A stretch of 64,000 nt of DNA from Candidatus Moraniibacteriota bacterium. GTDB lineage: Bacteria; Patescibacteriota; Minisyncoccia; Moranbacterales; UBA1568. The stretch is taken from NCBI GenBank assembly GCA_043743535.1, contig JAYTWI010000009.1, forward strand, positions 3,407-67,406. Reading direction: 5' to 3'. The notes under the pieces were generated by a model. The model had not been told where the DNA came from and did not search any database. It saw nothing but the letters and a program-made list of their open reading frames with translations. Both the position numbers and the translations under genes were made by a program. Numbering within the stretch: position 1 is the first letter of the stretch; the number at the start of each line of letters is the position of its first letter. Positions 1-64,000 of this stretch are shown here, one piece after another.

Positions 1-8726: not shown

Positions 8727-9032
8727 TTGTTTCTTATGACCTACACTTTCAAACTTCAACTTAAACCGAGTACATCCACCATCACCCTCTTGAAAGATGG
8801 GGTAGTGTTTGATGAAGTGACGTGGCCGGAAGCGCGGGATATGGGGCGGAAGCTCTTTGCGGCCATCGTTTGGTTGCTGAAAAAGCATCATCTCAAACCA
8901 GAGGCGGTCAGTGATTTTTTGCTTGAGAGCGAGATCCCGGACGTCTATACCTCGATGCGTATTGCCGAAACGGTCAAAAGGGTGTATACTTTCGGGGTGA
9001 GTACAAAAGGTACAATAAAAAAAGAGGAGTAA
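8727..9032 (+). CDS. short TsaB(YeaZ)-like N-terminal domain protein (tRNA t6A biosynthesis partner), truncated relative to E. coli TsaB
   Basis: LKPSTSTITLLKDGVV...WPEA...GRKLFAAIVWLLKKHHLKPEAVSDFLL...YTSMRIAETVKRVY parallels TsaB LAIDTATEAVSVAL...ILPMV...GPGSFTGVRIG layout. Confidence 0.45.
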   Translation: MFLMTYTFKLQLKPSTSTITLLKDGVVFDEVTWPEARDMGRKLFAAIVWLLKKHHLKPEAVSDFLLESEIPDVYTSMRIAETVKRVYTFGVSTKGTIKKEE

Positions 9033-9049
9033 CCCTTTTTCCACGTATA

Positions 9050-9360
9050 CGGCTTTTTAAGCCATTTTTTGGTTTTCATTTGACAGAAAATTCAAACATT
9101 GATACACTCAGTTGTACTTGATTTGACCTTTCGTCTGCTCTAGGATTTTCCCAGGAGCGAGCGAAAGGATGAAGAGTAACAGACTTTCTGTCTCGAAATC
9201 GCCTTGCGGGTGAAAGGTCTGTGGCGAGACCGAGTTGGAGACGTTGCTTCGAACAAAAGCAGCTAACATTTTCCAACCCAATGGAGCACGTGAGCGCCCC
9301 ATCGACAATTGCGTAGTTTATCCGATAATCTTATCAGTCCTACTTATTCATTAGCTCCCC
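9050..9360. other. candidate structured non-coding RNA or long structured leader between tsaB-like gene and rpoB (unclassified)
   Basis: ~300 nt without plausible ORF, many nested hairpins (AGAC-UUUC-GUCU; CCUU-GCGGGUGA-AAGG; GGUCU-GUGGCG-AGACC; GUUGCUU-CGAACAA-AAGCAGC inside GUUGGA...UCCAAC). Confidence 0.25.
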
Positions 9361-9396
9361 GCTGTGAATAAGGAGTGCACCGATGAGTGCCTTTTT

Positions 9397-12300
9397 ATGT
9401 CCAAGGTAGAGAAAGCATTGCGGGTCAAAGATACCTTTAGTAAGGAGTCATCCCTCTCGAAGCGTCGGTTTTTCAATAATCGCATTACCGTGTCCCTACC
9501 GGACCTGATCGAGGTGCAAACGGATTCCTATCAGTGGTTCTGGGACAAAGGTCTGAAAGAATTGTTTGATGAAATTAACCCAATCACTGATTTCACCGGC
9601 AAGGATCTGGAATTGACCATTGCTGACTACTATCTTGACGAGCCGAAGTATCCAGCGCTTATTGCCAAGAACAAAAACATTTCTTACGAAGCGCCACTGC
9701 GCGCCAAGGCCACGCTTCTCATGAAGAAGACGGGGGAAGTGAAGGAGCAAGAGATCTATCTCGGCGACTTCCCGATTATGACCGAACGGGGAACTTTTAT
9801 CATCAATGGCGTCGAGCGTGTGGTGGTGTCGCAGCTCATCCGATCGCCGGGAGTGTTCTTCACCATGGACTACCAAAAGGGCAAGAAGCTTTTTGGGGCT
9901 AAAATCATTCCAAATCGCGGAGCCTGGCTCGAGATCGAGACTGACTTAGACGGCGTCATTTCGGTGAAAATTGACCGCAAACGCAAGCTGCCGATAACCG
10001 CCTTGTTCAAGGCCTTTGGGTTTGATGACAAACGCATCCGCGATGAATTCACGGCCTTTGATACGGGTGAAGTAAAATATATCGAAAATACTTTTTTGAA
10101 AGATTCTTCCCATAATCAGGGGGAAGCCTATCGTGAAGTCTACAAGCGTCTCCGTCCGGGGGATTTGGCGACGGAGGAGAATGCCAAGCAGATGATTAAC
10201 GCCATGTTTTTCAACTTCGAGCGCTATGACTTCGGTGCAGTGGGGCGTTACCGTTTGAACCAACGCCTCTCCGTGGAGCGCGCTGACATTGAAGAGAACC
10301 GCATCCTCAATACCGATGACCTGGTCTTGATCGTCAAAGAAGTCATCCGCCTCAATAATGATCCGGAAGGACGCGCTGATGATATCGACCACCTTGGCAA
10401 TCGGCGCGTGCGTGCAGTCGGAGAACTGATTCAGAACAAACTACGCGTTGGTATGTACCGCATGGTACGCAATATCAAAGATCGTATGAGCACCTGCGAG
10501 CCGGAAACGGTGGTGCCGGGCCAGCTGATTAATCCGCGTCCGGTGGCTGCCTCAGTCAAAGAGTTTTTTTCCAGTTCCCAATTGTCCCAGTTTATGGACC
10601 AGGTCAACCCGTTGGCCGAACTGGAACACAAGCGTCGCCTTTCCGCGATGGGACCTGGTGGTTTGACTCGCGAACGAGCCGGTTTTGAGGTGCGTGACGT
10701 GCACCATTCACATTATGGTCGCATCTGTCCGATTGAAACGCCGGAAGGACCGAACATCGGTTTGGTCGGCCATTTGGCCAGTTACGCTAGGGTCAATGAG
10801 TATGGTTTTCTCGAGACCCCGTATTTGATTGTTAAAAAAGAAGTAGCAGCCAAGAAGGACGAGCTGGTCAATCGCATCTTGGCCGCTGATATGAGTGGTG
10901 TAGCCAAGGCAGGAGAAGTCCTGACGGAAGAATTAGCAGCCAAAGTAGCGGCCAAAACCAAGGGTGAGACGGTCAAAGTCCGACCGTTTGTGACGCTCGA
11001 TATCGAATACTTGAATGCTATCGTCGAAGATCGTAAGATTATCGCCCACGCTCGTATCAAGATGGATGAACATCGGAACGTGGTTGATAAAATGGTAGAA
11101 GCGCGCGTGAAGGGCCATCCTGAAACTATTGAAGCCGACTCCCTTGATTATATTGATGTTTCAGTCAAACAGTGTATTTCGATTGCCACGGCCCTGATTC
11201 CGTTTCTGGAACATGACGACGCCAACCGCGCCCTTATGGGTTCGAATATGCAACGCCAGGCCGTGTCCTGCATCATCCCACAGTCGCCGATTGTTGGCAC
11301 GGGCATCGAGGACAAGGCCGCTCGTGATTCCGGTCAGGTAGTGTTGTCTCTCTTTGCCGGCGAAGTGCTCGCGGTTGATGCCACTCACATCGTGGTACGC
11401 TCTCAGGCACCGGCTGGAGCTAAGAAAGACTATGTTGATACCGAATACCTCCTCCAGAGTTTTGAAAAATCCAACGCCTTCACGTCGATGAACCAGGTGC
11501 CACGGGTCACTAAGGGTCAGACGGTAGAAAAAGGCGACCTGTTGGCTGACGGCGCTTCGACCGATCACGGTGAACTGGCTCTGGGTCAGAATATGGTAGT
11601 GGCCTTCGTGCCATGGGACGGTTTCAACTATGAAGACGCTATCATCATTTCTGAACGCGTGGTGCAGGGTGACCGTTGGAGCTCGATTCACATTGAAGAC
11701 TTCTCGATTGATGTCCGTGATACCAAGCTTGGACCGGAAGTGGTGACGCGTGATATTCCAAACATCGGCGAGGATCGTTTGAAAAACCTTGACGAAAATG
11801 GCATTATCCGCATCGGTGCCGAAGTGTCCTCTGGTGATATCATGGTTGGCAAAATTACCCCGAAAGGCGAGGGTGATTTGACGGCCGAAGAAAGACTGCT
11901 CCGTGTTATTTTCGGTGAAAAGTCACGTGACGTCAAAGACTCTTCTTTGTACTTGCCACACGGCGAGCACGGCAAAGTGGTGGATGTGAAGATTTTCTCT
12001 CGGGAACGTGGAGACAAACTGCCGATGGGGGTTTTTGAACAAATCCAAGTATCGGTAGCTCAGATGCGTAAGATCTCGGTCGGTGACAAGCTGGCGGGTC
12101 GGCACGGAAACAAGGGTGTGATTTCACACGTGGCTCCTGCCGAAGATATGCCGTATTTGCCCGATGGAACACCTGTCGACGTTATTTTGAACCCGCTCGG
12201 TATTGCTTCTCGTATGAACATCGGCCAGCTGCTCGAAACTCATTTAGGGTGGGCGGCTATGAAGCTCGGCTACAAGGTGGCGAGCCTCGCCTTAGACGGG

Positions 12301-12807
12301 GTGTCCGAAGCTGATATCAAGACTGAACTGAAAAAAGCTGGTCTGCCTGAAAATGGTAAGATCCGTTTGGTGGATGGCAAAAGTGGCCAGCCATACGATA
12401 ACGAATCGACGGTCGGGGTGATGTATATTATGAAGCTTAACCATTTGATCGAAGACAAGCTTCACATGCGATCCATCGGACCCTACTCGCTCATCACTCA
12501 GCAGCCGCTCGGAGGTAAGGCTCAATTCGGTGGTCAGCGCTTCGGAGAAATGGAAGTGTGGGCCCTTGAAGGCTACGGTGCTGCTTATACCTTGCAAGAA
12601 ATGTTGACAATCAAATCCGACGATGTGTTAGGTCGTTCCAAGGCCTATGAGTCGATCATCAAGGGTGAACCGATCAAGAGTCCGAACCTACCAGCTTCAT
12701 TCCACGTGTTGGTCAATGAATTGAAGGGACTGTGTCTCAATGTCGAATTGAAAGGGGCGAAAACAGAATCTGAATCGCCGCTCGAAGGGGATATCGAAAC
12801 TGTCTAA
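9397..12807 (+). CDS. rpoB: DNA-directed RNA polymerase subunit beta
   Basis: LPDLIEVQTDSYQWF, GNRRVRAVGEL, NMQRQAV, GDKLAGRHGNKGV, GGQRFGEMEVWALE motifs; start codon uncertain (GTG 9364 or ATG 9397). Confidence 0.95.
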   Translation: MSKVEKALRVKDTFSKESSLSKRRFFNNRITVSLPDLIEVQTDSYQWFWDKGLKELFDEINPITDFTGKDLELTIADYYLDEPKYPALIAKNKNISYEAPLRAKATLLMKKTGEVKEQEIYLGDFPIMTERGTFIINGVERVVVSQLIRSPGVFFTMDYQKGKKLFGAKIIPNRGAWLEIETDLDGVISVKIDRKRKLPITALFKAFGFDDKRIRDEFTAFDTGEVKYIENTFLKDSSHNQGEAYREVYKRLRPGDLATEENAKQMINAMFFNFERYDFGAVGRYRLNQRLSVERADIEENRILNTDDLVLIVKEVIRLNNDPEGRADDIDHLGNRRVRAVGELIQNKLRVGMYRMVRNIKDRMSTCEPETVVPGQLINPRPVAASVKEFFSSSQLSQFMDQVNPLAELEHKRRLSAMGPGGLTRERAGFEVRDVHHSHYGRICPIETPEGPNIGLVGHLASYARVNEYGFLETPYLIVKKEVAAKKDELVNRILAADMSGVAKAGEVLTEELAAKVAAKTKGETVKVRPFVTLDIEYLNAIVEDRKIIAHARIKMDEHRNVVDKMVEARVKGHPETIEADSLDYIDVSVKQCISIATALIPFLEHDDANRALMGSNMQRQAVSCIIPQSPIVGTGIEDKAARDSGQVVLSLFAGEVLAVDATHIVVRSQAPAGAKKDYVDTEYLLQSFEKSNAFTSMNQVPRVTKGQTVEKGDLLADGASTDHGELALGQNMVVAFVPWDGFNYEDAIIISERVVQGDRWSSIHIEDFSIDVRDTKLGPEVVTRDIPNIGEDRLKNLDENGIIRIGAEVSSGDIMVGKITPKGEGDLTAEERLLRVIFGEKSRDVKDSSLYLPHGEHGKVVDVKIFSRERGDKLPMGVFEQIQVSVAQMRKISVGDKLAGRHGNKGVISHVAPAEDMPYLPDGTPVDVILNPLGIASRMNIGQLLETHLGWAAMKLGYKVASLALDGVSEADIKTELKKAGLPENGKIRLVDGKSGQPYDNESTVGVMYIMKLNHLIEDKLHMRSIGPYSLITQQPLGGKAQFGGQRFGEMEVWALEGYGAAYTLQEMLTIKSDDVLGRSKAYESIIKGEPIKSPNLPASFHVLVNELKGLCLNVELKGAKTESESPLEGDIETV

Positions 12808-12838
12808 CTCTTTCAACTAACAGTAAGCCTTCAAACTT

Positions 12839-15800
12839 ATGGAAAATATCACAAAGGTAAGCGATTTCGACAGCGTGCGACTGACCCTGGCCAGCCCCGA
12901 TCAGATTTTGGAGTGGGCTCACGGTGAAGTGACCAAGCCAGAAACCATCAACTACCGCACTCAGCGCTACGAACCAGATGGTTTGTTCTGCGAAAAGATT
13001 TTTGGTCCTTCCAAGGACTGGGAATGCTACTGCGGCAAGTACAAGCGTATCCGTTACAACGGCATCGTCTGTGATAAGTGTGGTGTAGAAGTGACACGCT
13101 CGATCGTGCGTCGCGAACGGATGGGTCACATCAAACTGGCCACCCCAGTTTCCCATATTTGGTTTTTGCGCGGCGTGCCGTCCAAGATTGGTTTGGTATT
13201 GGGCATCTCTCCCCAGGATTTGGAGCGAGTTATCTACTTTTCGTCCTATATCATCATGAGCGTTGATGAGAGCCTGAAGACACAGTCTTTGGACTCACTA
13301 GAGAAAGAATACAAGAGTAAACAGAAAGAGATGCGCGCTGCCGAAAAGAGTGAAAAAGCCACAGAAAAAGCTTTAGAAGATCTGAAGGAACAGTACCGCA
13401 CGACTAAAGATGACATCAAGAATGTCCGTGCTAACCAGATTCTTTCCGAAGTAGACTACTTCAACCTTTCTAGCCGATTTGGTCAGATTTTTACCGCCGG
13501 TATTGGTGCCGAAGCGATTCGGAAGATATTGGAGAAGATTGACATCAAGAAAAAGTTGGTGGAGCTTAAGGAAGATCTACGCACGACTGAGACTCTCGAT
13601 CAGAAAAAGCTCTTGCAGCGTCTGAAAGTGTATCAGGGTTTTGAGAAGGCCCACTTACGTTTTGAATGGATGCTCCCGACGATTATTCCCGTTATTCCGC
13701 CAGATTTGCGGCCGATGGTGGCTCTCGATGGTGGCCGTTTTGCTACCTCTGATTTGAACGATCTTTATCGTCGTATTATCAACCGGAACAATCGCTTGAA
13801 GAAACTCCTGGCTATCGGGGCACCGGAAGTGATTACTCGCAACGAAAAAAGAATGTTGCAGGAAGCAGTGGATGCTTTGTTCGACAACAGCGCTCGTCGG
13901 GGTCAGGCTTCGACCGCAGCCTCGACTGGTCAGCGTCGTGCTCTGCGCTCGCTTGCGGATGCTCTCAAAGGCAAGCAGGGACGTTTCCGTCAGAACCTCT
14001 TAGGCAAGCGTGTTGACTACTCTGGCCGTTCAGTTATCGTGGTTGGCCCGAAGTTGAAACTTCATCAGTGTGGTCTACCCAAGAAAATGGCTTTGGAACT
14101 TTTCAAGCCGTTCATTATCAATAAGCTCATTGAAAAAGAATTCGCTCATAACGTTCGCACTGCTGGTCGGATGGTGGATGCTGAAACTGAAGAGGCTTAT
14201 GAAATCCTCGATGAGATTATTGAACACCACTATGTTCTCTTGAACCGTGCACCGACCTTGCACCGTTTGTCGATTCAGGCTTTTCAGCCGGTATTGATTG
14301 AGGGCAAAGCTATTCGCCTTCATCCGATGGTGTGTTCCGCCTTCAATGCTGACTTCGATGGTGACCAGATGGCGGTGCATGTGCCACTGACTGATCAGGC
14401 TCGGCACGAAAGCGCTACTATTATGCTTTCCTCTAAGAACCTTTTGAAGCCGGCTTCCGGCGAGCCAATCGTTTCGGCTACACTCGATATGGTGCTTGGG
14501 GTGTACTATCTCACTCACATCAAGGCCGAAGGCAAGGGCAAGGGCAAGGCGTTTGGTACGATGGATGAGGCTATCCTGGCCTATCATAACGACCTGGTGG
14601 CTGTAAACGTCGCGATTAGACTTTCCTTTCAAGGGAAGATTATTGAAACTTCTGTCGGCCGAATTCTTCTGAACGACATCTTGCCAGAGAGTATTCGTTT
14701 CGTGAACGAAGAATTGATCAAGAAAGATTTGAAGGTTTTGATGTCTCGTATTCTTGAAGGTTTGGGCCAAGACGAAGCAGCCAAATTCGCTGATCGTTTG
14801 AAGGATCTGGCCTTCCACAGCGTCTCTCGTTCTGGGATTAGCTGGGGGATGGATGACTTGACGGTGCCGAAAGAAAAGCCTGCTTTGATGGCCGCCGCCG
14901 AGGTGCGCATCTTGGAGGTGAAGAGTCAGTACAATATGGGGCTCTTGACGAACGAAGAACGTCGCAACCGGGTGATTGAGATCTGGAATGATACCAAGAA
15001 CAAGATTACTGATGCCGTACGTGGCACCATCGACAAAGAAGGGCCAGTATATGCCATGATCTACTCCAAGGCTCGTGGTTCGGAATCCGTCGTGGTGCAG
15101 ATGACTGGTATGAAAGGCCTGATGGCCGGTCCGACCGGAGAAACCATTGAACTGCCTGTCAAGAGTTCGTTCAAGGAAGGGTTCAACGTCTTGGAATACT
15201 TCATCTCGACTCACGGAGCACGTAAGGGTATGGCTGATACTGCTTTGCGGACGGCCACGGCTGGGTATCTGACCCGTCGTTTGGTAGATGTCTCCCAGGA
15301 TATTATCGTGCGAGAGGAAGACTGTGGTGACACCACAGGCACGTATCTTTATCGGGAAGATTCTGACGCTATCGGTCAGAGTTACGCCGTGCGTATCGAG
15401 GGCCGAGTGGCGGTGGAGACTATCAAGGATCCAGAAACCAAAGAAGTAATTGTCAAGAAGAATACTCTCATCACACGAGCCGCTGCCAAAGTGGTGGAAG
15501 GTAAGGCTATCGCCAGGATTAAAATTCGTTCGCTCGTGGCCTGTAAATCACGACGTGGCGTCTGTCGCTTGTGCTATGGTATCGATTTGGGTCGCAGTGC
15601 TTTGGTAGAACTGGGGGCTTCCGTCGGAGTGGTGGCCGCTCAGGCTATCGGTGAACCAGGCACTCAGCTCACTATGCGTACGTTCCACGTCGGTGGTGTA
15701 GCTGGTTCAGATATCACTCAGGGGTTGCCGCGGGTGGAAGAAATTTTCGAAGCGCGCAATCCGAAGACCGAGTCTATCCTCACGGAGGTAGCCGGCCAGG

Positions 15801-16432
15801 TGAAGTCGATTGCCAAGGATAGCGCCAAGGTGGTCAAGATTAACATTGAGGACAACGATAAGACATTGCACGAATACGCTATCCCGACCAACATTACACT
15901 CAAGGTAAAAGAAGGCGATCTGGTAGGGGTGGGAGACGCGCTCTGCGAGGGTCACATTGATCTGCGCAAACTCTTCACCATTATGGGACAAGAGGTAGTC
16001 CATCGTTACATCGTCCGAGAAATCGAAGAGATTTATGCTGCTCAGGGTGAAGCCATCAATGACAAGCATATTGAAGTGATCATTCGGCAGATGATGTCTC
16101 GGGTACGGGTTGTTGACCCGGGTGACACGCTCCTCCTTCCTGGTGATATCGTAGAGAAAGACCAATTCGAAGAAGCCAACGAAGAAGCGCGCACCAAGTC
16201 GGGTCGCGAGGCGGTTGGCGAAGCAATGGTCTTGGGCATCACCAAGGTAGCGCTCTCGACTGAGTCCTTCCTCTCAGCCGCTTCGTTTATGGAGACCGCA
16301 CGCGTTCTCATCAATGCTGCTGTGCAGGGCAAGGAAGACCGCTTGCGTGGTCTGAAAGAGAACGTCATCATCGGACGGCTCATTCCGGCTGGTACCGGCT
16401 ATCGTGAGCCCGGCCAGCCGCGCGCTCGGTAG
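12839..16432 (+). CDS. rpoC: DNA-directed RNA polymerase subunit beta'
   Basis: zinc-binding CYCGKYKR...[20 protein letters not shown] catalytic motif, 1197 aa. Confidence 0.95.
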
Positions 16433-16459
16433 AGGGCGATCTGTTTTGACAGAGACAAA

Positions 16460-16490
16460 ATACCTCCTCCTTCAGGGGGTATTTTTGTTT
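16460..16490 (+). terminator. rho-independent terminator after rpoC
   Basis: AUACCUCC-UCCUUCA-GGGGGUAU hairpin followed by TTTTTGTTTG. Confidence 0.6.
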
Positions 16491-16676
16491 GTCTCAATGA
16501 GGAAATAATGAGTATACGAGAAATAATGAACGATATATCCTATAGTGAGGGACTTTTTCAGTAGGTGAGTCAACACCAAAAAACAATAAAAGAGAAAGCC
16601 TTTTTCTTTTGAAACGGGGATTGTTTTTGTGGTATACTGAGGCAGTAAAGTGACAAAAACGTAAAAAAGAGATCCT

Positions 16677-19043
16677 ATGGGACGTAAGAAAAAGAAGATC
16701 GAAAAAGAGTTGGAGGAAGGCTTTCGTTTTGATGATATTTTGCACAGTGATGCCAAACGCAGTATCGTGGCTGTTTTTTTGTTTGTGTTGGCTATTCTGT
16801 TCCTTTTGGGTTTCATCGGGAGTGCTGGAGTGGTGGGGCAATGGCTGAGCAGTGTGCTTGGGGTATTCGTGGGTTTCGGCAAATGGCTATTACCGCTTCT
16901 TCTTATTATCGCTGGGCTCATGTTCCTCAAACGACGTAGCACCACCTTGGCTGACGCGGTAAAATTTATCGGTTTGATTTTGGGCTTCTTTGCCTTCTTG
17001 GGTTTGTTTCACCTTTTTAGTGGAGGAGATGCGGAAGAGCTTCTCAAGATTGCTCGGGCTGGGCAGGGGGGCGGTTATGTTGGCTTTGCTTTTGCTTCAG
17101 TCCTTGCTAATTTCACCGGGAAAGTCGCTGGGACAATTATTCTTCTTGCCTTTTTTGCGGTTGGGATGATCGCTGCTTTCAACGTTTCACTCATTCATTG
17201 GTACGAACGGGTAAAGGAACGTCTCCAGTCAGAAGAAGAAACATCAGTTGGGGCGGAGTCTCTCGAAGTTCCAGTATTGCCGTCACCATTGGCTGAAGAG
17301 GTGATACTTCCGGATGGTGTACAAGAAAATAGTAGGACACAAACTGTTGATGATCTGGAAGCGAACAATATTCGCCGTATGGAGTTCCTAGGTGGGAGTG
17401 AGGGAGAGGCCTTACCGAAAGAGTTGAAAAATGATGACGAACACGTCCTCGTCCCAGCCTTTATGCGTCAAAAAAAATCAGCCAGGCGTAGCATGTACAC
17501 GTGGGAATTGCCGGCAGTAGACCTCTTGGAATCAACCACGGGTAAGGCAGTGAGTGGTGATACCGAACGCAACAAACATATTATTCAGAGTACCCTCAAG
17601 CATTTTGGGATTGAGGTAGAACCGGGTGAAGTGCGGGTGGGTCCGACGGTGGCGCAGTATACGTTTCGTCCTGCTTTCGGGGTAAAACTTTCTCGTATCA
17701 CGGCACTCAGTAGCGACTTGGCGCTTGCTCTGGCAGCCAAATCAATTCGTATCGAAGCGCCCATTCCTGGTCAGGCCCTGATTGGTATCGAAGTGCCCAA
17801 TCAGTCGGTGGCCACAGTCCGTCTCAAGGCCGTATTGGAAAGTCAGCAATGGAGAGAGCGTAAATCCGAGTTGACCCTGGTCTTGGGTGAGGATGTTTCT
17901 GGCAAACATGTCTTGGCCGATCTCGACAAGATGCCACACGTTCTCATTGCTGGGCGCACTGGTTCAGGTAAGAGCGTGTGTATGAATACGCTCCTTCTTT
18001 CACTTCTGTATCAGTGCTCGCCAGAAGATCTGCAGCTTATTCTTGTTGACCCTAAACGAGTGTCTTTTTCCCGTTATCGAGGCATCCCACATTTGAAAAC
18101 CGATGTCATTGTCGAGAACAAAAAAGTAGTCAATGTCCTTCGTTGGGTAGCAGGTCAAATGGATCATCGTTACAAAATTTTGGAAGAGGCGCGAGTGCAG
18201 GATATCCGTTCATACCGTGAATTGGTGGCTCGAGGTGAAAAAAGGACCAACGTTAATTCGGAAACTGGCACGGTCACTCAAGAAGATTTTCCAGCCATCC
18301 CATATCTGGTTATTATGATTGATGAAATGGCGGATCTGATGGCTACTCATGGTAAAGAAGTGGAGGGTCTGATTGTGCGGATTGCCTCTCTTTCGCGGGC
18401 GGTCGGTATCCATCTGGTTTTGGCTACCCAACGGCCAGAAGCCACGGTCATTACTGGTCTCATCAAGGCGAATATCCCGGCCCGTATTTCTTTTCAGCTG
18501 AAGAGTCAAATAGACTCGCGTACTATCCTCGACACCGGGGGAGCAGAAAAACTGTTGGGTAATGGCGACATGCTCTACTCGGCCGCTGATGGGAAAGAAA
18601 TGAGACGCATCCAGGGAGTATTTGTTTCTGATGATGAGATCAAGAGGGTGACTACCTTCCTCATCAAACAAAAGGAGTATCTGGGGGTGGATGAAATCGG
18701 TGGTGACATCGAGGAGGAAACGGGCAATGACCCGATATCACAGGCCATGGACGCCATGGATGATGGTTCTAAATCGGACGACCTCTACGAAGAAGTGAAG
18801 CGTATTATGATCGAGACCGGCCGGGCTTCCACCACTAATCTGCAGACTACTTTTGGAATTGGCTATCCGCGAGCCGCTCGGCTTATGCATCTTTTGGAAG
18901 AAAACGGTGTTATTGGGATGGTAGATGGCAAGAAGAAGGTTCTCATGAGCAAAGCTGTAGGAGACACCTCTGTGGAGGAGAAGAAAGAATACGGCGATGA
19001 ACACCTGGCTGAGCAGGGAGAACGTGACAAGTGGCAGGCCTAA
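16677..19043 (+). CDS. ftsK: DNA translocase FtsK/SpoIIIE
   Basis: N-terminal TM helices, Walker A LIAGRTGSGKSVC, Walker B IMIDEMADL, C-terminal gamma winged-helix (YEEVKRIMIETGRASTTNLQTTFGIGYPRAARLMHLLEENGVIG). Confidence 0.9.
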   Translation: MGRKKKKIEKELEEGFRFDDILHSDAKRSIVAVFLFVLAILFLLGFIGSAGVVGQWLSSVLGVFVGFGKWLLPLLLIIAGLMFLKRRSTTLADAVKFIGLILGFFAFLGLFHLFSGGDAEELLKIARAGQGGGYVGFAFASVLANFTGKVAGTIILLAFFAVGMIAAFNVSLIHWYERVKERLQSEEETSVGAESLEVPVLPSPLAEEVILPDGVQENSRTQTVDDLEANNIRRMEFLGGSEGEALPKELKNDDEHVLVPAFMRQKKSARRSMYTWELPAVDLLESTTGKAVSGDTERNKHIIQSTLKHFGIEVEPGEVRVGPTVAQYTFRPAFGVKLSRITALSSDLALALAAKSIRIEAPIPGQALIGIEVPNQSVATVRLKAVLESQQWRERKSELTLVLGEDVSGKHVLADLDKMPHVLIAGRTGSGKSVCMNTLLLSLLYQCSPEDLQLILVDPKRVSFSRYRGIPHLKTDVIVENKKVVNVLRWVAGQMDHRYKILEEARVQDIRSYRELVARGEKRTNVNSETGTVTQEDFPAIPYLVIMIDEMADLMATHGKEVEGLIVRIASLSRAVGIHLVLATQRPEATVITGLIKANIPARISFQLKSQIDSRTILDTGGAEKLLGNGDMLYSAADGKEMRRIQGVFVSDDEIKRVTTFLIKQKEYLGVDEIGGDIEEETGNDPISQAMDAMDDGSKSDDLYEEVKRIMIETGRASTTNLQTTFGIGYPRAARLMHLLEENGVIGMVDGKKKVLMSKAVGDTSVEEKKEYGDEHLAEQGERDKWQA

Positions 19044-19105
19044 TTGATAGGGGATGGGTGCTGAGGCGCTGTGTGTGACAGGGTGTCGGCTGATTATCTG
19101 AAATT

Positions 19106-20101
19106 GTGAAGAGAGCCAGTATGGAAAAAACAGGATTTACCAGAAAAAAAGTAGAGTCACTGACTTTGGGAGAGAAGCTCAAGAAATTGCGCAGCGATTT
19201 TCGTATGAGCCTGCTTGAGGTTTCTCGCGCCACACGCATTCAGGTCAAGTACTTAGAGTTTTTGGAGAGCGGAGCCTATGACAAATTGCCGGCCGACGTC
19301 TATGTACGTGGGTTTTTGCGGAGCTATGCTCGCTACCTTAATATCGATGAGCAGGCTTTTATCAAGCTCTATGAAAGGGAACGTAATATTCAGGAAAATT
19401 TGGGACGTGAAACATCGCCACACATATCACGGATGCTTGCCCCCGCCTCGTTCGTCATTAGCTCACGGTCGCTCATCATGGGTGCTATAGTTCTGCTTTT
19501 AGGCGGAGCCTTCCTCTATATCTATCAGGAATTCAAGAGTTTTGCCGCTACCCCGCGCCTGGTTATTACGGAACCGCACAGCGGAGCCACTATCGAAGCA
19601 AATGAAATCATCGTGCTCGGCAAGACCGATAAAGACGCACGAGTCACTATCAACAACCAACCAGTTTTGGTAGGGAACGAAGGAGAATTTTCTGATAAAT
19701 TGTTGCTCCAGCCAGGGCTCAATACCGTGACGGTGGTAGCGGTTAATCGTTTCAATAAAGAGAAGACCGAGACGCTTTCTTTGGAAGCGCGTTACCCAGT
19801 AGCGGAGGCAGCGCCAGAAAAAAATGTCAGCACACCGGTGGGGGAATTTTTTCACCTCGAAGTTGGCTCCAAGGATATCCCGATTGATCTCAGTGTATCA
19901 ACCGATGGCACAGTCATCTTCACCGGAACGCTCGCACCGCGCGAGAAGAAATCCTTTGATGCGAAAGAAATCCTCAGCGTTTCTTCCAATCACGGCGAGC
20001 AGACGACCATCCGTTTCAACGGAGGAACAGAAACGCTTTTGGCAACGCGCAAAGGGATCGCCCAAGGGGTAGTGTTCGTTAAGACGGGGAGAAAGGAGTA
20101 G
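19106..20101 (+). CDS. rodZ: RodZ-like cytoskeleton protein (HTH_25 N-domain, single TM, C-terminal DUF4115-like)
   Basis: LGEKLKKLRSDFRMSLLEVSRATRIQVKYLEFLESGAYDKLPADVYVRGFLRSYARYLNI HTH; TM segment LIMGAIVLLLGGAFLYIY. Confidence 0.7.
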   Translation: MKRASMEKTGFTRKKVESLTLGEKLKKLRSDFRMSLLEVSRATRIQVKYLEFLESGAYDKLPADVYVRGFLRSYARYLNIDEQAFIKLYERERNIQENLGRETSPHISRMLAPASFVISSRSLIMGAIVLLLGGAFLYIYQEFKSFAATPRLVITEPHSGATIEANEIIVLGKTDKDARVTINNQPVLVGNEGEFSDKLLLQPGLNTVTVVAVNRFNKEKTETLSLEARYPVAEAAPEKNVSTPVGEFFHLEVGSKDIPIDLSVSTDGTVIFTGTLAPREKKSFDAKEILSVSSNHGEQTTIRFNGGTETLLATRKGIAQGVVFVKTGRKE

Positions 20102-20161
20102 ACGGTTTTTTATGTGTATGATAGTATGTAATAAGAGTAAACAGAAATAATATACATTTTT

Positions 20162-21202
20162 ATGGCCAAGGCAAAACAGGGGGAAATATCAGGCAAAGAC
20201 AAACTGAAGAGCGTGGTAGATGCTATCGAAGAAAAGTTCGGCGAAGGCATCATCATGAAACTGGGTGATATGCGCAAAGTCGATGTCGAAGCTATCCCAA
20301 CTGGTTCGGTGTCGATCGATATCGCCCTCGGAATCGGTGGGGTGCCGCGTGGCCGCATCGTCGAGATCTATGGTCCGGAGTCTTCCGGCAAGACAACGCT
20401 CTCGCTCCATATCGTGGCCAACGCCCAAAAGGCAGGTGGCATCGCAGCCTATGTCGATGCCGAGCACGCGCTCGATCCAGACTACGCTAAGCGCATCGGC
20501 GTTAATACAGCCGACCTCCTCATTTCTCAGCCGGACACAGGCGAGCAAGCCCTCGATATCGTGGAGACTCTGGTACGATCCAATATGGTGGATGTTATCG
20601 TTATCGATTCAGTGGCGGCTCTGGTACCCAAAGCAGAGATCGAAGGCGAGATGGGGGATCAACACGTGGGGCGCCAAGCCCGACTGATGTCTCAGGCCTT
20701 GAGGAAATTAACGGCTATCATCGCTCGTTCTAATGTGGTGGTGATTTTCATCAACCAGATTCGTATAAAGATTGGGGTGATGTTCGGTAACCCGGAAACA
20801 ACGAGTGGCGGTCAGGCCTTGAAATTTTACTCCTCCGTGCGTATTGAGATCAGACGTTCAGCCCAGATTAAGAAAGGGGAGGACGTGGTAGGAAATCGGG
20901 TCAAAGTCAAAATCGTCAAAAACAAAGTAGCAGCGCCATTCAAGACCGCAGAATTTGATATTATGTACAACGAGGGTATTTCTTTGGCCGGCGATGTGCT
21001 CGACAGCGGGGTGAAGTATGCGGTGCTCAAAAAATCGGGCAACTCTTTCATCTACGGCGATGTCAAGTTAGGAGCTGGGCGGGAAAGTGCCAAGGCGTTT
21101 CTCAAAGAAAATTTGAAAGTACAAAACGAAATCGAGCAGCTCATTCTCAAAAGATCCAAGGAAGCGATGCCAGAAATCCAAGGTGGAGAGGAAGAAAAAT
21201 AA
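20162..21202 (+). CDS. recA: recombinase RecA
   Basis: [60 protein letters not shown]. Confidence 0.95.
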
Positions 21203-21233
21203 TTGCTCTGTCTGTTCGTGTGAGCCAGTCGCT

Positions 21234-21980
21234 ATGTCTTTTGTCAGTCGTTTCAACACCATCATAGAAAAACGGGGAGCTTCTTTGACCTGGAAGCTCT
21301 CCCTCCATACCACTTGGTTTAGCACAGTAGTGTTTTTGGTTTGTCTCTGGTACCTGATACTTGTGGAACAAGAGACATTGCCAGTGACAGTGAATAAGGC
21401 ATTGGCTGATACAGCGATGGTGCTCATTGGTCTGTCGTTTGCTTTATCTGGGCTGTGCTACTTCTGGGATGTGGTTGACACGAAAATCGTCTATCGCAAG
21501 TACCTGGGACTTTTTGGTTTCGCTTTCGGTTTGGGACACGCGGTGATGTCTGACATTTTTTATTTTGTGTTCAAGCCGCACGGCTATGAACATAATCCAA
21601 TTTTTGAATTGACTCACCAGTGGGACTTTCATTTTTTTGTCATTTCCAATCTCTATGCTTTCGCGGCCGCTGTGGTTTCGCTTTGTATCTATGCACTGAT
21701 GGCCATCATCTCCAACCAGTACGCCATACACGAACTAGGCGGGGTGTGGTGGCGCAGGATTCTGCGGATCGGTTATCTTGCCTATATTCTATCGGCATTT
21801 CATTTTTCGCTCAAGAACATTCCTGATTGGATAGAGCTTTTGGAGGGGGGAAATTTCACTCTGCCGCCGCTCAACTTCATTCTTCTTCTTCTGGTGCTTT
21901 TTGTGGTGGTCTTGCGCCTCGCTTTGTGGCGGTCACTGGCGCATCAGGCCAAAATAGTGGCTGCTTCTTCGATTCTATAA
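21234..21980 (+). CDS. integral membrane protein (possibly ferric-reductase/MsrQ-like His-containing TM domain)
   Basis: six hydrophobic helices with conserved His (FGLGHAVMS, FHFSLKN); alternative GTG start at 21183 overlaps recA end. Confidence 0.45.
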   Translation: MSFVSRFNTIIEKRGASLTWKLSLHTTWFSTVVFLVCLWYLILVEQETLPVTVNKALADTAMVLIGLSFALSGLCYFWDVVDTKIVYRKYLGLFGFAFGLGHAVMSDIFYFVFKPHGYEHNPIFELTHQWDFHFFVISNLYAFAAAVVSLCIYALMAIISNQYAIHELGGVWWRRILRIGYLAYILSAFHFSLKNIPDWIELLEGGNFTLPPLNFILLLLVLFVVVLRLALWRSLAHQAKIVAASSIL

Positions 21981-22067
21981 GACTCTACAATTTTTTTGGG
22001 TAAGAAAAAAGCACGAGCCGTCGCTGCGGTGTGCTTTGGTGGTTTCCGGAACCGGTGTCCAGATCGG

Positions 22068-22676
22068 TCAGAGGTGCAGACCCCCGTTTCCTTCATGAAG
22101 GTGACGTTGGGGGCTGCGATGATCATTTTCCGCAGCGTGCGGATGAGGCGGATGGGTGAGATACGGAGCGCCGTGATTCAGGTGCTCGGGCACCTGCGGC
22201 AGCAGATCGTGCGCTTCATCGATGGTGATGAGGCGCTGGTCGGTGGTGAGGATGATCCGGACGTCGATCTTTGGCATCTGTTCCGCTGACCTAGAAAAGT
22301 GATCCATTGCGCCCGCGAGCATCTTCTTGGCGCTTGTCAGGTGATAACGAAGATCGCTCTGGGCGCCAGTCCCGATTTTCTCGGAGTGGTAGCGTCCACA
22401 GAACTGGCAGTTGGTGTGCGGCCAGAGATGAAAGACATTCGATCGCGCGATGTCACTGCAGCTCCGAAGCAAGGCGTAAAATGCCTCGCGACAGTTAGAT
22501 CGAGTGAACAGATGTACACCGCCTGGAGTACGAATGATGTCCTTGTCACGAATCAAGCCGCCCTGTTCGCGGATGAGGCCGATCTGCGTTCCTACGATTT
22601 CATCAATACGGTCGTCGTAGCACGTGAGGATCACGTGTCGTGCCGCCGGCTCGTCGTTACTGGTTTCGCTTTGCAT
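22068..22676 (-). CDS. hypothetical protein with beta-carbonic-anhydrase-like CxDxR ... HxxC motifs, in a GC-rich (~58%) patch
   Basis: longest ORF spanning the patch; GAGGA RBS 8 nt upstream of ATG (minus strand); motifs TCYDDRIDE and HTNCQFCG. Confidence 0.4.
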   Translation of the reverse strand: MQSETSNDEPAARHVILTCYDDRIDEIVGTQIGLIREQGGLIRDKDIIRTPGGVHLFTRSNCREAFYALLRSCSDIARSNVFHLWPHTNCQFCGRYHSEKIGTGAQSDLRYHLTSAKKMLAGAMDHFSRSAEQMPKIDVRIILTTDQRLITIDEAHDLLPQVPEHLNHGAPYLTHPPHPHAAENDHRSPQRHLHEGNGGLHL

Positions 22677-22862
22677 TATTCAAATCCTCGGGTTGGTGTT
22701 GTTTACGAACTACGCTGAAACAAAAAGATTGATCATGCCACGGAAGTTTCCCTTGGGAGTACCAAGTGTTAACTTAGGTAACAGGACCAACCTTCACAGT
22801 ATCAAGAAAAATCGTCTTTTTGTCAAGGTAGCAAGAGCATTCGTATGCTACAATAGGACTGT

Positions 22863-24131
22863 ATGAAAAAATCAATGGCTTTGGTATTTTCAATCGCACT
22901 TGGCGGAGGCTTTCTCGGCTTTCTTTTGGCTATGCCGGTACAAGATAAAAGGGCTCTTGCTTCTACCGATTGTAGCGCTAACGATACTCAGTGCCTGAGT
23001 GATCAGATCGGGAGTTTCGAGAAGAAACTGAAGGATGCCACCAAGAAGAAAGATGCTTTAACCCAGGATCTTAATCAGATTAATTCCTCGCTCACCTCGA
23101 CTCAACAACTGATAAAGCGGACAGAGAGTCTGCTCACACAGACTACGCAGACCATCAATCAGAAAGAGCAAGAGATCGCCAATCTCGAGTTGCAGCTGCT
23201 TCTGGAAAGGAAAGTTTTGGCTGGGTTAATCCAAGAGCTCTACGCCACGGGTAAAGTGCCGTTGGTCGAAGTGCTTTTGGCTGAAGATGATATACAGAGT
23301 CTTTTCCAAAACAACGATAGCCTCCTTTCGACCCAGGAGAAGATGCAGGGGGTGATCCAGGATATTAATGTTATGCGTGGCAAAGTGGGGGATGAGAAAG
23401 CATCGCTTGAGGATGTCAAAAAAGATCATGAAACCCTCCTTGCCATTAAGAATAAACAGAAACAAGCGCTGATTGCGGACAAGGTGGATACACAATCAAG
23501 CATCAAGGATCAGCAGACTATCATCGCTAAGTTGCAGGGTAAGCTTAGCAAATTGAAGGGGGATTTGAATCAGTTATTGGGAAAGTCGTATAGTACCGAT
23601 GATGTCTGGAAGGCAGTGAAAACGGCCAGTAAACAAACAGGGGTACCCAAGGGTATTCTGATGGGCTTTTTGGGTACGGAAACCCATTTTGCCGGCAATG
23701 TCGGCACGGGCACGTACAAAACAGATATGAACCCGAGCCAGCGTAGCACCTTTGAAGATATCTGCAGTGCTCTCGGGGTCAATCCTTCCAAGATGCCTGT
23801 TTCTCGGCGCGTTTGTTATAATCCGAAAGCGAAAGATGGTTGCGGCGGGTGGGGTGGGGCAATGGGGGTGGCGCAGTTCATCCCGACGACTTGGACAGGT
23901 TATAGTAGCAATGTCTCTTCCATTACTGGCAATTCCCCAGCCAATCCTTGGAATCTTGATGATGGCATCACGGCCATGGCTTTGAAACTCAAAAGAACGC
24001 CCGGCATCACCGACGGCAAACGGAGTGCCATCAAACAAGCTACGTGCAGCTATCTTGGGACTTGCAGCCAATCGTATATCAACAGCGTTCTCTACTGGAT
24101 GGATAATTACGAGAAAGTTTTGGGGAATTAA
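22863..24131 (+). CDS. secreted coiled-coil protein with C-terminal lytic transglycosylase (SLT-like) domain
   Basis: signal peptide MKKSMALVFSIALGGGFLGFLLA; long heptad-rich segment; GAMGVAQFIPTTW similar to SLT/MltB QF(I/M)P(S/T)TW motif. Confidence 0.6.
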   Translation: MKKSMALVFSIALGGGFLGFLLAMPVQDKRALASTDCSANDTQCLSDQIGSFEKKLKDATKKKDALTQDLNQINSSLTSTQQLIKRTESLLTQTTQTINQKEQEIANLELQLLLERKVLAGLIQELYATGKVPLVEVLLAEDDIQSLFQNNDSLLSTQEKMQGVIQDINVMRGKVGDEKASLEDVKKDHETLLAIKNKQKQALIADKVDTQSSIKDQQTIIAKLQGKLSKLKGDLNQLLGKSYSTDDVWKAVKTASKQTGVPKGILMGFLGTETHFAGNVGTGTYKTDMNPSQRSTFEDICSALGVNPSKMPVSRRVCYNPKAKDGCGGWGGAMGVAQFIPTTWTGYSSNVSSITGNSPANPWNLDDGITAMALKLKRTPGITDGKRSAIKQATCSYLGTCSQSYINSVLYWMDNYEKVLGN

Positions 24132-24362
24132 CGACTGATTGCAAGACTACTTGCCAAAGGAGATCGTTTCTGGTAGGCTAAGGAAACAACTGAGAAAGTC
24201 CGACGCTTCTCCCGCTCGTTCGCCTTCAGGCGAAAAAGACTCGGAGGGGCAGAATTCCCTTGGAATGTGATTTTCTCCTGTTGGGATTTTTTTTGTTAAT
24301 TTGGGCTGAAAGCTTGTCGACGCTCGGGCGTTGATCAGGTTCAAAGTCATAAGTCGTCCATT

Positions 24363-24863
24363 ATGGTTGAATACGAGTTGTTTTATCTCGTGGGTGAATT
24401 GAAGGAGAGTGAATTGCCCCGGATCAAGGAAGAAGTGGAGAAGCTGGTGGTAACACACGGTGGAACATTCTTGCCCCCACAGACGGAAGAAAAGCGTAAG
24501 TTTGCTTACCCAGTGAAGAAGGAAATTCGCGGCACTTATATTGCCCGACGTTTTACCTTGCCGGATGCCGATGAGAAAGAAGGAAAGATAGAAGAAGTAC
24601 ATCCGTTGGCCTTGATCAATCGCGCTTTGCAACTTTCCAAGGATGTCTTGCGTTTTCTTTTGCTGCACGCTCACGACCTACCAGAACTGAAAGCGATCGA
24701 ACGTGAGGAACGTCCACGCACAGAGAATCGAGGTAATCGTTATGAACGTCGTGGTTCGGTTCGGCCAATGCCGCAAGCCCCGATTGCGCCTAAGGAAGAG
24801 GAAAAGAGGCCAGTTAGTACCGAGCAAATCGATGAACAACTCAAAGACGTTTTAAATATTTAA
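24363..24863 (+). CDS. rpsF: 30S ribosomal protein S6 with C-terminal extension
   Basis: MVEYELFYLV...KFAYPVKKEIRGTYI matches S6 N-terminal domain; gene order rpsF-ssb-rpsR. Confidence 0.85.
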   Translation: MVEYELFYLVGELKESELPRIKEEVEKLVVTHGGTFLPPQTEEKRKFAYPVKKEIRGTYIARRFTLPDADEKEGKIEEVHPLALINRALQLSKDVLRFLLLHAHDLPELKAIEREERPRTENRGNRYERRGSVRPMPQAPIAPKEEEKRPVSTEQIDEQLKDVLNI

Positions 24864-24899
24864 TCATGAGTAGCCTGTTAGGGTTGCGAAGAAAAAAGT

Positions 24900-25388
24900 A
24901 TGAACGTAAACAAAGTCATTCTCGTTGGGCGGTTGACTCGCGATCCGGATATGCGGACGACCACGAGCGGCCAGTCGGTAGCTACCCTTTCGATGGCCAC
25001 CAATAATTTTTGGACGGACAAAGGCGGGACGCGCCAAGAGCGCACCGAATTCCACACCGTTATCCTGTGGAGTCGTCTCTCTGAAATTGCTGGTCAGTAT
25101 CTGACCAAGGGTCAGGAGTGTTATATCGAAGGTCGCCTGCAGACCAGGGAATATACGGCCAAAGATGGCTCGCAGCGCAAAGTGACGGAAGTGGTGGGCG
25201 AAACGATGCAGCTCGGCAGCCGTGCACAGGGACAAGGGAGTGGAAGTGCCCCCCGTCCTCAGGGGGTGGCACCGAAGAGTGCTGGAAATAATCAGGCCAG
25301 TGCCCCTGCACCGATGGAGGAAGAGATCCCAACCATCAACCTCGATGATGAGAAGGATGAGATCAAGATTGAAGACGTACCATTTTAA
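24900..25388 (+). CDS. ssb: single-stranded DNA-binding protein
   Basis: VILVGRLTRDPDMR...FHTVILWSRLSEIAGQYLTKGQECYIEGRLQTREY OB fold, acidic C-terminal tail ...DDEKDEIKIEDVPF. Confidence 0.9.
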   Translation: MNVNKVILVGRLTRDPDMRTTTSGQSVATLSMATNNFWTDKGGTRQERTEFHTVILWSRLSEIAGQYLTKGQECYIEGRLQTREYTAKDGSQRKVTEVVGETMQLGSRAQGQGSGSAPRPQGVAPKSAGNNQASAPAPMEEEIPTINLDDEKDEIKIEDVPF

Positions 25389-25412
25389 TATTACTTTTCA
25401 ACGCTCAAACCT

Positions 25413-25607
25413 ATGGAAGCAGCAATGAGTAAGAAGCTCGCCAAAATCGATTACAAGGATGCTTATTTTTTGCGTCGTTTTCTCAATTCGCAGGGAAAAA
25501 TGTATCCGCCAAAGCGCCATGGACTCTCAGCTAAGGAACAGCGCGGGTTGGCCAATGCTGTGAAGCGTGCGCGTTTTATGGCTCTCATCCCTTACCTCGT
25601 GAGATAA
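25413..25607 (+). CDS. rpsR: 30S ribosomal protein S18
   Basis: IDYKDAYFLRRFLNSQGKMYPPKRHGLSAKEQRGLANAVKRARFMALIPY. Confidence 0.85.
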   Translation: MEAAMSKKLAKIDYKDAYFLRRFLNSQGKMYPPKRHGLSAKEQRGLANAVKRARFMALIPYLVR

Positions 25608-25617
25608 GACAAACGTT

Positions 25618-26175
25618 ATGTTGGGAATTACCGAAATAAAAACGGGCCGCAATATTATCTGGCAAAACGAGCCCTATCTCGTGATTGATTATCTTCATTC
25701 AATGATCGGGCGGGGCGGGGCGGTGATGCGCACCAAACTGAAGAATTTGATTACTGGGTCGGTAATCGATATTACTTTTGCTGGGGCGGAAAAAGTCGAG
25801 GAGGCCGAGATTTCCAAATCACACGCTCAGTACCTATACCATGAGGGCGAGGAATACCAGTTCATGGATACCAAGACCTATGATCAATTTTTTCTCCCCA
25901 AAGCAGTTTTGGGGAACGCGACGGATTATTTGATTGAGGGGACTGAGGTAAGCATTCTCAATTGGAATACTCATCCCATCAATATTGAGGTACCGGTCAA
26001 GGTGACACTCGTGGTGACGGATGCCCCACCTGGGCTCAAAGGGGATACTGCTTCTGGTGGTGACAAGGTGGTGACCTTGGAAACCGGACTGCAGGTGACA
26101 ACGCCGCTCTTTGTCAAGACAGGTGACAGCATCATCGTCAATACCGAAAAGGGTACCTACGTGTCGCGCGCCTAA
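25618..26175 (+). CDS. efp: elongation factor P
   Basis: IKTGRNIIWQNEPYLVIDYLHSMIGRGGAVMRTKLKNLITGSVID ... three-domain length 185 aa. Confidence 0.9.
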   Translation: MLGITEIKTGRNIIWQNEPYLVIDYLHSMIGRGGAVMRTKLKNLITGSVIDITFAGAEKVEEAEISKSHAQYLYHEGEEYQFMDTKTYDQFFLPKAVLGNATDYLIEGTEVSILNWNTHPINIEVPVKVTLVVTDAPPGLKGDTASGGDKVVTLETGLQVTTPLFVKTGDSIIVNTEKGTYVSRA

Positions 26176-26341
26176 GGTAAAAAAGCTCTGCTCAAAATGG
26201 AGGGCTTTTTGCTTTTTTATCGAATAAATAGGCCTATTTTCTGATTATCTGGCACTTGCCTTTTCCCTGAAAAAAGGCTAGAATAGAGGAAGAAAGCCTG
26301 TCTAGGGAATGGCTTTTTGTTTGTAGAAAGAAGCTTCTTTT

Positions 26342-26746
26342 TTGACAGAAATTATGTCGCTAAACGCTTATTTGTGGGGAGTACGGCTGTTTACACTTCT
26401 CTCTCTGTGCGCGTGGTTCGGGGTTATCATGGCGGTTGACCCAGAACAGGCCGGTTTCGTTGGGATAGGACTCTTTTTTACTAGTCTTTTTGCTTTCTTG
26501 TTGGGCGGCCTGACACTTTGTTTTACCTTCTTCTACCGCAAGGTGTTAGGTGAGGAGAGTGCCGCTCATTATCTCGGCAGCATATTTCGGCAAGCGTTCC
26601 TGTTGGCGTCCTATGTCTGTATCATTATTTTTTTTCAGTGGCAGCAGATACTGACCTGGTGGGATTTTCTTTTACTATTGGCGGCAGTGTTACTGGTAGA
26701 ATTTTCTTTTCGTGAGCTTTCTCGTGAGGGTCGCACAGACCATTAA
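26342..26746 (+). CDS. hypothetical membrane protein (4 predicted TM helices)
   Basis: hydrophobic ORF between efp and gyrB. Confidence 0.4.
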   Translation: MTEIMSLNAYLWGVRLFTLLSLCAWFGVIMAVDPEQAGFVGIGLFFTSLFAFLLGGLTLCFTFFYRKVLGEESAAHYLGSIFRQAFLLASYVCIIIFFQWQQILTWWDFLLLLAAVLLVEFSFRELSREGRTDH

Positions 26747-26759
26747 GTTTTAGTAGTGA

Positions 26760-28826
26760 ATGAAATCTATGGCTCCCAAAAAAACAGAACAAACAGAGTA
26801 CGGCGCTAAATCTATCCAGGTGTTGGAAGGATTGGATCCAGTACGGAAACGCCCTGGAATGTATATTGGGGGTACTTCGCTCGAAGGTCTGCACCATTTA
26901 GTGTGGGAAGTAGTCAACAACTCGATTGACGAGGCTATGGCAGGGCACTGCACGGAAATTTCGGTGCGACTGTTACCGGATAATTGGGTGGAAATAGCTG
27001 ACAACGGGCGCGGCATTCCAGTGGATATTCACCCCCAGACCAAGAAATCAACGCTCGAGACGGTGATGACAGTGCTCCATGCCGGTGGTAAATTTGGGGG
27101 CGAGGGCTACAAAATTTCCGGAGGCTTGCACGGCGTCGGCGTGTCGGTAGTGAATGCCTTGTCACTTCATACCGAGGTGACGGTGGAACGACAAGGGAAG
27201 GTGTGGTTTCATTCCTACAAGCGGGGTAAGCCAGAGGGTGTAGTCAAGCCGATTGGTAAATCAGATCGCACCGGAACGAAAGTGGCTTTTCAAGCAGACC
27301 CAGAAATTTTTCCCGAAATATCGTATTCTTGGTCCAAGATTTTGGAGTACCTGCGCTATCAGGCTTTTTTGACCAAAGGGGTACGTATTACTACTGAAGA
27401 TTGGCGGCAGGTAGTGGATGAAAAAGAGGCCTACAAAGTGAAACGCCACTCGTTCTATTTCGACTCGGGCATTGTTTCCTTCGTCAAGTTTTTGAATCGG
27501 AAAAAGGAAGTGAAGAATGTGGTGCCGTTCTATGTTGAGAAAGATATCGATGGTATGAATGTCGAGGTTTCTGTGCAATTTACGGATGGTTTCAAAGAGC
27601 ATCTCTTTGCTTTCGCCAATAATATCGTCAATCCGGGAGGTGGGACTCACGTCACCGGTTTCAAAATGGCACTCACTCGCGTCTTGAATGACTACGCCAA
27701 GAAGAATAATCTGATCAAGGAAAAGGAAGGTTCGATGACTTCGGAGGATTTGGCCGAGGGCTTGACGGCGGTGGTATCGGTCAAGCTGCCTAACCCACAG
27801 TTTGAAGGCCAGACCAAGGACAAACTCAACAACACGGAAGTGCGTGGCGCGGTCTCGTCGGTGACGGCCGAGGGCCTAAATGAATTTTTAGAAACCCATC
27901 CGGCGGATGCCAAAGCCATGATCGAGAAGTGTCTCCTCACGGTGCGGGCGCGTATCGCCGCGCGAGCCGCCAAAGACGCGGTCTTGCGTAAGGGGGCGCT
28001 CGAGGGGATGACGCTCCCTGGGAAATTAGCTGACTGTACCAGTCGTGACGCTTCTCGTTCTGAAGTCTACATCGTCGAAGGGGATTCGGCCGGTGGCAGT
28101 GCCAAACAGGGTCGCAATCGTATGTTTCAAGCTATCTTGCCGCTACGCGGGAAGTTAGTGAACGTCGAAAAGACCAGTCTCGATAAGGTAGTGAAATCTG
28201 ATACTCTGAAACCGATTATCATCGCCTTGGGCACCGGTATCGGAGAGACATTTGATATCGCCAAACTGCGCTACCACAAGGTCATCATTATGGCCGATGC
28301 CGATGTCGATGGTTCGCACATCCGGACGTTACTGCTGACCTTTTTCTATCGTTACTACGAATCGCTGGTGCGTGGCGGGCATATCTTTATCGCTCAGCCA
28401 CCACTCTATCGTTTGGCTAAGGGCAAAGTGGTGCATTATGTCTACACCGAAGAAGAAAAAAATCGTACTTTGGAAGCGATGAAAAAAGAGGCGTTGGTGA
28501 AAGCTACTGCCAAGAAAGATAAAAAAGCCAAGGAAAGAGAGGCTGCTTCAGAAGAAGCTCCAGCAGAAGAGTCGGCTGAAACTGCTGAGGGCAATGAAAA
28601 CGTTGGCGGCGTCTCTATTCAGCGCTACAAAGGTCTGGGAGAGATGAATCCTGACCAGCTGTGGGAAACGACTATGAATCCGGATAACCGGGTGATGCTT
28701 AAGGTCACTATCGAAGACGCCGAAGAGGCGGACGAGCTGTTCGACATCCTGATGGGCAGCGAAGTGGAGCCACGTCGGCGCTTTATTCAGACCCACGCCA
28801 AGGCGGTGAAGAATTTGGACATCTAA
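26760..28826 (+). CDS. gyrB: DNA gyrase subunit B
   Basis: GHKL ATPase (GLHHLVWEVVNNSIDEAMAG, GGLHGVGVSVVNALS), TOPRIM (EVYIVEGDSAGGSAKQGRNRMFQAILPLRGK), QRYKGLGEMNPDQLWETTM. Confidence 0.95.
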   Translation: MKSMAPKKTEQTEYGAKSIQVLEGLDPVRKRPGMYIGGTSLEGLHHLVWEVVNNSIDEAMAGHCTEISVRLLPDNWVEIADNGRGIPVDIHPQTKKSTLETVMTVLHAGGKFGGEGYKISGGLHGVGVSVVNALSLHTEVTVERQGKVWFHSYKRGKPEGVVKPIGKSDRTGTKVAFQADPEIFPEISYSWSKILEYLRYQAFLTKGVRITTEDWRQVVDEKEAYKVKRHSFYFDSGIVSFVKFLNRKKEVKNVVPFYVEKDIDGMNVEVSVQFTDGFKEHLFAFANNIVNPGGGTHVTGFKMALTRVLNDYAKKNNLIKEKEGSMTSEDLAEGLTAVVSVKLPNPQFEGQTKDKLNNTEVRGAVSSVTAEGLNEFLETHPADAKAMIEKCLLTVRARIAARAAKDAVLRKGALEGMTLPGKLADCTSRDASRSEVYIVEGDSAGGSAKQGRNRMFQAILPLRGKLVNVEKTSLDKVVKSDTLKPIIIALGTGIGETFDIAKLRYHKVIIMADADVDGSHIRTLLLTFFYRYYESLVRGGHIFIAQPPLYRLAKGKVVHYVYTEEEKNRTLEAMKKEALVKATAKKDKKAKEREAASEEAPAEESAETAEGNENVGGVSIQRYKGLGEMNPDQLWETTMNPDNRVMLKVTIEDAEEADELFDILMGSEVEPRRRFIQTHAKAVKNLDI

Positions 28827-28840
28827 AAGCCCTATGCGTT

Positions 28841-29092
28841 ATGAAGGGAAATGTAGTTCCTTTGCCCAAGGATGCCCCAAGCTCGGGTGAAAAGTACCAA
28901 CACTATAAGGGGGACAAGTATCGCGTGTTTGCCTTGGCGCTTCATTCCAATGATGATGAGTGGATGGTGATCTATGAACCGCTCTACAAAAATCCTGATG
29001 CCCCGCTCTTTACCCGCCCACTTCGGCAGTGGCGAGAAGAGGTAGTCTTTGAGAACCAGAAAATGCCCCGCTTTAGGCTTGTGGCTTCTTGA
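28841..29092 (+). CDS. DUF1653-family small protein
   Basis: YQHYKGDKYRVFALALHSNDDEWMVIYEPLY...FTRPLRQWREEV pattern typical of DUF1653. Confidence 0.6.
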   Translation: MKGNVVPLPKDAPSSGEKYQHYKGDKYRVFALALHSNDDEWMVIYEPLYKNPDAPLFTRPLRQWREEVVFENQKMPRFRLVAS

Positions 29093-29110
29093 CCTAAGAA
29101 GGCTTTTTTG
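29083..29110 (+). terminator. possible rho-independent terminator
   Basis: GGCTTCTT-gacct-AAGAAGGC hairpin (one mismatch) then TTTTTTG. Confidence 0.4.
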
Positions 29111-29195
29111 CTAGAATAGTTTTACTCAAAAGTTGCCGAGAGGAGGCTACTTTTGGTACACTCAAGAGGTAATTTTCCTCACTACCAGTTCTTCT

Positions 29196-29516
29196 ATGAA
29201 AATGCCTTTGGAAAATATTCAACCTCTCATCCGCTGCCCGATATGCAACAAGAAATATCGCAAGGCGATGATGCTCATCATCGATGAAGATGACAAACGT
29301 ACCACGCTCCACCTCACTTGCGATGGCTGTAGCGCTTCGACAATCGTTTTTGTTTCACTCGGTCAATTGGGGGTGGTGAGTCTCGGTATGCTGACCGACT
29401 TGGAGCACAGTGAGGCGCGCAAGGTTTTTCAGGGCGAGGCTATTTCTTCGGATAATGTTATTGAGGTTCATCAATTTCTCAAACGCTACACAGGGGGCGT
29501 CGAAGCCCTCATTTAA
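29196..29516 (+). CDS. hypothetical small zinc-ribbon protein
   Basis: CPICNKK...CDGCSAS CxxC-x-CxxC arrangement; start codon uncertain. Confidence 0.4.
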   Translation: MKMPLENIQPLIRCPICNKKYRKAMMLIIDEDDKRTTLHLTCDGCSASTIVFVSLGQLGVVSLGMLTDLEHSEARKVFQGEAISSDNVIEVHQFLKRYTGGVEALI

Positions 29517-29547
29517 TAATAACGCTAAATCATCAGGAGCATTTCTT

Positions 29548-30237
29548 ATGGCTGAACTCAAACTAGCAGTGACGACACGTGAAAAGATTTCCGGTAAAGC
29601 CCTGGTGCATGCGCGCAAGGAGGGTCGTATTCCGGCGGTGATGTATGGCCACGGTGACAAACCGCAGATGTTGTGGGTCAATGCATTAGCCTTTAGCAAG
29701 ACCTTTGCCAAAGCCGGTGGATCGAGTATCATCAGTCTCGATGTGGCGGATGGAAAGGGAGCGAGTGTTATTATTCAGGAAACAGAACTCGATCCTTTGA
29801 GCAACCGAGTATCACACGTTGATTTCTTTCAGGTCAGTATGGATGAAGAACTGGAAACGCATGTACCGCTCGAATTTGTCGGTGAGTCCCCTGCGGTGCG
29901 TGAATTAGGGGGCATCCTGATCAAGACCTTGGAAGAAGTGAGTATCACCTGTTTGCCGAAGGATTTGCCACATTCGATCGAAGTGAATGTTACCCTGCTT
30001 ACGGCATTGGGAGCCAACCTCCAAATCAAGGATCTCAAAATTCCTGCGGGTGTGAAGGTGCTGACAGATGAATTGACCACAATCGCTTTGATTGAAACAC
30101 CACGAACCGAAGCTCAGATGGCCGCTTTGAATGAAAAGGTAGATGTTGATGTCACCAAGGTGGAAGGGGTCGTCAAGGAAGAAGCTGCTGCCTCAGCTGA
30201 TGGGAAATCTGGCGAGAAGAAAGAAGAGAAGAAATAG
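29548..30237 (+). CDS. rplY: 50S ribosomal protein L25 / general stress protein Ctc
   Basis: MAELKLAVTTREKISGKALVHARKEGRIPAVMYGHGDKPQMLWVNALAF; the ORF-track start at 29410 is an upstream extension. Confidence 0.85.
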   Translation: MAELKLAVTTREKISGKALVHARKEGRIPAVMYGHGDKPQMLWVNALAFSKTFAKAGGSSIISLDVADGKGASVIIQETELDPLSNRVSHVDFFQVSMDEELETHVPLEFVGESPAVRELGGILIKTLEEVSITCLPKDLPHSIEVNVTLLTALGANLQIKDLKIPAGVKVLTDELTTIALIETPRTEAQMAALNEKVDVDVTKVEGVVKEEAAASADGKSGEKKEEKK

Positions 30238-30250
30238 CCTTCTTCTCGAG

Positions 30251-30336
30251 AATAACAGGTATCCACCTGATTTTACCAGCACTCGCTCGGAAACAAAAGT
30301 GCACTTTTGTTTCACTCGCTTCGTTTGGTAATAAAA
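30251..30336 (+). repeat. intergenic repeat family copy 1 (~86 bp, contains perfect 24-bp palindrome GAAACAAAAGTGCACTTTTGTTTC)
   Basis: AATAACAGGTATCCACCTGATTTTACCAGCACTCGCTCGGAAACAAAAGTGCACTTTTGTTTCACTCGCTTCGTTTGGTAATAAAA; near-identical to copy at 38251. Confidence 0.9.
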
Positions 30337-30339
30337 AAA

Positions 30340-30366
30340 AGACTCCTTTCCGAGGGGTCTTTTTTT
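30340..30366. terminator. bidirectional rho-independent terminator between convergent rplY and pth
   Basis: AAAAAAAA-AGACUCCU-UUCCG-AGGGGUCU-UUUUUU. Confidence 0.75.
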
Positions 30367-30397
30367 ATACTATGCTGTGCTAGGTTTGCGTGACGTA

Positions 30398-30943
30398 TCA
30401 ATGCTGTACCCATCGGAGAACTTCGTCCTTCATTTGCGGAAAGAGGGCCAAGAGATTTTCGATTTCTTCCTCGGAAAAGTTCTCTAGAACAAAGTCATGA
30501 GTGGGCATACACACGCCTGAAACTTCTACTGGCCGTCCGATTCCCAAGCGGATACGATAGAAGTCTTGGGTGCCGAGTTTTTCGATGATATCGGCTACCC
30601 CATTGTGACCAGCTGGGCGCGAAGAGAGGGTGGTACGGAAGGTCCCAGGGGTGATGTCGAGGTCATCATGAATGACCACGACATCAGCCGGGGTGAATTT
30701 GTAAAATTGCAGAAGCCGACTTACCGTCGATCCCGAATCATTCATAAAAGTGGTCGGTTTTATCAGCAAGATTTTTTCTCCTGCTATCGCCCCCTTGCTT
30801 ATAGCCGCCGCCATTTTTTCATTTGGCTTGAATGGTTCGAAGCCCCATAGCTGTTGTAAAAAATCCAACGCCAAAAAACCAGCATTGTGGCGACTTTCGG
30901 CATATTTTTTTCCGGGATTACCGAGGCCGATGATGAGTTTCAT
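30398..30943 (-). CDS. pth: peptidyl-tRNA hydrolase
   Basis: MKLIIGLGNPGKKYAESRHNAGF...FMNDSGSTV...HDDLD...GHNGV; the longer ORF-track version overlaps the next gene. Confidence 0.9.
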   Translation of the reverse strand: MKLIIGLGNPGKKYAESRHNAGFLALDFLQQLWGFEPFKPNEKMAAAISKGAIAGEKILLIKPTTFMNDSGSTVSRLLQFYKFTPADVVVIHDDLDITPGTFRTTLSSRPAGHNGVADIIEKLGTQDFYRIRLGIGRPVEVSGVCMPTHDFVLENFSEEEIENLLALFPQMKDEVLRWVQH

Positions 30944-30965
30944 AGGGGGTGTTATAGTGAGGCGC

Positions 30966-32549
30966 TTATTTTTTATGCTGCGGAGGTAAGGGTTCGGAGA
31001 AAGTGTTGTCATCTGGGGGAACGTTTCCTTCCAGTGTTTGGGCGCCCAGTGTCTCGGCCAAATCGTCACCGAGGACAATCACAAAGTCGGCGGTATCTTT
31101 TTTTGGTGACAGATAGGACAGGGTCGTCATTTTTTCCAAAGAAAACTTTTTCAATAGTTCGTCGAGGCTGTACGGTTTCGCAAGCGCTGTCCTATCGAGA
31201 ATGATACTCTTTCCTTGGCTTTTTTCCAAAGCGGGTGGTAAAAGTATAACACTCGTGAAGCCCATTTCCGTTTCGAGCAATTCTTTCATTTTGGTCGCTT
31301 GAGAAGAATATTCTGCGACGTATCGGAGCGAAACAGTCGGTTTTTCCTCCTCTATCTGTGCCCGCCGTTCTCGCAAGGCATCCAAATGGAAGATTTGTTT
31401 ACTACGTTCTTGCAACTCGCTCCAATTGCCTACCCGTGGGACGAGCACGAAGGCTGCGATGTCTCCGACTGCTACATGTGAGACACGGAGCAAGCTATCT
31501 TTTTTCCAGGCGTCGATGACTACCGCGGCAACATTTTCAGTATCAAGCATTTTGACTAGACCAAAGAGACTTTCGATGTCAGTGAGCGACATATCTGTTT
31601 TGATACTTTCGCCCAAGGTATCGATAAGTTTGTTTATGGTGAAGATGTTGAACACAGTGCCGAGAGAAAAGGCCTTGTCTTTGATTGCTTGAATCACTTG
31701 TTGCTGTCGTTTGGCGCGGCCGAAATCACCCTCTGGATCATTATGGCGCTCCCGCACGTATTTGAGGGTGGTTATCCCATCAAGTTTCTGATAGCCTTTG
31801 TGAATTTCGAAGGTTTCGTAGCTGTAATTTTTCCCTGGGTAACGGGGGTCGTAGAAATCACGAAGCACCTTGACGTCGATACCACCGAGCGTATCAACCA
31901 CTTTTTCGAAGCCATCAAAATCGAGAGTGAAAAAATAATGGATAGGCAGGCCTGTGATGTGTTCGACGGTTTGACGGAGCGTTCCAGCTCCTTCTCCTCG
32001 GTTCTGTCCATATTGGTAGAGAGCGTTCAGTTTAGTGAAATAGCCGCCGTCACCAATCGGGACATAGAGATCGCGTGGCAGCGACAGAAGGGCAATTTTT
32101 TTGGTGGCCGTGTCGATGCTCATGATCATTACCGTATCAGTGAGATCCCTCCCGGGATAGTGCTCTCCAGCGCGGCCGAGCAAGAGAATATTGATGCGCC
32201 CTTCGGCTTCGCCTTTGAGGAGGGTTCTTTTTTGTGCGAAGAAATTGCTGGTTAATTGACTGAGCTGCGAGAAAAAGGAAACATGCCCCTTATTTTCCAC
32301 ATGAATAGTTTGTTCGAAAAGCATACCTTTGGAGACGAAAAAACCAAGCAGTCCGAGAGCTAAGAGGACGCTAGCGAAGAAGAGAGTCAGGCCAAATAAG
32401 AACGGCCGCCCTTTTTTCTTTTGGACGGCGCGACTTTGGCTCGTCACTTCGTAGGGCAGCGGAAGAGAAGCCTTTATTGGGGATAAAGGGAATGCTACTG
32501 TTCGTGATCCGACCAAGCGGCGTTCTGGGATTTTTTGCATACTATCCAT
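30966..32549 (-). CDS. LytR-CpsA-Psr (LCP) family cell-envelope phosphotransferase with C-terminal LytR_C-like domain
   Basis: N-terminal TM, INILLLGRAGEHYPGRDLTDTVMIMSID...LLSLPRDLYV LCP core. Confidence 0.8.
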   Translation of the reverse strand: MDSMQKIPERRLVGSRTVAFPLSPIKASLPLPYEVTSQSRAVQKKKGRPFLFGLTLFFASVLLALGLLGFFVSKGMLFEQTIHVENKGHVSFFSQLSQLTSNFFAQKRTLLKGEAEGRINILLLGRAGEHYPGRDLTDTVMIMSIDTATKKIALLSLPRDLYVPIGDGGYFTKLNALYQYGQNRGEGAGTLRQTVEHITGLPIHYFFTLDFDGFEKVVDTLGGIDVKVLRDFYDPRYPGKNYSYETFEIHKGYQKLDGITTLKYVRERHNDPEGDFGRAKRQQQVIQAIKDKAFSLGTVFNIFTINKLIDTLGESIKTDMSLTDIESLFGLVKMLDTENVAAVVIDAWKKDSLLRVSHVAVGDIAAFVLVPRVGNWSELQERSKQIFHLDALRERRAQIEEEKPTVSLRYVAEYSSQATKMKELLETEMGFTSVILLPPALEKSQGKSIILDRTALAKPYSLDELLKKFSLEKMTTLSYLSPKKDTADFVIVLGDDLAETLGAQTLEGNVPPDDNTFSEPLPPQHKK

Positions 32550-32675
32550 AAGGCACGAGTGTTCTTTTTTGCCTCAACAATGGTGTTTTTTGACTCTTGC
32601 CAAAGGGAGGAAAATCTGTTAAAATGATACTGTTTGTTTACTTCTTTACTCGTTATTGACACTATCCTATAGAAT

Positions 32676-33305
32676 ATGGAAGAAAATAGAGATCAGAATC
32701 TAAAAGCAGAGCAGCAAGAAAATTATCTCAGCCTCGGCGGACTCTTTATGGAAATGGTTCGAGTCTTTCTCTTAGCCGTAGTCATCATTATACCCGTTCG
32801 AGTTTTTTTATTCCAGCCTTTCTTTGTGCAAGGATCGAGCATGGAACCAAATTTTGAGGACGGGGAATATTTGATTATCAGCGAATTTGGCTATAAGCAG
32901 ACTGATATTGGGCTTACGGATTTACACGTTACGGTCAATGCTTTCAAAGACATTGCGCGCCAAGATATCACTGTATTTCACTCTCCACAGAAGAATGAAC
33001 AGTTCTTCATCAAGCGCATCATCGGACTGCCCGGCGAAGCAGTAGAAATAAGGCAGGGGAAGGTGATCGTCTATAACAAAGAACATCCTGATGGTTTCAT
33101 TTTGGATGAGAGTGCCTATCTCGGCAAAGATGTCCTCACCCACGATACGCCACGCACAGAGGTGGCAGTGGATGAATATTTTGTGATGGGGGATAATCGG
33201 ATGTTTAGTTATGATTCGCGAGCTTTCGGTCCGATCAAGAAAAATAAAATCGTTGGCCGCGTACTGTTGCGCGCCTGGCCAACTGGACGCTTCCTGCTTT
33301 ATTAA
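32676..33305 (+). CDS. lepB: signal peptidase I
   Basis: FVQGSSMEPNF (Ser nucleophile box), RIIGLPGE, GDNRMFSYDSRAFGPI. Confidence 0.85.
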   Translation: MEENRDQNLKAEQQENYLSLGGLFMEMVRVFLLAVVIIIPVRVFLFQPFFVQGSSMEPNFEDGEYLIISEFGYKQTDIGLTDLHVTVNAFKDIARQDITVFHSPQKNEQFFIKRIIGLPGEAVEIRQGKVIVYNKEHPDGFILDESAYLGKDVLTHDTPRTEVAVDEYFVMGDNRMFSYDSRAFGPIKKNKIVGRVLLRAWPTGRFLLY

Positions 33306-33348
33306 TAAGTCATCCTTGTTAAGTGCTCTTAATTTTAAATTCACGGCT

Positions 33349-34767
33349 ATGCCTTTGAAGAAGTCTTTGGAAAAAAAATCAGATCAAGAGAGCAAGGCGT
33401 TCGCGGAAAAGAAACCATTGATGGTGAAAAAGGCAACGATCGCTGTCAAGAAATCGACACTCCCTCCCAAAGAGGAAGAAATGTTGCTTCAGACCCTGCG
33501 GGGTATGCGCGATATTCTGCCGGATGAGCAGCCGTACTGGGAACGCGTGCGTAAGGCTTTGACGCATGCTTCTTCGGAGTATGGTTTTCGGCGTATTGAT
33601 CTACCAACCGTGGAATATGCTCATTTATATTTGCGTACTATCGGTGCGGGGACAGATATTCTGGATAAGGAAATATATCTCTTCAACACGCGTGGCGGCG
33701 ACAGAGTGGCCCTTCGACCGGAGATGACAGCTGGGTTGTGTCGTGCTTACATCGAACACGGGATGGGCGTTTTGCCCAAGCCGATCAAACTGTTCACCAT
33801 GGGACCGATTTTCCGCTATGATCGTCCGCAGGAGGGACGTTACCGAGAACACTGGCAGGCGAATTTTGATATGTTTGGCGAGAATGACCCGATTCTTGAT
33901 GCCCAAACTATTCAACTGGCCTATCGCGTGGTGCAGCAGCTGGGTCTGAAGAATATCGAGTTTCAGGTCAACAGCATCGGTACGCCAGAATCGCGCCGGG
34001 ATTATGAGAAGGCCTTGGTGAGATATCTCGAAGCGCAAAAGTCCAAACTTTGTCAGAACTGTAAAGAGCGTCTGCTTGTTAGTCCGATGCGCGTCCTTGA
34101 TTGTAAAGAAGACAAATGTATCCAGCTGACGGCCCATGCACCGCAATCTCTCGACTATCTCGATCAGGAATCACGCGATCATTTCAAACACTTGCTCGAA
34201 TATCTTGATGAACTGGAACTGCCCTACTCGATCAATACACGGCTGGTGCGCGGCTTGGATTACTATACGAATACCGTTTTTGAGATCCGTTCTACTGACA
34301 AAACTGGCAAGAATTATTCCTTGGGCGGCGGCGGGCGCTACAATCGACTGATCGAAACCTTAGGGGGCGAGGCCACTCCTGCTATCGGTTTCGGCCTTGG
34401 TCTTGATCGCATTGTGCTCGAGATGAAGCGCACGCAAGTCAAACCATACCAAGAGCCCAAGCCGCGTGTTTTCCTGGCTCAGCTCGGTGATATGGCCAAG
34501 AAAAAGAGCCTACGTTTATTTTCAGCCTTGGAAAAAAATGGTATTCTCATTGCAGAAAGCTTCGGACGCGGCAGTTTGAAGTCACAGCTACGGGTCGCCA
34601 ATCGTTTAGGAGTAGAAGTGACGATTATCGTCGGCCAGAAGGAGGCACTCGATGAGACCGCCATCGTTAAGGATATGGTATCCGGGACACAAGAGACTGT
34701 TACCCAGGAAAGATTGGTGGATGCAGTGAAAAAGATTTTGAAGACCAATGTGGCGCTCAGTGTGTAA
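33349..34767 (+). CDS. hisS: histidine--tRNA ligase with Lys-rich N-terminal extension
   Basis: RGMRDILPDEQPYWE, FRYDRPQEGRYREHWQANFDMFG (class II motif 2), GGGRYNRL motif 3 region; C-terminal anticodon-binding domain. Confidence 0.9.
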   Translation: MPLKKSLEKKSDQESKAFAEKKPLMVKKATIAVKKSTLPPKEEEMLLQTLRGMRDILPDEQPYWERVRKALTHASSEYGFRRIDLPTVEYAHLYLRTIGAGTDILDKEIYLFNTRGGDRVALRPEMTAGLCRAYIEHGMGVLPKPIKLFTMGPIFRYDRPQEGRYREHWQANFDMFGENDPILDAQTIQLAYRVVQQLGLKNIEFQVNSIGTPESRRDYEKALVRYLEAQKSKLCQNCKERLLVSPMRVLDCKEDKCIQLTAHAPQSLDYLDQESRDHFKHLLEYLDELELPYSINTRLVRGLDYYTNTVFEIRSTDKTGKNYSLGGGGRYNRLIETLGGEATPAIGFGLGLDRIVLEMKRTQVKPYQEPKPRVFLAQLGDMAKKKSLRLFSALEKNGILIAESFGRGSLKSQLRVANRLGVEVTIIVGQKEALDETAIVKDMVSGTQETVTQERLVDAVKKILKTNVALSV

Positions 34768-34781
34768 ATGAACCTGACTCT

Positions 34782-35132
34782 ATGACTGACAACGTCTTTC
34801 TGAAAATCATTCGCAAGGAAGTCCCCAAGGAATTCTTGTACGAAGACGAAGACATTTTGGCTTTTCCTGATATCTATCCCATCGCCCCGGTACATATTCT
34901 CATTATTCCAAAGAAGCCGATTGAGAGTATCGCCACGATGGAAGACGCTGACGTGGCCATTGTGGGAAAAATGTTCCTCGTAGCGCGTGATCTGGCCCGT
35001 GACTTGAATATTTCTTCGAAAGGGTATAAACTGTTAATCCGGGTCGGGAAGGATGGAGGACAGGAAGTACCCCATCTACACCTGCACCTATTGGGAGGCG
35101 CTCGGTTGAGCGAAAATATTCACCCATTGTAA
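34782..35132 (+). CDS. HIT-family (histidine triad) nucleotide hydrolase
   Basis: HILIIPKKPI..., histidine triad HLHLHLLGG. Confidence 0.8.
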   Translation: MTDNVFLKIIRKEVPKEFLYEDEDILAFPDIYPIAPVHILIIPKKPIESIATMEDADVAIVGKMFLVARDLARDLNISSKGYKLLIRVGKDGGQEVPHLHLHLLGGARLSENIHPL

Positions 35133-35228
35133 ATCGTAAATCTGAGCCTTTGGCCGGAATACGAGTAATGGGTATCTACTCTATGCTTATTGACCGTTAA
35201 TAGTAACCTGAGGAAAGGAGGGGTTTGT

Positions 35229-35477
35229 ATGATTCAAGTAAAAAGAAAAGAACGCGAAACAGCGGAAAGTCTTATCCGTCGTTTTTCGCGTCGTGTTCAG
35301 CAAAGCGGTGTTCTGAAACAAGTACGCAAGCAGCGTTTTCGAGTTGAGGAAAAAAGCCGCGACAAGCGCCGTTCCGAAGCGCTCTACAAAGTCAAGATTC
35401 GTAAAGAAATTACCCGATTGAAGAAACTTGGCAAGTTCGATGATGAAGCACTCCGCGATATCAAGAAAAGAATTTAG
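35229..35477 (+). CDS. rpsU: 30S ribosomal protein S21
   Basis: MIQVKRKERETAESLIRRFSRRVQQSGVLKQVRKQRFRVEEKSRDKRR; GGAGGGG RBS upstream of ATG 35229. Confidence 0.8.
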   Translation: MIQVKRKERETAESLIRRFSRRVQQSGVLKQVRKQRFRVEEKSRDKRRSEALYKVKIRKEITRLKKLGKFDDEALRDIKKRI

Positions 35478-35495
35478 TATCTTTAAGTGTGAGTT

Positions 35496-35948
35496 ATGGC
35501 ACTGTACCAGGTCATCGGTGAAGATCTCAAGCAGGCGATGAAATCAGGCGATACTTTCCGTCGTGATACACTTCGCCTGCTTCAGAGTGCCATAAAAAAT
35601 GTGGCTATCGAGAAACGTCAAGCGACTGAGACGCTCAGTCAGGAAGAGATAGAGAGTGTGCTACGTCGGCTCACGAAACAACGGAAGGATAGCATCGAGC
35701 AGTACCAGGCTGGCGCGCGTTTAGATTTGGCAGAAAAAGAACAAACCGAACTCGATTTGCTTGCTACCTATTTGCCGCAAGCGATGGGGGAGGAAGAGCT
35801 TGCAGTCTTGGTTAAGGAAACACTGGCGGCCGGTGGCTTCACACTAAAGTCGCAGATGGGTCAGGCCATGGGGGCTGTTATGAAAAAAGTGGGGGTGCAA
35901 GCTTCTGGGGATGACGTGCGCAAACAAGTGGCTGCGTTTTTGGTATAA
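35496..35948 (+). CDS. GatB/YqeY-domain protein
   Basis: LKQAMKSGDTFRRDTLRLLQSAIKN...EEIESVLRRLTKQRKDSIEQY; commonly follows rpsU. Confidence 0.8.
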   Translation: MALYQVIGEDLKQAMKSGDTFRRDTLRLLQSAIKNVAIEKRQATETLSQEEIESVLRRLTKQRKDSIEQYQAGARLDLAEKEQTELDLLATYLPQAMGEEELAVLVKETLAAGGFTLKSQMGQAMGAVMKKVGVQASGDDVRKQVAAFLV

Positions 35949-35951
35949 TAT

Positions 35952-36416
35952 ATGAAGGTGGTACTCTCCTATACAGAAGAGGTTAAGACTCCTTGGAAAG
36001 AAGCCTTCTTGTTTGCCATCGCACAGGAAACTCTTTCCTTGTTCGCTTCGCCACAATGGCAAGAGAAGACGATCAGCTTGAATGCCGTGGCTGTTTCGCC
36101 AGAGAAAATTTCCGAACTTAATCTGACATACCGAGGGAAAGATGCGGTGACGGATATCCTTTCTTTTGGAGAGTATGTTGAAGGTGAGATGTTGCTAAAG
36201 GAGAGGTCAGTAGAGATTTTTTTAGGAGAACTTTTTTTCTGTCAGGAGTTTATCACTGAGGCAGCAGAAACAGATCACGTCAGCATCGAACGTGAGATGG
36301 CATATATCTTTTCTCATGGCATCCTACACCTATTGGGGTATGATCACAGTGAAAAGATGTTTGCTCTCCAGGACGCAGTTACTGACCGGCTGGCTCCTGT
36401 CTTGAAAGAAAAATGA
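35952..36416 (+). CDS. ybeY: endoribonuclease YbeY (rRNA maturation)
   Basis: DILSFGEY...HGILHLLGYDHSEKMF zinc-binding H3xH5xH motif. Confidence 0.85.
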   Translation: MKVVLSYTEEVKTPWKEAFLFAIAQETLSLFASPQWQEKTISLNAVAVSPEKISELNLTYRGKDAVTDILSFGEYVEGEMLLKERSVEIFLGELFFCQEFITEAAETDHVSIEREMAYIFSHGILHLLGYDHSEKMFALQDAVTDRLAPVLKEK

Positions 36417-36472
36417 GGATGAACGTTTTTCTCTATCTCGGGATTTTTTGTTAATCAAAACACATACCAACT

Positions 36473-36823
36473 ATGAGGCACCCTGGTAAGAGCATTGTTC
36501 ATGCGATGAATGGCATCGTCTATACTTTGAAAAGTGAGCGCAATTTTCAGATAGAGTGTACGGTGGCCGGTACAGTCGTGCTTCTTATGATGTGGTTGCC
36601 ACTCTCACGAGTAGAGATCTCTCTGCTTATTTTTGCGATTGCGCTTGTTTTTGGTCTCGAACTGACTAATACCGCGCTTGAACGAGTGATGGATATATTG
36701 AAACCACGAGTCCATCCCTACGCGCGGGTCGTCAAAGATGTGATGGCGGGAGCTGTTTTGACGGGCTCTCTCGGTGCTTTGTTCATTGGTATACTCATTT
36801 TTTGGCCTTATTTCTCCAAATAA
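36473..36823 (+). CDS. diacylglycerol/undecaprenol kinase family (DgkA-like) membrane protein
   Basis: three TM helices, LELTNTALERVMD motif typical of prokaryotic DAGK family. Confidence 0.7.
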   Translation: MRHPGKSIVHAMNGIVYTLKSERNFQIECTVAGTVVLLMMWLPLSRVEISLLIFAIALVFGLELTNTALERVMDILKPRVHPYARVVKDVMAGAVLTGSLGALFIGILIFWPYFSK

Positions 36824-36962
36824 GTTTGATTCTGTGTTGCAATGGAAAAATTCCCCCTTGATTTTTTTGCAGAAGAACACCCTTCAGGGTATAATGTGAA
36901 CTATGGAGCTCTTTATCGTAAAGAGAGCTCAGGTTTCTTTTTTGGTTGGTGAATTTTTTCGT

Positions 36963-38222
36963 ATGCCGAAGGGACACTATCATATAGGATTGGATATCGG
37001 TTCTGCCAATATTCGGGTCGTCATTGCGCAAGAACTTCCAGAAGAAGAACTCTTGCGTATTGTTGGTGTCAGCGTCGTACCCTCTGAAGGTATTCGTCGC
37101 GGCTCGGTGGTCAATATCGATGCGGTAGCGAAGGCTTCGAATTTGGCACTGGAGCAAGCGGAACGGATGGCTGGGCATCCAGCTGAATCAGTGGTAGTGA
37201 GTATTCCTGGGACGGAGATAGATTGTCATAACGCTCTGGGCGTGATTGCCGTTGGCCGGGCTGACGGGGAAGTGGCTTTCGATGATATGGCGCGGGTGCT
37301 AGAAGAAGTGCAGGCGCGCTTTACGTTGCCACTTAATCGGGAAATTATTCACGTCATTCCCAAGGACTATCGATTGGATGATCAGAAAAATATTAAAGAT
37401 CCTTTGGGGATGCATGGAGTAAGGCTCGAGATGAATGCGCTCATCGTCAGCGATAGTAGTTCTCATTTGAAAAATATTAGTCGCAGTTTGGAACAGGCCG
37501 GGACGAATGCCGACAGTTTTGTGGTCGAGCCTTTGGCTTCAGCCGAAGCAGTGCTCCATCAGAAACAAAAAGAGCTGGGCACGGTCCTCATCAATATCGG
37601 AGGCAGCACGACTTCGCTTGCAGTTTTTGAGGATGGTGATTTGCTCCATCTTGGAGTCTTGCCTGTCGGAGGGATGCACATTACGAACGATATAGCGATC
37701 GGGTTGCGCACGTCAATTGAAGTCGCGGAAGCAGTGAAGCTACAGTATGGCACAGCCCTTCCTGAGGAAGTGAACAAGAAGGACGACATTGATTTGAGTC
37801 TCTTTGATTCGCAGGAAGAAGGTCTGGTCTCACGTAGGCATATAGCGGAAATTATCGAAGCGCGCTTAGAAGAAATATTTTCTTTTGTTAATAATGAATT
37901 GAAACAGATTGGACGCGAAGGGTTGCTTCCTGGTGGGGCGATTTTGACCGGTGGCGGAGCGCTTCTGCCCGGGGCGGTGGAGTTGGCCAAGAATATTCTT
38001 CGCTTGCCAGCACAAATTGGCTATCCGAAACCACTCGGCGGTATACTTGATCAAGTAGATAATCCCGAGTTTGCTACGGTCATCGGCCTCGTCCTTTTGT
38101 CACAGGCTACCGGCACGGAGAAGAAAACATTTATGGTCAGAAAATTTTGGAATGTCATGCCAGAAAGTGTTCAGGGGATGATGAAAAAAATGAAGCATTG
38201 GTCAGAGCGTTTTCTGCCGTGA
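36963..38222 (+). CDS. ftsA: cell division protein FtsA
   Basis: HIGLDIGSANIRVVIAQ actin-like phosphate 1, INIGGSTTSLAVFEDGDL, GGMHITNDIAIGL, LTGGGALLPG. Confidence 0.85.
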   Translation: MPKGHYHIGLDIGSANIRVVIAQELPEEELLRIVGVSVVPSEGIRRGSVVNIDAVAKASNLALEQAERMAGHPAESVVVSIPGTEIDCHNALGVIAVGRADGEVAFDDMARVLEEVQARFTLPLNREIIHVIPKDYRLDDQKNIKDPLGMHGVRLEMNALIVSDSSSHLKNISRSLEQAGTNADSFVVEPLASAEAVLHQKQKELGTVLINIGGSTTSLAVFEDGDLLHLGVLPVGGMHITNDIAIGLRTSIEVAEAVKLQYGTALPEEVNKKDDIDLSLFDSQEEGLVSRRHIAEIIEARLEEIFSFVNNELKQIGREGLLPGGAILTGGGALLPGAVELAKNILRLPAQIGYPKPLGGILDQVDNPEFATVIGLVLLSQATGTEKKTFMVRKFWNVMPESVQGMMKKMKHWSERFLP

Positions 38223-38250
38223 GCGATACTGGAAAGGATCAAAAAACCAA

Positions 38251-38339
38251 AATAACAGGTATGCACCTGATTTTACCAGCACTCGCTCGGAAACAGAAAA
38301 TGCACTTTTGTTTCACTCGCTTCGTTTGGTAATAAAAAA
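38251..38339 (+). repeat. intergenic repeat family copy 2
   Basis: AATAACAGGTATGCACCTGATTTTACCAGCACTCGCTCGGAAACAGAAAATGCACTTTTGTTTCACTCGCTTCGTTTGGTAATAAAAAAG. Confidence 0.9.
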
Positions 38340-38519
38340 GCAATTTTAGGGCTCAAAGAGCGAGTTTCCCATTTTTTTGTGTTTCTTGACACGCGATAAT
38401 TTCCTGTGATAGAGTGAATTTTCAAGTGTCGAGCGCGCTTGTACAGGCAGTGGAAAGAGCAGTATACTATCCTCATTGAACAATCGTCTATTTTATTCAT
38501 CAACAGGCAGTAAAGACCT

Positions 38520-39758
38520 ATGGCTGAGATCAAACCCGATATTGAAACCTTTGCCAAAATCAAAGTGGTAGGGGTGGGCGGCTCCGGCAATAACGCTATC
38601 TCCCGCATGATTGACGCCAAAATCAAGGGGGTGGAATTTGTGGCGATTAATACGGATGCTCAGGCTTTGCACCATTCCAAGGCTCAGGAGAAGGTCCATA
38701 TTGGTAAGAACCTGACCAAAGGTTTGGGCGCGGGAATGAATCCTGAAATCGGCCGTCAAGCGGCAGAAGAGAATCGTGATGAAATTCAAGAAGTACTGAA
38801 AGGTGCTGACATGGTGTTCGTGGCCTGTGGGCTCGGTGGTGGGACTGGTTCTGGGGCAGCACCGATTGTAGCAGAGACTGCCAAGGAATTGGGGGCGCTG
38901 ACCGTCGGTGTGGTGACCAAGCCGTTTGCCTTTGAGGGTTCACAGCGTCGCGCCATTGCCGAAGAGGCTTTGGAAAATTTGAAAGATCGTGTCGACACCC
39001 TCATTACTATCCCCAACGACAAACTCCTTTCGATTATTGATCGCAAAACTACCTTGGTCAACGCTTTCCGTATTGTCGATGATGTCCTACGCCAGGGGGT
39101 ACAAGGAATTTCTGATTTGATCACCAAGCCAGGTATCGTCAACGTCGACTTTGCTGACGTGCGGGCTATTATGGAAGATAGTGGGAGCGCTCTTATGGGC
39201 ATCGGCATCGCTTCGGGCGAGAATCGGGCCGCGGAAGCGGCCAAGGCAGCGATTAATAGCCCTCTTCTGGAACTGTCGATTGATGGTGCTAAGGGCGTGT
39301 TGTTTAATATTTCCGGTTCGAGCGATTTGGCGATGCTGGAAATCAACGAAGCAGCCAACATCATTACTGAAAATATCGATCCCAATGCCAAAGTTATTTT
39401 CGGGGCGGTGGCCGATGATCAGATCCGCAAAGGCGAAATTCAGATTACTGTGGTGGCAACCGGTTTTGATATTCCACGTTCCAAAGATGCCGCGGTCGGC
39501 TTGGTCAACCGGGTACCGAGCGCAGCCATAGGTCGGCGTCCGGTGCAGAGTATGGTAGAGCAAAGAGAGGTAGAGAGTGATGAAGATGTGCTGGATGAAG
39601 TGATTAGTTTTCCTTCCCGCAAGATTGAGCAGCCGGTGATGATCATCGATGAGAAAATCCAGCCGCGCGCTTTTGGTGGTCGTACCGAATCGAAAGAACT
39701 GGTAGAAGAAGAGGATTTGGAGATCCCAGCCTTCATTCGCCGTAAGATGAAGAAATAA
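38520..39758 (+). CDS. ftsZ: cell division GTPase FtsZ
   Basis: [30 protein letters not shown] tubulin signature. Confidence 0.95.
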
Positions 39759-39848
39759 TAGCAATCTCAAGCACCTCCTTCTCCGGGAGGTGTTTTGCTT
39801 TTGGGGAAGGAAAAAGAGTATACTGGATGCGTACTTCATAACTTCACT

Positions 39849-40295
39849 ATGCGTTGTCCATTTTGTAATCACGAAGAGACCAAGGTAGTGGATTCCCGCG
39901 AGACTCAGGAAGGGCGGGCGATTCGTCGTCGCCGGCAGTGCGAAGACTGCCAGGCTCGTTTCAGCACTTATGAGGAGGTGGAAATTTTTCGACTTTTGGT
40001 AGTGAAGAAGGATGGCCACAAAGAAGAGTATGACAAGACTAAGATCGAAAAGGGTTTACGCCGGGCTTTCGAAAAACGGCCGCAGGCAGAAGAACGTATC
40101 GAGCGCATCTTAGGCGAGATCGAGTACACACTCCACGAGCGACAGGTGAGCGAGATCTCCAGCCGTGAAATCGGCAGTCTCATTATGGAGAAACTGAAAG
40201 CTGTGGATGAGGTTGCTTATATCCGTTTTGCTTCGGTCTATAAATCTTTCGGCAGCGCCAAAAGTTTCCGTAAAGCTTTGGAGACCCTCGATTAA
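39849..40295 (+). CDS. nrdR: transcriptional repressor NrdR
   Basis: MRCPFCNHEETKVVDSRETQEGRAIRRRRQCEDCQARFSTYE zinc ribbon plus ATP-cone. Confidence 0.85.
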   Translation: MRCPFCNHEETKVVDSRETQEGRAIRRRRQCEDCQARFSTYEEVEIFRLLVVKKDGHKEEYDKTKIEKGLRRAFEKRPQAEERIERILGEIEYTLHERQVSEISSREIGSLIMEKLKAVDEVAYIRFASVYKSFGSAKSFRKALETLD

Positions 40296-40296
40296 A

Positions 40297-41772
40297 ATGA
40301 GAAAAGATCAGGTCTTCTTTGGTAGCCTCCTCAGTTTTATCATTGGGGTCGGAGTCGGTTCATTTTTGAATTTTTCTTTTGCTTTCACTTGGTATCTCGG
40401 GACTGCTCTCATTGGAGCGGTTTTCTGTCTCTTCCCGAGAAGGATAATTCTTCTTTCATGGTTGTTTTTCTCTCTGTTTCTTTGGGGCACGTTCATCGCT
40501 TCTCAGGCCGAGCTTAGTTTTGCTCATCTGACATTTCCGACGACCGAGCGTGTGGGTGAAGTGCGTGTGATCAGTAATCCAGAGGAGAAAGGTTTTTTTC
40601 AAAAGGTCATTGTCCGTTTCACGGATTGTGTTGGAGGATGTCCGACGAAAGACATCTTGTGGCAAGCACCAGTGTCAACGATGATTGAAGCCGGTGAGCG
40701 CTTGCAGTTTCGTTGCCATCTAGCACGGCCAGAAAATTTCAGTGCTGATTTCGACTACCGTATGTTTTTGGCCAAAGATGGGATCGGTTTTTTGTGTCAA
40801 CATGCTACGTTAGCCGAAAAATTACCCGGGGATACGCCGGGACGCGTCAGTGCCGCCCTCTATGTGTTGAAGCATGCCTTGGAACGGGCTCTTTCTCAAA
40901 GTATTCCTGAACCGGAAGCGGGGCTGGCTAAGGGACTATTGCTTGGCGGCAGCAGCTATCTCCCTGATGCTTTGCAAAATGCTTTCACCCGAGTGGGGCT
41001 GACCCACATCGTGGCGGTGTCTGGTTACAATATCACTCTCATTGCGGAGGGACTGCTCTTCCTCGGATTATTTTTTGGTCTGTGGCGTAAGCAAGCGTTG
41101 TGGGTAGCATTTTTTGGCATTGTCTTTTTTATCCTGATGATTGGAGCGCCTGCCTCGGCCACGCGGGCCGGCTTTATGGCTGGAGTGGCCTTTGCGGCAC
41201 TTCAGGCTGGGCGTTTGGCGCGACCGCTCAATGCTTTGCTTTTGGCCGCCTCGATTATGCTTCTTTTTAATCCCTTGCTCTTGCGTTATGATGTCGGCTT
41301 TCAACTCTCCTTTTTGGCAACGTTGGGTATTATTTTTGTCTTGCCGTATATTGAGCGGGTGCTGCCCGAAAAGTTGCTTGCCCAAAGCGTGGGTGAGATC
41401 ATTCTTATGACTATGGCAGTGGAACTTTTTGTCTTACCGATTATCCTCTTTTCGTTTCATCGTTTTTCGCCGCTTATCATCGTGGCCAATTTTCTCATCA
41501 TCGTGGTACCTTTCGCTATGGCGGCTTCGTTTGTGGCTGGAGTGTTGTTCTTGCTCTTACCGGGGACACATACTCTTTTTGCCTGGCTTGCCTTTGCTCT
41601 TTTGACGTTCATTACCCGATCAGTCGAATGGTTGGGGGCTATCTCTTCAGCCAGTGTAACGATCGACGGTTTTGGAGTGAAGAGTCTGTTACTGTGGTAC
41701 GGAGTACTCTTTTTCCTTGTCAGATGGGGCGAGAAGCACTATGCTCAAAAAAACTATGACTACGAAAAATAA
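40297..41772 (+). CDS. comEC: ComEC/Rec2-family competence membrane channel (DUF4131 + competence domain, no fused MBL domain)
   Basis: ATG overlaps nrdR stop (TAAAATG); GLLLGGSSYLPDALQNAFTRVGLTHIVAVSGYNITLIAE; many TM helices. Confidence 0.8.
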   Translation: MRKDQVFFGSLLSFIIGVGVGSFLNFSFAFTWYLGTALIGAVFCLFPRRIILLSWLFFSLFLWGTFIASQAELSFAHLTFPTTERVGEVRVISNPEEKGFFQKVIVRFTDCVGGCPTKDILWQAPVSTMIEAGERLQFRCHLARPENFSADFDYRMFLAKDGIGFLCQHATLAEKLPGDTPGRVSAALYVLKHALERALSQSIPEPEAGLAKGLLLGGSSYLPDALQNAFTRVGLTHIVAVSGYNITLIAEGLLFLGLFFGLWRKQALWVAFFGIVFFILMIGAPASATRAGFMAGVAFAALQAGRLARPLNALLLAASIMLLFNPLLLRYDVGFQLSFLATLGIIFVLPYIERVLPEKLLAQSVGEIILMTMAVELFVLPIILFSFHRFSPLIIVANFLIIVVPFAMAASFVAGVLFLLLPGTHTLFAWLAFALLTFITRSVEWLGAISSASVTIDGFGVKSLLLWYGVLFFLVRWGEKHYAQKNYDYEK

Positions 41773-41856
41773 CAGGTATTTACCCGATTTTACTGGCACT
41801 CGCTCGGAAACGAAAGTAAACTTCGTTTCGCTTACTTCGTTTGGTAATAAAAAACT
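41769..41856 (+). repeat. intergenic repeat family copy 3 (diverged, with compensatory change in palindrome arms)
   Basis: AATAACAGGTATTTACCCGATTTTACTGGCACTCGCTCGGAAACGAAAGTAAACTTCGTTTCGCTTACTTCGTTTGGTAATAAAAAA; overlaps comEC stop codon. Confidence 0.85.
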
Positions 41857-41860
41857 CAGA

Positions 41861-42691
41861 CTGTTAATTTTTTGTTTGGCGCTCACCGTCTTCTTAGGGA
41901 TCCTTTTTTGCTTTTGGTTTTTCTGGCAGTATCAAAAAACAGAAGTAGTGTTCTTGAATGTGGGTCAGGGCGATGCCATCCTCATCTCGCAAGGGACGAA
42001 TCAAATACTGATCGATGGCGGGCGGAGTAGTAAAGAACTCCTGGCACATTTGGGGCGCCACATGCCATTTTGGGATCGCCGCATCGAAGCGGTTATTGCC
42101 ACCCACCCGGATGCCGACCATATTGGTGGTCTGCCAGCTCTCTTTCGGGCTTATCAGATCGGAGCAGTGTTCTACACGGGGGCGGAAAGTGACACGGAGA
42201 CTGACCGACTCTTTTTAGCGGGAGGAGAGAAGAGTACTGGGCACGCTCTCTACACCATTTTTCACGGTGGCAGTATGGAATTTCCAAAGGGAGGGAAACT
42301 TTCGATTGAATATCCACAGACGGCACTGCCCAAAGAAGCCAAGGACACCAACGAGGGGAGTATCGTGGCTCGGTTCGTGTATGGCGAAACAAGTTTTCTT
42401 TTGACGGGGGACTTGCCGCACGAAGAAACGGTCTTGCTCGATGAGGCACCAGTGACGGTACTCAAGGTAGCGCATCACGGTTCCAAGTATTCATCGAGTG
42501 AAGATTTCCTCAAGATGGTGGAACCGAAAGAAGCCATCATTTCCGTCGGTCAGAATAGTTATGGCCATCCAAATCAGGGCGTGCTAGAACGTTTACAGAA
42601 GATAGGGAGTATCATTCATCGGACAGATCAAGAAGGGGACATTGTTTATACTTGTTTAGCTATGATCAAACAATGCCACTTTGTGAGATGA
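41861..42691 (+). CDS. membrane-anchored MBL-fold metallo-hydrolase (stand-alone ComEC C-terminal beta-lactamase-like domain)
   Basis: VVFLNVGQGDAILIS, ATHPDADHIGG, VAHHGSKYSS; start codon unresolved (ORF-track ATG 41717 lies inside comEC and reads through the repeat; CTG 41861/TTG 41876 possible). Confidence 0.65.
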   Translation: MLIFCLALTVFLGILFCFWFFWQYQKTEVVFLNVGQGDAILISQGTNQILIDGGRSSKELLAHLGRHMPFWDRRIEAVIATHPDADHIGGLPALFRAYQIGAVFYTGAESDTETDRLFLAGGEKSTGHALYTIFHGGSMEFPKGGKLSIEYPQTALPKEAKDTNEGSIVARFVYGETSFLLTGDLPHEETVLLDEAPVTVLKVAHHGSKYSSSEDFLKMVEPKEAIISVGQNSYGHPNQGVLERLQKIGSIIHRTDQEGDIVYTCLAMIKQCHFVR

Positions 42692-42826
42692 AGGCCTGTT
42701 GTAAGGAATGATAGCGTAGTGTATACTGCTCCCCGATGCAGGAAGCGAAGAGTCATATTGCCACGCGGTATTTTCTGTGTCATAGTATAGTGGCTTACAA
42801 AGTAAATTTTTGACTAAAGGAATCGT

Positions 42827-43438
42827 ATGAGTACGCACGCCCATCCCAAGAAAGAACGCACCCTGGTTATTTTGAAACCTGACGCTATTCAGCGCTCGCT
42901 CATCGGCGAGATTATGAGGCGTATCGAACGGGTCGGACTGAAGCTCGTCGCAGTGAAACTATTGTTGGCGACGGAAGAGCAGTGCTGGGCGCATTATCAA
43001 AAGGATGATGAATGGTATCTGAAAAAAGGGCAGCGCGTCATCGATGATCGCAAAGAACACGGCCTAGCCGTTGACAAAGAACCATTGGAATACGGTAAAG
43101 ATATCATCCGAACGATTGTTGACTATATGGTATCCGGTCCGGCTCTCGGTCTGGTAGTGGAGGGTTTAGGGGCGGTCTCGGTCACCAAAAAACTGGTGGG
43201 CGGCACGGAACCGAGTACTTCTGATGTCGGCACTATCCGTGGTGATTTTACCATCGATACCTACGGTGTTTCTGCCCTAGACAATCGGGCTGTGCGCAAC
43301 CTCGTGCACTGTTCCGATAGTAAGGAAGAAGCGGAACGGGAAATCCCCATCTGGTTTGAAAAGAAAGAAATCATCGATTATCGTTTGGTACAGGAGCAGA
43401 TTCTCTATGATGTAAACCTCGACGGCATTCTGGAATAA
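42827..43438 (+). CDS. ndk: nucleoside diphosphate kinase (long form)
   Basis: RTLVILKPDAIQRSLIGEIMRRIERVGLKLVAVK..., NLVHCSDSKEEAEREIPIWF; insertion relative to canonical 140-aa NDK. Confidence 0.8.
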   Translation: MSTHAHPKKERTLVILKPDAIQRSLIGEIMRRIERVGLKLVAVKLLLATEEQCWAHYQKDDEWYLKKGQRVIDDRKEHGLAVDKEPLEYGKDIIRTIVDYMVSGPALGLVVEGLGAVSVTKKLVGGTEPSTSDVGTIRGDFTIDTYGVSALDNRAVRNLVHCSDSKEEAEREIPIWFEKKEIIDYRLVQEQILYDVNLDGILE

Positions 43439-43464
43439 GAGCGAAAAAACATGAATTTTTACCA

Positions 43465-43492
43465 AAGACTTCCTACGAGGAAGTCTTTTTGT
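43465..43492 (+). terminator. rho-independent terminator after ndk
   Basis: AAGACTTCC-TACGA-GGAAGTCTT + TTTTT. Confidence 0.8.
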
Positions 43493-43503
43493 GTTCAAAT
43501 GAC

Positions 43504-43546
43504 TTGACAGCTGTGGGTTGACAGGAGGGAAGAATTGGCGTATAGT
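43504..43546 (+). promoter_or_regulatory. consensus sigma70 promoter (tandem TTGACA boxes; TTGACA-17-TATAGT)
   Basis: TTGACA 43504-43509 and 43518-43523; TATAGT 43541-43546. Confidence 0.65.
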
Positions 43547-43676
43547 ACACATTGTACGAAGGGTCACGAGCCCTCTGTATAGGATGTTCTTAGGAGAGTT
43601 GTTACGCAACTTTCCGCAAGGGTTCTCGCCGCAAAACGCGAGCGTAGGTTGTTTTACAATATGAAAAGAGAAAAAG

Positions 43677-43940
43677 ATGGCAATCATACCATTTGCTACT
43701 ATTGAGGGTGCGCAGAAATCTATTTTTTCCAGCACCCCCACGCCAAAACCCTCTGACAGTAGCCAACCGGACACCCCTGATGTCGGTGGTTCGTTGGTTG
43801 TCGCGACGTCGACCAATCGTATGTCTCTGGCGACGGAGCTATCCCGCGTTGTCGATACCGATCGCCACAAGCCAGCGGGGAGCGACAAAGCGTGGGAGTA
43901 CCATGTCGGCGATTCGCGTCTGTCTCGCCAGATTCGTTAG
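43677..43940 (+). CDS. hypothetical small protein (orfA of GC-rich cassette)
   Basis: 87-aa ORF downstream of consensus promoter and ~130-nt leader; GC ~58%; frame choice uncertain in GC-rich DNA. Confidence 0.3.
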   Translation: MAIIPFATIEGAQKSIFSSTPTPKPSDSSQPDTPDVGGSLVVATSTNRMSLATELSRVVDTDRHKPAGSDKAWEYHVGDSRLSRQIR

Positions 43941-43949
43941 GAGCACATC

Positions 43950-44138
43950 ATGACAGAAAAGGTTGCCCTCGAAGAGGGCGAGCTACCGCTGCAGAAGAAA
44001 GTTGTTCTGGCGCCACCACCGCAAGTGGTGGTTCATGTGCACGACATTGAGCACAACATCTCGCTTGTCGGGGTGCGCGAGCCCGGGCAACACAGCTACC
44101 GCTATTGCCCGGAGGATGATCCGCCCTCCGAAGGGTGA
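43950..44138 (+). CDS. hypothetical small protein (orfB of GC-rich cassette)
   Basis: 62-aa ORF with AGGAG RBS 7 nt upstream of ATG; followed by hairpin and terminator. Confidence 0.35.
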   Translation: MTEKVALEEGELPLQKKVVLAPPPQVVVHVHDIEHNISLVGVREPGQHSYRYCPEDDPPSEG

Positions 44139-44168
44139 GTCGCCGGTAACCACCGGCTAAGCAACACA

Positions 44169-44203
44169 GGGAGCATTCATCCGAATGGCTCCCTTTTCAT
44201 TTA
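44169..44203 (+). terminator. rho-independent terminator closing the small-ORF cassette
   Basis: GGGAGCATTC-ATCC-GAATGGCTCCC then TTTTCATTT. Confidence 0.7.
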
Positions 44204-44247
44204 CTCCAAATTTTGCTAGGCTCTCTAAGTGCTATATTTTTATACAG

Positions 44248-44321
44248 CGGGCTGTAGTATATCGGCAGTACGCGTGCATGGGGTGCACGTAGGCCGGGTT
44301 CGATTCCCGGCAGCCCGACCA
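44248..44321 (+). tRNA. tRNA-Pro (anticodon GGG)
   Basis: acceptor CGGGCTG/CAGCCCG, D-arm GTAT..GTAC, anticodon stem CGTGC/GCACG with loop ATGGGGT, T-arm CCGGG-TTCGATT-CCCGG, discriminator A, encoded CCA. Confidence 0.85.
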
Positions 44322-44331
44322 TAAAGAAAAA
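44285..44331 (+). repeat. 47-bp direct repeat copy 1 (tRNA-Pro 3' half from anticodon-stem 3' strand through CCA plus TAAAGAAAAA)
   Basis: GCACGTAGGCCGGGTTCGATTCCCGGCAGCCCGACCATAAAGAAAAA identical at 44646-44692. Confidence 0.9.
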
Positions 44332-44457
44332 TAAGGCTGGGGGGCGTAAAGCAAACTGCTTTGCTTTACGCGGGTATTTCCGTAAGTCGTCTCTGGCTTA
44401 CGGATAAAAAACACCCCGGAACTTGTAGTAGCAGTTCGATTCTGCTTACCCCGACAT

Positions 44458-44547
44458 TTTTGGTTTATTACCAAACGAAGCGAGTGAAACGAAAGTGTAC
44501 TTTTGTTTCCGAGCGAGTGCTGGTAAAATCGGGTGAATACTCGTTAT
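44458..44547 (-). repeat. intergenic repeat family copy 4 (reverse orientation), inside the tRNA-flanked insert
   Basis: plus strand TTTATTACCAAACGAAGCGAGTGAAACGAAAGTGTACTTTTGTTTCCGAGCGAGTGCTGGTAAAATCGGGTGAATACTCGTTATT. Confidence 0.85.
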
Positions 44548-44645
44548 TCTTCATGTACGCGGCATGGGGGTAAAAAGTGAACTGCTTCACTTTTTACGGT
44601 TTTCTTCGAAAAGCGTCTCTGTTTTTCGGGAAAAGAAAACCCGGA

Positions 44646-44692
44646 GCACGTAGGCCGGGTTCGATTCCCGGCAGCCCGACCATAAAGAAAAA
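44646..44692 (+). repeat. 47-bp direct repeat copy 2 (partial tRNA-Pro 3' half; att-like)
   Basis: perfect match to 44285-44331; no 5' tRNA half upstream. Confidence 0.9.
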
Positions 44693-44693
44693 A

Positions 44694-44719
44694 CCTCCCC
44701 CAAATGGGGGAGGTTTTTG
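44694..44719 (+). terminator. rho-independent terminator
   Basis: CCTCCCCC-AAAT-GGGGGAGG + TTTTT. Confidence 0.8.
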
Positions 44720-44794
44720 ATATTAAAAAAAGACTATTATAAGGCATTATTTTGCGATTCTTTCTGTTCTTTGGTCTACGGATAGCAGTTGCTA

Positions 44795-44823
44795 TTGACA
44801 ATAAATCATTTTTGGTGTATAAT
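44795..44823 (+). promoter_or_regulatory. perfect-consensus sigma70 promoter TTGACA-17-TATAAT
   Basis: TTGACA 44795-44800, TATAAT 44818-44823. Confidence 0.7.
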
Positions 44824-44909
44824 AAAATGTTTAGTAATTTAATAAAAAAATAACTGGACGGCTCCCGTGGGGCACCCCCTCATTTCGCATCCCCTTACCC
44901 GGGGAAGGC

Positions 44910-45419
44910 ATGCGGCTCATTCTGGAGCTTTCCATGAACTACCTGCCTGCTGCCGCAACATTTGAGGAATTTCCTGTTCAGAGCCTTTGGGCTAAGCCGG
45001 AATTCAAGAAGAACAAGGTGTCACAGAAGACCCGATTTCTTCCCAAGACCGAAAGGCTTCTGGCATTGAACCGAGCGGATGAGGTCTCTGCGTATGACTT
45101 CCAGCCGCTACAGCACCATCAGCCATTAGCAAAGATGCGCATTCAGTTGGGTGACCAAGTGGTCTTCTCGGCCGCTATTCCTCTGACTCTGCAGGAAGAG
45201 ATGTGCGGAGGAGAGCCGATGCAGGTGCTCGGAGTGGAAGATTCCAATGTCGACACCATAATCGAGGTGCCTTTCGAATTCGGTACTGGCGAGGTGGTTT
45301 TTCCAGAACCCCTCGCGAGCGAAGACTTCATCGAAGTCACGGTTAAAACGACACTCGGATACCTCATGGTGGCTAATGCGAAATACTTCCGGCGTGTAGA
45401 GGAAGAAACCCTCGCATAG
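44910..45419 (+). CDS. hypothetical protein (orphan)
   Basis: 169-aa ORF downstream of consensus promoter; terminator hairpin GCCCGTATG...CATACGGGC at 45460-45490. Confidence 0.5.
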   Translation: MRLILELSMNYLPAAATFEEFPVQSLWAKPEFKKNKVSQKTRFLPKTERLLALNRADEVSAYDFQPLQHHQPLAKMRIQLGDQVVFSAAIPLTLQEEMCGGEPMQVLGVEDSNVDTIIEVPFEFGTGEVVFPEPLASEDFIEVTVKTTLGYLMVANAKYFRRVEEETLA

Positions 45420-45491
45420 CTCACAGTCCTACTGGTCTCCTCCAGTAGCCATATATCAAGCCCGTATGACATTATTCATACGGGCTTCTTC

Positions 45492-45531
45492 ATTACCAAA
45501 CGAGTGCAAAATCAGGTCAATAACTGTTATT
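45492..45531 (-). repeat. intergenic repeat family copy 7 (internal-deletion derivative lacking the palindrome)
   Basis: ATTACCAAACGAGTGCAAAATCAGGTCAATAACTGTTATT aligns to both ends of the family consensus in reverse orientation. Confidence 0.6.
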
Positions 45532-45540
45532 TTTAAATAT

Positions 45541-45571
45541 AAAAAAATCCCCGTTGAGCGGGGAATTTTTC
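45541..45571. terminator. bidirectional terminator (serves minus-strand rpmB)
   Basis: AAAAAAA-TCCCCG-TTGAG-CGGGGA-ATTTTTC. Confidence 0.75.
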
Positions 45572-45582
45572 TTTGATATGCT

Positions 45583-45759
45583 TTAAGCAGTGGCTTTGGC
45601 TAGGGTGCGGAGGGCTTTGGTGGAAAGCTTAATCTTCATACCGCCGATGCGGCGGGTTTGAATATTGACCTTGAAGGTGCGGCGAGTGGCGATGTTGGAG
45701 TGGCTACGGGCATTGCCAGTCTGCGTGCCACGGCCAGAAAGTTGACAGGTTCGACTCAT
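45583..45759 (-). CDS. rpmB: 50S ribosomal protein L28
   Basis: MSRTCQLSGRGTQTGNARSHSNIATRRTFKVNIQTRRI... matches L28 family. Confidence 0.8.
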   Translation of the reverse strand: MSRTCQLSGRGTQTGNARSHSNIATRRTFKVNIQTRRIGGMKIKLSTKALRTLAKATA

Positions 45760-45864
45760 AAGGATGCTTGAGATATTACTCACTGTACGCTATCATACCT
45801 TTGTCCCTTTGGCAAGACTAAGGGCACAATAGGAAGGAAAAAATACTCTGGTCTCAATAATCCC

Positions 45865-46617
45865 TTGCGAAATGAATCTCTAAAAGTCATCATTATGGCC
45901 AGTGAAATCGTTCTTGTCGGCTTCTATATCTTCACTCTTATCTATTCCGTCATTATTCACGAGGTGGCGCACGGAGTGATGGCACTGTGGCTAGGGGATA
46001 TGACCGCCAAATATGCCGACCGTTTGAATTTGAACCCTTTGAAGCACATCGATCCTTTCGGCTCGGTGATTTTGCCAGTGCTTCTTTTTGCCACTACGGG
46101 TTTTGCTTTTGGCTGGGCCAAGCCGGTGCCGTACAACCCGTATAATCTGAAGAATCAGAAATGGGGGCCGACCTGGGTGGCTTTGGCCGGGCCGGGAGCC
46201 AATCTCCTCTTGGCTTTTGTAGCAGCGTTCATTGCCAAGCTGTTGCCGATTGCGCTCTTGGTTAAAACAGATATCCTGGCACGTTTTATTGGAGTCATTG
46301 GTGGCCGAGGAGATTTTCTGGAACGTTTTCAGTTACTTTCTTTGGCGATGGCCGGATCGCTCCCAAATATTTTTTTCGGTCTACTACTCTTGGTGATTTT
46401 TTGGAACGTGGTGTTAGCCTGTTTCAATCTGCTCCCGGTACCGCCGCTTGATGGTTCCAAAATCCTCTATACCCTGTTACCGATCAAGGAGCGGACAATG
46501 CTCCTCTTGGAGCAGTATGGGCTTTTTGTTCTGATCTTCGTTATCTTTTTCTTTTCTGGTCCCATTAGCCTCTTTATCAATTTTGTCCTCGGTATGTTCC
46601 TGCGTTTTACGCTGTAG
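45865..46617 (+). CDS. site-2 protease family (peptidase M50) membrane metalloprotease
   Basis: HEVAHG HExxH in TM helix, NLLPVPPLDGSKIL LDG motif. Confidence 0.75.
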   Translation: MRNESLKVIIMASEIVLVGFYIFTLIYSVIIHEVAHGVMALWLGDMTAKYADRLNLNPLKHIDPFGSVILPVLLFATTGFAFGWAKPVPYNPYNLKNQKWGPTWVALAGPGANLLLAFVAAFIAKLLPIALLVKTDILARFIGVIGGRGDFLERFQLLSLAMAGSLPNIFFGLLLLVIFWNVVLACFNLLPVPPLDGSKILYTLLPIKERTMLLLEQYGLFVLIFVIFFFSGPISLFINFVLGMFLRFTL

Positions 46618-46736
46618 TGTTGACAAGAAACAGGGATTTCGATACTATGGGTTATACGGAAAAGCTAGAGCCTTTTCTGTTTTCTTACAGTATTTTCTCA
46701 TCATCCATCATTCAACCATTTTAAACGTTTACTGTT

Positions 46737-47153
46737 GTGTCCACCATCAACCAACTCATCAAGCGTCCGCGAACCTCGGCCAAGAAAAAGTCGAAGTCTC
46801 CGGCCATGACCTACTCGATCAATTCCGTCAAAAACCGCAACACGTTCCACAATAGTCCGTTCAAGCGCGGAGTGTGTATCAAGGTATCGACCACGACGCC
46901 CAAGAAACCGAACTCCGCTTTGCGTAAAATTGCCCGTGTTCGCTTGACCAATGGGATGGAAGTGACCGCCTATATTCCTGGTGAAGGCCACAACCTGCAG
47001 GAACACTCTATTGTCATGATCCGTGGTGGCCGTGTCAAAGACTTGCCAGGTGTGCGCTATCACATCGTGCGCGGGATTTTCGATGCCGCCGGTGTCGCCC
47101 GCAAACAGAGCCGCAGCAAGTACGGTGCCAAGAAAGATAAGAAGAAAGCCTAA
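46737..47153 (+). CDS. rpsL: 30S ribosomal protein S12
   Basis: GTG start; [49 protein letters not shown]. Confidence 0.9.
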
Positions 47154-47186
47154 CCCAATATAATTCTGTTTTGAAGTTCTCATCCT

Positions 47187-47654
47187 ATGCCACGAAGAAA
47201 ACGACAATTCGCCCGTGAATGGAAACCGGATACCCTCTATGGCAATCCTTTGGTTGGTCATTTCGTGGGGATGATTATGTGGAATGGCAAGAAGAGCGTG
47301 GCAGAAAAGATTATCTACGATGCTTTCGAAGTGATCCACGAGCGTACCAAGAAGGGTGGACTCAATACTTTTGAACAAGCAATCAAGAATGTTTCCCCGC
47401 TCCTGCAACTGAAGAGCCGTCGTGTTGGTGGGGCCAACTACCAAGTGCCAGTGCCAGTTTCTGGCGAACGCCGCCAGGTGCTCGCTATGCGTTGGATCCG
47501 CGATGCCTGCCGCAAGCGCAAGGGCAAGGCTATGGCTGAAAAATTGGCCGATGAACTTTTGGATGCCGTCAACAAGACTGGTACCGCGATGAAGAAGCGC
47601 GAAGAGACCCACCGTATGGCCGAAGCCAACAAGGCTTTTGCTCACTTTGCTTAG
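47187..47654 (+). CDS. rpsG: 30S ribosomal protein S7
   Basis: MPRRKRQFAREWKPDTLYGNPLV...GKKSVAEKIIYDAFE. Confidence 0.9.
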   Translation: MPRRKRQFAREWKPDTLYGNPLVGHFVGMIMWNGKKSVAEKIIYDAFEVIHERTKKGGLNTFEQAIKNVSPLLQLKSRRVGGANYQVPVPVSGERRQVLAMRWIRDACRKRKGKAMAEKLADELLDAVNKTGTAMKKREETHRMAEANKAFAHFA

Positions 47655-47788
47655 AGTGCTAAAATTCTCAATTGACCATTTTCATTGATTTTTCAATGGT
47701 GTATTGTCACTTTCGGTTTTTTGAGCATATTGAAAATTGAGACGCTGAGAATTTTTTGAAAATTGATAATTGGAAATTAAAAAAGACT

Positions 47789-49888
47789 ATGGCTCGCAAG
47801 ACCCCTATCGATCATTATCGCAATATCGGTATCATTGCCCACATCGACGCCGGTAAGACTACGACTACCGAGCGTATTTTGTTTTACACTGGCATCACCC
47901 ACAAGATTGGCGAAGTGCACGAAGGGGCGGCTACTATGGACTGGATGGAACAGGAACGCGAGCGCGGTATCACTATCACATCCGCTGCTACCACCTGTTA
48001 CTGGAAGGGTCATCACATCAATATTATCGACACGCCCGGCCACGTGGACTTTACCGTGGAAGTAGAGCGTAGTTTACGGGTGCTCGACGGTGGGGTAGTG
48101 GTGTTCGATGGCAAGGAAGGTGTCGAACCGCAATCCGAAACCGTGTGGCGCCAAGCGGAAAAATACGCTGTGCCCCGAATGTGTTTTATCAACAAGATCG
48201 ACAAAGAAGGCGCCGTTTTCGAAGACGCTATTTCTTCTATTTGGAATCGCTTGACTCCGCATGCTGTGGCTATCCAGTACCCGATGGGACTACGTGGCGA
48301 TTTTTATGGGCTGATTGATTTGATGACGATGAAGGCCTACACTTTTGAGGGAGATATGGGTGAGAAAGTTATCGAAGGTGAAATCCCGGCCCAATATCTC
48401 GATAAGGCTAAGGAATGGCGCGAACGGATGGTAGAAAAGATCGCCGAAGTGGATGATGCTTTGACTGAGAAGTTTATCGGTGGAGAAGAAATTTCTGTTA
48501 CTGAATTGAAAAAAGTTTTGCGTCAGGCAACTATCGATGTGCGCCTGCATCCAGTGGTAACAGGTACCGCGCTTCGCAACAAAGGCGTGCAGTTGGTACT
48601 CGATGCAGTGGTGGACTATCTGCCGTCGCCTGTCGACATTCCGCCAGTTACTGGTATCGACCCGAAGACTGAAGAGGAAGTGGTGCGCGAAACACGCGAT
48701 GACGAAAAGTTTTCGGCGCTCGCCTTCAAGATTGCTACCGATCCGTTCGTGGGACAACTAACTTTTTTTCGTGTCTATTCCGGTACCGTCAAAGCTGGTT
48801 CGTATGTGCTCAACTCCACCAAGAATGAAAAGGAACGCATCGGCCGCATTCTCCGTATGCACGCCAACCATCGGGAAGAAATTGAAGAACTGACCGCCGG
48901 CGATATCGGTGCTTTGGTCGGGATGAAGGCTACCACCACAGGCAATACGCTCTGTGATTTGGATTTCCCCGTTATTCTCGAATCTATTACCTTTCCGGAA
49001 CCAGTGATCGATATTTCGGTCGAGCCGAAGACCAAGGCCGATCAGGAAAAGATGGGTATGGCATTGAAGAAACTTTTGGAAGAAGACCCAACCTTCCGCG
49101 TGCACACCGATGAGGAAACCGGCCAGACTATTATGTCGGGGATGGGCGAACTCCATCTCGATATTTTGGTTGACCGTATGCGGCGTGAATTCAAAGTGGA
49201 AGTAAATGTCGGTCGTCCCCAGGTAGCCTACCGTGAAACCATCCGCACGATGGCCGAAGCCGAAGGGAAGTATATCCGTCAATCGGGTGGTCGCGGCCAG
49301 TATGGGCATTGTTGGATTCGCCTGGAGCCGAATGAAGTGGGCAAGGGCTACGAATTCTTCGACGAAATCAAGGGTGGAGTTATTCCTCAGGAATTTATTA
49401 AGCCAATCAACAAGGGTATTGAGGAAGCCACAGAGACGGGCGTGCTCGCAGGCTACCCAGTGGTAGATATCAAAGCTACCGTCTACGATGGTTCGTATCA
49501 CGATGTCGACTCATCCGAAGCTGCTTTCAAGATTGCTGGCTCGCTCGCTTTTAAGGACGCTATGCGCCGAGCCAAACCGGTCATTCTGGAACCGATTATG
49601 AAAGTAGTAGTTATTACGCCAGAAAACTTTATGGGTGACATCGTCGGCGATCTTTCCGCTAAGCGTGGTGTGATCAAAGAAATGACGGCTCGTGGTGAAG
49701 GGGCAGCCCAGGTGAAAGAAATTCACGCTGAAGTGCCATTGTCTGCGATGTTTGGTTATGCCACTCAGATGCGTTCGATGTCACAGGGCCGAGCGAGCTA
49801 CTCGATGGAATTCGGTCACTATGCTGAAGTACCAAACAATGTGGCGACCGAAATCATGGGCACGCGAGCAGATGAGGCAGCCAAGTAA
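47789..49888 (+). CDS. fusA: elongation factor G
   Basis: [33 protein letters not shown], five-domain length; ATG 47789 chosen. Confidence 0.95.
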
Positions 49889-49929
49889 AATCGTTGAGAG
49901 GCGAAGAGTCATGAGTTACGTACGAAGTA

Positions 49930-49958
49930 GAAAACCAGCCACTCGGGCTGGTTTTTTT
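49930..49958 (+). terminator. rho-independent terminator after fusA
   Basis: AAAA-CCAGCC-ACTCG-GGCTGG-TTTTTTT. Confidence 0.8.
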
Positions 49959-49959
49959 G

Positions 49960-49988
49960 TTGACAGATTTTGAGAAAAGACTTATCAT
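49960..49988 (+). promoter_or_regulatory. sigma70 promoter TTGACA-17-TATCAT for inserted orphan gene
   Basis: TTGACA 49960-49965, TATCAT 49983-49988; AGGAGG RBS before ATG 50075. Confidence 0.6.
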
Positions 49989-50074
49989 AGCCAGTTATTT
50001 AAAAAACGGGATTAGCGACTATAATAGTTCCATTTTGTCCGTACACAATAGTGTAACCATTACAGGAGGTTGTC

Positions 50075-50614
50075 ATGAATCGCATTAGCACTCTGACCAT
50101 CAGTGAGAGAGTTTTTTCGTTTGACCTAGCTCAGGAATTTCAGAATCAATCTGGGCTGGTTGTACACGAGACCTTTTCTCAGCGGATTCTTTCGTCTCTT
50201 CAACCCGTTGAATTGACGGTGCAATGTCGGTATGAGGCCTTGCCATTGCGAAGCTGGCTTGGAAATCCGAGGTCATACCCAAGATCTCCCAAAAACCCCT
50301 TACCTAGATACGAACCGACCAGTGCTGAGATTTTCACTGATCTGTCGCCGAGAGATCAAGGAATGCTCGTGAAGGCAGAACACCTTGCGATACTCCTGTC
50401 GTTTCAGTTGAATGGACAAAGTGGAATATTGGCCACGACAGACAACCTCGCCACGCTCTGCTTTATGAGGGGGACGAACAATCAGGTTTTTCTGATCCGT
50501 GTTTTCTGGAACCAAGGGATGAAAAAGTGGTTCATACGGGCTTGGAGTTTCAAAGAGCGCATTGACCGTGGGTGGTCGAAAGCTAATCTGCTTCTCCTGC
50601 CGTTCAACTTCTAG
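50075..50614 (+). CDS. hypothetical protein inserted between fusA and tuf
   Basis: 179-aa ORF with own promoter, strong RBS (CAGGAGGTTGTCATG) and downstream terminator. Confidence 0.55.
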   Translation: MNRISTLTISERVFSFDLAQEFQNQSGLVVHETFSQRILSSLQPVELTVQCRYEALPLRSWLGNPRSYPRSPKNPLPRYEPTSAEIFTDLSPRDQGMLVKAEHLAILLSFQLNGQSGILATTDNLATLCFMRGTNNQVFLIRVFWNQGMKKWFIRAWSFKERIDRGWSKANLLLLPFNF

Positions 50615-50655
50615 ACCCACATCAGCTCTTGGTACTGTTCTCTGAAGTACACCCT

Positions 50656-50689
50656 CCCGCGTAGGTCATTGACCAATGCGGGTTTTTTT
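50656..50689 (+). terminator. rho-independent terminator (compound hairpin)
   Basis: CCCGC-gtaGGTCAtTGACCaat-GCGGG + TTTTTTT. Confidence 0.65.
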
Positions 50690-50768
50690 ATTACCAAACG
50701 AAGCAGCTGAAACAAAAGTGTACTTTTGTTTCAGAACGAGTACCAATAAAATCAGGTGAATACCCTCC
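50684..50768 (-). repeat. intergenic repeat family copy 5 (reverse orientation)
   Basis: plus strand TTTTTATTACCAAACGAAGCAGCTGAAACAAAAGTGTACTTTTGTTTCAGAACGAGTACCAATAAAATCAGGTGAATACCCTCC. Confidence 0.85.
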
Positions 50769-50949
50769 CACGGCTTGCTAAGGAAAGAGGCGAACACTAG
50801 CTTGCTTTGAGTCCAGAGTTTATCCTGGGGTGAGTACCTGTTACTTCTGAAAATAGTTGAAATAAGGGAAAATGATGGCTTAACCCAGTTAGAGGAAAGT
50901 CACTGCTAGTGACCGAAGTCGCGCCAAAGGCGCAGCGTTCTCTCACGGG

Positions 50950-50978
50950 GTTGACAGAAATTGAGTGAGTTGATATCA
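50950..50978 (+). promoter_or_regulatory. sigma70 promoter TTGACA-17-TATCAT upstream of tuf (~100-nt leader)
   Basis: TTGACA 50950-50955, TATCAT 50973-50978. Confidence 0.6.
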
Positions 50979-51081
50979 TAGCAATTGACGCTTTTCGTGA
51001 GCAATTTTTTGTTTTTAGGAACAGAGAACCTCGCCAAAAGAGAGTAAAATAAGAGACTATTAATTTGTTTACTTTAAGGTT

Positions 51082-52275
51082 ATGGCAGTAGAGCAATTCA
51101 ACCGTAATAAGCCGCATGTCAACGTCGGCACCATCGGCCACGTCGACCACGGAAAAACGACTCTGACCGCTGCTATCTTGCACGTCCTTTCGATGAAAGG
51201 CTTTGCCAAGGAAAAAAGCGTGGACGAGATCGACAAAGCGCCAGAAGAGCGCGAGCGTGGTATTACTATCTCGACCTCGCACTGTGAGTACGAGTCTGAC
51301 GCTCGGCACTACGCCCACGTTGACTGTCCTGGTCACGCTGACTATATCAAGAACATGATTACGGGCGCCGCCCAGATGGATGGTGCTATTCTCGTTGTTT
51401 CTGCTACTGACGGCCCGATGCCTCAGACTCGCGAGCACATTCTTTTGGCTCGTCAGGTGGGGGTGCCAGCTATTGTCGTGTTTTTGAACAAGGTAGATAT
51501 GGTGGATGACGCAGAATTGATTGACCTGGTAGAAGCTGAAGTGCGTGAACTCCTCTCCAAATACGAATTTGACGGTGACAATGTCGCTATCATCCGCGGG
51601 AGCGCTCTTAAGGCTTTGAATGCCAAGACGATTGATGATGCTGACGCCAAGCCAATTCTTGACCTGATGATCGCTTTAGACACCAAGATCCCGCAGCCGG
51701 TGCGTGATCTCGACAAGCCGTTCCTGATGCCAATTGAAGACATTTTCTCGATTGAAGGTCGTGGAACGGTAGTGACTGGCCGTATTGAACGCGGTATCGT
51801 CAATATCAACGAAGAAGTAGAAATCGTCGGTATCCGTGACACTGCCAAGACGGTGGTGACCGGTATCGAAATGTTCAACAAGCAGCTTGACAAAGGTACC
51901 GCTGGTGACAATGCTGGACTCCTTATTCGTGGCGTCAAGAAGGAGGATGTCGAGCGCGGTCAGGTTTTGGCCAAGCCGGGATCGATTACGCCGCATACTG
52001 AATTCGATAGCGAGGTCTACGTTCTCTCCAAAGAGGAAGGTGGTCGTCACACTCCGTTCTTCAAGGGCTACAAGCCTCAGTTCTATATTCGTACCACTGA
52101 CGTGACTGGGGAAGTAGAATTGCCAGAAGGGACTGAAATGGTGATGCCTGGAGACACCGTGAAACTGAAAGTCAAATTGTTGGCTCCAGTGGCTATGGAA
52201 GAAGGAATGCGCTTCGCTATTCGCGAAGGTGGCCGGACCGTAGGGGCTGGTGTCGCAACCAAGATTATCAAATAA
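51082..52275 (+). CDS. tuf: elongation factor Tu
   Basis: [33 protein letters not shown], full 397 aa. Confidence 0.97.
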
Positions 52276-52357
52276 GAGGTCAAAGGATCTCTTGCTCGAG
52301 ACAACTCCAGTGGAGAGTAACCTGACCAATCAGGCGGTTACTCCCACGAGAGTTCTC

Positions 52358-52386
52358 TTGATAAAAGGGAATAACTGTTGTACAAT
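52358..52386 (+). promoter_or_regulatory. sigma70 promoter TTGATA-17-TACAAT for the S10 operon
   Basis: TTGATA 52358-52363, TACAAT 52381-52386; preceded by GAGTAACC...GGTTACTC inverted repeat. Confidence 0.6.
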
Positions 52387-52393
52387 TGACACA

Positions 52394-52720
52394 ATGAAAA
52401 AGACAGAAACGACGCAGAACCTGCGTGTCAGGATCAAAATCAAGGCGTACGATCACAAGGTGATTGATCAGTCAGCGCGGAAGATTGTCGAAACAGCTGA
52501 ACGAACCGGTGCTCTTATTACTGGTCCCGTGCCACTGCCGACAGAAATCCATAAAGTGACGGTCAATCGTTCAACTTTTGTACACAAGAATTCTCGGGAT
52601 CAGTTCGAGATGCGAGTGCACAAGCGTTTGATCGACATCATGAATCCAACCGCCAAAACCATCGACAGTCTGACGAATTTGGACCTGCCGGCAGGAGTGG
52701 ATGTGGAAATCAAGATGTAA
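52394..52720 (+). CDS. rpsJ: 30S ribosomal protein S10
   Basis: [43 protein letters not shown]. Confidence 0.9.
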
Positions 52721-52864
52721 AGAAAAACAGTCGTCGTTCAAGTCTCTCTTCTTTGACTAATACCAGGTGAGAAGGTGAGATACTAAGCGATCCAATGTTT
52801 CATAGGATGAAACTGGCTAGCTTACAGACCAGTTTTTTGTTTGTAAAGAATTGAAAGCACAGCA

Positions 52865-53485
52865 ATGAAATTCATTATCGGAAAAAAATTGGGGATGACG
52901 ACGCTCTTTGATGAAACCAAAGGAGCGGTGAATATTACCTTGATCAGCTGCGATCCTAACAAGGTGGTGCTCAATCGTACTTTAGAAAAAGATGGTTATT
53001 TGGCCGTCCAGGTGGAGACCCAAAAGACGGTCAAAAAAACAATTCGTAAAGAGTTCCGTGTTGATCGTGCGGTGACCAAGGGAACTCGGGCGGAGGCTCT
53101 GGCCGAATTGGCCAAGGAATTGGCCAAGTTTCCCGTTGCTACAGAACTGACGGTGGAAATATTTACCATTGGGGAAAAGGTCAACATTGCTGGCATCACC
53201 AAGTCCAAGGGTTTTCAGGGAGTGGTCAAGCGGCACGGTTTTGCCGGTGGCCGTGGCAGTCATGGTGGCAAGCACGATTTGCGCAAGCCTGGTTCTATTG
53301 GTGCGACTTTCCCAGAACACGTCGTCAAGGGTCGTCGGATGGCTGGCCGAATGGGCGGAGAAAATATGACCGCGCTTAACCTGACCGTTTCCTATATTGA
53401 TGTTACCAAGGGTTTGATCGGAGTGAAGGGTGCGGTGCCAGGTGTCAATGGCCGCATCGTCAAAGTGATGAGTGTCAACGAATAG
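52865..53485 (+). CDS. rplC: 50S ribosomal protein L3
   Basis: MKFIIGKKLGMTTLFDE..., GVVKRHGFAGGRGSHGGKH. Confidence 0.9.
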   Translation: MKFIIGKKLGMTTLFDETKGAVNITLISCDPNKVVLNRTLEKDGYLAVQVETQKTVKKTIRKEFRVDRAVTKGTRAEALAELAKELAKFPVATELTVEIFTIGEKVNIAGITKSKGFQGVVKRHGFAGGRGSHGGKHDLRKPGSIGATFPEHVVKGRRMAGRMGGENMTALNLTVSYIDVTKGLIGVKGAVPGVNGRIVKVMSVNE

Positions 53486-53495
53486 AATACTATAT

Positions 53496-54149
53496 ATGCT
53501 TAAGGTGACTGTCAAAAACACGGCTGGGAAAGATGTGAAAGAGCTCGCTCTGAAAGAATCTGTTTTCGGTTTGCCTGGGAATGACACATTACTCCACCAG
53601 ATTTATGTGGCTCTCCAGGCCAACAAACGGGTGGCGATTGCTCATACCAAAGATCGTGGTGAGCGTTCTGGTTCCGGTATCAAGCCGTGGCGCCAGAAAG
53701 GAACGGGTCGCGCGCGAGCCGGTGCAACACGCAGTCCTTTGTGGCGCAAGGGTGGGATCACCTTTGGTCCGACTAAAGATCGCAATTTTTCTAAGAATAC
53801 GAACGCCAAAATGCGACAGAAAGCCGTGATGATTGCGCTTTCAGAAAAAGTCCGGGCTGGTAAGCTCTTGGTACTTGATGTTCTGACCTATCCGGAAAAG
53901 AAGACAAAATTATTTGCTCAGACGTTGAAGGACCTTTCTATCACGGGCAAGAGTCTGACAATGGCCTTCGCTTTGGAAGAGTTTGCTCTGACGCAAGTGT
54001 CACGCAACATTCCGAAGATCAAAAATACCTTGGCTGAAAACCTCAACGTAGTAGAATTGCTCGACCATGAATACCTGCTTATGACTGAGGCTGGGGTGAA
54101 AGTTTTGGAAAAGCGTTTTGTGAAGTGGGAGAAAATTGATCAGAAATAA
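53496..54149 (+). CDS. rplD: 50S ribosomal protein L4
   Basis: KPWRQKGTGRARAGATRSPLWRKGG. Confidence 0.9.
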   Translation: MLKVTVKNTAGKDVKELALKESVFGLPGNDTLLHQIYVALQANKRVAIAHTKDRGERSGSGIKPWRQKGTGRARAGATRSPLWRKGGITFGPTKDRNFSKNTNAKMRQKAVMIALSEKVRAGKLLVLDVLTYPEKKTKLFAQTLKDLSITGKSLTMAFALEEFALTQVSRNIPKIKNTLAENLNVVELLDHEYLLMTEAGVKVLEKRFVKWEKIDQK

Positions 54150-54151
54150 TT

Positions 54152-54511
54152 ATGGCTCTTTTTGAGAAGACAATTACCGAAAAGAAAACGCTTAGGGCAT
54201 TGACCGCCAAGGAGAGTCCTTTGGCCGCGCGCGTCCTGTCCCGTCCCCGTATTACGGAAAAGGCCTATGCTTTAAACTCTCTCAACCAGTTCGTGTTTGA
54301 AGTGACCAAGACTTCCACTAAAAAATCAGTCAAACGAGCAGTGGAAGAAGCCTATGGGGTGAATGTGGTAGCGGTCAATATCATCCGTTTACCATCCAAG
54401 AAACGTATTTCAGGCAAGAATCGTACGGTAGGTTTCAAGAGTTCTCTCAAGAAAGCGATAGTAAGCGTGGCAAAAGGACAGACGATTGAATTATTCAAAG
54501 GCGGAATCTAA
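54152..54511 (+). CDS. rplW: 50S ribosomal protein L23
   Basis: position and KAYALNSLNQFVFEVTKTSTKKSVKRAVEEAYGVNVVAVNI. Confidence 0.85.
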   Translation: MALFEKTITEKKTLRALTAKESPLAARVLSRPRITEKAYALNSLNQFVFEVTKTSTKKSVKRAVEEAYGVNVVAVNIIRLPSKKRISGKNRTVGFKSSLKKAIVSVAKGQTIELFKGGI

Positions 54512-54514
54512 GCT

Positions 54515-55342
54515 ATGGCCATCAAGATCTACAAAAAGAATAATGCTGGGCGTCGCAATATGTCGATTGTGAAGCCAGAAGGAGTCACGGACAAAGCGCC
54601 GGAGAAGTCTCTTTTGGCGAAGTACAAGAAGCACGCGGGTCGTTCTAAGGGGAAGATCTCGGTTCGTCATCAAGGTGGCGGTGCTAAGCGTCGCTATCGA
54701 ATCGTTGATTTTCGTCAGGACAAGTTGGGTGTGCCTGGTCGGATTGCTGCTTTGGAAAAGGATCCGAACCGTTCCTCTTTGATTGCTTTGGTGTTTTATC
54801 GTGATGGCGAGAAGCGCTATGTTTTGGCCACGGATGGTATGAAGACCGGCCAAGAAATTGTTTCGGGGGAAAGTGTCCCGGTGTTGAACGGCAATCGCAT
54901 GCTTTTGAAAAATATTCCTGTTGGCACCACTATTTGTAATATTGAAATGAAGATTGGCAAGGGCGGCCAAATGGTGCGGAGTGCTGGTAGTCAAGCGACC
55001 CTCATGGCACTCGATGGCGCGATGGCTCAAATCAAACTTTCTTCTGGAGAAATCCGCTTGATCAGCAAGGAATGTTATGCTACCTTGGGTCAGGTCAGCA
55101 ACTTTGAACACAGCGCTGAACGTATCGGTAAAGCCGGTCGCTCTCGCCATATGAATCGTCGGCCGCATGTCCGTGGTAGCGCTATGAACCCAGTGGATCA
55201 TCCACACGGTGGTGGTGAAGGTCGCCAGCCAATCGGGATGCATCCGAAGACGCCATGGGGCAAGCCAGCGTTGGGGAAAAAGACCCGTAAACGTAAGAAG
55301 GACAGTAACAAATACATCGTCAAGCGCCGCACCAAGAAATAA
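54515..55342 (+). CDS. rplB: 50S ribosomal protein L2
   Basis: RNMSIVKPEG...HQGGGAKRRYRIVDF..., GRSRHMNRRPHVRGSAMNPVDHPHGGGEG. Confidence 0.95.
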   Translation: MAIKIYKKNNAGRRNMSIVKPEGVTDKAPEKSLLAKYKKHAGRSKGKISVRHQGGGAKRRYRIVDFRQDKLGVPGRIAALEKDPNRSSLIALVFYRDGEKRYVLATDGMKTGQEIVSGESVPVLNGNRMLLKNIPVGTTICNIEMKIGKGGQMVRSAGSQATLMALDGAMAQIKLSSGEIRLISKECYATLGQVSNFEHSAERIGKAGRSRHMNRRPHVRGSAMNPVDHPHGGGEGRQPIGMHPKTPWGKPALGKKTRKRKKDSNKYIVKRRTKK

Positions 55343-55376
55343 TGAATAACGAACGAAAGTCCTAAGTCAAACCCCT

Positions 55377-55730
55377 ATGTCACGAAGTCTCAAAAAAGGT
55401 CCATACGTCGATCCCCGAGTTTTGAAAAAGATCGAGGGAAAGAAATTGGGTGATCGCGAAGTCATTAAGACATGGTCGCGCGCTTGTGTCATCTCGCCTG
55501 AGATGGTAGGGTTCACTTTCGGCGTACATAATGGCAAAATTTTCATTCCTGTTTTTGCGACCGAAGAAATGGTGGGTCATCGTCTGGGAGAGTTCTCCCC
55601 GACTCGTACCTTTCGTCGACACGGTGGCAAGATGCAGAAAGAAATTGAAATTGCCTCCAAGCAACGTGACTTGGATGCCGCTAAGGCCGCCAAATCAGCT
55701 ACTGCCGCTCCTACCGCCAAGAAGAAATAA
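55377..55730 (+). CDS. rpsS: 30S ribosomal protein S19 with Ala/Lys-rich C-terminal tail
   Basis: [20 protein letters not shown]...[18 protein letters not shown]. Confidence 0.9.
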
Positions 55731-55743
55731 CCTTTATGAAAAT

Positions 55744-55812
55744 GTTTTTTCCAGCACTCCATTCGGAATCAAAAATAAATTTTCGTTTCGCTCACTCCGT
55801 TTGGAAATAACC
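55744..55812 (+). repeat. intergenic repeat family copy 6 (degenerate) between rpsS and rplV
   Basis: TTTTTTCCAGCACTCCATTCGGAATCAAAAATAAATTTTCGTTTCGCTCACTCCGTTTGGAAATAACC vs consensus GATTTTACCAGCACTCGCTCGGAAAC...GTTTCACTCGCTTCGTTTGGTAATAA. Confidence 0.6.
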
Positions 55813-55818
55813 TGACTT

Positions 55819-56346
55819 ATGAAAGTACACGCTAGCCTCAACAACTTAAGAATTTCTCCTCGCAAGGTTCGTCTCGTGACGCATGCTTTGATTGGCGTAG
55901 ATACCCGCGAAGCAGTGGTACAGCTGTCTAAGATGGTGAAAAAGTCTTCTGATCCGCTCTTAGTGCTTTTGAAGAGTGCTATCGCCAATGCCAGCAACAA
56001 CTTCGGTTTGGCGGAGGATAATCTCTACATCTACGCTATCAATGTCGGTGATGGGTTGCGTCTTGAGCGCTGGTTGCCACGGGCTTTTGGCCGAGCGACC
56101 CCTTTGATACGGCGTGGTTCCAATGTGAAAGTTATTTTGGAAGAAAGGATTGAGGGGAAGGATCGTACGACGAAGAAAGAGCCAGTGGCGAAAGCCGTGT
56201 TGAACGAAATAATTCCGGAAGAAGGGGAAGAAGAAAAGAAAGCAAAAGTGACGACGAGGACAGATGTGCGCAAGGACACTTCGCGAGGCATTCAAGCGAG
56301 TGGAACGAAAGCGGTCAAAAAGATGTTTCAACGAAAATCCTCATAA
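55819..56346 (+). CDS. rplV: 50S ribosomal protein L22 with ~60-aa Lys/Glu-rich C-terminal extension
   Basis: MKVHASLNNLRISPRKVRLVTHALIG... core then KDRTTKKEPVAKAVLNEIIPEEGEEEKKAKV tail. Confidence 0.9.
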   Translation: MKVHASLNNLRISPRKVRLVTHALIGVDTREAVVQLSKMVKKSSDPLLVLLKSAIANASNNFGLAEDNLYIYAINVGDGLRLERWLPRAFGRATPLIRRGSNVKVILEERIEGKDRTTKKEPVAKAVLNEIIPEEGEEEKKAKVTTRTDVRKDTSRGIQASGTKAVKKMFQRKSS

Positions 56347-56362
56347 CGAATAGCTAAAAAAT

Positions 56363-57022
56363 ATGGGCAATAAAGTCAACCCAACAGGCATCCGCCTCGG
56401 TATTACTACCACCTGGCAATCACGCTGGTTTAGTAGTAAGAAACAATATCGTGAGCAACTGCGAAAGGATATCGAAATCCGCCAGTTCGTCGTGGAGAAA
56501 TGGAAGGCGGCGGCTATTGCCAGTGTCGGGGTAGAGCGATCAGCCAATGCGGTGCGTTTGATCATTCATACGTCCCGTCCTGGAGTACTCATTGGTCGCG
56601 GAGGAACGGGTATCGAAGACCTGACTCGCGTTATCAAAAAGCGTTTTTTTGCGGGTAAGAAAGTGGAATTGAAAGTGGAAGTCCAAGAGATCAAGAATGC
56701 TGAGACTAATGCCGTATTGGTTGGTCAGCAGGTGGCCGAACAGCTGGAGAAGCGCTTGCCCTTCCGGCGTGTATTGAAGGGTATGCTTGACCAGGTGGAA
56801 GCTAACAAGACGATTCAGGGAGTGAAAATTGAAATCTCTGGCCGTCTCGGTGGTGCTGAAATGTCGCGACGTGAATGGTTATCACGTGGTAAAATCCCTC
56901 TTCATACGCTTCGCGCTGATATTGATTTCGCTCGCACTGAGGCAAGGACGACCTACGGCGTCATCGGAGTGAAAACCTGGATTTACAAAGGAGAGAAATT
57001 TACTCCGCAAAGTGGAGAATAA
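56363..57022 (+). CDS. rpsC: 30S ribosomal protein S3
   Basis: MGNKVNPTGIRLGITTTWQSRWF, KH domain GRGGTGIEDL. Confidence 0.9.
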   Translation: MGNKVNPTGIRLGITTTWQSRWFSSKKQYREQLRKDIEIRQFVVEKWKAAAIASVGVERSANAVRLIIHTSRPGVLIGRGGTGIEDLTRVIKKRFFAGKKVELKVEVQEIKNAETNAVLVGQQVAEQLEKRLPFRRVLKGMLDQVEANKTIQGVKIEISGRLGGAEMSRREWLSRGKIPLHTLRADIDFARTEARTTYGVIGVKTWIYKGEKFTPQSGE

Positions 57023-57031
57023 TATACGCCT

Positions 57032-57445
57032 ATGCTGCTAATGCCAAGAAAAGTGAAGCACCGCAAGGTCCAGCGCGGTGGTTGGTCCGGGAAACCTGCC
57101 ACCTCTGGGACGAAAGTGAGCTTTGGAAGCTTCGGATTGAAGGTAATGGAAGAGGGTCTCATCACCGCTCGCCAGATCGAATCAGCCAGGCGCGCCATGA
57201 CTCGCTCAATCCAGCGCGGTGGCAAAGTGTGGATCCGTATTTTCCCTGACAAACCAATGACTAAGAAGGGTGAACAGACCCCAATGGGTAAAGGCAAGGG
57301 AAGCGTTGACCACTTTGTAGCCAAGGTGCGAGCAGGCAAAGTACTCTTCGAGCTCGATGGTATTCCGAAGAAAGCAGCTGAAGAAGCAATGCGTCTGGCC
57401 GCTCATAAGTTAGCTGTTAAGACCAAATTTGTCACCAAAGAGTAG
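57032..57445 (+). CDS. rplP: 50S ribosomal protein L16
   Basis: [16 protein letters not shown]...[14 protein letters not shown]. Confidence 0.9.
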
Positions 57446-57469
57446 TTTTATCCACGTTTCGAAGAGTTT

Positions 57470-57703
57470 ATGAAAGCAAAAGAATGGCGGGAAAAATCGA
57501 GTGCCGAGCGTGGGAAAGCACTTTCGGAGTTGCAAGACAAAGTGCGCAAGCTGCGTTTTGATCTGGCTACCAAAGAAGCCAAACACCACGGTCTATACGC
57601 CAAAATGAAAAAGGATATTGCTCGTCTCCTCACACTAAGAGAAGAAGGAGAGATGGAGGCAGCGGTGGCAGAGGATAACGTTGTCGAAGAAACGTCAAAC
57701 TAA
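57470..57703 (+). CDS. rpmC: 50S ribosomal protein L29
   Basis: position between rplP and rpsQ; ELQDKVRKLRFDLATKEAK coiled helix. Confidence 0.8.
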   Translation: MKAKEWREKSSAERGKALSELQDKVRKLRFDLATKEAKHHGLYAKMKKDIARLLTLREEGEMEAAVAEDNVVEETSN

Positions 57704-57712
57704 AGATATTTT

Positions 57713-57979
57713 ATGAAGACAGTAGCAATCACAATTGAGAAAGTGACCAAAGCACCAAAAATGAAGGGTGTGGTGGTGAGTACGAAGATGGCGAAGACTA
57801 TCGTGGTCAACGTGGATACGCTCAAAACTCATCCGAAGTATCAGAAGCAGTACCGTTCTTCCAAGAAGTATCAGGTTCACGTCGAGGAAAGTAGTAAGTA
57901 TGTCATAGGCGATGTCGTGGTGTTCCAAGAATGTCGGCCTATTAGCCGACACAAGCGTCACACGGTCGCTCGTCAATAG
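57713..57979 (+). CDS. rpsQ: 30S ribosomal protein S17
   Basis: KGVVVSTKMAKTIVVNVDTLKTHPKYQKQYRSSKKYQVHVEES. Confidence 0.9.
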   Translation: MKTVAITIEKVTKAPKMKGVVVSTKMAKTIVVNVDTLKTHPKYQKQYRSSKKYQVHVEESSKYVIGDVVVFQECRPISRHKRHTVARQ

Positions 57980-58000
57980 ATTTTTTCATAAAGTGCTCCT

Positions 58001-58372
58001 ATGATCCAAGCAGAATCCAGATTAAAAGTCGCAGACAACACCGGTGCCAAAATCATCGAATGTTTCAAAGTGCTCGGTGGGACGCGTCGTCGCTATGCGG
58101 CTCTGGGTGACATTGTGGTTGCTTCGGTCAAACAGGCTGAACCACGTGGGATGGTCAAAAAAGGAGAGAAGGTGAGAGCGGTTATTGTCAGACAGGCCAA
58201 GGAATATCGCCGTAAGGATAATTCTTATATCCGTTTTGATGAAAATGCCGCGGTTATCCTTGATACCAACTTGATTGACCCCAAAGGAACGCGTATTTTT
58301 GGCCCGGTAGCTCGGGAACTCCGTGAAAAGGGATTCTCCAAGATTGTTTCACTGGCTCCCGAAGTTTTGTAA
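58001..58372 (+). CDS. rplN: 50S ribosomal protein L14
   Basis: [27 protein letters not shown]. Confidence 0.95.
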
Positions 58373-58387
58373 ACAATTCAAAATGTT

Positions 58388-64000: not shown

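Follow-up and report, generated by a model that had tools for sequence, protein, structure and literature searches.

Copies of the element in the 64-kb window

Sixteen nucleotides past the stop codon of rplY, a 79-nt element occupies positions 30254-30332 (+ strand, full short form, ends refined from the empty site) of the window, by which the whole 64,000-nt stretch of DNA analysed here is meant, and is adjoined by an A-run, an intrinsic terminator hairpin and a T-run (30333-30367, +, from folding). The copy consists, all on the + strand, of the hairpin P1 (30256-30269), the two arms of helix P2 (30273-30279 and 30325-30331) and, between these arms, the 5' loop strand CACTCGCTCG (30280-30289), the hairpin P3 (30290-30313) and the 3' loop strand (30314-30324). 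The letters at 30251-30336 agree with the original prediction, and P3 of this copy is indeed the perfect 24-nt palindrome centred on GTGCAC that had been described; elsewhere in the family the palindrome is not perfect, the consensus being a 10-bp stem with a 4-nt loop. The AAAAAA that had been counted as the 3' end of the repeat is not part of the element, being target sequence already present in the empty site.

Other full short copies lie in the ftsA-ftsZ spacer (38254-38333, +, 80 nt) and in a lineage-specific segment 3' of tRNA-Pro (44467-44545, -, 79 nt), both recovered by alignment and covariance model, and a short copy of 78 nt (41771-41848, +) splits the stop codon of the comEC N-terminal ORF, a TAA at 41770-41772. 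The copy at 50690-50842 (-), taken before for an ordinary ~85-bp repeat at 50684-50768, is a long form of 153 nt with ~72 nt and three additional hairpins in the loop of the 5' hairpin P1, and its 3' end adjoins the terminator T-run of ORF 50075-50614. A divergent copy of 80 nt (55729-55808, +; covariance model 78 bits) fills the spacer between rpsS and rplV, which replace rplL/rpoB as its neighbours; it sits within the rpsS TAA stop (55728-55730), has lost P1 and has retained P2 via a double change (TTTCC/GGAAA). An internally deleted copy of 37 nt (45492-45528, -; covariance model 25 bits, E=0.006) has kept P1 and both ends, while P2, P3 and the loops are for the most part gone. The window tally is four full short copies, one long form, one divergent and one internally deleted copy.

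These seven copies, at or close to the positions first given, were recovered by repeat detection, alignment, a family HMM and a covariance model built on 37 family members, which was run unfiltered over the full window and reported nothing else at E<0.1 outside the copies. Its match ranges are 30249-30340, 38249-38341, 41766-41856 and 55724-55816 on the + strand and 44459-44550, 50682-50773 and, weakly (25 bits), 45484-45533 on the - strand. The 24-nt core has three matches at <=3 mismatches in the window and none in 100 shuffles, and an independent assembly (L060) contains the window sequence with 100% identity.

Most copies are intergenic, though not all as had been stated, the exceptions being 41771-41848, which lies where two ORFs overlap, and the placement of this copy and of copy 55729 within TAA stops. 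That copies begin at or within a few nucleotides of an upstream stop codon is correct for the comEC N-terminal ORF and rpsS (0 nt) and not for rplY (16 nt) or ftsA (31 nt), while the frequent proximity to terminators was confirmed for copies 30254, 50690 and 45492 and for many copies in other genomes. Copy 41771 provides 26 codons in frame to the Lactamase_B-domain ORF 41741-42691; being one base below the consensus length, the insert equals 26 codons and the terminal TAA of the element is out of the frame of that ORF. The 1-nt shortening suggests selection keeping the Lactamase_B-domain ORF.

Architecture of the short and long forms

The short form of about 79 nt (78-80) runs from AAC to GGTAAT. 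Its initial AA is followed by the P1 hairpin C(A/G)GGT-ATTC-ACC(T/C)G and by ATTT, then by the P2 5' arm TTACC(A/G)G and the first loop strand, CACTCGCTCG; next come the P3 hairpin, GAAACGAAAG-TAAA-CTTTCGTTTC, which is the consensus 10-bp stem with its 4-nt loop, the second loop strand ACTC(A/G)CTTCGT, the P2 3' arm TTGGTAA and a final T. The ends are 5'-AACAGGTATTC and GTTTGGTAAT-3', with the left end reading AACRGGTATTYACC and the right end ...CGTTTGGTAAT. The loop strands repeat CACTCGCT in direct orientation; unable to pair with each other, they make a near-invariant symmetric 11x11 internal loop, and a search for partners of CACTCGCT across the window returned no sites beyond the element copies. 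The coding capacity of the element is zero.

The long form, of 148-153 nt, carries its ~72 additional nt in the P1 loop between duplicated GGTATTCACC repeats, with the hairpins hpA (CCAGGG-CAAG-CCCTGG), hpB (AAACGAAC-TGAT-GTTCGTTT) and hpC (CCGYGG-CAAG-CCRCGG), of which hpA and hpC are alike; P1 is unlike P2 and P3. Its occurrence in the most divergent subfamily as well (loci L045 and L057) makes the long form the probable ancestor, from which the short form probably derives by deletion between the two 10-nt GGTATTCACC repeats. Optional hairpins are found in the P3 loop (L039, L049), in the 3' loop strand (L004, L027) and after the P2 arm (L059), and locus L056 holds a divergent head-to-tail tandem pair with one boundary motif common to both units.

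Distribution of the family

The element is present in about 17 species-level genomes of Candidatus Moranbacteria (CPR) and in metagenomes. A 24-nt degenerate pattern, searched with one genome per species, gave 32 loci, one of which (L006, Cohaesibacteraceae) is a chance match; the remaining pattern loci belong to about 17 MAGs titled Candidatus Moranbacteria/Moraniibacteriota, Patescibacteria, Minisyncoccota or, where they are TPA assemblies, 'uncultured Bdellovibrionales'. A gapped pattern applied to metagenome contigs added 27 loci, and the family HMM run over the collected loci retrieved 69 copies, 57-58 of them unique. The lineage specificity that had been proposed is therefore correct at the level of Moranbacteria and not at the level of a single genome.

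No match to the element was found in the viral contigs, plasmids and phages searched. At the Rfam gathering score only the tRNA-Pro was matched in the window and nothing at the element, and at E<=10 only sub-threshold hairpin/terminator noise appeared. The searchable literature on repeats or MITEs of Moranbacteria, CPR or Patescibacteria held nothing relevant. The family is previously undescribed, although the general type of mobile repeat is already recognised.

Elsewhere the density of strict pattern matches amounts to a few copies per Mb, with two copies on two contigs of ~1.15 Mb in total and three copies on one 485-kb contig as examples, while the window has five strict matches within 26 kb, which indicates a burst in its lineage. 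Decayed or deleted copies occur in the window (45492-45528) and in other loci (L009 around 7068, L017 around 194-257). Between strain pairs, orthologous copies diverge by 1.6%, compared with 2.0% over 600 nt of flanks, and show, in this small sample, no sign of special constraint or hypermutation.

Empty sites in close relatives

Graded relatives of the window genome were found by FtsZ search, and their contigs were compared over window 28-52 kb. The closest are L061 and L062 (FtsZ 97% amino acid identity, ~86% nucleotide identity), followed by L063 with an FtsZ identity of 93% and by L065 and L066 with 91%. The family HMM found zero copies on the relatives' contigs syntenic with window 28-52 kb; in the L063 genome (JBBQYU01), the element lies at a different place (locus L031).

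The alignment of the window with L061 breaks precisely at the three copies of rplY, ftsA-ftsZ and comEC, and both L061 and L062 are without the element at these sites, with exact breakpoints. At the rplY site, the empty sequence of L061 is AGAAT|GAAAAAAG and the filled sequence of the window AGAAT[AACAGG...TTTGGTAAT]AAAAAAAAG; the A-run and the terminator of this site are present in L061 also, without the element. The ftsA-ftsZ spacer reads AAAAT|CAAAAAG when empty (L061, L062) and AAAAT[AAC...GGTAAT]AAAAAAG when filled, and the comEC site GAAGAAT|AAAAAACTG in L061 and AAAAAT[AAC...GGTAAT]AAAAAACTC in the window. A fourth empty site, obtained via an L22 search, is AAGAAAT|AATCTGA in the rpsS-rplV spacer of L067, filled in the window as AAGAAAT[AACC...GGAAAT]AACCTGA.

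Outgroups among L063, L065, L069 and L070 are empty too at the ftsA-ftsZ, comEC and rpsS-rplV sites (L063 and L065 at ftsA-ftsZ, L069 and L070 in addition to L067 at rpsS-rplV), so that the polarity at these three sites is that of insertion in the lineage of the window; at the rplY site, the outgroup sequence is too diverged for alignment. A fifth, more diverged empty site (L013 compared with L004) fits the same picture. The segment that holds copy 44467-44545 is missing from L065, and the spacer matching copy 50690-50842 has no copy in L067, L065 or L070. The window copies at the four tested sites are recent insertions, and at least four insertions have taken place in the window since the split from the ~86%-identical relative.

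Target and ends

Insertion of the unit takes place between the T and the A of AAT^A(A), usually immediately ahead of an A-run. Among 51 copies, the left flank has A in 42, A in 46 and T in 46, and the right flank A in 49, then A in 43 or G in 8, followed by a decaying A-run; AAT lies 5' of the insertion in 42-46 of the 51 copies and in all four empty sites. Since the A-run and the left AAT occur once in empty sites, they belong to the target and not to the element, and poly(A)-tailed retroposition is rejected because the A-run was already there. AATAA is found at both junctions, and the exact cut positions are ambiguous within this common pentamer. At the right junction, the AAT belongs to the P2 helix and never changes, while at the left junction it varies (TAT seven times, besides TGT, AGT and AAC) without a matching change on the right side, which limits a true duplication to at most 2 nt (T^A), if there is any.

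Every register of both ends was examined for terminal inverted repeats, and none was found; TTACC/GGTAA, the sole inverted pair, reaches the terminus on the right but lies 17-20 nt inward on the left. The expectation of a MITE-like element holds with respect to mobility, documented by four exact empty sites. It does not hold for a classical MITE, since inverted termini are missing and a target-site duplication could not be demonstrated.

An upstream open frame of at least 90 codons is terminated by the junction TAA in 11 of 53 unique copies, to which the window contributes the two insertions within the stop codons of the comEC N-terminal ORF and rpsS, both of them TAA. A split TAA stop is restored by the leading AA of the element. 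The preference for AAT^A(A) in front of A-runs explains why copies are found beside terminators, at gene ends and within TAA stops.

Conservation of the fold

In the short form, 93.5% of the cells are paired among 37 distinct copies and 13 of 22 pairs have changed on both sides; none of 500 shuffles reaches any of the five measures, and slid controls with the partners moved by 1-3 columns pair to only 34-52%. The long form, with 43 pairs in ten copies, is 93.2% paired and has ten pairs with changes on both sides, among them changes in hpA (G-C to A-U), hpB and hpC (U-A to C-G). Compensatory changes extend over six helices surrounding the near-invariant 11x11 internal loop. Helix P2 has been swapped from TTACC/GGTAA to TTGTC/GACAA and to TAGCC/GGCTA, and in L007 P3 is replaced by GTCCCGCC/GGCGGGAC. 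The fold is maintained across the family, as had been put forward for examination in the original prediction.

On the shown strand, the mismatches of P2 are 72 G.T and 3 A.C, those of P3 7 G.T and 24 A.C, and those of P1 5 G.T and 8 A.C, an asymmetry which is opposite between the helices and supports no single folding strand. The window copy folds far better than shuffles on both strands (z = -6.0 sense, -5.2 antisense). Quasi-palindromes can be 'corrected' by template switching in replication, so that changes on both sides need not all reflect selection.

Orientation and the missing partner

The orientation of copies relative to the local GC skew, a proxy for the replication strand, is 25:23, which speaks against single-strand insertion confined to the lagging strand, as in IS608/ISDra2, and against a role tied strictly to one strand. 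Between co-directional flanking ORFs, the element is in sense orientation 22 times and antisense 9 times (p=0.03), with 6 copies in convergent and 7 in divergent contexts. This surplus of sense copies roughly equals the stop-codon class in number, and the polarity of the TAA-containing target AAT^AAAA accounts for it.

At the Pfam level no transposase or recombinase domain is encoded in the window, in line with the initial statement, a result which covers 1-28 kb and 28-64 kb, the latter in part through synteny with Pfam-annotated relatives; eight orphan ORFs are without a family. The orphan ORFs 50075-50614 and 44910-45419 were considered as mobiliser and rejected, having neither a Pfam family nor a homolog near other copies. 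In all-vs-all clustering of 532 ORFs from the loci, no family recurs beside copies; one apparent recurrent neighbour cluster consisted of NUDIX genes whose called starts run into the element. Nor was a gene-carrying version encountered, as each left part of the long form was directly joined to a right part, and an autonomous IS with the ends of the element was found neither in the window nor in ~0.6 Mb of loci. The contig of the tandem pair L056 encodes an IS200-like Y1 transposase (PF01797, 35 bits); this gene is bracketed by palindromes of another kind (GGACACCGGGTGTCC), lacks homologs in the window and the other loci, and is treated as a lead only.

Discussion

Taken together, the element very probably represents a mobile, non-autonomous DNA family of Candidatus Moranbacteria. 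Mobilisation would take place in trans by an enzyme encoded elsewhere, which may recognise the conserved motifs together with the fold or the repeats of the element instead of inverted termini. Integration would occur 3' of a short target matching the 3' end of the element itself, or by recombination over an AT-rich core of 2-5 nt; with an invariant right AAT within P2 and a left AAT that belongs to the flanking target, it looks unlike DDE cut-and-paste transposition with a duplicated target. Copies would subsequently decay through point changes and internal deletions. The element would be tolerated because it sits at gene ends and next to terminators and restores the stops that it splits, and effects of its hairpins on neighbouring transcripts, in 3' UTRs and operon spacers, would be a by-product.

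Several observations speak against this explanation. The search found neither an autonomous partner nor a transposase; six covarying helices with optional loop hairpins fit a functional folded nucleic acid better than an ordinary MITE; and there is the modest 22:9 sense bias, together with orthologous copies which, in a small sample, are no faster-evolving than their flanks.

A more specific version of the main explanation is a derivative of an IS200/IS605-type (HUH, Y1) element, or a REP/REPIN-like repeat moved via a RAYT, which would transpose as single-stranded DNA with hairpins as signals and insert 3' of AAT without duplication. The lack of terminal inverted repeats, the sub-terminal hairpins, the insertion 3' of AAT and the invariant AAT of the right end are what such an origin would leave, as are hairpins kept by compensatory changes and the head-to-tail tandem pair in L056 with its common boundary motif, on whose contig the Y1 transposase ORF is encoded. 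Insertions of IS608 and ISDra2 are strongly strand-biased, however, while the orientation of the present copies is unrelated to GC skew (25 vs 23). Nor is the left hairpin related in sequence to the right one, as the ends of IS200/IS605 elements are, and the Y1 gene on the L056 contig is flanked by other palindromes and has no homolog elsewhere. The REP-like nature suggested at the outset was not borne out either, as the element has no short palindrome tagged with GTAG/CGTC and no linked RAYT, and its CACTCGCT motifs are direct, not inverted. We regard this version as rather unlikely.

Another, unlikely reading concerns the 11x11 internal loop itself: a recombinase or host machinery might read the folded module around the CACTCGCT/CACTCGCT loop and integrate it at T^A of AAT^A, by a mechanism that would be new for bacterial mini-elements. 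The complete substrate would then be the long form, in which two GG-CAAG-CC hairpins match. If this were true, CPR bacteria would have their own class of structure-guided mobile DNA.

A small structured RNA family had been among the readings offered from the start. On this view, the element would be primarily a functional structured RNA, either cis-acting in 3' UTRs or operon spacers or the product of a family of small RNA genes, which would bind a host factor through its fold and conserved internal loop and whose mobility would be secondary. Strong covariation in every helix around a near-invariant loop, optional hairpins at loops as in many RNA families, the position between stop codon and terminator at many loci, the 22:9 sense bias between co-directional genes, the G.U pairs of the sense strand in P2 and a fold far more stable than shuffles (z = -6) are all in favour of it, and transcribed copies will certainly fold. 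However, the element is present or absent in near relatives at every testable site, essential operons work without it, and both orientations occur at 25:23 relative to GC skew. The mismatches of P3, mostly A.C, point to the opposite strand and contradict the wobble pairs of P2, the antisense strand folds nearly equally (z = -5.2), the sense bias is accounted for by the TAA in the target AAT^AAAA at gene ends, Rfam gives no match even at E<=10, and copies decay and delete. A primary RNA function is very unlikely on these grounds, and a cis-regulatory or small RNA defined by conserved position is rejected, since the orthologous sites in close relatives are empty.

Equally improbable is a classical DDE MITE with overlooked inverted termini, whether of the IS630/mariner-like type with TA duplication or of the IS5/Harbinger-like type with TAA duplication. 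The small size, the absence of an ORF, the insertion polymorphism and an AT-rich target with TA are compatible with it, and the flanks can be read as TA...TA. Against it, no register of the ends is inverted, with TTACC/GGTAA lying 17-20 nt internal on the left, the TAA-duplication register predicts a 76-nt insert while 78-80 nt were measured, and ~0.6 Mb of loci contain no IS with matching ends.

Among further candidates, an integron attC site is rejected by the ends (AATAAC/GTTTGGT vs RYYYAAC/GTTRRRY), the dispersal among housekeeping genes in both orientations and the lack of an integrase; an intrinsic terminator by the sense strand, which ends in UAAUAAAAA, and by separate terminators alongside, which are also found in relatives without the element; and an ORF-plus-element cassette by the absence of the element from the boundary of the fusA-tuf insert. 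Also dismissed on reading the sequence were a small ribozyme (hammerhead or other), a DNA uptake sequence and a CRISPR repeat.

As a mobile, non-autonomous repeat, the element is closest in style to bcr1 of Bacillus, a resemblance of kind only. The ~155-bp bcr1 of the Bacillus cereus group, whose distribution is not conserved among strains, has 5-bp TTTAT repeats at its ends and two independent stem-loops with compensatory changes, and its mobilisation is possibly recombination-like (PMC3184786, PMC6542083). Compared by description only, both are small, gene-less and interspersed within one clade at variable sites, both are flanked by a short AT-rich 5-mer (TTTAT for bcr1; AATAA, complement TTATT, for the element) and both have stem-loops with compensatory changes. 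In contrast to the ~155-bp repeat of Firmicutes, the right motif of the element is invariant within a helix, so that a true 5-bp duplication is doubtful, and its conserved 11x11 internal loop and modular long form set it apart.

Correia/NEMIS, RUP and ERIC are bacterial MITEs (PMC3184786). Like the element, they are non-autonomous, shorter than 200 bp, intergenic, polymorphic and inserted in AT-rich targets, and form hairpins when transcribed; unlike it, they have terminal inverted repeats that match a parent IS and a target-site duplication, usually TA, while for the element neither such repeats nor a parent IS were found.

IS608/ISDra2 and REPINs combine the lack of terminal inverted repeats with a hairpin architecture and insertion beside a short specific sequence. 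PATEs, which are derived from IS200/IS605 elements, and the REP/REPIN-RAYT systems share with the element a hairpin-based organization without terminal inverted repeats and a short specific target without clear duplication, but the element has no strand bias, dissimilar end hairpins, no GTAG tag and no linked Y1 gene that could be found. The RPEs of Rickettsia are small palindromic mobile repeats of a reduced genome which can sit in frame in coding sequence, and are listed among the repeats in PMC3184786. Copy 41771-41848 resembles them in its in-frame insertion; RPEs, however, measure about 100-150 bp and lie mostly inside genes, while the element is mostly intergenic, with a single in-frame copy that needed a 1-nt deletion.

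CPR/Patescibacteria genomes of ~1 Mb are usually viewed as streamlined and poor in mobile DNA. Here a selfish element has made at least four insertions in ~26 kb of core operons (ftsA-ftsZ, comEC, the S10 operon and rplY) and none has been broken, in part because the target and the first two bases of the element restore TAA stops. The family also serves as a warning that strong covariation by itself can make a mobile repeat resemble an RNA gene, and its copies give rise to assembly breaks and to errors of annotation, for example ORFs that run on into a copy. For Moranbacteria, it provides a marker of strain-level divergence and a defined substrate for finding the enzyme that moves DNA without inverted repeats.

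The roughly 1.2-kb segment 44322-45540, immediately 3' of tRNA-Pro(GGG) (44248-44321), is lineage-specific; it is missing from the more distant relative L065 and carries two copies of the element. Besides these, it contains a copy of the last 50 nt of tRNA-Pro(GGG) (44643-44692, 98%), another fragment resembling a tRNA T-arm/acceptor (about 44427-44457), two similar hairpin pairs and an orphan ORF (44910-45419) preceded by a perfect promoter, TTGACA-17-TATAAT (44795-44823). The segment holds no integrase and appears to be what is left after repeated integration at tRNA-Pro. Two more copies of the element directly adjoin tRNA genes, in the element-carrying loci L012 (about 1150-1230) and L017 (about 260-320), and the window copy at 44467-44545 is likewise tRNA-adjacent, which hints that A/T-rich sequence flanking tRNAs is a frequent landing site of the element.

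The fusA-tuf spacer (49889-50950) is a variable slot across relatives. In the window it holds the long-form element and an orphan ORF (50075-50614) that has a promoter and a terminator of its own; the closest relative at this locus, L067, has a different orphan ORF (4133-4780), unrelated to that of the window, and in the more distant relatives L065 and L070 the spacer measures 157 nt and is devoid of an ORF. G+C content at the start of the window (1-4000) is clearly lower (0.40 versus about 0.48), and this part codes for orphan ORFs and, on the minus strand, a Lamin-tail/PKD-domain protein.

Two overlapping ORFs, one with DUF4131 plus Competence and the other with Lactamase_B, make up a split comEC throughout the clade (40297-42691 in the window, 10634-12950 in L061 and 11803-14116 in L063). 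The window comEC has the element located in the overlap of the two, where the second (Lactamase_B) ORF reads through it in frame because the copy is 78 nt and not 79 nt long.

A minimal IS200-like unit is present in L056 (1188-1885), encoding a Y1 transposase ORF of 205 aa with the HUH motif HYH and a YIHLNP motif, with direct copies of the palindrome GGACACCGGGTGTCC on either side; the same contig also bears two divergent copies of the element in head-to-tail tandem (2632-2772). Several element-carrying MAGs (L005, L016, L022, L001, L011, L013, L017, L025 and others) are titled 'uncultured Bdellovibrionales' (TPA assemblies), a taxonomic label that may be wrong; apart from these, the element is restricted to Moranbacteria-type CPR genomes.

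The most divergent copy in the window (55729-55808) is not old, since the closest relative has no copy there. It has lost the 5' hairpin P1 and retained the paired arms of P2 via a double change (TTTCC/GGAAA). This copy exactly fills the rpsS-rplV spacer, ending 10 nt upstream of the rplV start. These features prompt the question whether translation through the S10 operon has been selected for.

Follow-up and report, generated by a model that had tools for sequence, protein, structure and literature searches.

A covarying hairpin in a Moraniibacteriota contig lies at the centre of a small protein-less mobile element, probably of the IS200/IS605 type

Insertion sequences of the IS200/IS605 family transpose as a single strand of DNA, by a "peel and paste" route with a Y1 HUH transposase, TnpA (PMC5027513). 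The left end of such an element goes in 3' of a tetra- or pentanucleotide that is specific to the element and is required again at excision, and there are no inverted repeats (PMC5027513). Some derivatives of these elements have no protein: the palindrome-associated PATEs of Haloquadratum walsbyi (PMC3119063) and of Geobacillus stearothermophilus (PMC10055086). Such protein-less elements are mobilised in trans and have ends in common with insertion sequences that encode TnpA (PMC10055086, PMC3119063). Here we describe a repeat whose hairpin had drawn attention for an apparent compensatory change. The hairpin proves to be the middle stem-loop of a mobile DNA element that is small and encodes no protein. 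We propose, with moderate confidence, that the element is non-autonomous, PATE-like and of the IS200/IS605 type, and that it represents a new family.

We built a covariance model from 40 copies of the repeat and used it to search the window (the whole 64-kb stretch of DNA that was analysed). The model found six full copies and one remnant (E = 1e-23 to 2e-3), or about one element per 4 kb across a 26-kb stretch; the repeat in the window is not a chance match. Neighbouring genes were identified with Pfam. Copies 1 to 4 are short forms. Copy 1 (30248-30335, + strand, 107.9 bits) lies between rplY (L25) and a convergent gene of the LytR family, and copy 2 (38248-38336, + strand, 97.5 bits), which has a 1-nt insertion in its 5' arm, lies between ftsA and ftsZ. 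Copy 3 (41765-41851, + strand, 99 bits) is at a ComEC junction. Copy 4 (44464-44551, 106.1 bits) is inverted (- strand) and adjoins tRNA-like sequences. Copy 5 (50685-50845, - strand; core 50687-50774, 81.5 bits) is a long form of about 160 nt that lies upstream of tuf, in antisense; its extra hairpins are partly decayed when they are aligned with those of other long forms. Copy 6 (55723-55811, + strand, 82.1 bits) is a diverged short form between rpsS (S19) and rplV (L22), with an outer stem of TTTCC/GGAAA, and the element's TAA is the stop codon of rpsS. The remnant, copy 7 (45471-45534, - strand, 26 bits, E = 0.0017), keeps both ends but has lost the central hairpin, by a deletion between the copies of TCG in the two loop strands. 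There is no transposase gene in the 64-kb window.

The element is about 80-85 nt long in its short form and about 155-165 nt in its long form. In the orientation of copies 1-3, the short-form consensus begins with AATAA / C-AGGT-ATTC-ACCT-GA / TTTTACC-GG / CACTCGCTCGG and continues with GAAACGAAAG-TAAA-CTTTCGTTTC / ACTCACTTCG / TTTGGTAAT-AA. This amounts to a small end hairpin, followed by an outer stem (TTACC/GGTAA) that closes a large internal loop with the central hairpin inside. In copy 3, all on the + strand, the small end hairpin is at 41773-41786 (CAGGT-ATTT-ACCCG, with one A·C), and the arms of the outer stem are TTACT (41790-41794) and GGTAA (41843-41847). The 5' strand of the internal loop (41797-41806, CACTCGCTCG) is nearly invariant across the family; the 3' strand (41830-41842) is GCTTACTTCGTTT, where the family consensus is (C)ACTCRCTTCGTTT. 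The central hairpin (41807-41829) consists of GAAACGAAAG (41807-41816), the loop TAAA, and CTTCGTTTC (41821-41829). Its 3' arm is missing one T, which leaves a bulged A, and it folds poorly as single-stranded DNA. The corresponding hairpin of copy 1 is GAAACAAAAG-TGCA-CTTTTGTTTC.

The family is common among Moranbacteria: a pattern scan with one genome per species identified 25 loci of the Moranbacteria type, and nearly all of the carriers are metagenome-assembled genomes of Candidatus Moranbacteria or Moraniibacteriota (CPR bacteria). Scanning metagenomes with only the two internal-loop strands as anchors gave 84 more stretches, many of which belong to a sister branch. This branch shares the loop strands (GCA-CTCGCTCGG ... 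CTCGCTTCGTTTGG), but its inner hairpin is wholly different (GGGAGAG-T-GACCAT-TGC-ATGGTC-CCTTTCCC) and its outer stem can be TTGCC/GGCAA, TTTCC/GGAAA or TTCCC/GGGAA. One of its contigs (L101), on which the neighbouring genes are sugar and amino-acid transporters, was placed in the Sphaerochaetaceae on the strength of similar proteins (76% identity to a protein from a named MAG). In both branches, the end-hairpin loop of the long form holds three more hairpins between direct repeats of the 10-nt sequence GGTATTCACC. Sphaerochaeta-type copies also form head-to-tail arrays (long, short, short) with an 89-nt period.

The two invariant single strands form a direct repeat, CTCGCT(C/T)CG, that is kept from CPR bacteria to Spirochaetes, although all of the surrounding paired sequence is replaced. 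We found no sign that these strands pair with each other, as the one variable position fits independence exactly. Rfam 15, whose families include HEARO/IscB ωRNA, IS605-orfB RNAs and self-cleaving ribozymes, gave no match to the element at the gathering score, nor at E ≤ 5 for the window or E ≤ 1 for 11 loci from both branches. In the full text of the searchable literature, the invariant motifs matched nothing but unrelated primers, and the element had no match in viral contigs. The Sphaerochaeta-type long form starts with ATG, so we considered whether it could be coding. We rejected this: the 89-nt period is not a multiple of 3, the stems covary, and the ATG is absent in the Moranbacteria type.

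The earlier note on this DNA had described an A:T to G:C double change between the hairpins of copies 1 and 3. When we re-read the sequences, the bases of both copies were as reported, and the double change is present at one stem pair, but the direction was wrong. Among the 40 Moranbacteria copies, this pair is G:C in 30, A:T in 3, A·C in 5 and a true G·T in 1 (one further G·U count reflects the 1-nt alignment shift of copy 2). Because G:C is the majority state in the family, copy 3 keeps the ancestral pair, uncompensated, and the A:T of copies 1 and 5 is the derived state that carries the double change. Copy 4 had been given a G·T at this position, which was held to be tolerable only in RNA. 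There is a G·T on the + strand of the window, but copy 4 is inverted and has A·C in the orientation of copies 1-3. The G·T lies on the element's other strand, and G·T is also the best-tolerated mismatch in DNA. The original observation is real, then, but it was mis-polarised, and the RNA-only argument is unsupported. A 1-nt shortening, which had been listed beside the double change, does occur in copy 3, but it has no part in maintaining the hairpin: the stem is weaker for it, and a reading frame is restored, as discussed below. When copy 3 is folded as single-stranded DNA, its score is no better than that of shuffled sequence (z = -0.2 and -0.9 for the two strands), while copy 1 takes the canonical three-helix fold (z = -3.3 and -3.7).

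The broader claim, that paired substitutions reflect selection on the stem rather than neutral decay, held up: covariation is significant in 40 and in 113 copies. In the 40 Moranbacteria-type copies, 91.6% of stem cells pair, as compared to 34-53% if the 3' partners are slid. Changes in the two arms are correlated, with double-sided changes in 9 of the 20 pairs (4.0 ± 1.2 in shuffles; none of 500 shuffles reached 9) and 28 cells that changed on both sides (10.5 ± 3.6 in shuffles). In the 113 copies from two branches and phyla, whose alignment was fitted to the model and so leans toward structure, 91.3% of stem cells pair (38-63% if slid), 14 of the 20 pairs changed on both sides, and there are 373 double-sided cells as against 145 ± 18 in shuffles (0 of 500). 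The outer stem pairs in 100% of cells in the 40 copies, and its middle pair in the 113 copies is G:C in 48, A:U in 42, C:G in 6 and U:A in 6. The small end hairpin covaries too (CAGGT/ACCTG, CGGGT/ACCCG and CGAGAT/ATCTCG), and the inner hairpin was replaced entirely between the branches with pairing retained.

Could the paired substitution be a coincidence among neutrally decaying copies? The window has few copies, half-step states are common at this stem pair (the five A·C and the one true G·T), and kinship among the copies inflates the shuffle tests. However, the slid-partner controls keep this relatedness and still pair far less often than the true partners (34-53% vs. 91.6%), and coincidence would have to produce nine pairs with double-sided changes as well as whole hairpins that were swapped between branches and yet pair. 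We give this explanation almost no credence. At the level of the family, the stems are under selection and not in neutral decay.

Comparing related loci with and without the repeat also shows that it is a mobile DNA element. The closest relative that we recovered (L110) has the same gene order (ftsA-ftsZ-nrdR-comEC) at about 88% nucleotide identity, and it is without copies 2 and 3, with clean AATAA junctions. At the site of copy 3, L110 reads GAAG-AATAA-AAAACTG, and the window reads GAAA-AATAA-(CAGG...TTTGGT-AATAA)-AAAACTC, where the parentheses enclose the 78-nt insert (41773-41850); AATAA is found at 41768-41772 and again at 41846-41850. In the sister branch, L057 is filled exactly between two convergent stop codons and L055 is empty there, and the same locus has two array units in L038 but three in L094. 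L099 retains the first 12 nt of an element that is present in L072, which a deletion from one TATC repeat to another explains. One and the same long form is flanked by different sequences in L022, L034 and L066, and in general the element's ends are sharp and the flanks of different copies are unrelated. Relative to the neighbouring genes, Moranbacteria-type elements (E) have no orientation bias (>E> 10, <E< 10, >E< 8, <E> 11), which argues against an obligatory role in a transcript.

Copy 3 landed within a gene. According to Pfam, the membrane part of ComEC (DUF4131 + Competence) is at 40207-41772 on the + strand, and its TAA stop codon is within the AATAA of the insertion site. The ORF for ComEC's metallo-β-lactamase (MBL) domain, at 41741-42691 on the + strand, begins before copy 3 and continues across it. 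The start of this ORF in L110 lies 32 nt ahead of the insertion point, and the ORF overlaps the last part of the ComEC membrane ORF (MLKKAMILKNKKLGLLIF), so copy 3 lies inside the MBL-domain ORF. A canonical insert is 79 nt, but copy 3's insert is 78 nt, and the MBL ORF stays open. Copy 3 adds 26 element-encoded residues (…KN-NRYLPDFTGTRSETKVNFVSLTSFGN-KKLRLLIF). If the missing T is restored in silico, then the ORF reads …NFRFAYFVW followed by two stops. MBL homologues are all 279-290 amino acids, without this extension, and the protein on record has 311 amino acids. The simplest account of the missing T is selection on the MBL reading frame, with the hairpin paying the cost; indels are found in about 5 of the 40 copies, and the 1-nt loss may also have arisen by chance. 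We also considered an intron-like excision that would fuse ComEC. Removing 79 nt does join the ORFs in frame, but the MBL homologues of Moranbacteria are all separate proteins, so the split of ComEC is ancestral, and we rejected this possibility.

No copy has terminal inverted repeats: the 5' end (AACAGGTATTCACC) and the reverse-complemented 3' end (ATTACCAAACGAAG) are dissimilar. We read the flank and end motifs on the strand that is complementary to copies 1-3. On that strand, 42 of 51 Moranbacteria-type copies have TTATT as the left flank, or target, and 25 of 35 have it at the right end. For the Sphaerochaeta type, the left flank is TGATT (21), TTATT (8) or TCATT (8), and the right end is TCATT in 16 of 21 long forms. 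Head-to-tail arrays have the junction motif in common. Subterminal hairpins lie near both ends, and the three helices are conserved as structure. Such a pentanucleotide at both target and right end, together with the lack of inverted repeats, is the signature of IS200/IS605. AATAA and TGATT contain TAA and TGA, which explains two kinds of contact with stop codons: in 7-8 Moranbacteria-type copies the element's TAA terminates the upstream gene, and in 10 of 38 Sphaerochaeta-type arrays the TGA of TGATT serves as the stop codon of a gene. Similarly, tandem arrays would arise because the right end regenerates the target, so that a new copy can land beside an old one.

The empty site holds a single AATAA and the filled site has AATAA on both sides. 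In the Moranbacteria type, this pattern fits a target duplication of 3-5 bp equally well, because the target and the right-end motif are the same and the two models predict identical sequences. A classical MITE that is cut and pasted by a DDE transposase, with a 3-5-bp duplication (AAT, TAA or AATAA), could therefore produce these junctions, and there is an IS1595-type DDE gene beside one IS200 copy in L111, though it is not linked to the element. But the two ends of the element are unrelated in sequence and have no terminal inverted repeats. Furthermore, the flank motifs in the Sphaerochaeta branch differ systematically (AATGA vs. AATCA), which argues against a duplication. We consider a MITE to be very unlikely.

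Three other types of element were rejected. The flanks outside the pentanucleotide are not conserved, which rules out an IS110 bridge RNA. The outer stem (TTACC/GGTAA) has no AAC/GTT pairing and does not fit the R''/R' boxes (RYYYAAC and GTTRRRY) of an integron attC site, and the copies occur in either orientation, dispersed among housekeeping genes. For REP/RAYT elements (REPINs), we would expect a GTAG motif, and there is none; also, the arrays are head-to-tail, and the Y1 gene of L034 and its relatives have direct hairpins like those of IS200.

L034 has the sole Y1 transposase that was found in a motif scan of the collected sequence (Pfam Y1_Tnp, E = 1.9e-33), and the gene is on the same 12.5-kb contig as a copy of the element. 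The left end of the L034 insertion sequence (IS) is GGTATAATTCC-CCGCGG-CTTG-CCGCGG-ATG and its right end is CCTCGCGG-CTTG-CCGCGAGG-ATTATTTATT. In related IS copies, TTTATT is followed by the left end CACTCCGGGTAAATACC-CCGCGGCTTGCCGCG, and the right ends finish in GTTCATT, GTTTATT or GTTATT; at least one of these copies (L113) appears to be located after TTTATT. Long forms of the element, read on the other strand, are GGTGAATACC-CCGTGG-CTTG-CCACGG ... CCAGAG-CTTG-CTCTGG-GGTGAATACCTGTTATT, or else GGGTTGAATACC-CCGCGG-CTTG-CCGCGG-AT ... CCAGGG-CTTG-CCCTGG-GGTAAATACCTGTTA(TT). Judging from these alignments, the CTTG-loop hairpins of the long forms nearly match the left-end hairpin of the IS200-like element in L034. 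The L034 IS and long forms from its own metagenome (L028) have a stretch of 20 nt (CCCCGCGGCTTGCCGCGGAT) in common, without a mismatch. If the outer stem folds its domain away, then the linker from TTATT to the CTTG hairpin is 17 nt (AAAATCAGGTGAATACC), which is the same length as in the L113 IS and fits the IS200-type reading.

This match between hairpins and a Y1 gene was found for long forms in one population, and short forms have no such match. Short forms, copy 3 included, have none of the CTTG-loop hairpins that tie the long forms to the IS200-like element. The domain that bears the central hairpin is absent from all of the IS200-like copies that we examined, and a search for an autonomous copy, with cargo between the element's ends, found none. 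These results bear on another explanation: the short element might be a separate mobile element, moving by an unspecified mechanism, and the long forms might be short elements with an IS200-type miniature element nested in them. The end-hairpin loop would have received the nested element and could lose it precisely, and the link to IS200 would be silent on how the short forms move. As this predicts, long and short forms differ by one block that is flanked by the 10-nt direct repeat GGTATTCACC, and the IS200-like copies lack the left domain. The short forms' own small hairpin is kept by covariation and has a wholly different sequence in L025, and the polymorphic insertions that we saw are all short forms. 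On the other hand, the architecture of the long form matches hairpin by hairpin in the Moranbacteria and Sphaerochaeta branches, so the combination is old and was inherited as a unit. Also, the short forms obey the rules of IS200/IS605 at their own ends (target and right end each have a pentanucleotide, inverted repeats are lacking, and the hairpins are subterminal), and a nested element would have a linker of just 3 nt before its left hairpin, instead of the 17-20 nt in the IS copies. We think that nesting is unlikely.

If the element is of the IS200/IS605 type, as we prefer, then one of its strands (the reverse complement of copies 1-3) would be excised and pasted as folded single-stranded DNA. 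The movement would be performed by a Y1 (HUH) TnpA that is supplied in trans. The element would insert just 3' of a pentanucleotide (TTATT in Moranbacteria; TGATT, TTATT or TCATT in the other branch), and its right end would finish in the same kind of pentanucleotide. Mobilisation may be limited to copies that can still fold, which would maintain the stems. On this view, the compensatory pairs in different copies would reflect selection for the ability to transpose, not host function, and the A:T, G:C and half-step states would represent lineages of a replicating element rather than repair in place. Given the filled and empty sites, the lack of orientation bias in Moranbacteria, the tandem arrays, and the IS200-type hairpins, the target of selection is likely to be transposition as folded single-stranded DNA, rather than an RNA function in the host. 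We infer that a transposase like that of L034 moves the element, and we likewise infer the active strand and the role of the central hairpin and its invariant flanks.

Single-stranded transposition of IS200/IS605 elements is strand-specific: it is the top strand that moves, from the lagging-strand template. At copy 3, the presumed top strand is the - strand of the window. The earlier note had suggested that the strand that keeps its pairing across copies would identify a transcribed strand. The wobble cells of the hairpins do have a preference, for the presumed top strand, but the outer stem goes the opposite way. Specifically, the non-Watson-Crick cells in the two hairpins are A·C in 27 cases and G·T in 9, in the orientation of copies 1-3, so the wobble pairs would be on the presumed top strand. 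In single-stranded DNA folding, copy 4 folds canonically only on that strand. In the outer stem there are 8 G·T and no A·C, and a G·T on the non-top strand is fixed in the hairpin of the Sphaerochaeta type. Overall, the strand evidence is mixed, with a hint in favor of the presumed top strand.

Alternatively, the element could be chiefly a structured RNA, such as a REP-like stabiliser in 3' UTRs or between genes, a small RNA, or a guide scaffold, with the spread of copies being secondary. In favor of an RNA, the stems covary around unpaired motifs (CTCGCTCGG and CTCGCTTCGTTTGG) that do not vary across the two phyla. The Sphaerochaeta-type arrays are found directly after stop codons, with one orientation in 34 cases and the other in 6 (and 10 of 38 at the exact TGA). 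They lie between genes for solute-binding proteins and permeases, much as REP occurs between malE and malF. The hairpin loops read CUUG on the strand of the post-stop-codon orientation, and the consensus folding energy is lower on the CUUG-loop strand in 4 of 4 groups. However, the Moranbacteria type has no orientation bias (see above), the target motif (TTATT or TGATT) accounts for the stop-codon contacts, and no Rfam family matches. Short forms are too small for a conserved promoter and have unrelated flanks, and copies are found inside an ORF and in the ftsA-ftsZ and S10 operons, with no conserved context. We believe that a primary role as RNA is quite improbable.

The near-invariant single-stranded motifs are the one component of the element that is unexplained, and their conservation across two phyla exceeds the known needs of recognition by TnpA. 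The domain of stem, internal loop and hairpin might be a functional module itself, either an RNA scaffold or guide for a remote effector or a new recognition site for an enzyme that acts on single-stranded DNA. We are doubtful of this, but if it is true, then the domain would be more than a passenger on an IS200-type element.

CPR genomes are regarded as streamlined, and here a miniature transposon is dense in a stretch of one of them, with copies in the ftsA-ftsZ and rpsS-rplV intervals and one inside the gene for a ComEC domain. The family is shared with at least one contig that is affiliated with the Sphaerochaetaceae, which suggests either transfer between very different bacteria or great age. 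More than 100 natural copies show stem covariation that was probably read as DNA and not as RNA, which is a warning for screens for RNA motifs. The element also accounts for errors of annotation, namely a 26-residue N-terminal extension and stop codons that the element supplies.

Among known systems, the element has most in common with PATEs. It is non-coding and present in many copies, its target and end motifs are conserved, and it is presumably mobilised in trans; PATEs share ends with a TnpA-encoding IS of the same genome, and the long forms of the element do so in one population. Unlike PATEs, the short form is much smaller (about 80 nt) and lacks IS-type hairpins, and the copies form head-to-tail arrays. 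The element also has an extra domain of stem, internal loop and hairpin, with invariant single strands, that is absent from the IS copies examined, and we found no link between the element and ωRNA or TnpB. As in IS200 and IS608, there are no inverted repeats, the hairpins are subterminal, insertion is 3' of a pentanucleotide, and the right-end motif is similar; the left linker and CTTG-loop hairpin of the long form nearly match those of the IS200-like IS on the carrier contig. Unlike IS200 and IS608, the element has no tnpA, and the distance from the cleavage site to the hairpin is about 95 nt at the left end unless the extra domain folds away. The two hairpins of the short form are also dissimilar to each other, unlike the ends of IS608.

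Similarities to REP, BIME and REPIN sequences include being short extragenic palindromes with high copy number and compensatory changes, as well as being found after stop codons and between the genes of ABC-transporter operons. Those sequences are associated with related Y1 enzymes (RAYT, in Enterobacteria and Pseudomonas). However, the element has no GTAG 5' of the palindrome, its units are direct instead of inverted doublets, and the associated Y1 gene has direct hairpins of the IS200 type, not flanking inverted REPs. Finally, copy 3 resembles the Rickettsia palindromic elements (RPE) in being in frame within a protein-coding gene, where it is predicted to add 26 residues to the MBL-domain ORF of ComEC. 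Its sequence is unrelated to that of RPE, and this is a single case, which required a 1-nt deletion to stay in frame.

All seven copies of the element in the window are confined to 26 kb of its 64 kb (30248-55811), and a model search of the window found no copy in 1-30 kb or 56-64 kb. Copy 6 (55723-55811, + strand) lies in the gap between rpsS and rplV, within the S10 operon, and its outer stem is compensated (TTTCC/GGAAA). This copy also contributes the TAA at which ribosomal protein S19 (55377-55730) terminates. S19 has 117 amino acids, and the Pfam domain spans only residues 3-82; the remaining tail of about 35 residues is rich in alanine and lysine.

Copy 4 (44464-44551, - strand) sits between two paralogous units of about 120 nt (44336-44457 and 44556-44685). 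These units lie between tRNA-Pro(GGG) (44248-44321) and its partial duplicate, within 44248-44700: positions 44643-44692 repeat the last 40 nt of the tRNA and the 10 nt downstream, with 98% identity. Each unit contains two hairpins, one with the loop CTGC and the other with the loop CGTCTCTG, along with an A-rich stretch, and its 3' end resembles the T-arm and acceptor of a tRNA. Neither ARAGORN nor Rfam made a call for either unit. The units could be left over from integration into the tRNA gene, or they could be unusual tRNA-like RNAs.

Elsewhere in the window, ComEC is encoded by two overlapping ORFs (40207-42691), one for the membrane part and the other for a transmembrane helix and the MBL domain. 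All of the Moranbacteria relatives that we retrieved also have a two-ORF ComEC, with MBL proteins of 279-290 amino acids.

At other loci, the element varies in form. In a third sub-family (L039, L050, L062, L082, and L098), the inner hairpin is short and reads GGAAATACCC-AAG-GGTACTTC; the copy in L050 has, as its 3' flank, the 5' start of the element itself in reverse complement (..CAATACCTTTCAT). A long-form copy in L107 (5452-5631) carries an extra hairpin-forming insertion of about 26 nt, TCGCCTCGATTCGAGTCGAAGCGGGC, between the 5' arm of the outer stem and the loop strand. This copy shows that modular insertions are tolerated by the domain.

A complete IS200-like element is present on a Moranbacteria-type contig (L034, 8247-8738, - strand of the locus). 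It encodes a 148-amino-acid Y1 transposase and has CTTG-loop hairpins at both ends. It has very many homologues, most of them on contigs roughly 1 kb long, which is the expected pattern for multi-copy insertion sequences.

In locus L099 (~10270-10295), just the first 12 nt of the element (ATGAAAGGTATC) are present, while L072, from a related strain, has the whole element there; a deletion between two TATC repeats accounts for the solitary start. Similar orphan starts also follow arrays in L108, L093, and L048. One array occupies the same site in two samples (L094, 7789-8123; L038, 8574-8818), with 3 units in one versus 2 in the other and 100% identical flanks. It lies in a sugar ABC-transporter operon, between the gene for the solute-binding protein and the first permease gene. 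The malE-malF gap is a classic position for REP sequences, and the array's site matches it.

Follow-up and report, generated by a model that had tools for sequence, protein, structure and literature searches.

Split copies of tRNA-Pro(GGG) with two-hairpin inserts in a Moranbacteria genome: possible relics of a small tRNA-targeting cassette family

A complete tRNA-Pro(GGG) gene followed by a perfect copy of its own 3' part, an arrangement of the kind left by integration into a tRNA 3' end, is present in a 64,000-nucleotide stretch of a Candidatus Moraniibacteriota contig (JAYTWI010000009.1, positions 3,407 to 67,406; hereafter the window, in whose coordinates all positions are given, on the plus strand unless otherwise stated). 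The locus raises the question of what gave rise to the short DNA segment enclosed by the two copies, which a sequence-only reading had tentatively interpreted as a decayed integrative element, a tRNA-targeting MITE or a reiterated structured RNA.

The tRNA-Pro(GGG) locus and its two modules

ARAGORN detected a single tRNA in the window, the intact tRNA-Pro(GGG) at 44248-44321 (here the N allele, with an encoded CCA), which had been called complete from the sequence and scored 52.6 bits with Rfam RF00005, against a gathering score of 29. A perfect 47-mer, made of the final 37 nt of the tRNA and 10 nt of flank, occurs at 44285-44331 (tRNA positions 39-76 plus the flank, TAAAGAAAAA) and at 44646-44692, and encloses 314 bp; the repeat finder recovered this duplicate at the coordinates given before, and matched 44282-44331 to 44643-44692 over 50 nt with one mismatch. 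Immediately 5' of the tRNA, a weak promoter-like site was read from the sequence (TTGCTA, 16 nt, TATTTT; 44213-44240), whose TTGCTAGGCT motif is kept in the relatives L006 and L030 and whose score was under the threshold of the consensus promoter scanner. No further plus strand promoter was predicted by the consensus scan upstream of 44795, and the site is probably the sole plus strand promoter for the entire 44248-44718 unit, which is closed by a bidirectional intrinsic terminator hairpin with 14-bp arms (44689-44718).

The two homologous ~120-nt modules that had been proposed, A (44335-44456) and B (44561-44682), aligned with 79% identity. Module A is preceded by and begins with AAGGCTGGGGG (44333-44343), the anticodon-stem 5' strand and loop (positions 28-38) of a second tRNA-Pro(GGG) allele, here O, identical at 11/11 positions to the tRNA-Pro of L006, L001, L003 and L032 (CAAGGCTGGGGG). 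It continues with the 78-nt insert A (44344-44421), which ends in CCCCGGAA, and with positions 40-76 of the O allele together with its native 3' flank (CTTGTAGT...TACCCCGACATTTTTGG; 44422-44462). This last part is 100% identical, over 41 nt, to positions 1608-1648 of L006, the resident tRNA-Pro of that relative (NDK 94%), so that the tail of module A is not a diverged copy of the window's tRNA, as had been supposed, but a different tRNA-Pro(GGG) allele resident in the nearest relative (41/41). Module B begins with N-allele positions 22-37 carrying a 1-nt deletion (GTACGCG-GCATGGGG; 44555-44569), which comprise the D-stem 3' strand, the anticodon-stem 5' strand and the loop when compared with 44269-44284; the same fragment with the identical deletion is present in L029/L030, and in L006 it is more decayed. 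The 76-nt insert B (44570-44645) ends in CCCGGA and is followed by the second copy of the direct repeat (N-allele positions 39-76 plus 10 nt of flank; 44646-44692), the tail correctly described before as identical to the window's own tRNA-Pro.

The tRNA pieces are split at the same place in both modules, AAGGCTGGGGG / insert / CTTGTAGT... in the O copy and GTACGCG-GCATGGGG / insert / GCACG... in the N copy. The sequence-only reading had recognised the tRNA 3' half as a tail and missed the anticodon-stem 5' strand and loop with which each module starts, and which place the hairpin part within an anticodon loop instead of simply 5' of a tRNA 3' half. The insert is located after G37 in the N copy and after G38 in the O copy, indicating that it follows the G-run and not a fixed tRNA position. 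Both inserts lie directly 3' of TGGGG, with hairpin 1 abutting the left junction and one target T missing; no target duplication or 6-8-bp core direct repeat was found at the insert junctions (at most a 2-bp GG in common), and no terminal inverted repeats were found at the insert ends. On this sequence comparison, each module is a 5'-truncated tRNA-Pro copy split by a 76-78-nt two-hairpin insert just 3' of the GGGG run.

The two hairpins per module that had been described were recovered in both inserts. Hairpin 1 has 12 bp and a CUGC loop (44344-44371 in A, 44570-44597 in B), and hairpin 2 has a GUCUCU loop closed by C-G in both copies (44372-44416 in A, with outer stem 44372-78/44410-16 and inner stem 44379-88/44395-404; 44598-44641 in B, with outer stem GGUUUUCU/AGAAAACC and inner stem 44605-14/44621-30). 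All of the hairpin pairs (22/22) are standard in both copies, and 8 of them changed on both sides, versus 0 when the 3' partner was slid by 1-3 columns; these compensatory changes include U-G to G-U, which suggests constraint on the plus strand. The two loops are identical in A and B though the stems diverged, and both modules folded better than 200/200 shuffles (z = -4.75 and -4.06). Inserts A and B scored 110.7 and 100.3 bits with covariance model R1, and the model built from A and B recovered L024 (E = 3e-5) and L010 (E = 1e-4). Hairpin 1 of module B together with GGTTTTCTTC was flagged as terminator-like in a scan.

The spacer between the modules holds, at 44464-44548 on the minus strand, the reverse copy of a ~85-90-bp palindromic intergenic repeat family (repeat families D1-D3) that had been noticed before as an 85-bp repeat. 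This copy is missing from the homologous spacer of L006, and the comparison points to a later, recent insertion between the modules. The proposal of an element bracketed by attL and attR holds for the repeat of the tRNA 3' part and for the existence of an empty site, whereas the 314 bp consist of two separate interrupted tRNA-Pro fragments plus a recent intergenic repeat, not of one element. Downstream of the terminator, 44795-45419 is variable-island cargo that lies ahead of rpmB and is absent in empty-site relatives. It carries a perfect TTGACA-17-TATAAT promoter (44795-44823, consensus scan) and an orphan ORF of 169 aa (ORF169, 44910-45419) with no homolog among 5.8 billion proteins, no Pfam or PHROG match, and weak similarity to ORF172 of the L030 island (pairwise E = 2e-5). 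In L030 and L024, as in the window, variable cargo genes separate tRNA-Pro from rpmB, and the cargo of the window probably belongs to the same insertion hot spot as the modules, to which its link is putative.

Empty sites, tRNA alleles and further copies

Empty sites, in which tRNA-Pro is followed directly by the terminator and then by rpmB, were detected in at least nine contigs from two lineages (L021-23 and L033-38). The terminator is directly 3' of the tRNA in these relatives too, and the sequence-only reading had proposed a search for such empty sites. In line with its reading of integration at a tRNA gene, the locus is a hot spot of insertion and recombination. Further relatives were without modules, most relatives carry none, and rpmB used as a synteny anchor returned empty-site relatives only. 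The arrangement differs in every lineage examined, and module-bearing and empty lineages are interleaved in the NDK tree. Of the contigs examined, five break off within tRNA-Pro or at its end.

The tRNA alleles and the host phylogeny are incongruent. The window tRNA is identical at 72/72 positions to those of L019 and L030, whose NDK proteins are 82% and 80% identical, and only 65% identical to that of L006, the nearest relative (NDK 94%). L009, which has the same NDK protein as L010, carries the second allele of L010 directly at the host position, where L008 carries the O allele. Two insert lineages were seen, one in the O context (A, L024 and L010) and one in the N context (B, L030 and L006), and three clades have the junctions G-run / G-hairpin 1 and CCCGGA / position 39 in common, in O as well as N contexts. 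L024 shares the order of the window (intact tRNA, 11 nt, module A from position 28) and has a 22-nt repeat starting in the T-loop of the tRNA. L029 and L030 are identical across the structure, and L024-L027 come from four samples. The interrupted copies of L024, L006 and L030 are decayed, and an intact uninterrupted tRNA-Pro(GGG) is always beside them.

A second arrangement was found in L010, where the host flank is followed by the whole O 5' half (decaying, with 1 nt inserted), G-hairpin 1, the linker, TCTTCATCGT and the 5' half of a second tRNA-Pro. In L030/L029, the tRNA is followed by AATG-ACGATGAAGA-AAATTCCC-TGGA and then by GCACG..., and the blocks ACGATGAAGA and AAATTCCC are complementary to TCTTCATCGT and GGGAATTTT of L010, suggesting that hairpin 2 can enclose a whole tRNA. 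The duplex energy was -21.6 kcal/mol, versus -10.6 +/- 2.9 for shuffles, of which 3/2000 were as good. This tRNA-carrying form is a composite of two lineages, given that L010 ends inside the second tRNA and no single contig shows the left insert part, tRNA, right insert part and 3' exon together (IL-tRNA-IR-3' exon).

No recombinase, transposase or integrase was found among the window ORFs scanned, in the 314-bp bracket or adjoining any module, which agrees with the earlier remark that the bracket carries no integrase and extends it to the scanned ORFs. No Y1 (HUH) transposase or TnpA-like gene was present within the 64-kb window, the part of the genome that is visible, in which recA (20162-21202) and comEC are encoded; the only recombinase seen near the locus in relatives was a large serine recombinase beside the uninterrupted tRNA-Pro of L003. 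Rfam returned only tRNA at gathering thresholds for the whole window, and at E <= 10 for 44100-44950 only tRNA and otherwise terminator-driven noise, with no group I intron or small ribozyme match. Insert-loop patterns, run with and without a T-loop or CCGGA anchor, yielded one chance match in species-representative genomes (GTDB; a Saccharibacillus coding region), seven in JGI metagenomes (coding DNA), and 0, 0, 0, 0, 1 and 0 in six scans of IMG/VR viral contigs, with window-derived patterns that were too strict: CGTCTCTG, an obligatory part of them, is absent from L024 and L010, and not even L024 would have been recovered. A blastn search of 43000-46000 against a phage collection gave no match. 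The covariance model found only two copies in the 64 kb, A and B, and these results, with only chance matches in the collections, lend no support to a dispersed tRNA-targeting MITE, and neither does the lack of terminal inverted repeats and target-site duplication.

A cassette explanation and its alternatives

The reading that we tentatively prefer, at somewhat less than an even chance, is that the modules are relics of a family of small recombinase-less cassettes in the anticodon loop of tRNA-Pro(GGG), able to carry a replacement tRNA-Pro and reshuffled by homologous recombination. The segment would then be a palimpsest left by a non-coding cassette family of this Moranbacteria group. The left part of a cassette (IL) would consist of a G, hairpin 1, the linker and the 5' arms of hairpin 2, and the right part (IR) of the matching 3' arms, an A-rich stretch and CCC(C)GGA. 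The cassette would sit right after the G-run of the anticodon loop with the loss of one T, so that the tRNA gene would be split and not rebuilt. A fuller cassette would hold an entire tRNA-Pro(GGG) within the hairpin 2 loop and replace the broken host gene with its own allele; the promoter of the host tRNA would drive transcription of this allele, and the usual tRNA-processing enzymes would release it. Pieces would then be deleted, duplicated and converted as the repeated tRNA segments recombine by a RecA-type process. Under this scheme, the window would show three outcomes: the intact replacement (N) allele at the host position; module A, in which an empty cassette splits what is left of the former resident (O) after 5' truncation; and module B, likewise 5'-truncated but older and of the N allele, split by a second empty cassette that has diverged. 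The 3' part of module B may have been homogenised with the live gene, giving rise to the perfect 47-bp repeat. The make-up of modules A and B, the identity of their alleles, the empty sites, the repeated occurrence of both junctions, the hairpin covariation and the mismatch of tRNA allele and host phylogeny are observed; the mobility of the cassette, an enzyme that moves it, the expression and processing of its cargo tRNA and the order of events are what we infer.

Several observations weigh against the cassette reading. Among them are the lack of a recombinase in the window or adjoining any module, the composite nature of the tRNA-carrying form and the failure of the strict window-derived patterns to bring up more copies in the collections. 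The order in the window (intact tRNA, 11 nt, module A from position 28) needs extra rearrangements, and no derivation of it from one insertion and one deletion was found. The lack of target duplication and the lost T fit poorly with standard recombinase or transposase chemistry; a serine-recombinase model with a GG crossover fits the left junctions, but predicts T where both right junctions have A. As only two insert lineages were seen, one or two ancient insertions followed by gene conversion of the exons could mimic mobility.

Scars of classical islands would share much of this pattern. Tyrosine-integrase elements at tRNA-Pro, with a crossover in the anticodon arm or T-loop and later lost, would leave displaced 3' fragments, their hairpins being remains of the attP arm or of terminators and not a loop insert, which agrees with the terminator-like score of hairpin 1 in module B. 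The perfect 47-bp repeat of the tRNA 3' part and flank, the 22-bp repeat from the T-loop in L024, the empty sites, the variable cargo that the window, L030 and L024 carry on the rpmB side of tRNA-Pro, and the recombinase beside tRNA-Pro in L003 would all be expected, and the fragments begin at positions 22-28, where the identity blocks of anticodon-loop-targeting integrases are said to begin. A displaced fragment should, however, run unbroken from the anticodon stem to the 3' end, whereas all those found here are broken at the same point by homologous 76-78 nt, and in L010 the interrupted piece at the host position is a complete 5' half and a second tRNA follows, a product that reconstituting integration does not give. 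With neither a 6-8-bp core direct repeat at the two insert junctions nor an integrase, and with stems that differ widely between copies yet keep their pairing, unlike sequence-specific arm sites, we hold this origin to be unlikely. A history with no specific element appears distinctly unlikely: natural transformation and homology-facilitated illegitimate recombination among diverged strains would have produced a mosaic, with the tRNA as anchor, the G-run as microhomology and the hairpins as an ordinary intergenic palindrome duplicated with its flanks. The exchange of tRNA alleles between lineages, the comEC and recA genes of the window, the different arrangement in every lineage examined and the other palindromic intergenic repeats of the genome, one of which landed in this spacer, are in line with such a mosaic, but it does not account for junctions (G-run / G-hairpin 1 and CCCGGA / position 39) that recur in O and N contexts in three clades, nor for a hairpin 2 that encloses the tRNA precisely in L010/L030, and the covariation implies selection on the hairpins, not neutral decay.

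That covariation would be at home in functional RNA genes, either tRNA-derived small RNAs or an intron-like element in tRNA-Pro, co-transcribed and under selection for hairpins and loops. The 8 compensatory pair changes, wobble pairs compatible with the plus strand only, CUGC and GUCUCU loops kept despite stem divergence and stable folds (z about -4 to -5) favour such genes, as does the apparent single transcription unit, with no plus strand promoter predicted between the tRNA and the terminator at 44689-44718; the insert is also at or next to the canonical 37/38 intron position, and pairing is possible between the CCCCGG at its 3' end and the anticodon CUGGGG. Every interrupted copy is nevertheless defective as a tRNA: A and B are truncated at different points on the 5' side, B has also lost 1 nt, the L010 copy has gained 1 nt, and copies decay in L024, L006 and L030 with an intact uninterrupted tRNA-Pro(GGG) always adjoining. 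No Rfam family, group I introns and small ribozymes included, matched even at E <= 10, an archaeal bulge-helix-bulge could not be drawn by hand, and tRNA introns have been described in Patescibacteria only as self-splicing group I introns (PMC13011429). Functional RNA genes are, for these reasons, a shade less probable again than the mosaic, and the reiterated structured RNA suggested by the sequence-only reading is unlikely in view of the 5' truncations at different points, the decay in relatives and the absence of modules from most of them. An assembly artefact, that is, a collapse or false duplication around the repeated tRNA segment, is very improbable. This strain is represented by one assembly only (one contig), the contigs of relatives often break inside tRNA-Pro, and L006 ends in an obvious palindromic contig-end artefact; yet a false duplication would not give rise to two modules with about 20% of positions different and with distinct tRNA alleles, homologous structures occur in independent assemblies (L029 equals L030, and L024-27 are from four samples), and the 47-bp repeat is shorter than a sequencing read.

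Other candidates were rejected. For an archaeal bulge-helix-bulge intron, positions 32-35 cannot pair with the four required nucleotides and there are no 3-nt bulges (hand test, both modules). A group I intron in a tRNA gene has a ribozyme core (P3-P8), is usually over 200 nt and lies in a complete tRNA gene; an insert of 76-78 nt with incomplete exons, and no Rfam match but tRNA at E <= 10, is neither such an intron nor its remnant. A tmRNA or permuted tmRNA and a Y-RNA-like tRNA mimic were ruled out on anatomy and by the lack of Rfam matches, and pairing of the module 5' end with the 3' tail as an acceptor stem showed no covariation between A and B.

Known systems and meaning of the locus

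The cassette reading has partial counterparts among known elements. Non-autonomous elements of the IS200/IS605 type (palindrome-associated elements, REP/RAYT systems) have subterminal hairpins and insert 3' of a fixed target of 4-5 nt without duplication, and the transposases of this type use guide nucleotides beside the hairpin. The modules resemble them in their two subterminal hairpins with related stems, insertion 3' of TGGGG in both alleles, strand asymmetry and lack of target duplication and terminal inverted repeats, but differ in that hairpin 1 abuts the left junction, leaving no room for guide nucleotides, one target T is lost, only two copies occur in 64 kb, both in tRNA-Pro, and no TnpA-like gene was seen.

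In tRNA-dependent lysogeny of actinobacteriophages (Guerrero-Bustamante and Hatfull 2024), integration destroys the tRNA gene and an element-borne tRNA of the same isotype compensates for it (PMC10865867); these phages have 40-60 kb, their own tyrosine integrase and a ~10-bp common core (PMC10865867). Similarly, the tRNA gene is split here and unrebuilt at the junction (the O 5' half of L010 followed by hairpin 1, and modules A and B), and the arrangement of L010 and L030, known from a two-lineage composite, fits the same logic, as does the replaced allele of the window. Unlike those phages, the unit is of about 76 nt (about 150 nt with the tRNA), has no protein gene, integrase or junction common core, encloses the tRNA inside a hairpin loop and resides in a CPR host. 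Islands and prophages in tRNA genes, according to the Islander principle, leave a regenerated gene and a displaced 3' fragment (PMC4383910), and tRNA gene fragments have been described (PMC9897764). The repeat of the tRNA 3' part, the empty sites, the variable island beside the tRNA and the partial tRNA footprints are shared with them, whereas a conserved two-hairpin sequence interrupts the displaced fragments found here in the anticodon loop, these fragments belong to two different alleles, the integrase is absent, and the bracketed DNA is non-coding and of only 314 bp. Finally, the tRNA introns known from Patescibacteria lie in complete genes, splice themselves as group I ribozymes and were detected with group I models (PMC13011429); the phylum, the kind of gene and the insertion in the anticodon loop are the same, but the inserts have 76-78 nt, two plain hairpins and no Rfam match, and every host copy is defective.

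A bolder form of the cassette reading, possible but in our view rather doubtful, is that of a new class of minimal selfish CPR cassette, a protein-less two-hairpin unit, defined by its structure, that would insert 3' of the anticodon-loop G-run, kill the resident tRNA-Pro(GGG), install its own allele from the loop of hairpin 2, use the captured host promoter and spread one allele across lineages, mobilised in trans by a recombinase or through a single-stranded intermediate. If the locus were only a scar array of ordinary integrative elements, it would be a well-documented ndk-rpmB integration hot spot in Moranbacteria, and not an unusual one. In assemblies of Patescibacteria, incomplete tRNA-Pro genes that contain internal hairpins should be labelled scars, and not tRNA genes or intron-bearing genes, and loci of this kind break assemblies from short reads. 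Were the cassette reading true, this would be the smallest known element to disrupt an essential tRNA gene, made indispensable by supplying the replacement, and it would explain identical tRNA alleles in CPR lineages whose housekeeping proteins are 20% different.

The tRNA-Pro locus of the window

The window is chromosomal DNA of a bacterium that NDK homologs assign to Candidatus Moranbacteria (Patescibacteria/CPR). It carries ftsA, ftsZ, comEC, an MBL-fold gene, ndk, two small ORFs, tRNA-Pro, rpmB, an M50 peptidase gene, rpsL, rpsG, fusA and tuf, and it also encodes recA, gyrB, efp, hisS and secY. Its sole tRNA gene, tRNA-Pro(GGG) (44248-44321, plus strand), and the perfect second copy of the last 37 nt of this gene plus 10 nt of flank (44646-44692) were both located as the sequence-only reading had reported; the tRNA/module unit ends at a strong bidirectional terminator (44689-44718). 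The two hairpin modules described 3' of the tRNA (module A, 44335-44456; module B, 44561-44682) are likewise real and homologous (79% identity in the alignment), each with a 12-bp hairpin with a CUGC loop (hairpin 1), followed by a longer hairpin with a GUCUCU loop (hairpin 2). All 22 hairpin pairs are standard in both modules, eight of them being altered on both sides between A and B and none with the pairing register slid, and the wobble pairs fit only the plus strand, which is that of the tRNA.

The piece of tRNA-Pro that starts each module had been missed. Two alleles were distinguished, O (carried by the relatives' contigs L001, L003, L006 and L032) and N (carried by the window). Module A starts with AAGGCTGGGGG (44333-44343), the 5' strand of the O-allele anticodon stem plus the loop. 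Its tail with the next seven bases (44422-44462) matches L006, the closest relative found (NDK 94% identical), at 41/41 positions of its resident tRNA-Pro and 3' flank, so that this tail, formerly described as diverged, is an exact copy of the O allele. Module B opens with GTACGCG-GCATGGGG (44555-44569), corresponding to the N-allele D-stem 3' strand and anticodon stem and loop with one base deleted, and ends with the N-allele 3' part. With tRNA-Pro pieces at both ends, each module is thus a tRNA-Pro gene truncated at its 5' end and interrupted by an insert of 76-78 nt (insert A, 44344-44421; insert B, 44570-44645), placed directly 3' of the anticodon-loop G-run and replacing one T.

A palindromic intergenic repeat family of ~85-90 bp (AATAACAGGTAT...TTACCAG...GGAAACAAAAGTGCACTTTTGTTTC...TTTGGTAATAAAAAA) is located after genes throughout the window, on the plus strand (30251-30338, 38251-38339, 41768-41854 and 55726-55814), on the minus strand (44464-44548 and 50687-50763) and as an internally deleted copy (about 45493-45538). 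The reverse copy at 44464-44548, already noted from the sequence, lies between modules A and B and is missing from the homologous spacer of L006, and the family has therefore been recently mobile. At 44795-45419, a perfect sigma-70 consensus promoter (TTGACA-17-TATAAT) precedes a 169-aa ORF for which no homolog was found among 5.8 billion proteins and no match in Pfam or PHROG; its collinear resemblance to a 172-aa ORF from the corresponding L030 island is weak (pairwise E = 2e-5). Positions 1-2000 have a GC content of 0.33, versus about 0.48 elsewhere, with two adjacent 202-aa ORFs (516-1124 and 1115-1723) lacking Pfam matches, and may be another foreign island. The 203-aa NDK (42827-43438) matched the Pfam NDK model in two stretches, indicating an internal insertion relative to typical NDKs of ~140 aa; this length is common to the whole Moranbacteria group. 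The ComEC competence and metallo-beta-lactamase domains (40207-42691) are encoded by separate, slightly overlapping ORFs in the window and in every relative fetched, so the split is probably native rather than a frameshift.

The syntenic site and its alleles in relatives

Syntenic loci of relatives were collected through NDK and L28 homologs. The empty site envisaged in the sequence-only reading was found in L021-23 and L033-38, where the terminator lies directly 3' of tRNA-Pro and is followed by rpmB; L001, L004, L019 and L032 likewise have no module. L006 carries an intact O tRNA, a 22-nt spacer and a decayed fragment resembling module B; this contig closes (1760-1900) with the perfect reverse complement of the ~110 nt before it, which surround the terminator, and a palindromic artefact of assembly is the most likely cause. 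In L024-27, from four samples, the intact tRNA is followed by 11 nt, a decayed anticodon-arm remnant, a hairpin 1 with its inner 20 nt exactly as in module A, a hairpin 2 of reduced length, CCCCGG, the decayed remains of a T-arm and a 22-nt exact repeat of the genome's own tRNA end. In L029 and L030, two independent assemblies, a tRNA identical to that of the window is followed by the insert right end, which is fused to N positions 39-56; a GC hairpin and a 3' end of O type come next. The module B fragment GTACGCG-GCATGGGGG lies 7 nt farther on, joined to a decayed hairpin 1, and the next 2.3 kb or so hold three ORFs of unknown function. The GC-rich hairpin (L030 3530-3570, CCCGCCAGAGGGCGGG...) interrupts the T-loop of this N/O chimera of tRNA-Pro and is a further small insertion within a tRNA remnant.

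On the minus strand of L003, the gene of a large serine recombinase (about 5290-6757; Resolvase, Recombinase and Zn_ribbon_recom domains) stops exactly where an uninterrupted tRNA-Pro(GGG) has its 3' end; it marks a different type of element at the same site, traced from the tRNA side.

The window tRNA-Pro (44248-44319) is identical at 72/72 positions to L019 6173-6244 and L030 3415-3486, whose NDKs are 82% and 80% identical to that of the window, and only 65% identical to the tRNA-Pro of the sister L006, despite an upstream flank that is homologous as far as tRNA base 1. The NDK tree, weakly resolved because a single small protein underlies it, has O and N alleles intermingled, and module-bearing and empty lineages likewise. 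The identical gene in three lineages suggests horizontal tRNA gene replacement, and the tRNA-Pro gene at the ndk-rpmB site has evidently been exchanged between lineages.

Three contigs with an identical NDK protein differ at the tRNA-Pro site: the host position holds the O allele in L008 and an N-like allele in L009; in L010, the complete 5' half of the O allele, with 1 nt inserted, leads into G-hairpin 1, a linker and TCTTCATCGT, directly 3' of which a second tRNA-Pro 5' half begins. Five short-read contigs (L005, L008, L009, L010 and L020) stop inside or at the end of tRNA-Pro, L009 and L010 directly after ATGGGGT, which suggests that repeated tRNA-Pro segments or strain polymorphism interrupt assembly at this site.

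The L010 linker GGGAATTTT and its TCTTCATCGT are complementary to AAAATTCCC and ACGATGAAGA of L030, which start 4 nt past the tRNA 3' end and run into TGGA|GCACG. The duplex of these arms reached -21.6 kcal/mol, versus -10.6 +/- 2.9 for shuffles (3/2000 as good) and -7 to -17 for comparison duplexes from real tRNA flanks at other loci. Such complementarity implies that hairpin 2, with its outer and inner stems, would surround the whole tRNA-Pro gene in the L010/L030 lineage, a putative arrangement pieced together from two lineages, its two sides being found on no one contig. The window version of this bipartite hairpin is closed by six bases.

Accounts of the interrupted copies

The simplest account covering the facts of the locus, which we hold tentatively, is a small, non-coding, putatively mobile cassette composed of hairpin 1 and the bipartite hairpin 2. 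It would enter after the anticodon-loop G-run of tRNA-Pro(GGG), leaving the gene unrebuilt, and in a fuller form would hold a replacement tRNA-Pro within the hairpin 2 loop; this tRNA would be transcribed from the host tRNA promoter, since the stretch separating hairpin 1 from the second tRNA in L010 is too short for a further promoter. Parts would later be deleted or converted when the repeated pieces recombine by homology; recA is present in the window. L008 resembles the state before insertion, L010 the inserted one and L009 the resolved one. In the window, the host position would hold the replacement allele, module A would be what remains of the former O allele after an empty cassette split it, and module B an older N copy split by a diverged one. 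Immediately 5' of module B, the sequence TTCTTCATG|TACGCG resembles GTCTTCATCGT|CGGGG...GTACGC of L010, suggesting that module B was the cargo tRNA of an earlier cassette, later itself interrupted.

Several observations are difficult for the cassette. No recombinase for it was found in the window ORFs scanned or adjoining any module, and the junction chemistry is odd, with no duplication, one T lost and GG shared at most. The order in the window (intact tRNA, 11 nt, fragment starting at position 28) is common to L024 and not derivable from a single insertion. As there are only two insert lineages, an ancient insertion with exon conversion could mimic repeated insertion. Scans of species-representative GTDB genomes, JGI metagenomes and IMG/VR returned no copies other than those in the syntenic relatives, in part owing to overly strict patterns.

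Scars of classical tRNA islands are a doubtful explanation of the locus, and a mosaic made by recombination is an unlikely one. That the modules are a functional RNA or an intron is quite unlikely: the hairpin covariation, which still requires explanation, speaks for it, whereas every interrupted copy is defective as a tRNA and always has an intact tRNA-Pro(GGG) beside it, the modules are missing from most relatives and have no Rfam match, a bulge-helix-bulge motif cannot be drawn on them, and the only tRNA introns described in Patescibacteria are group I ribozymes (PMC13011429). An assembly artefact is highly improbable. Under the cassette account, the covariation would reflect the needs of cassette propagation or of cargo-tRNA release.

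Among described behaviours, tRNA-dependent lysogeny comes nearest: phage integration destroys a tRNA gene and the phage supplies its own (PMC10865867). The sequence-only observation is borne out and its interpretation holds in part, the module A tail having been misread and the tRNA starts of both modules overlooked. The locus is a hot spot of integration and replacement whose scars have an unusual recurrent anatomy, that of tRNA-Pro fragments whose anticodon loop is split by a two-hairpin cassette, one that, to judge from its arms, would be able to hold a tRNA.
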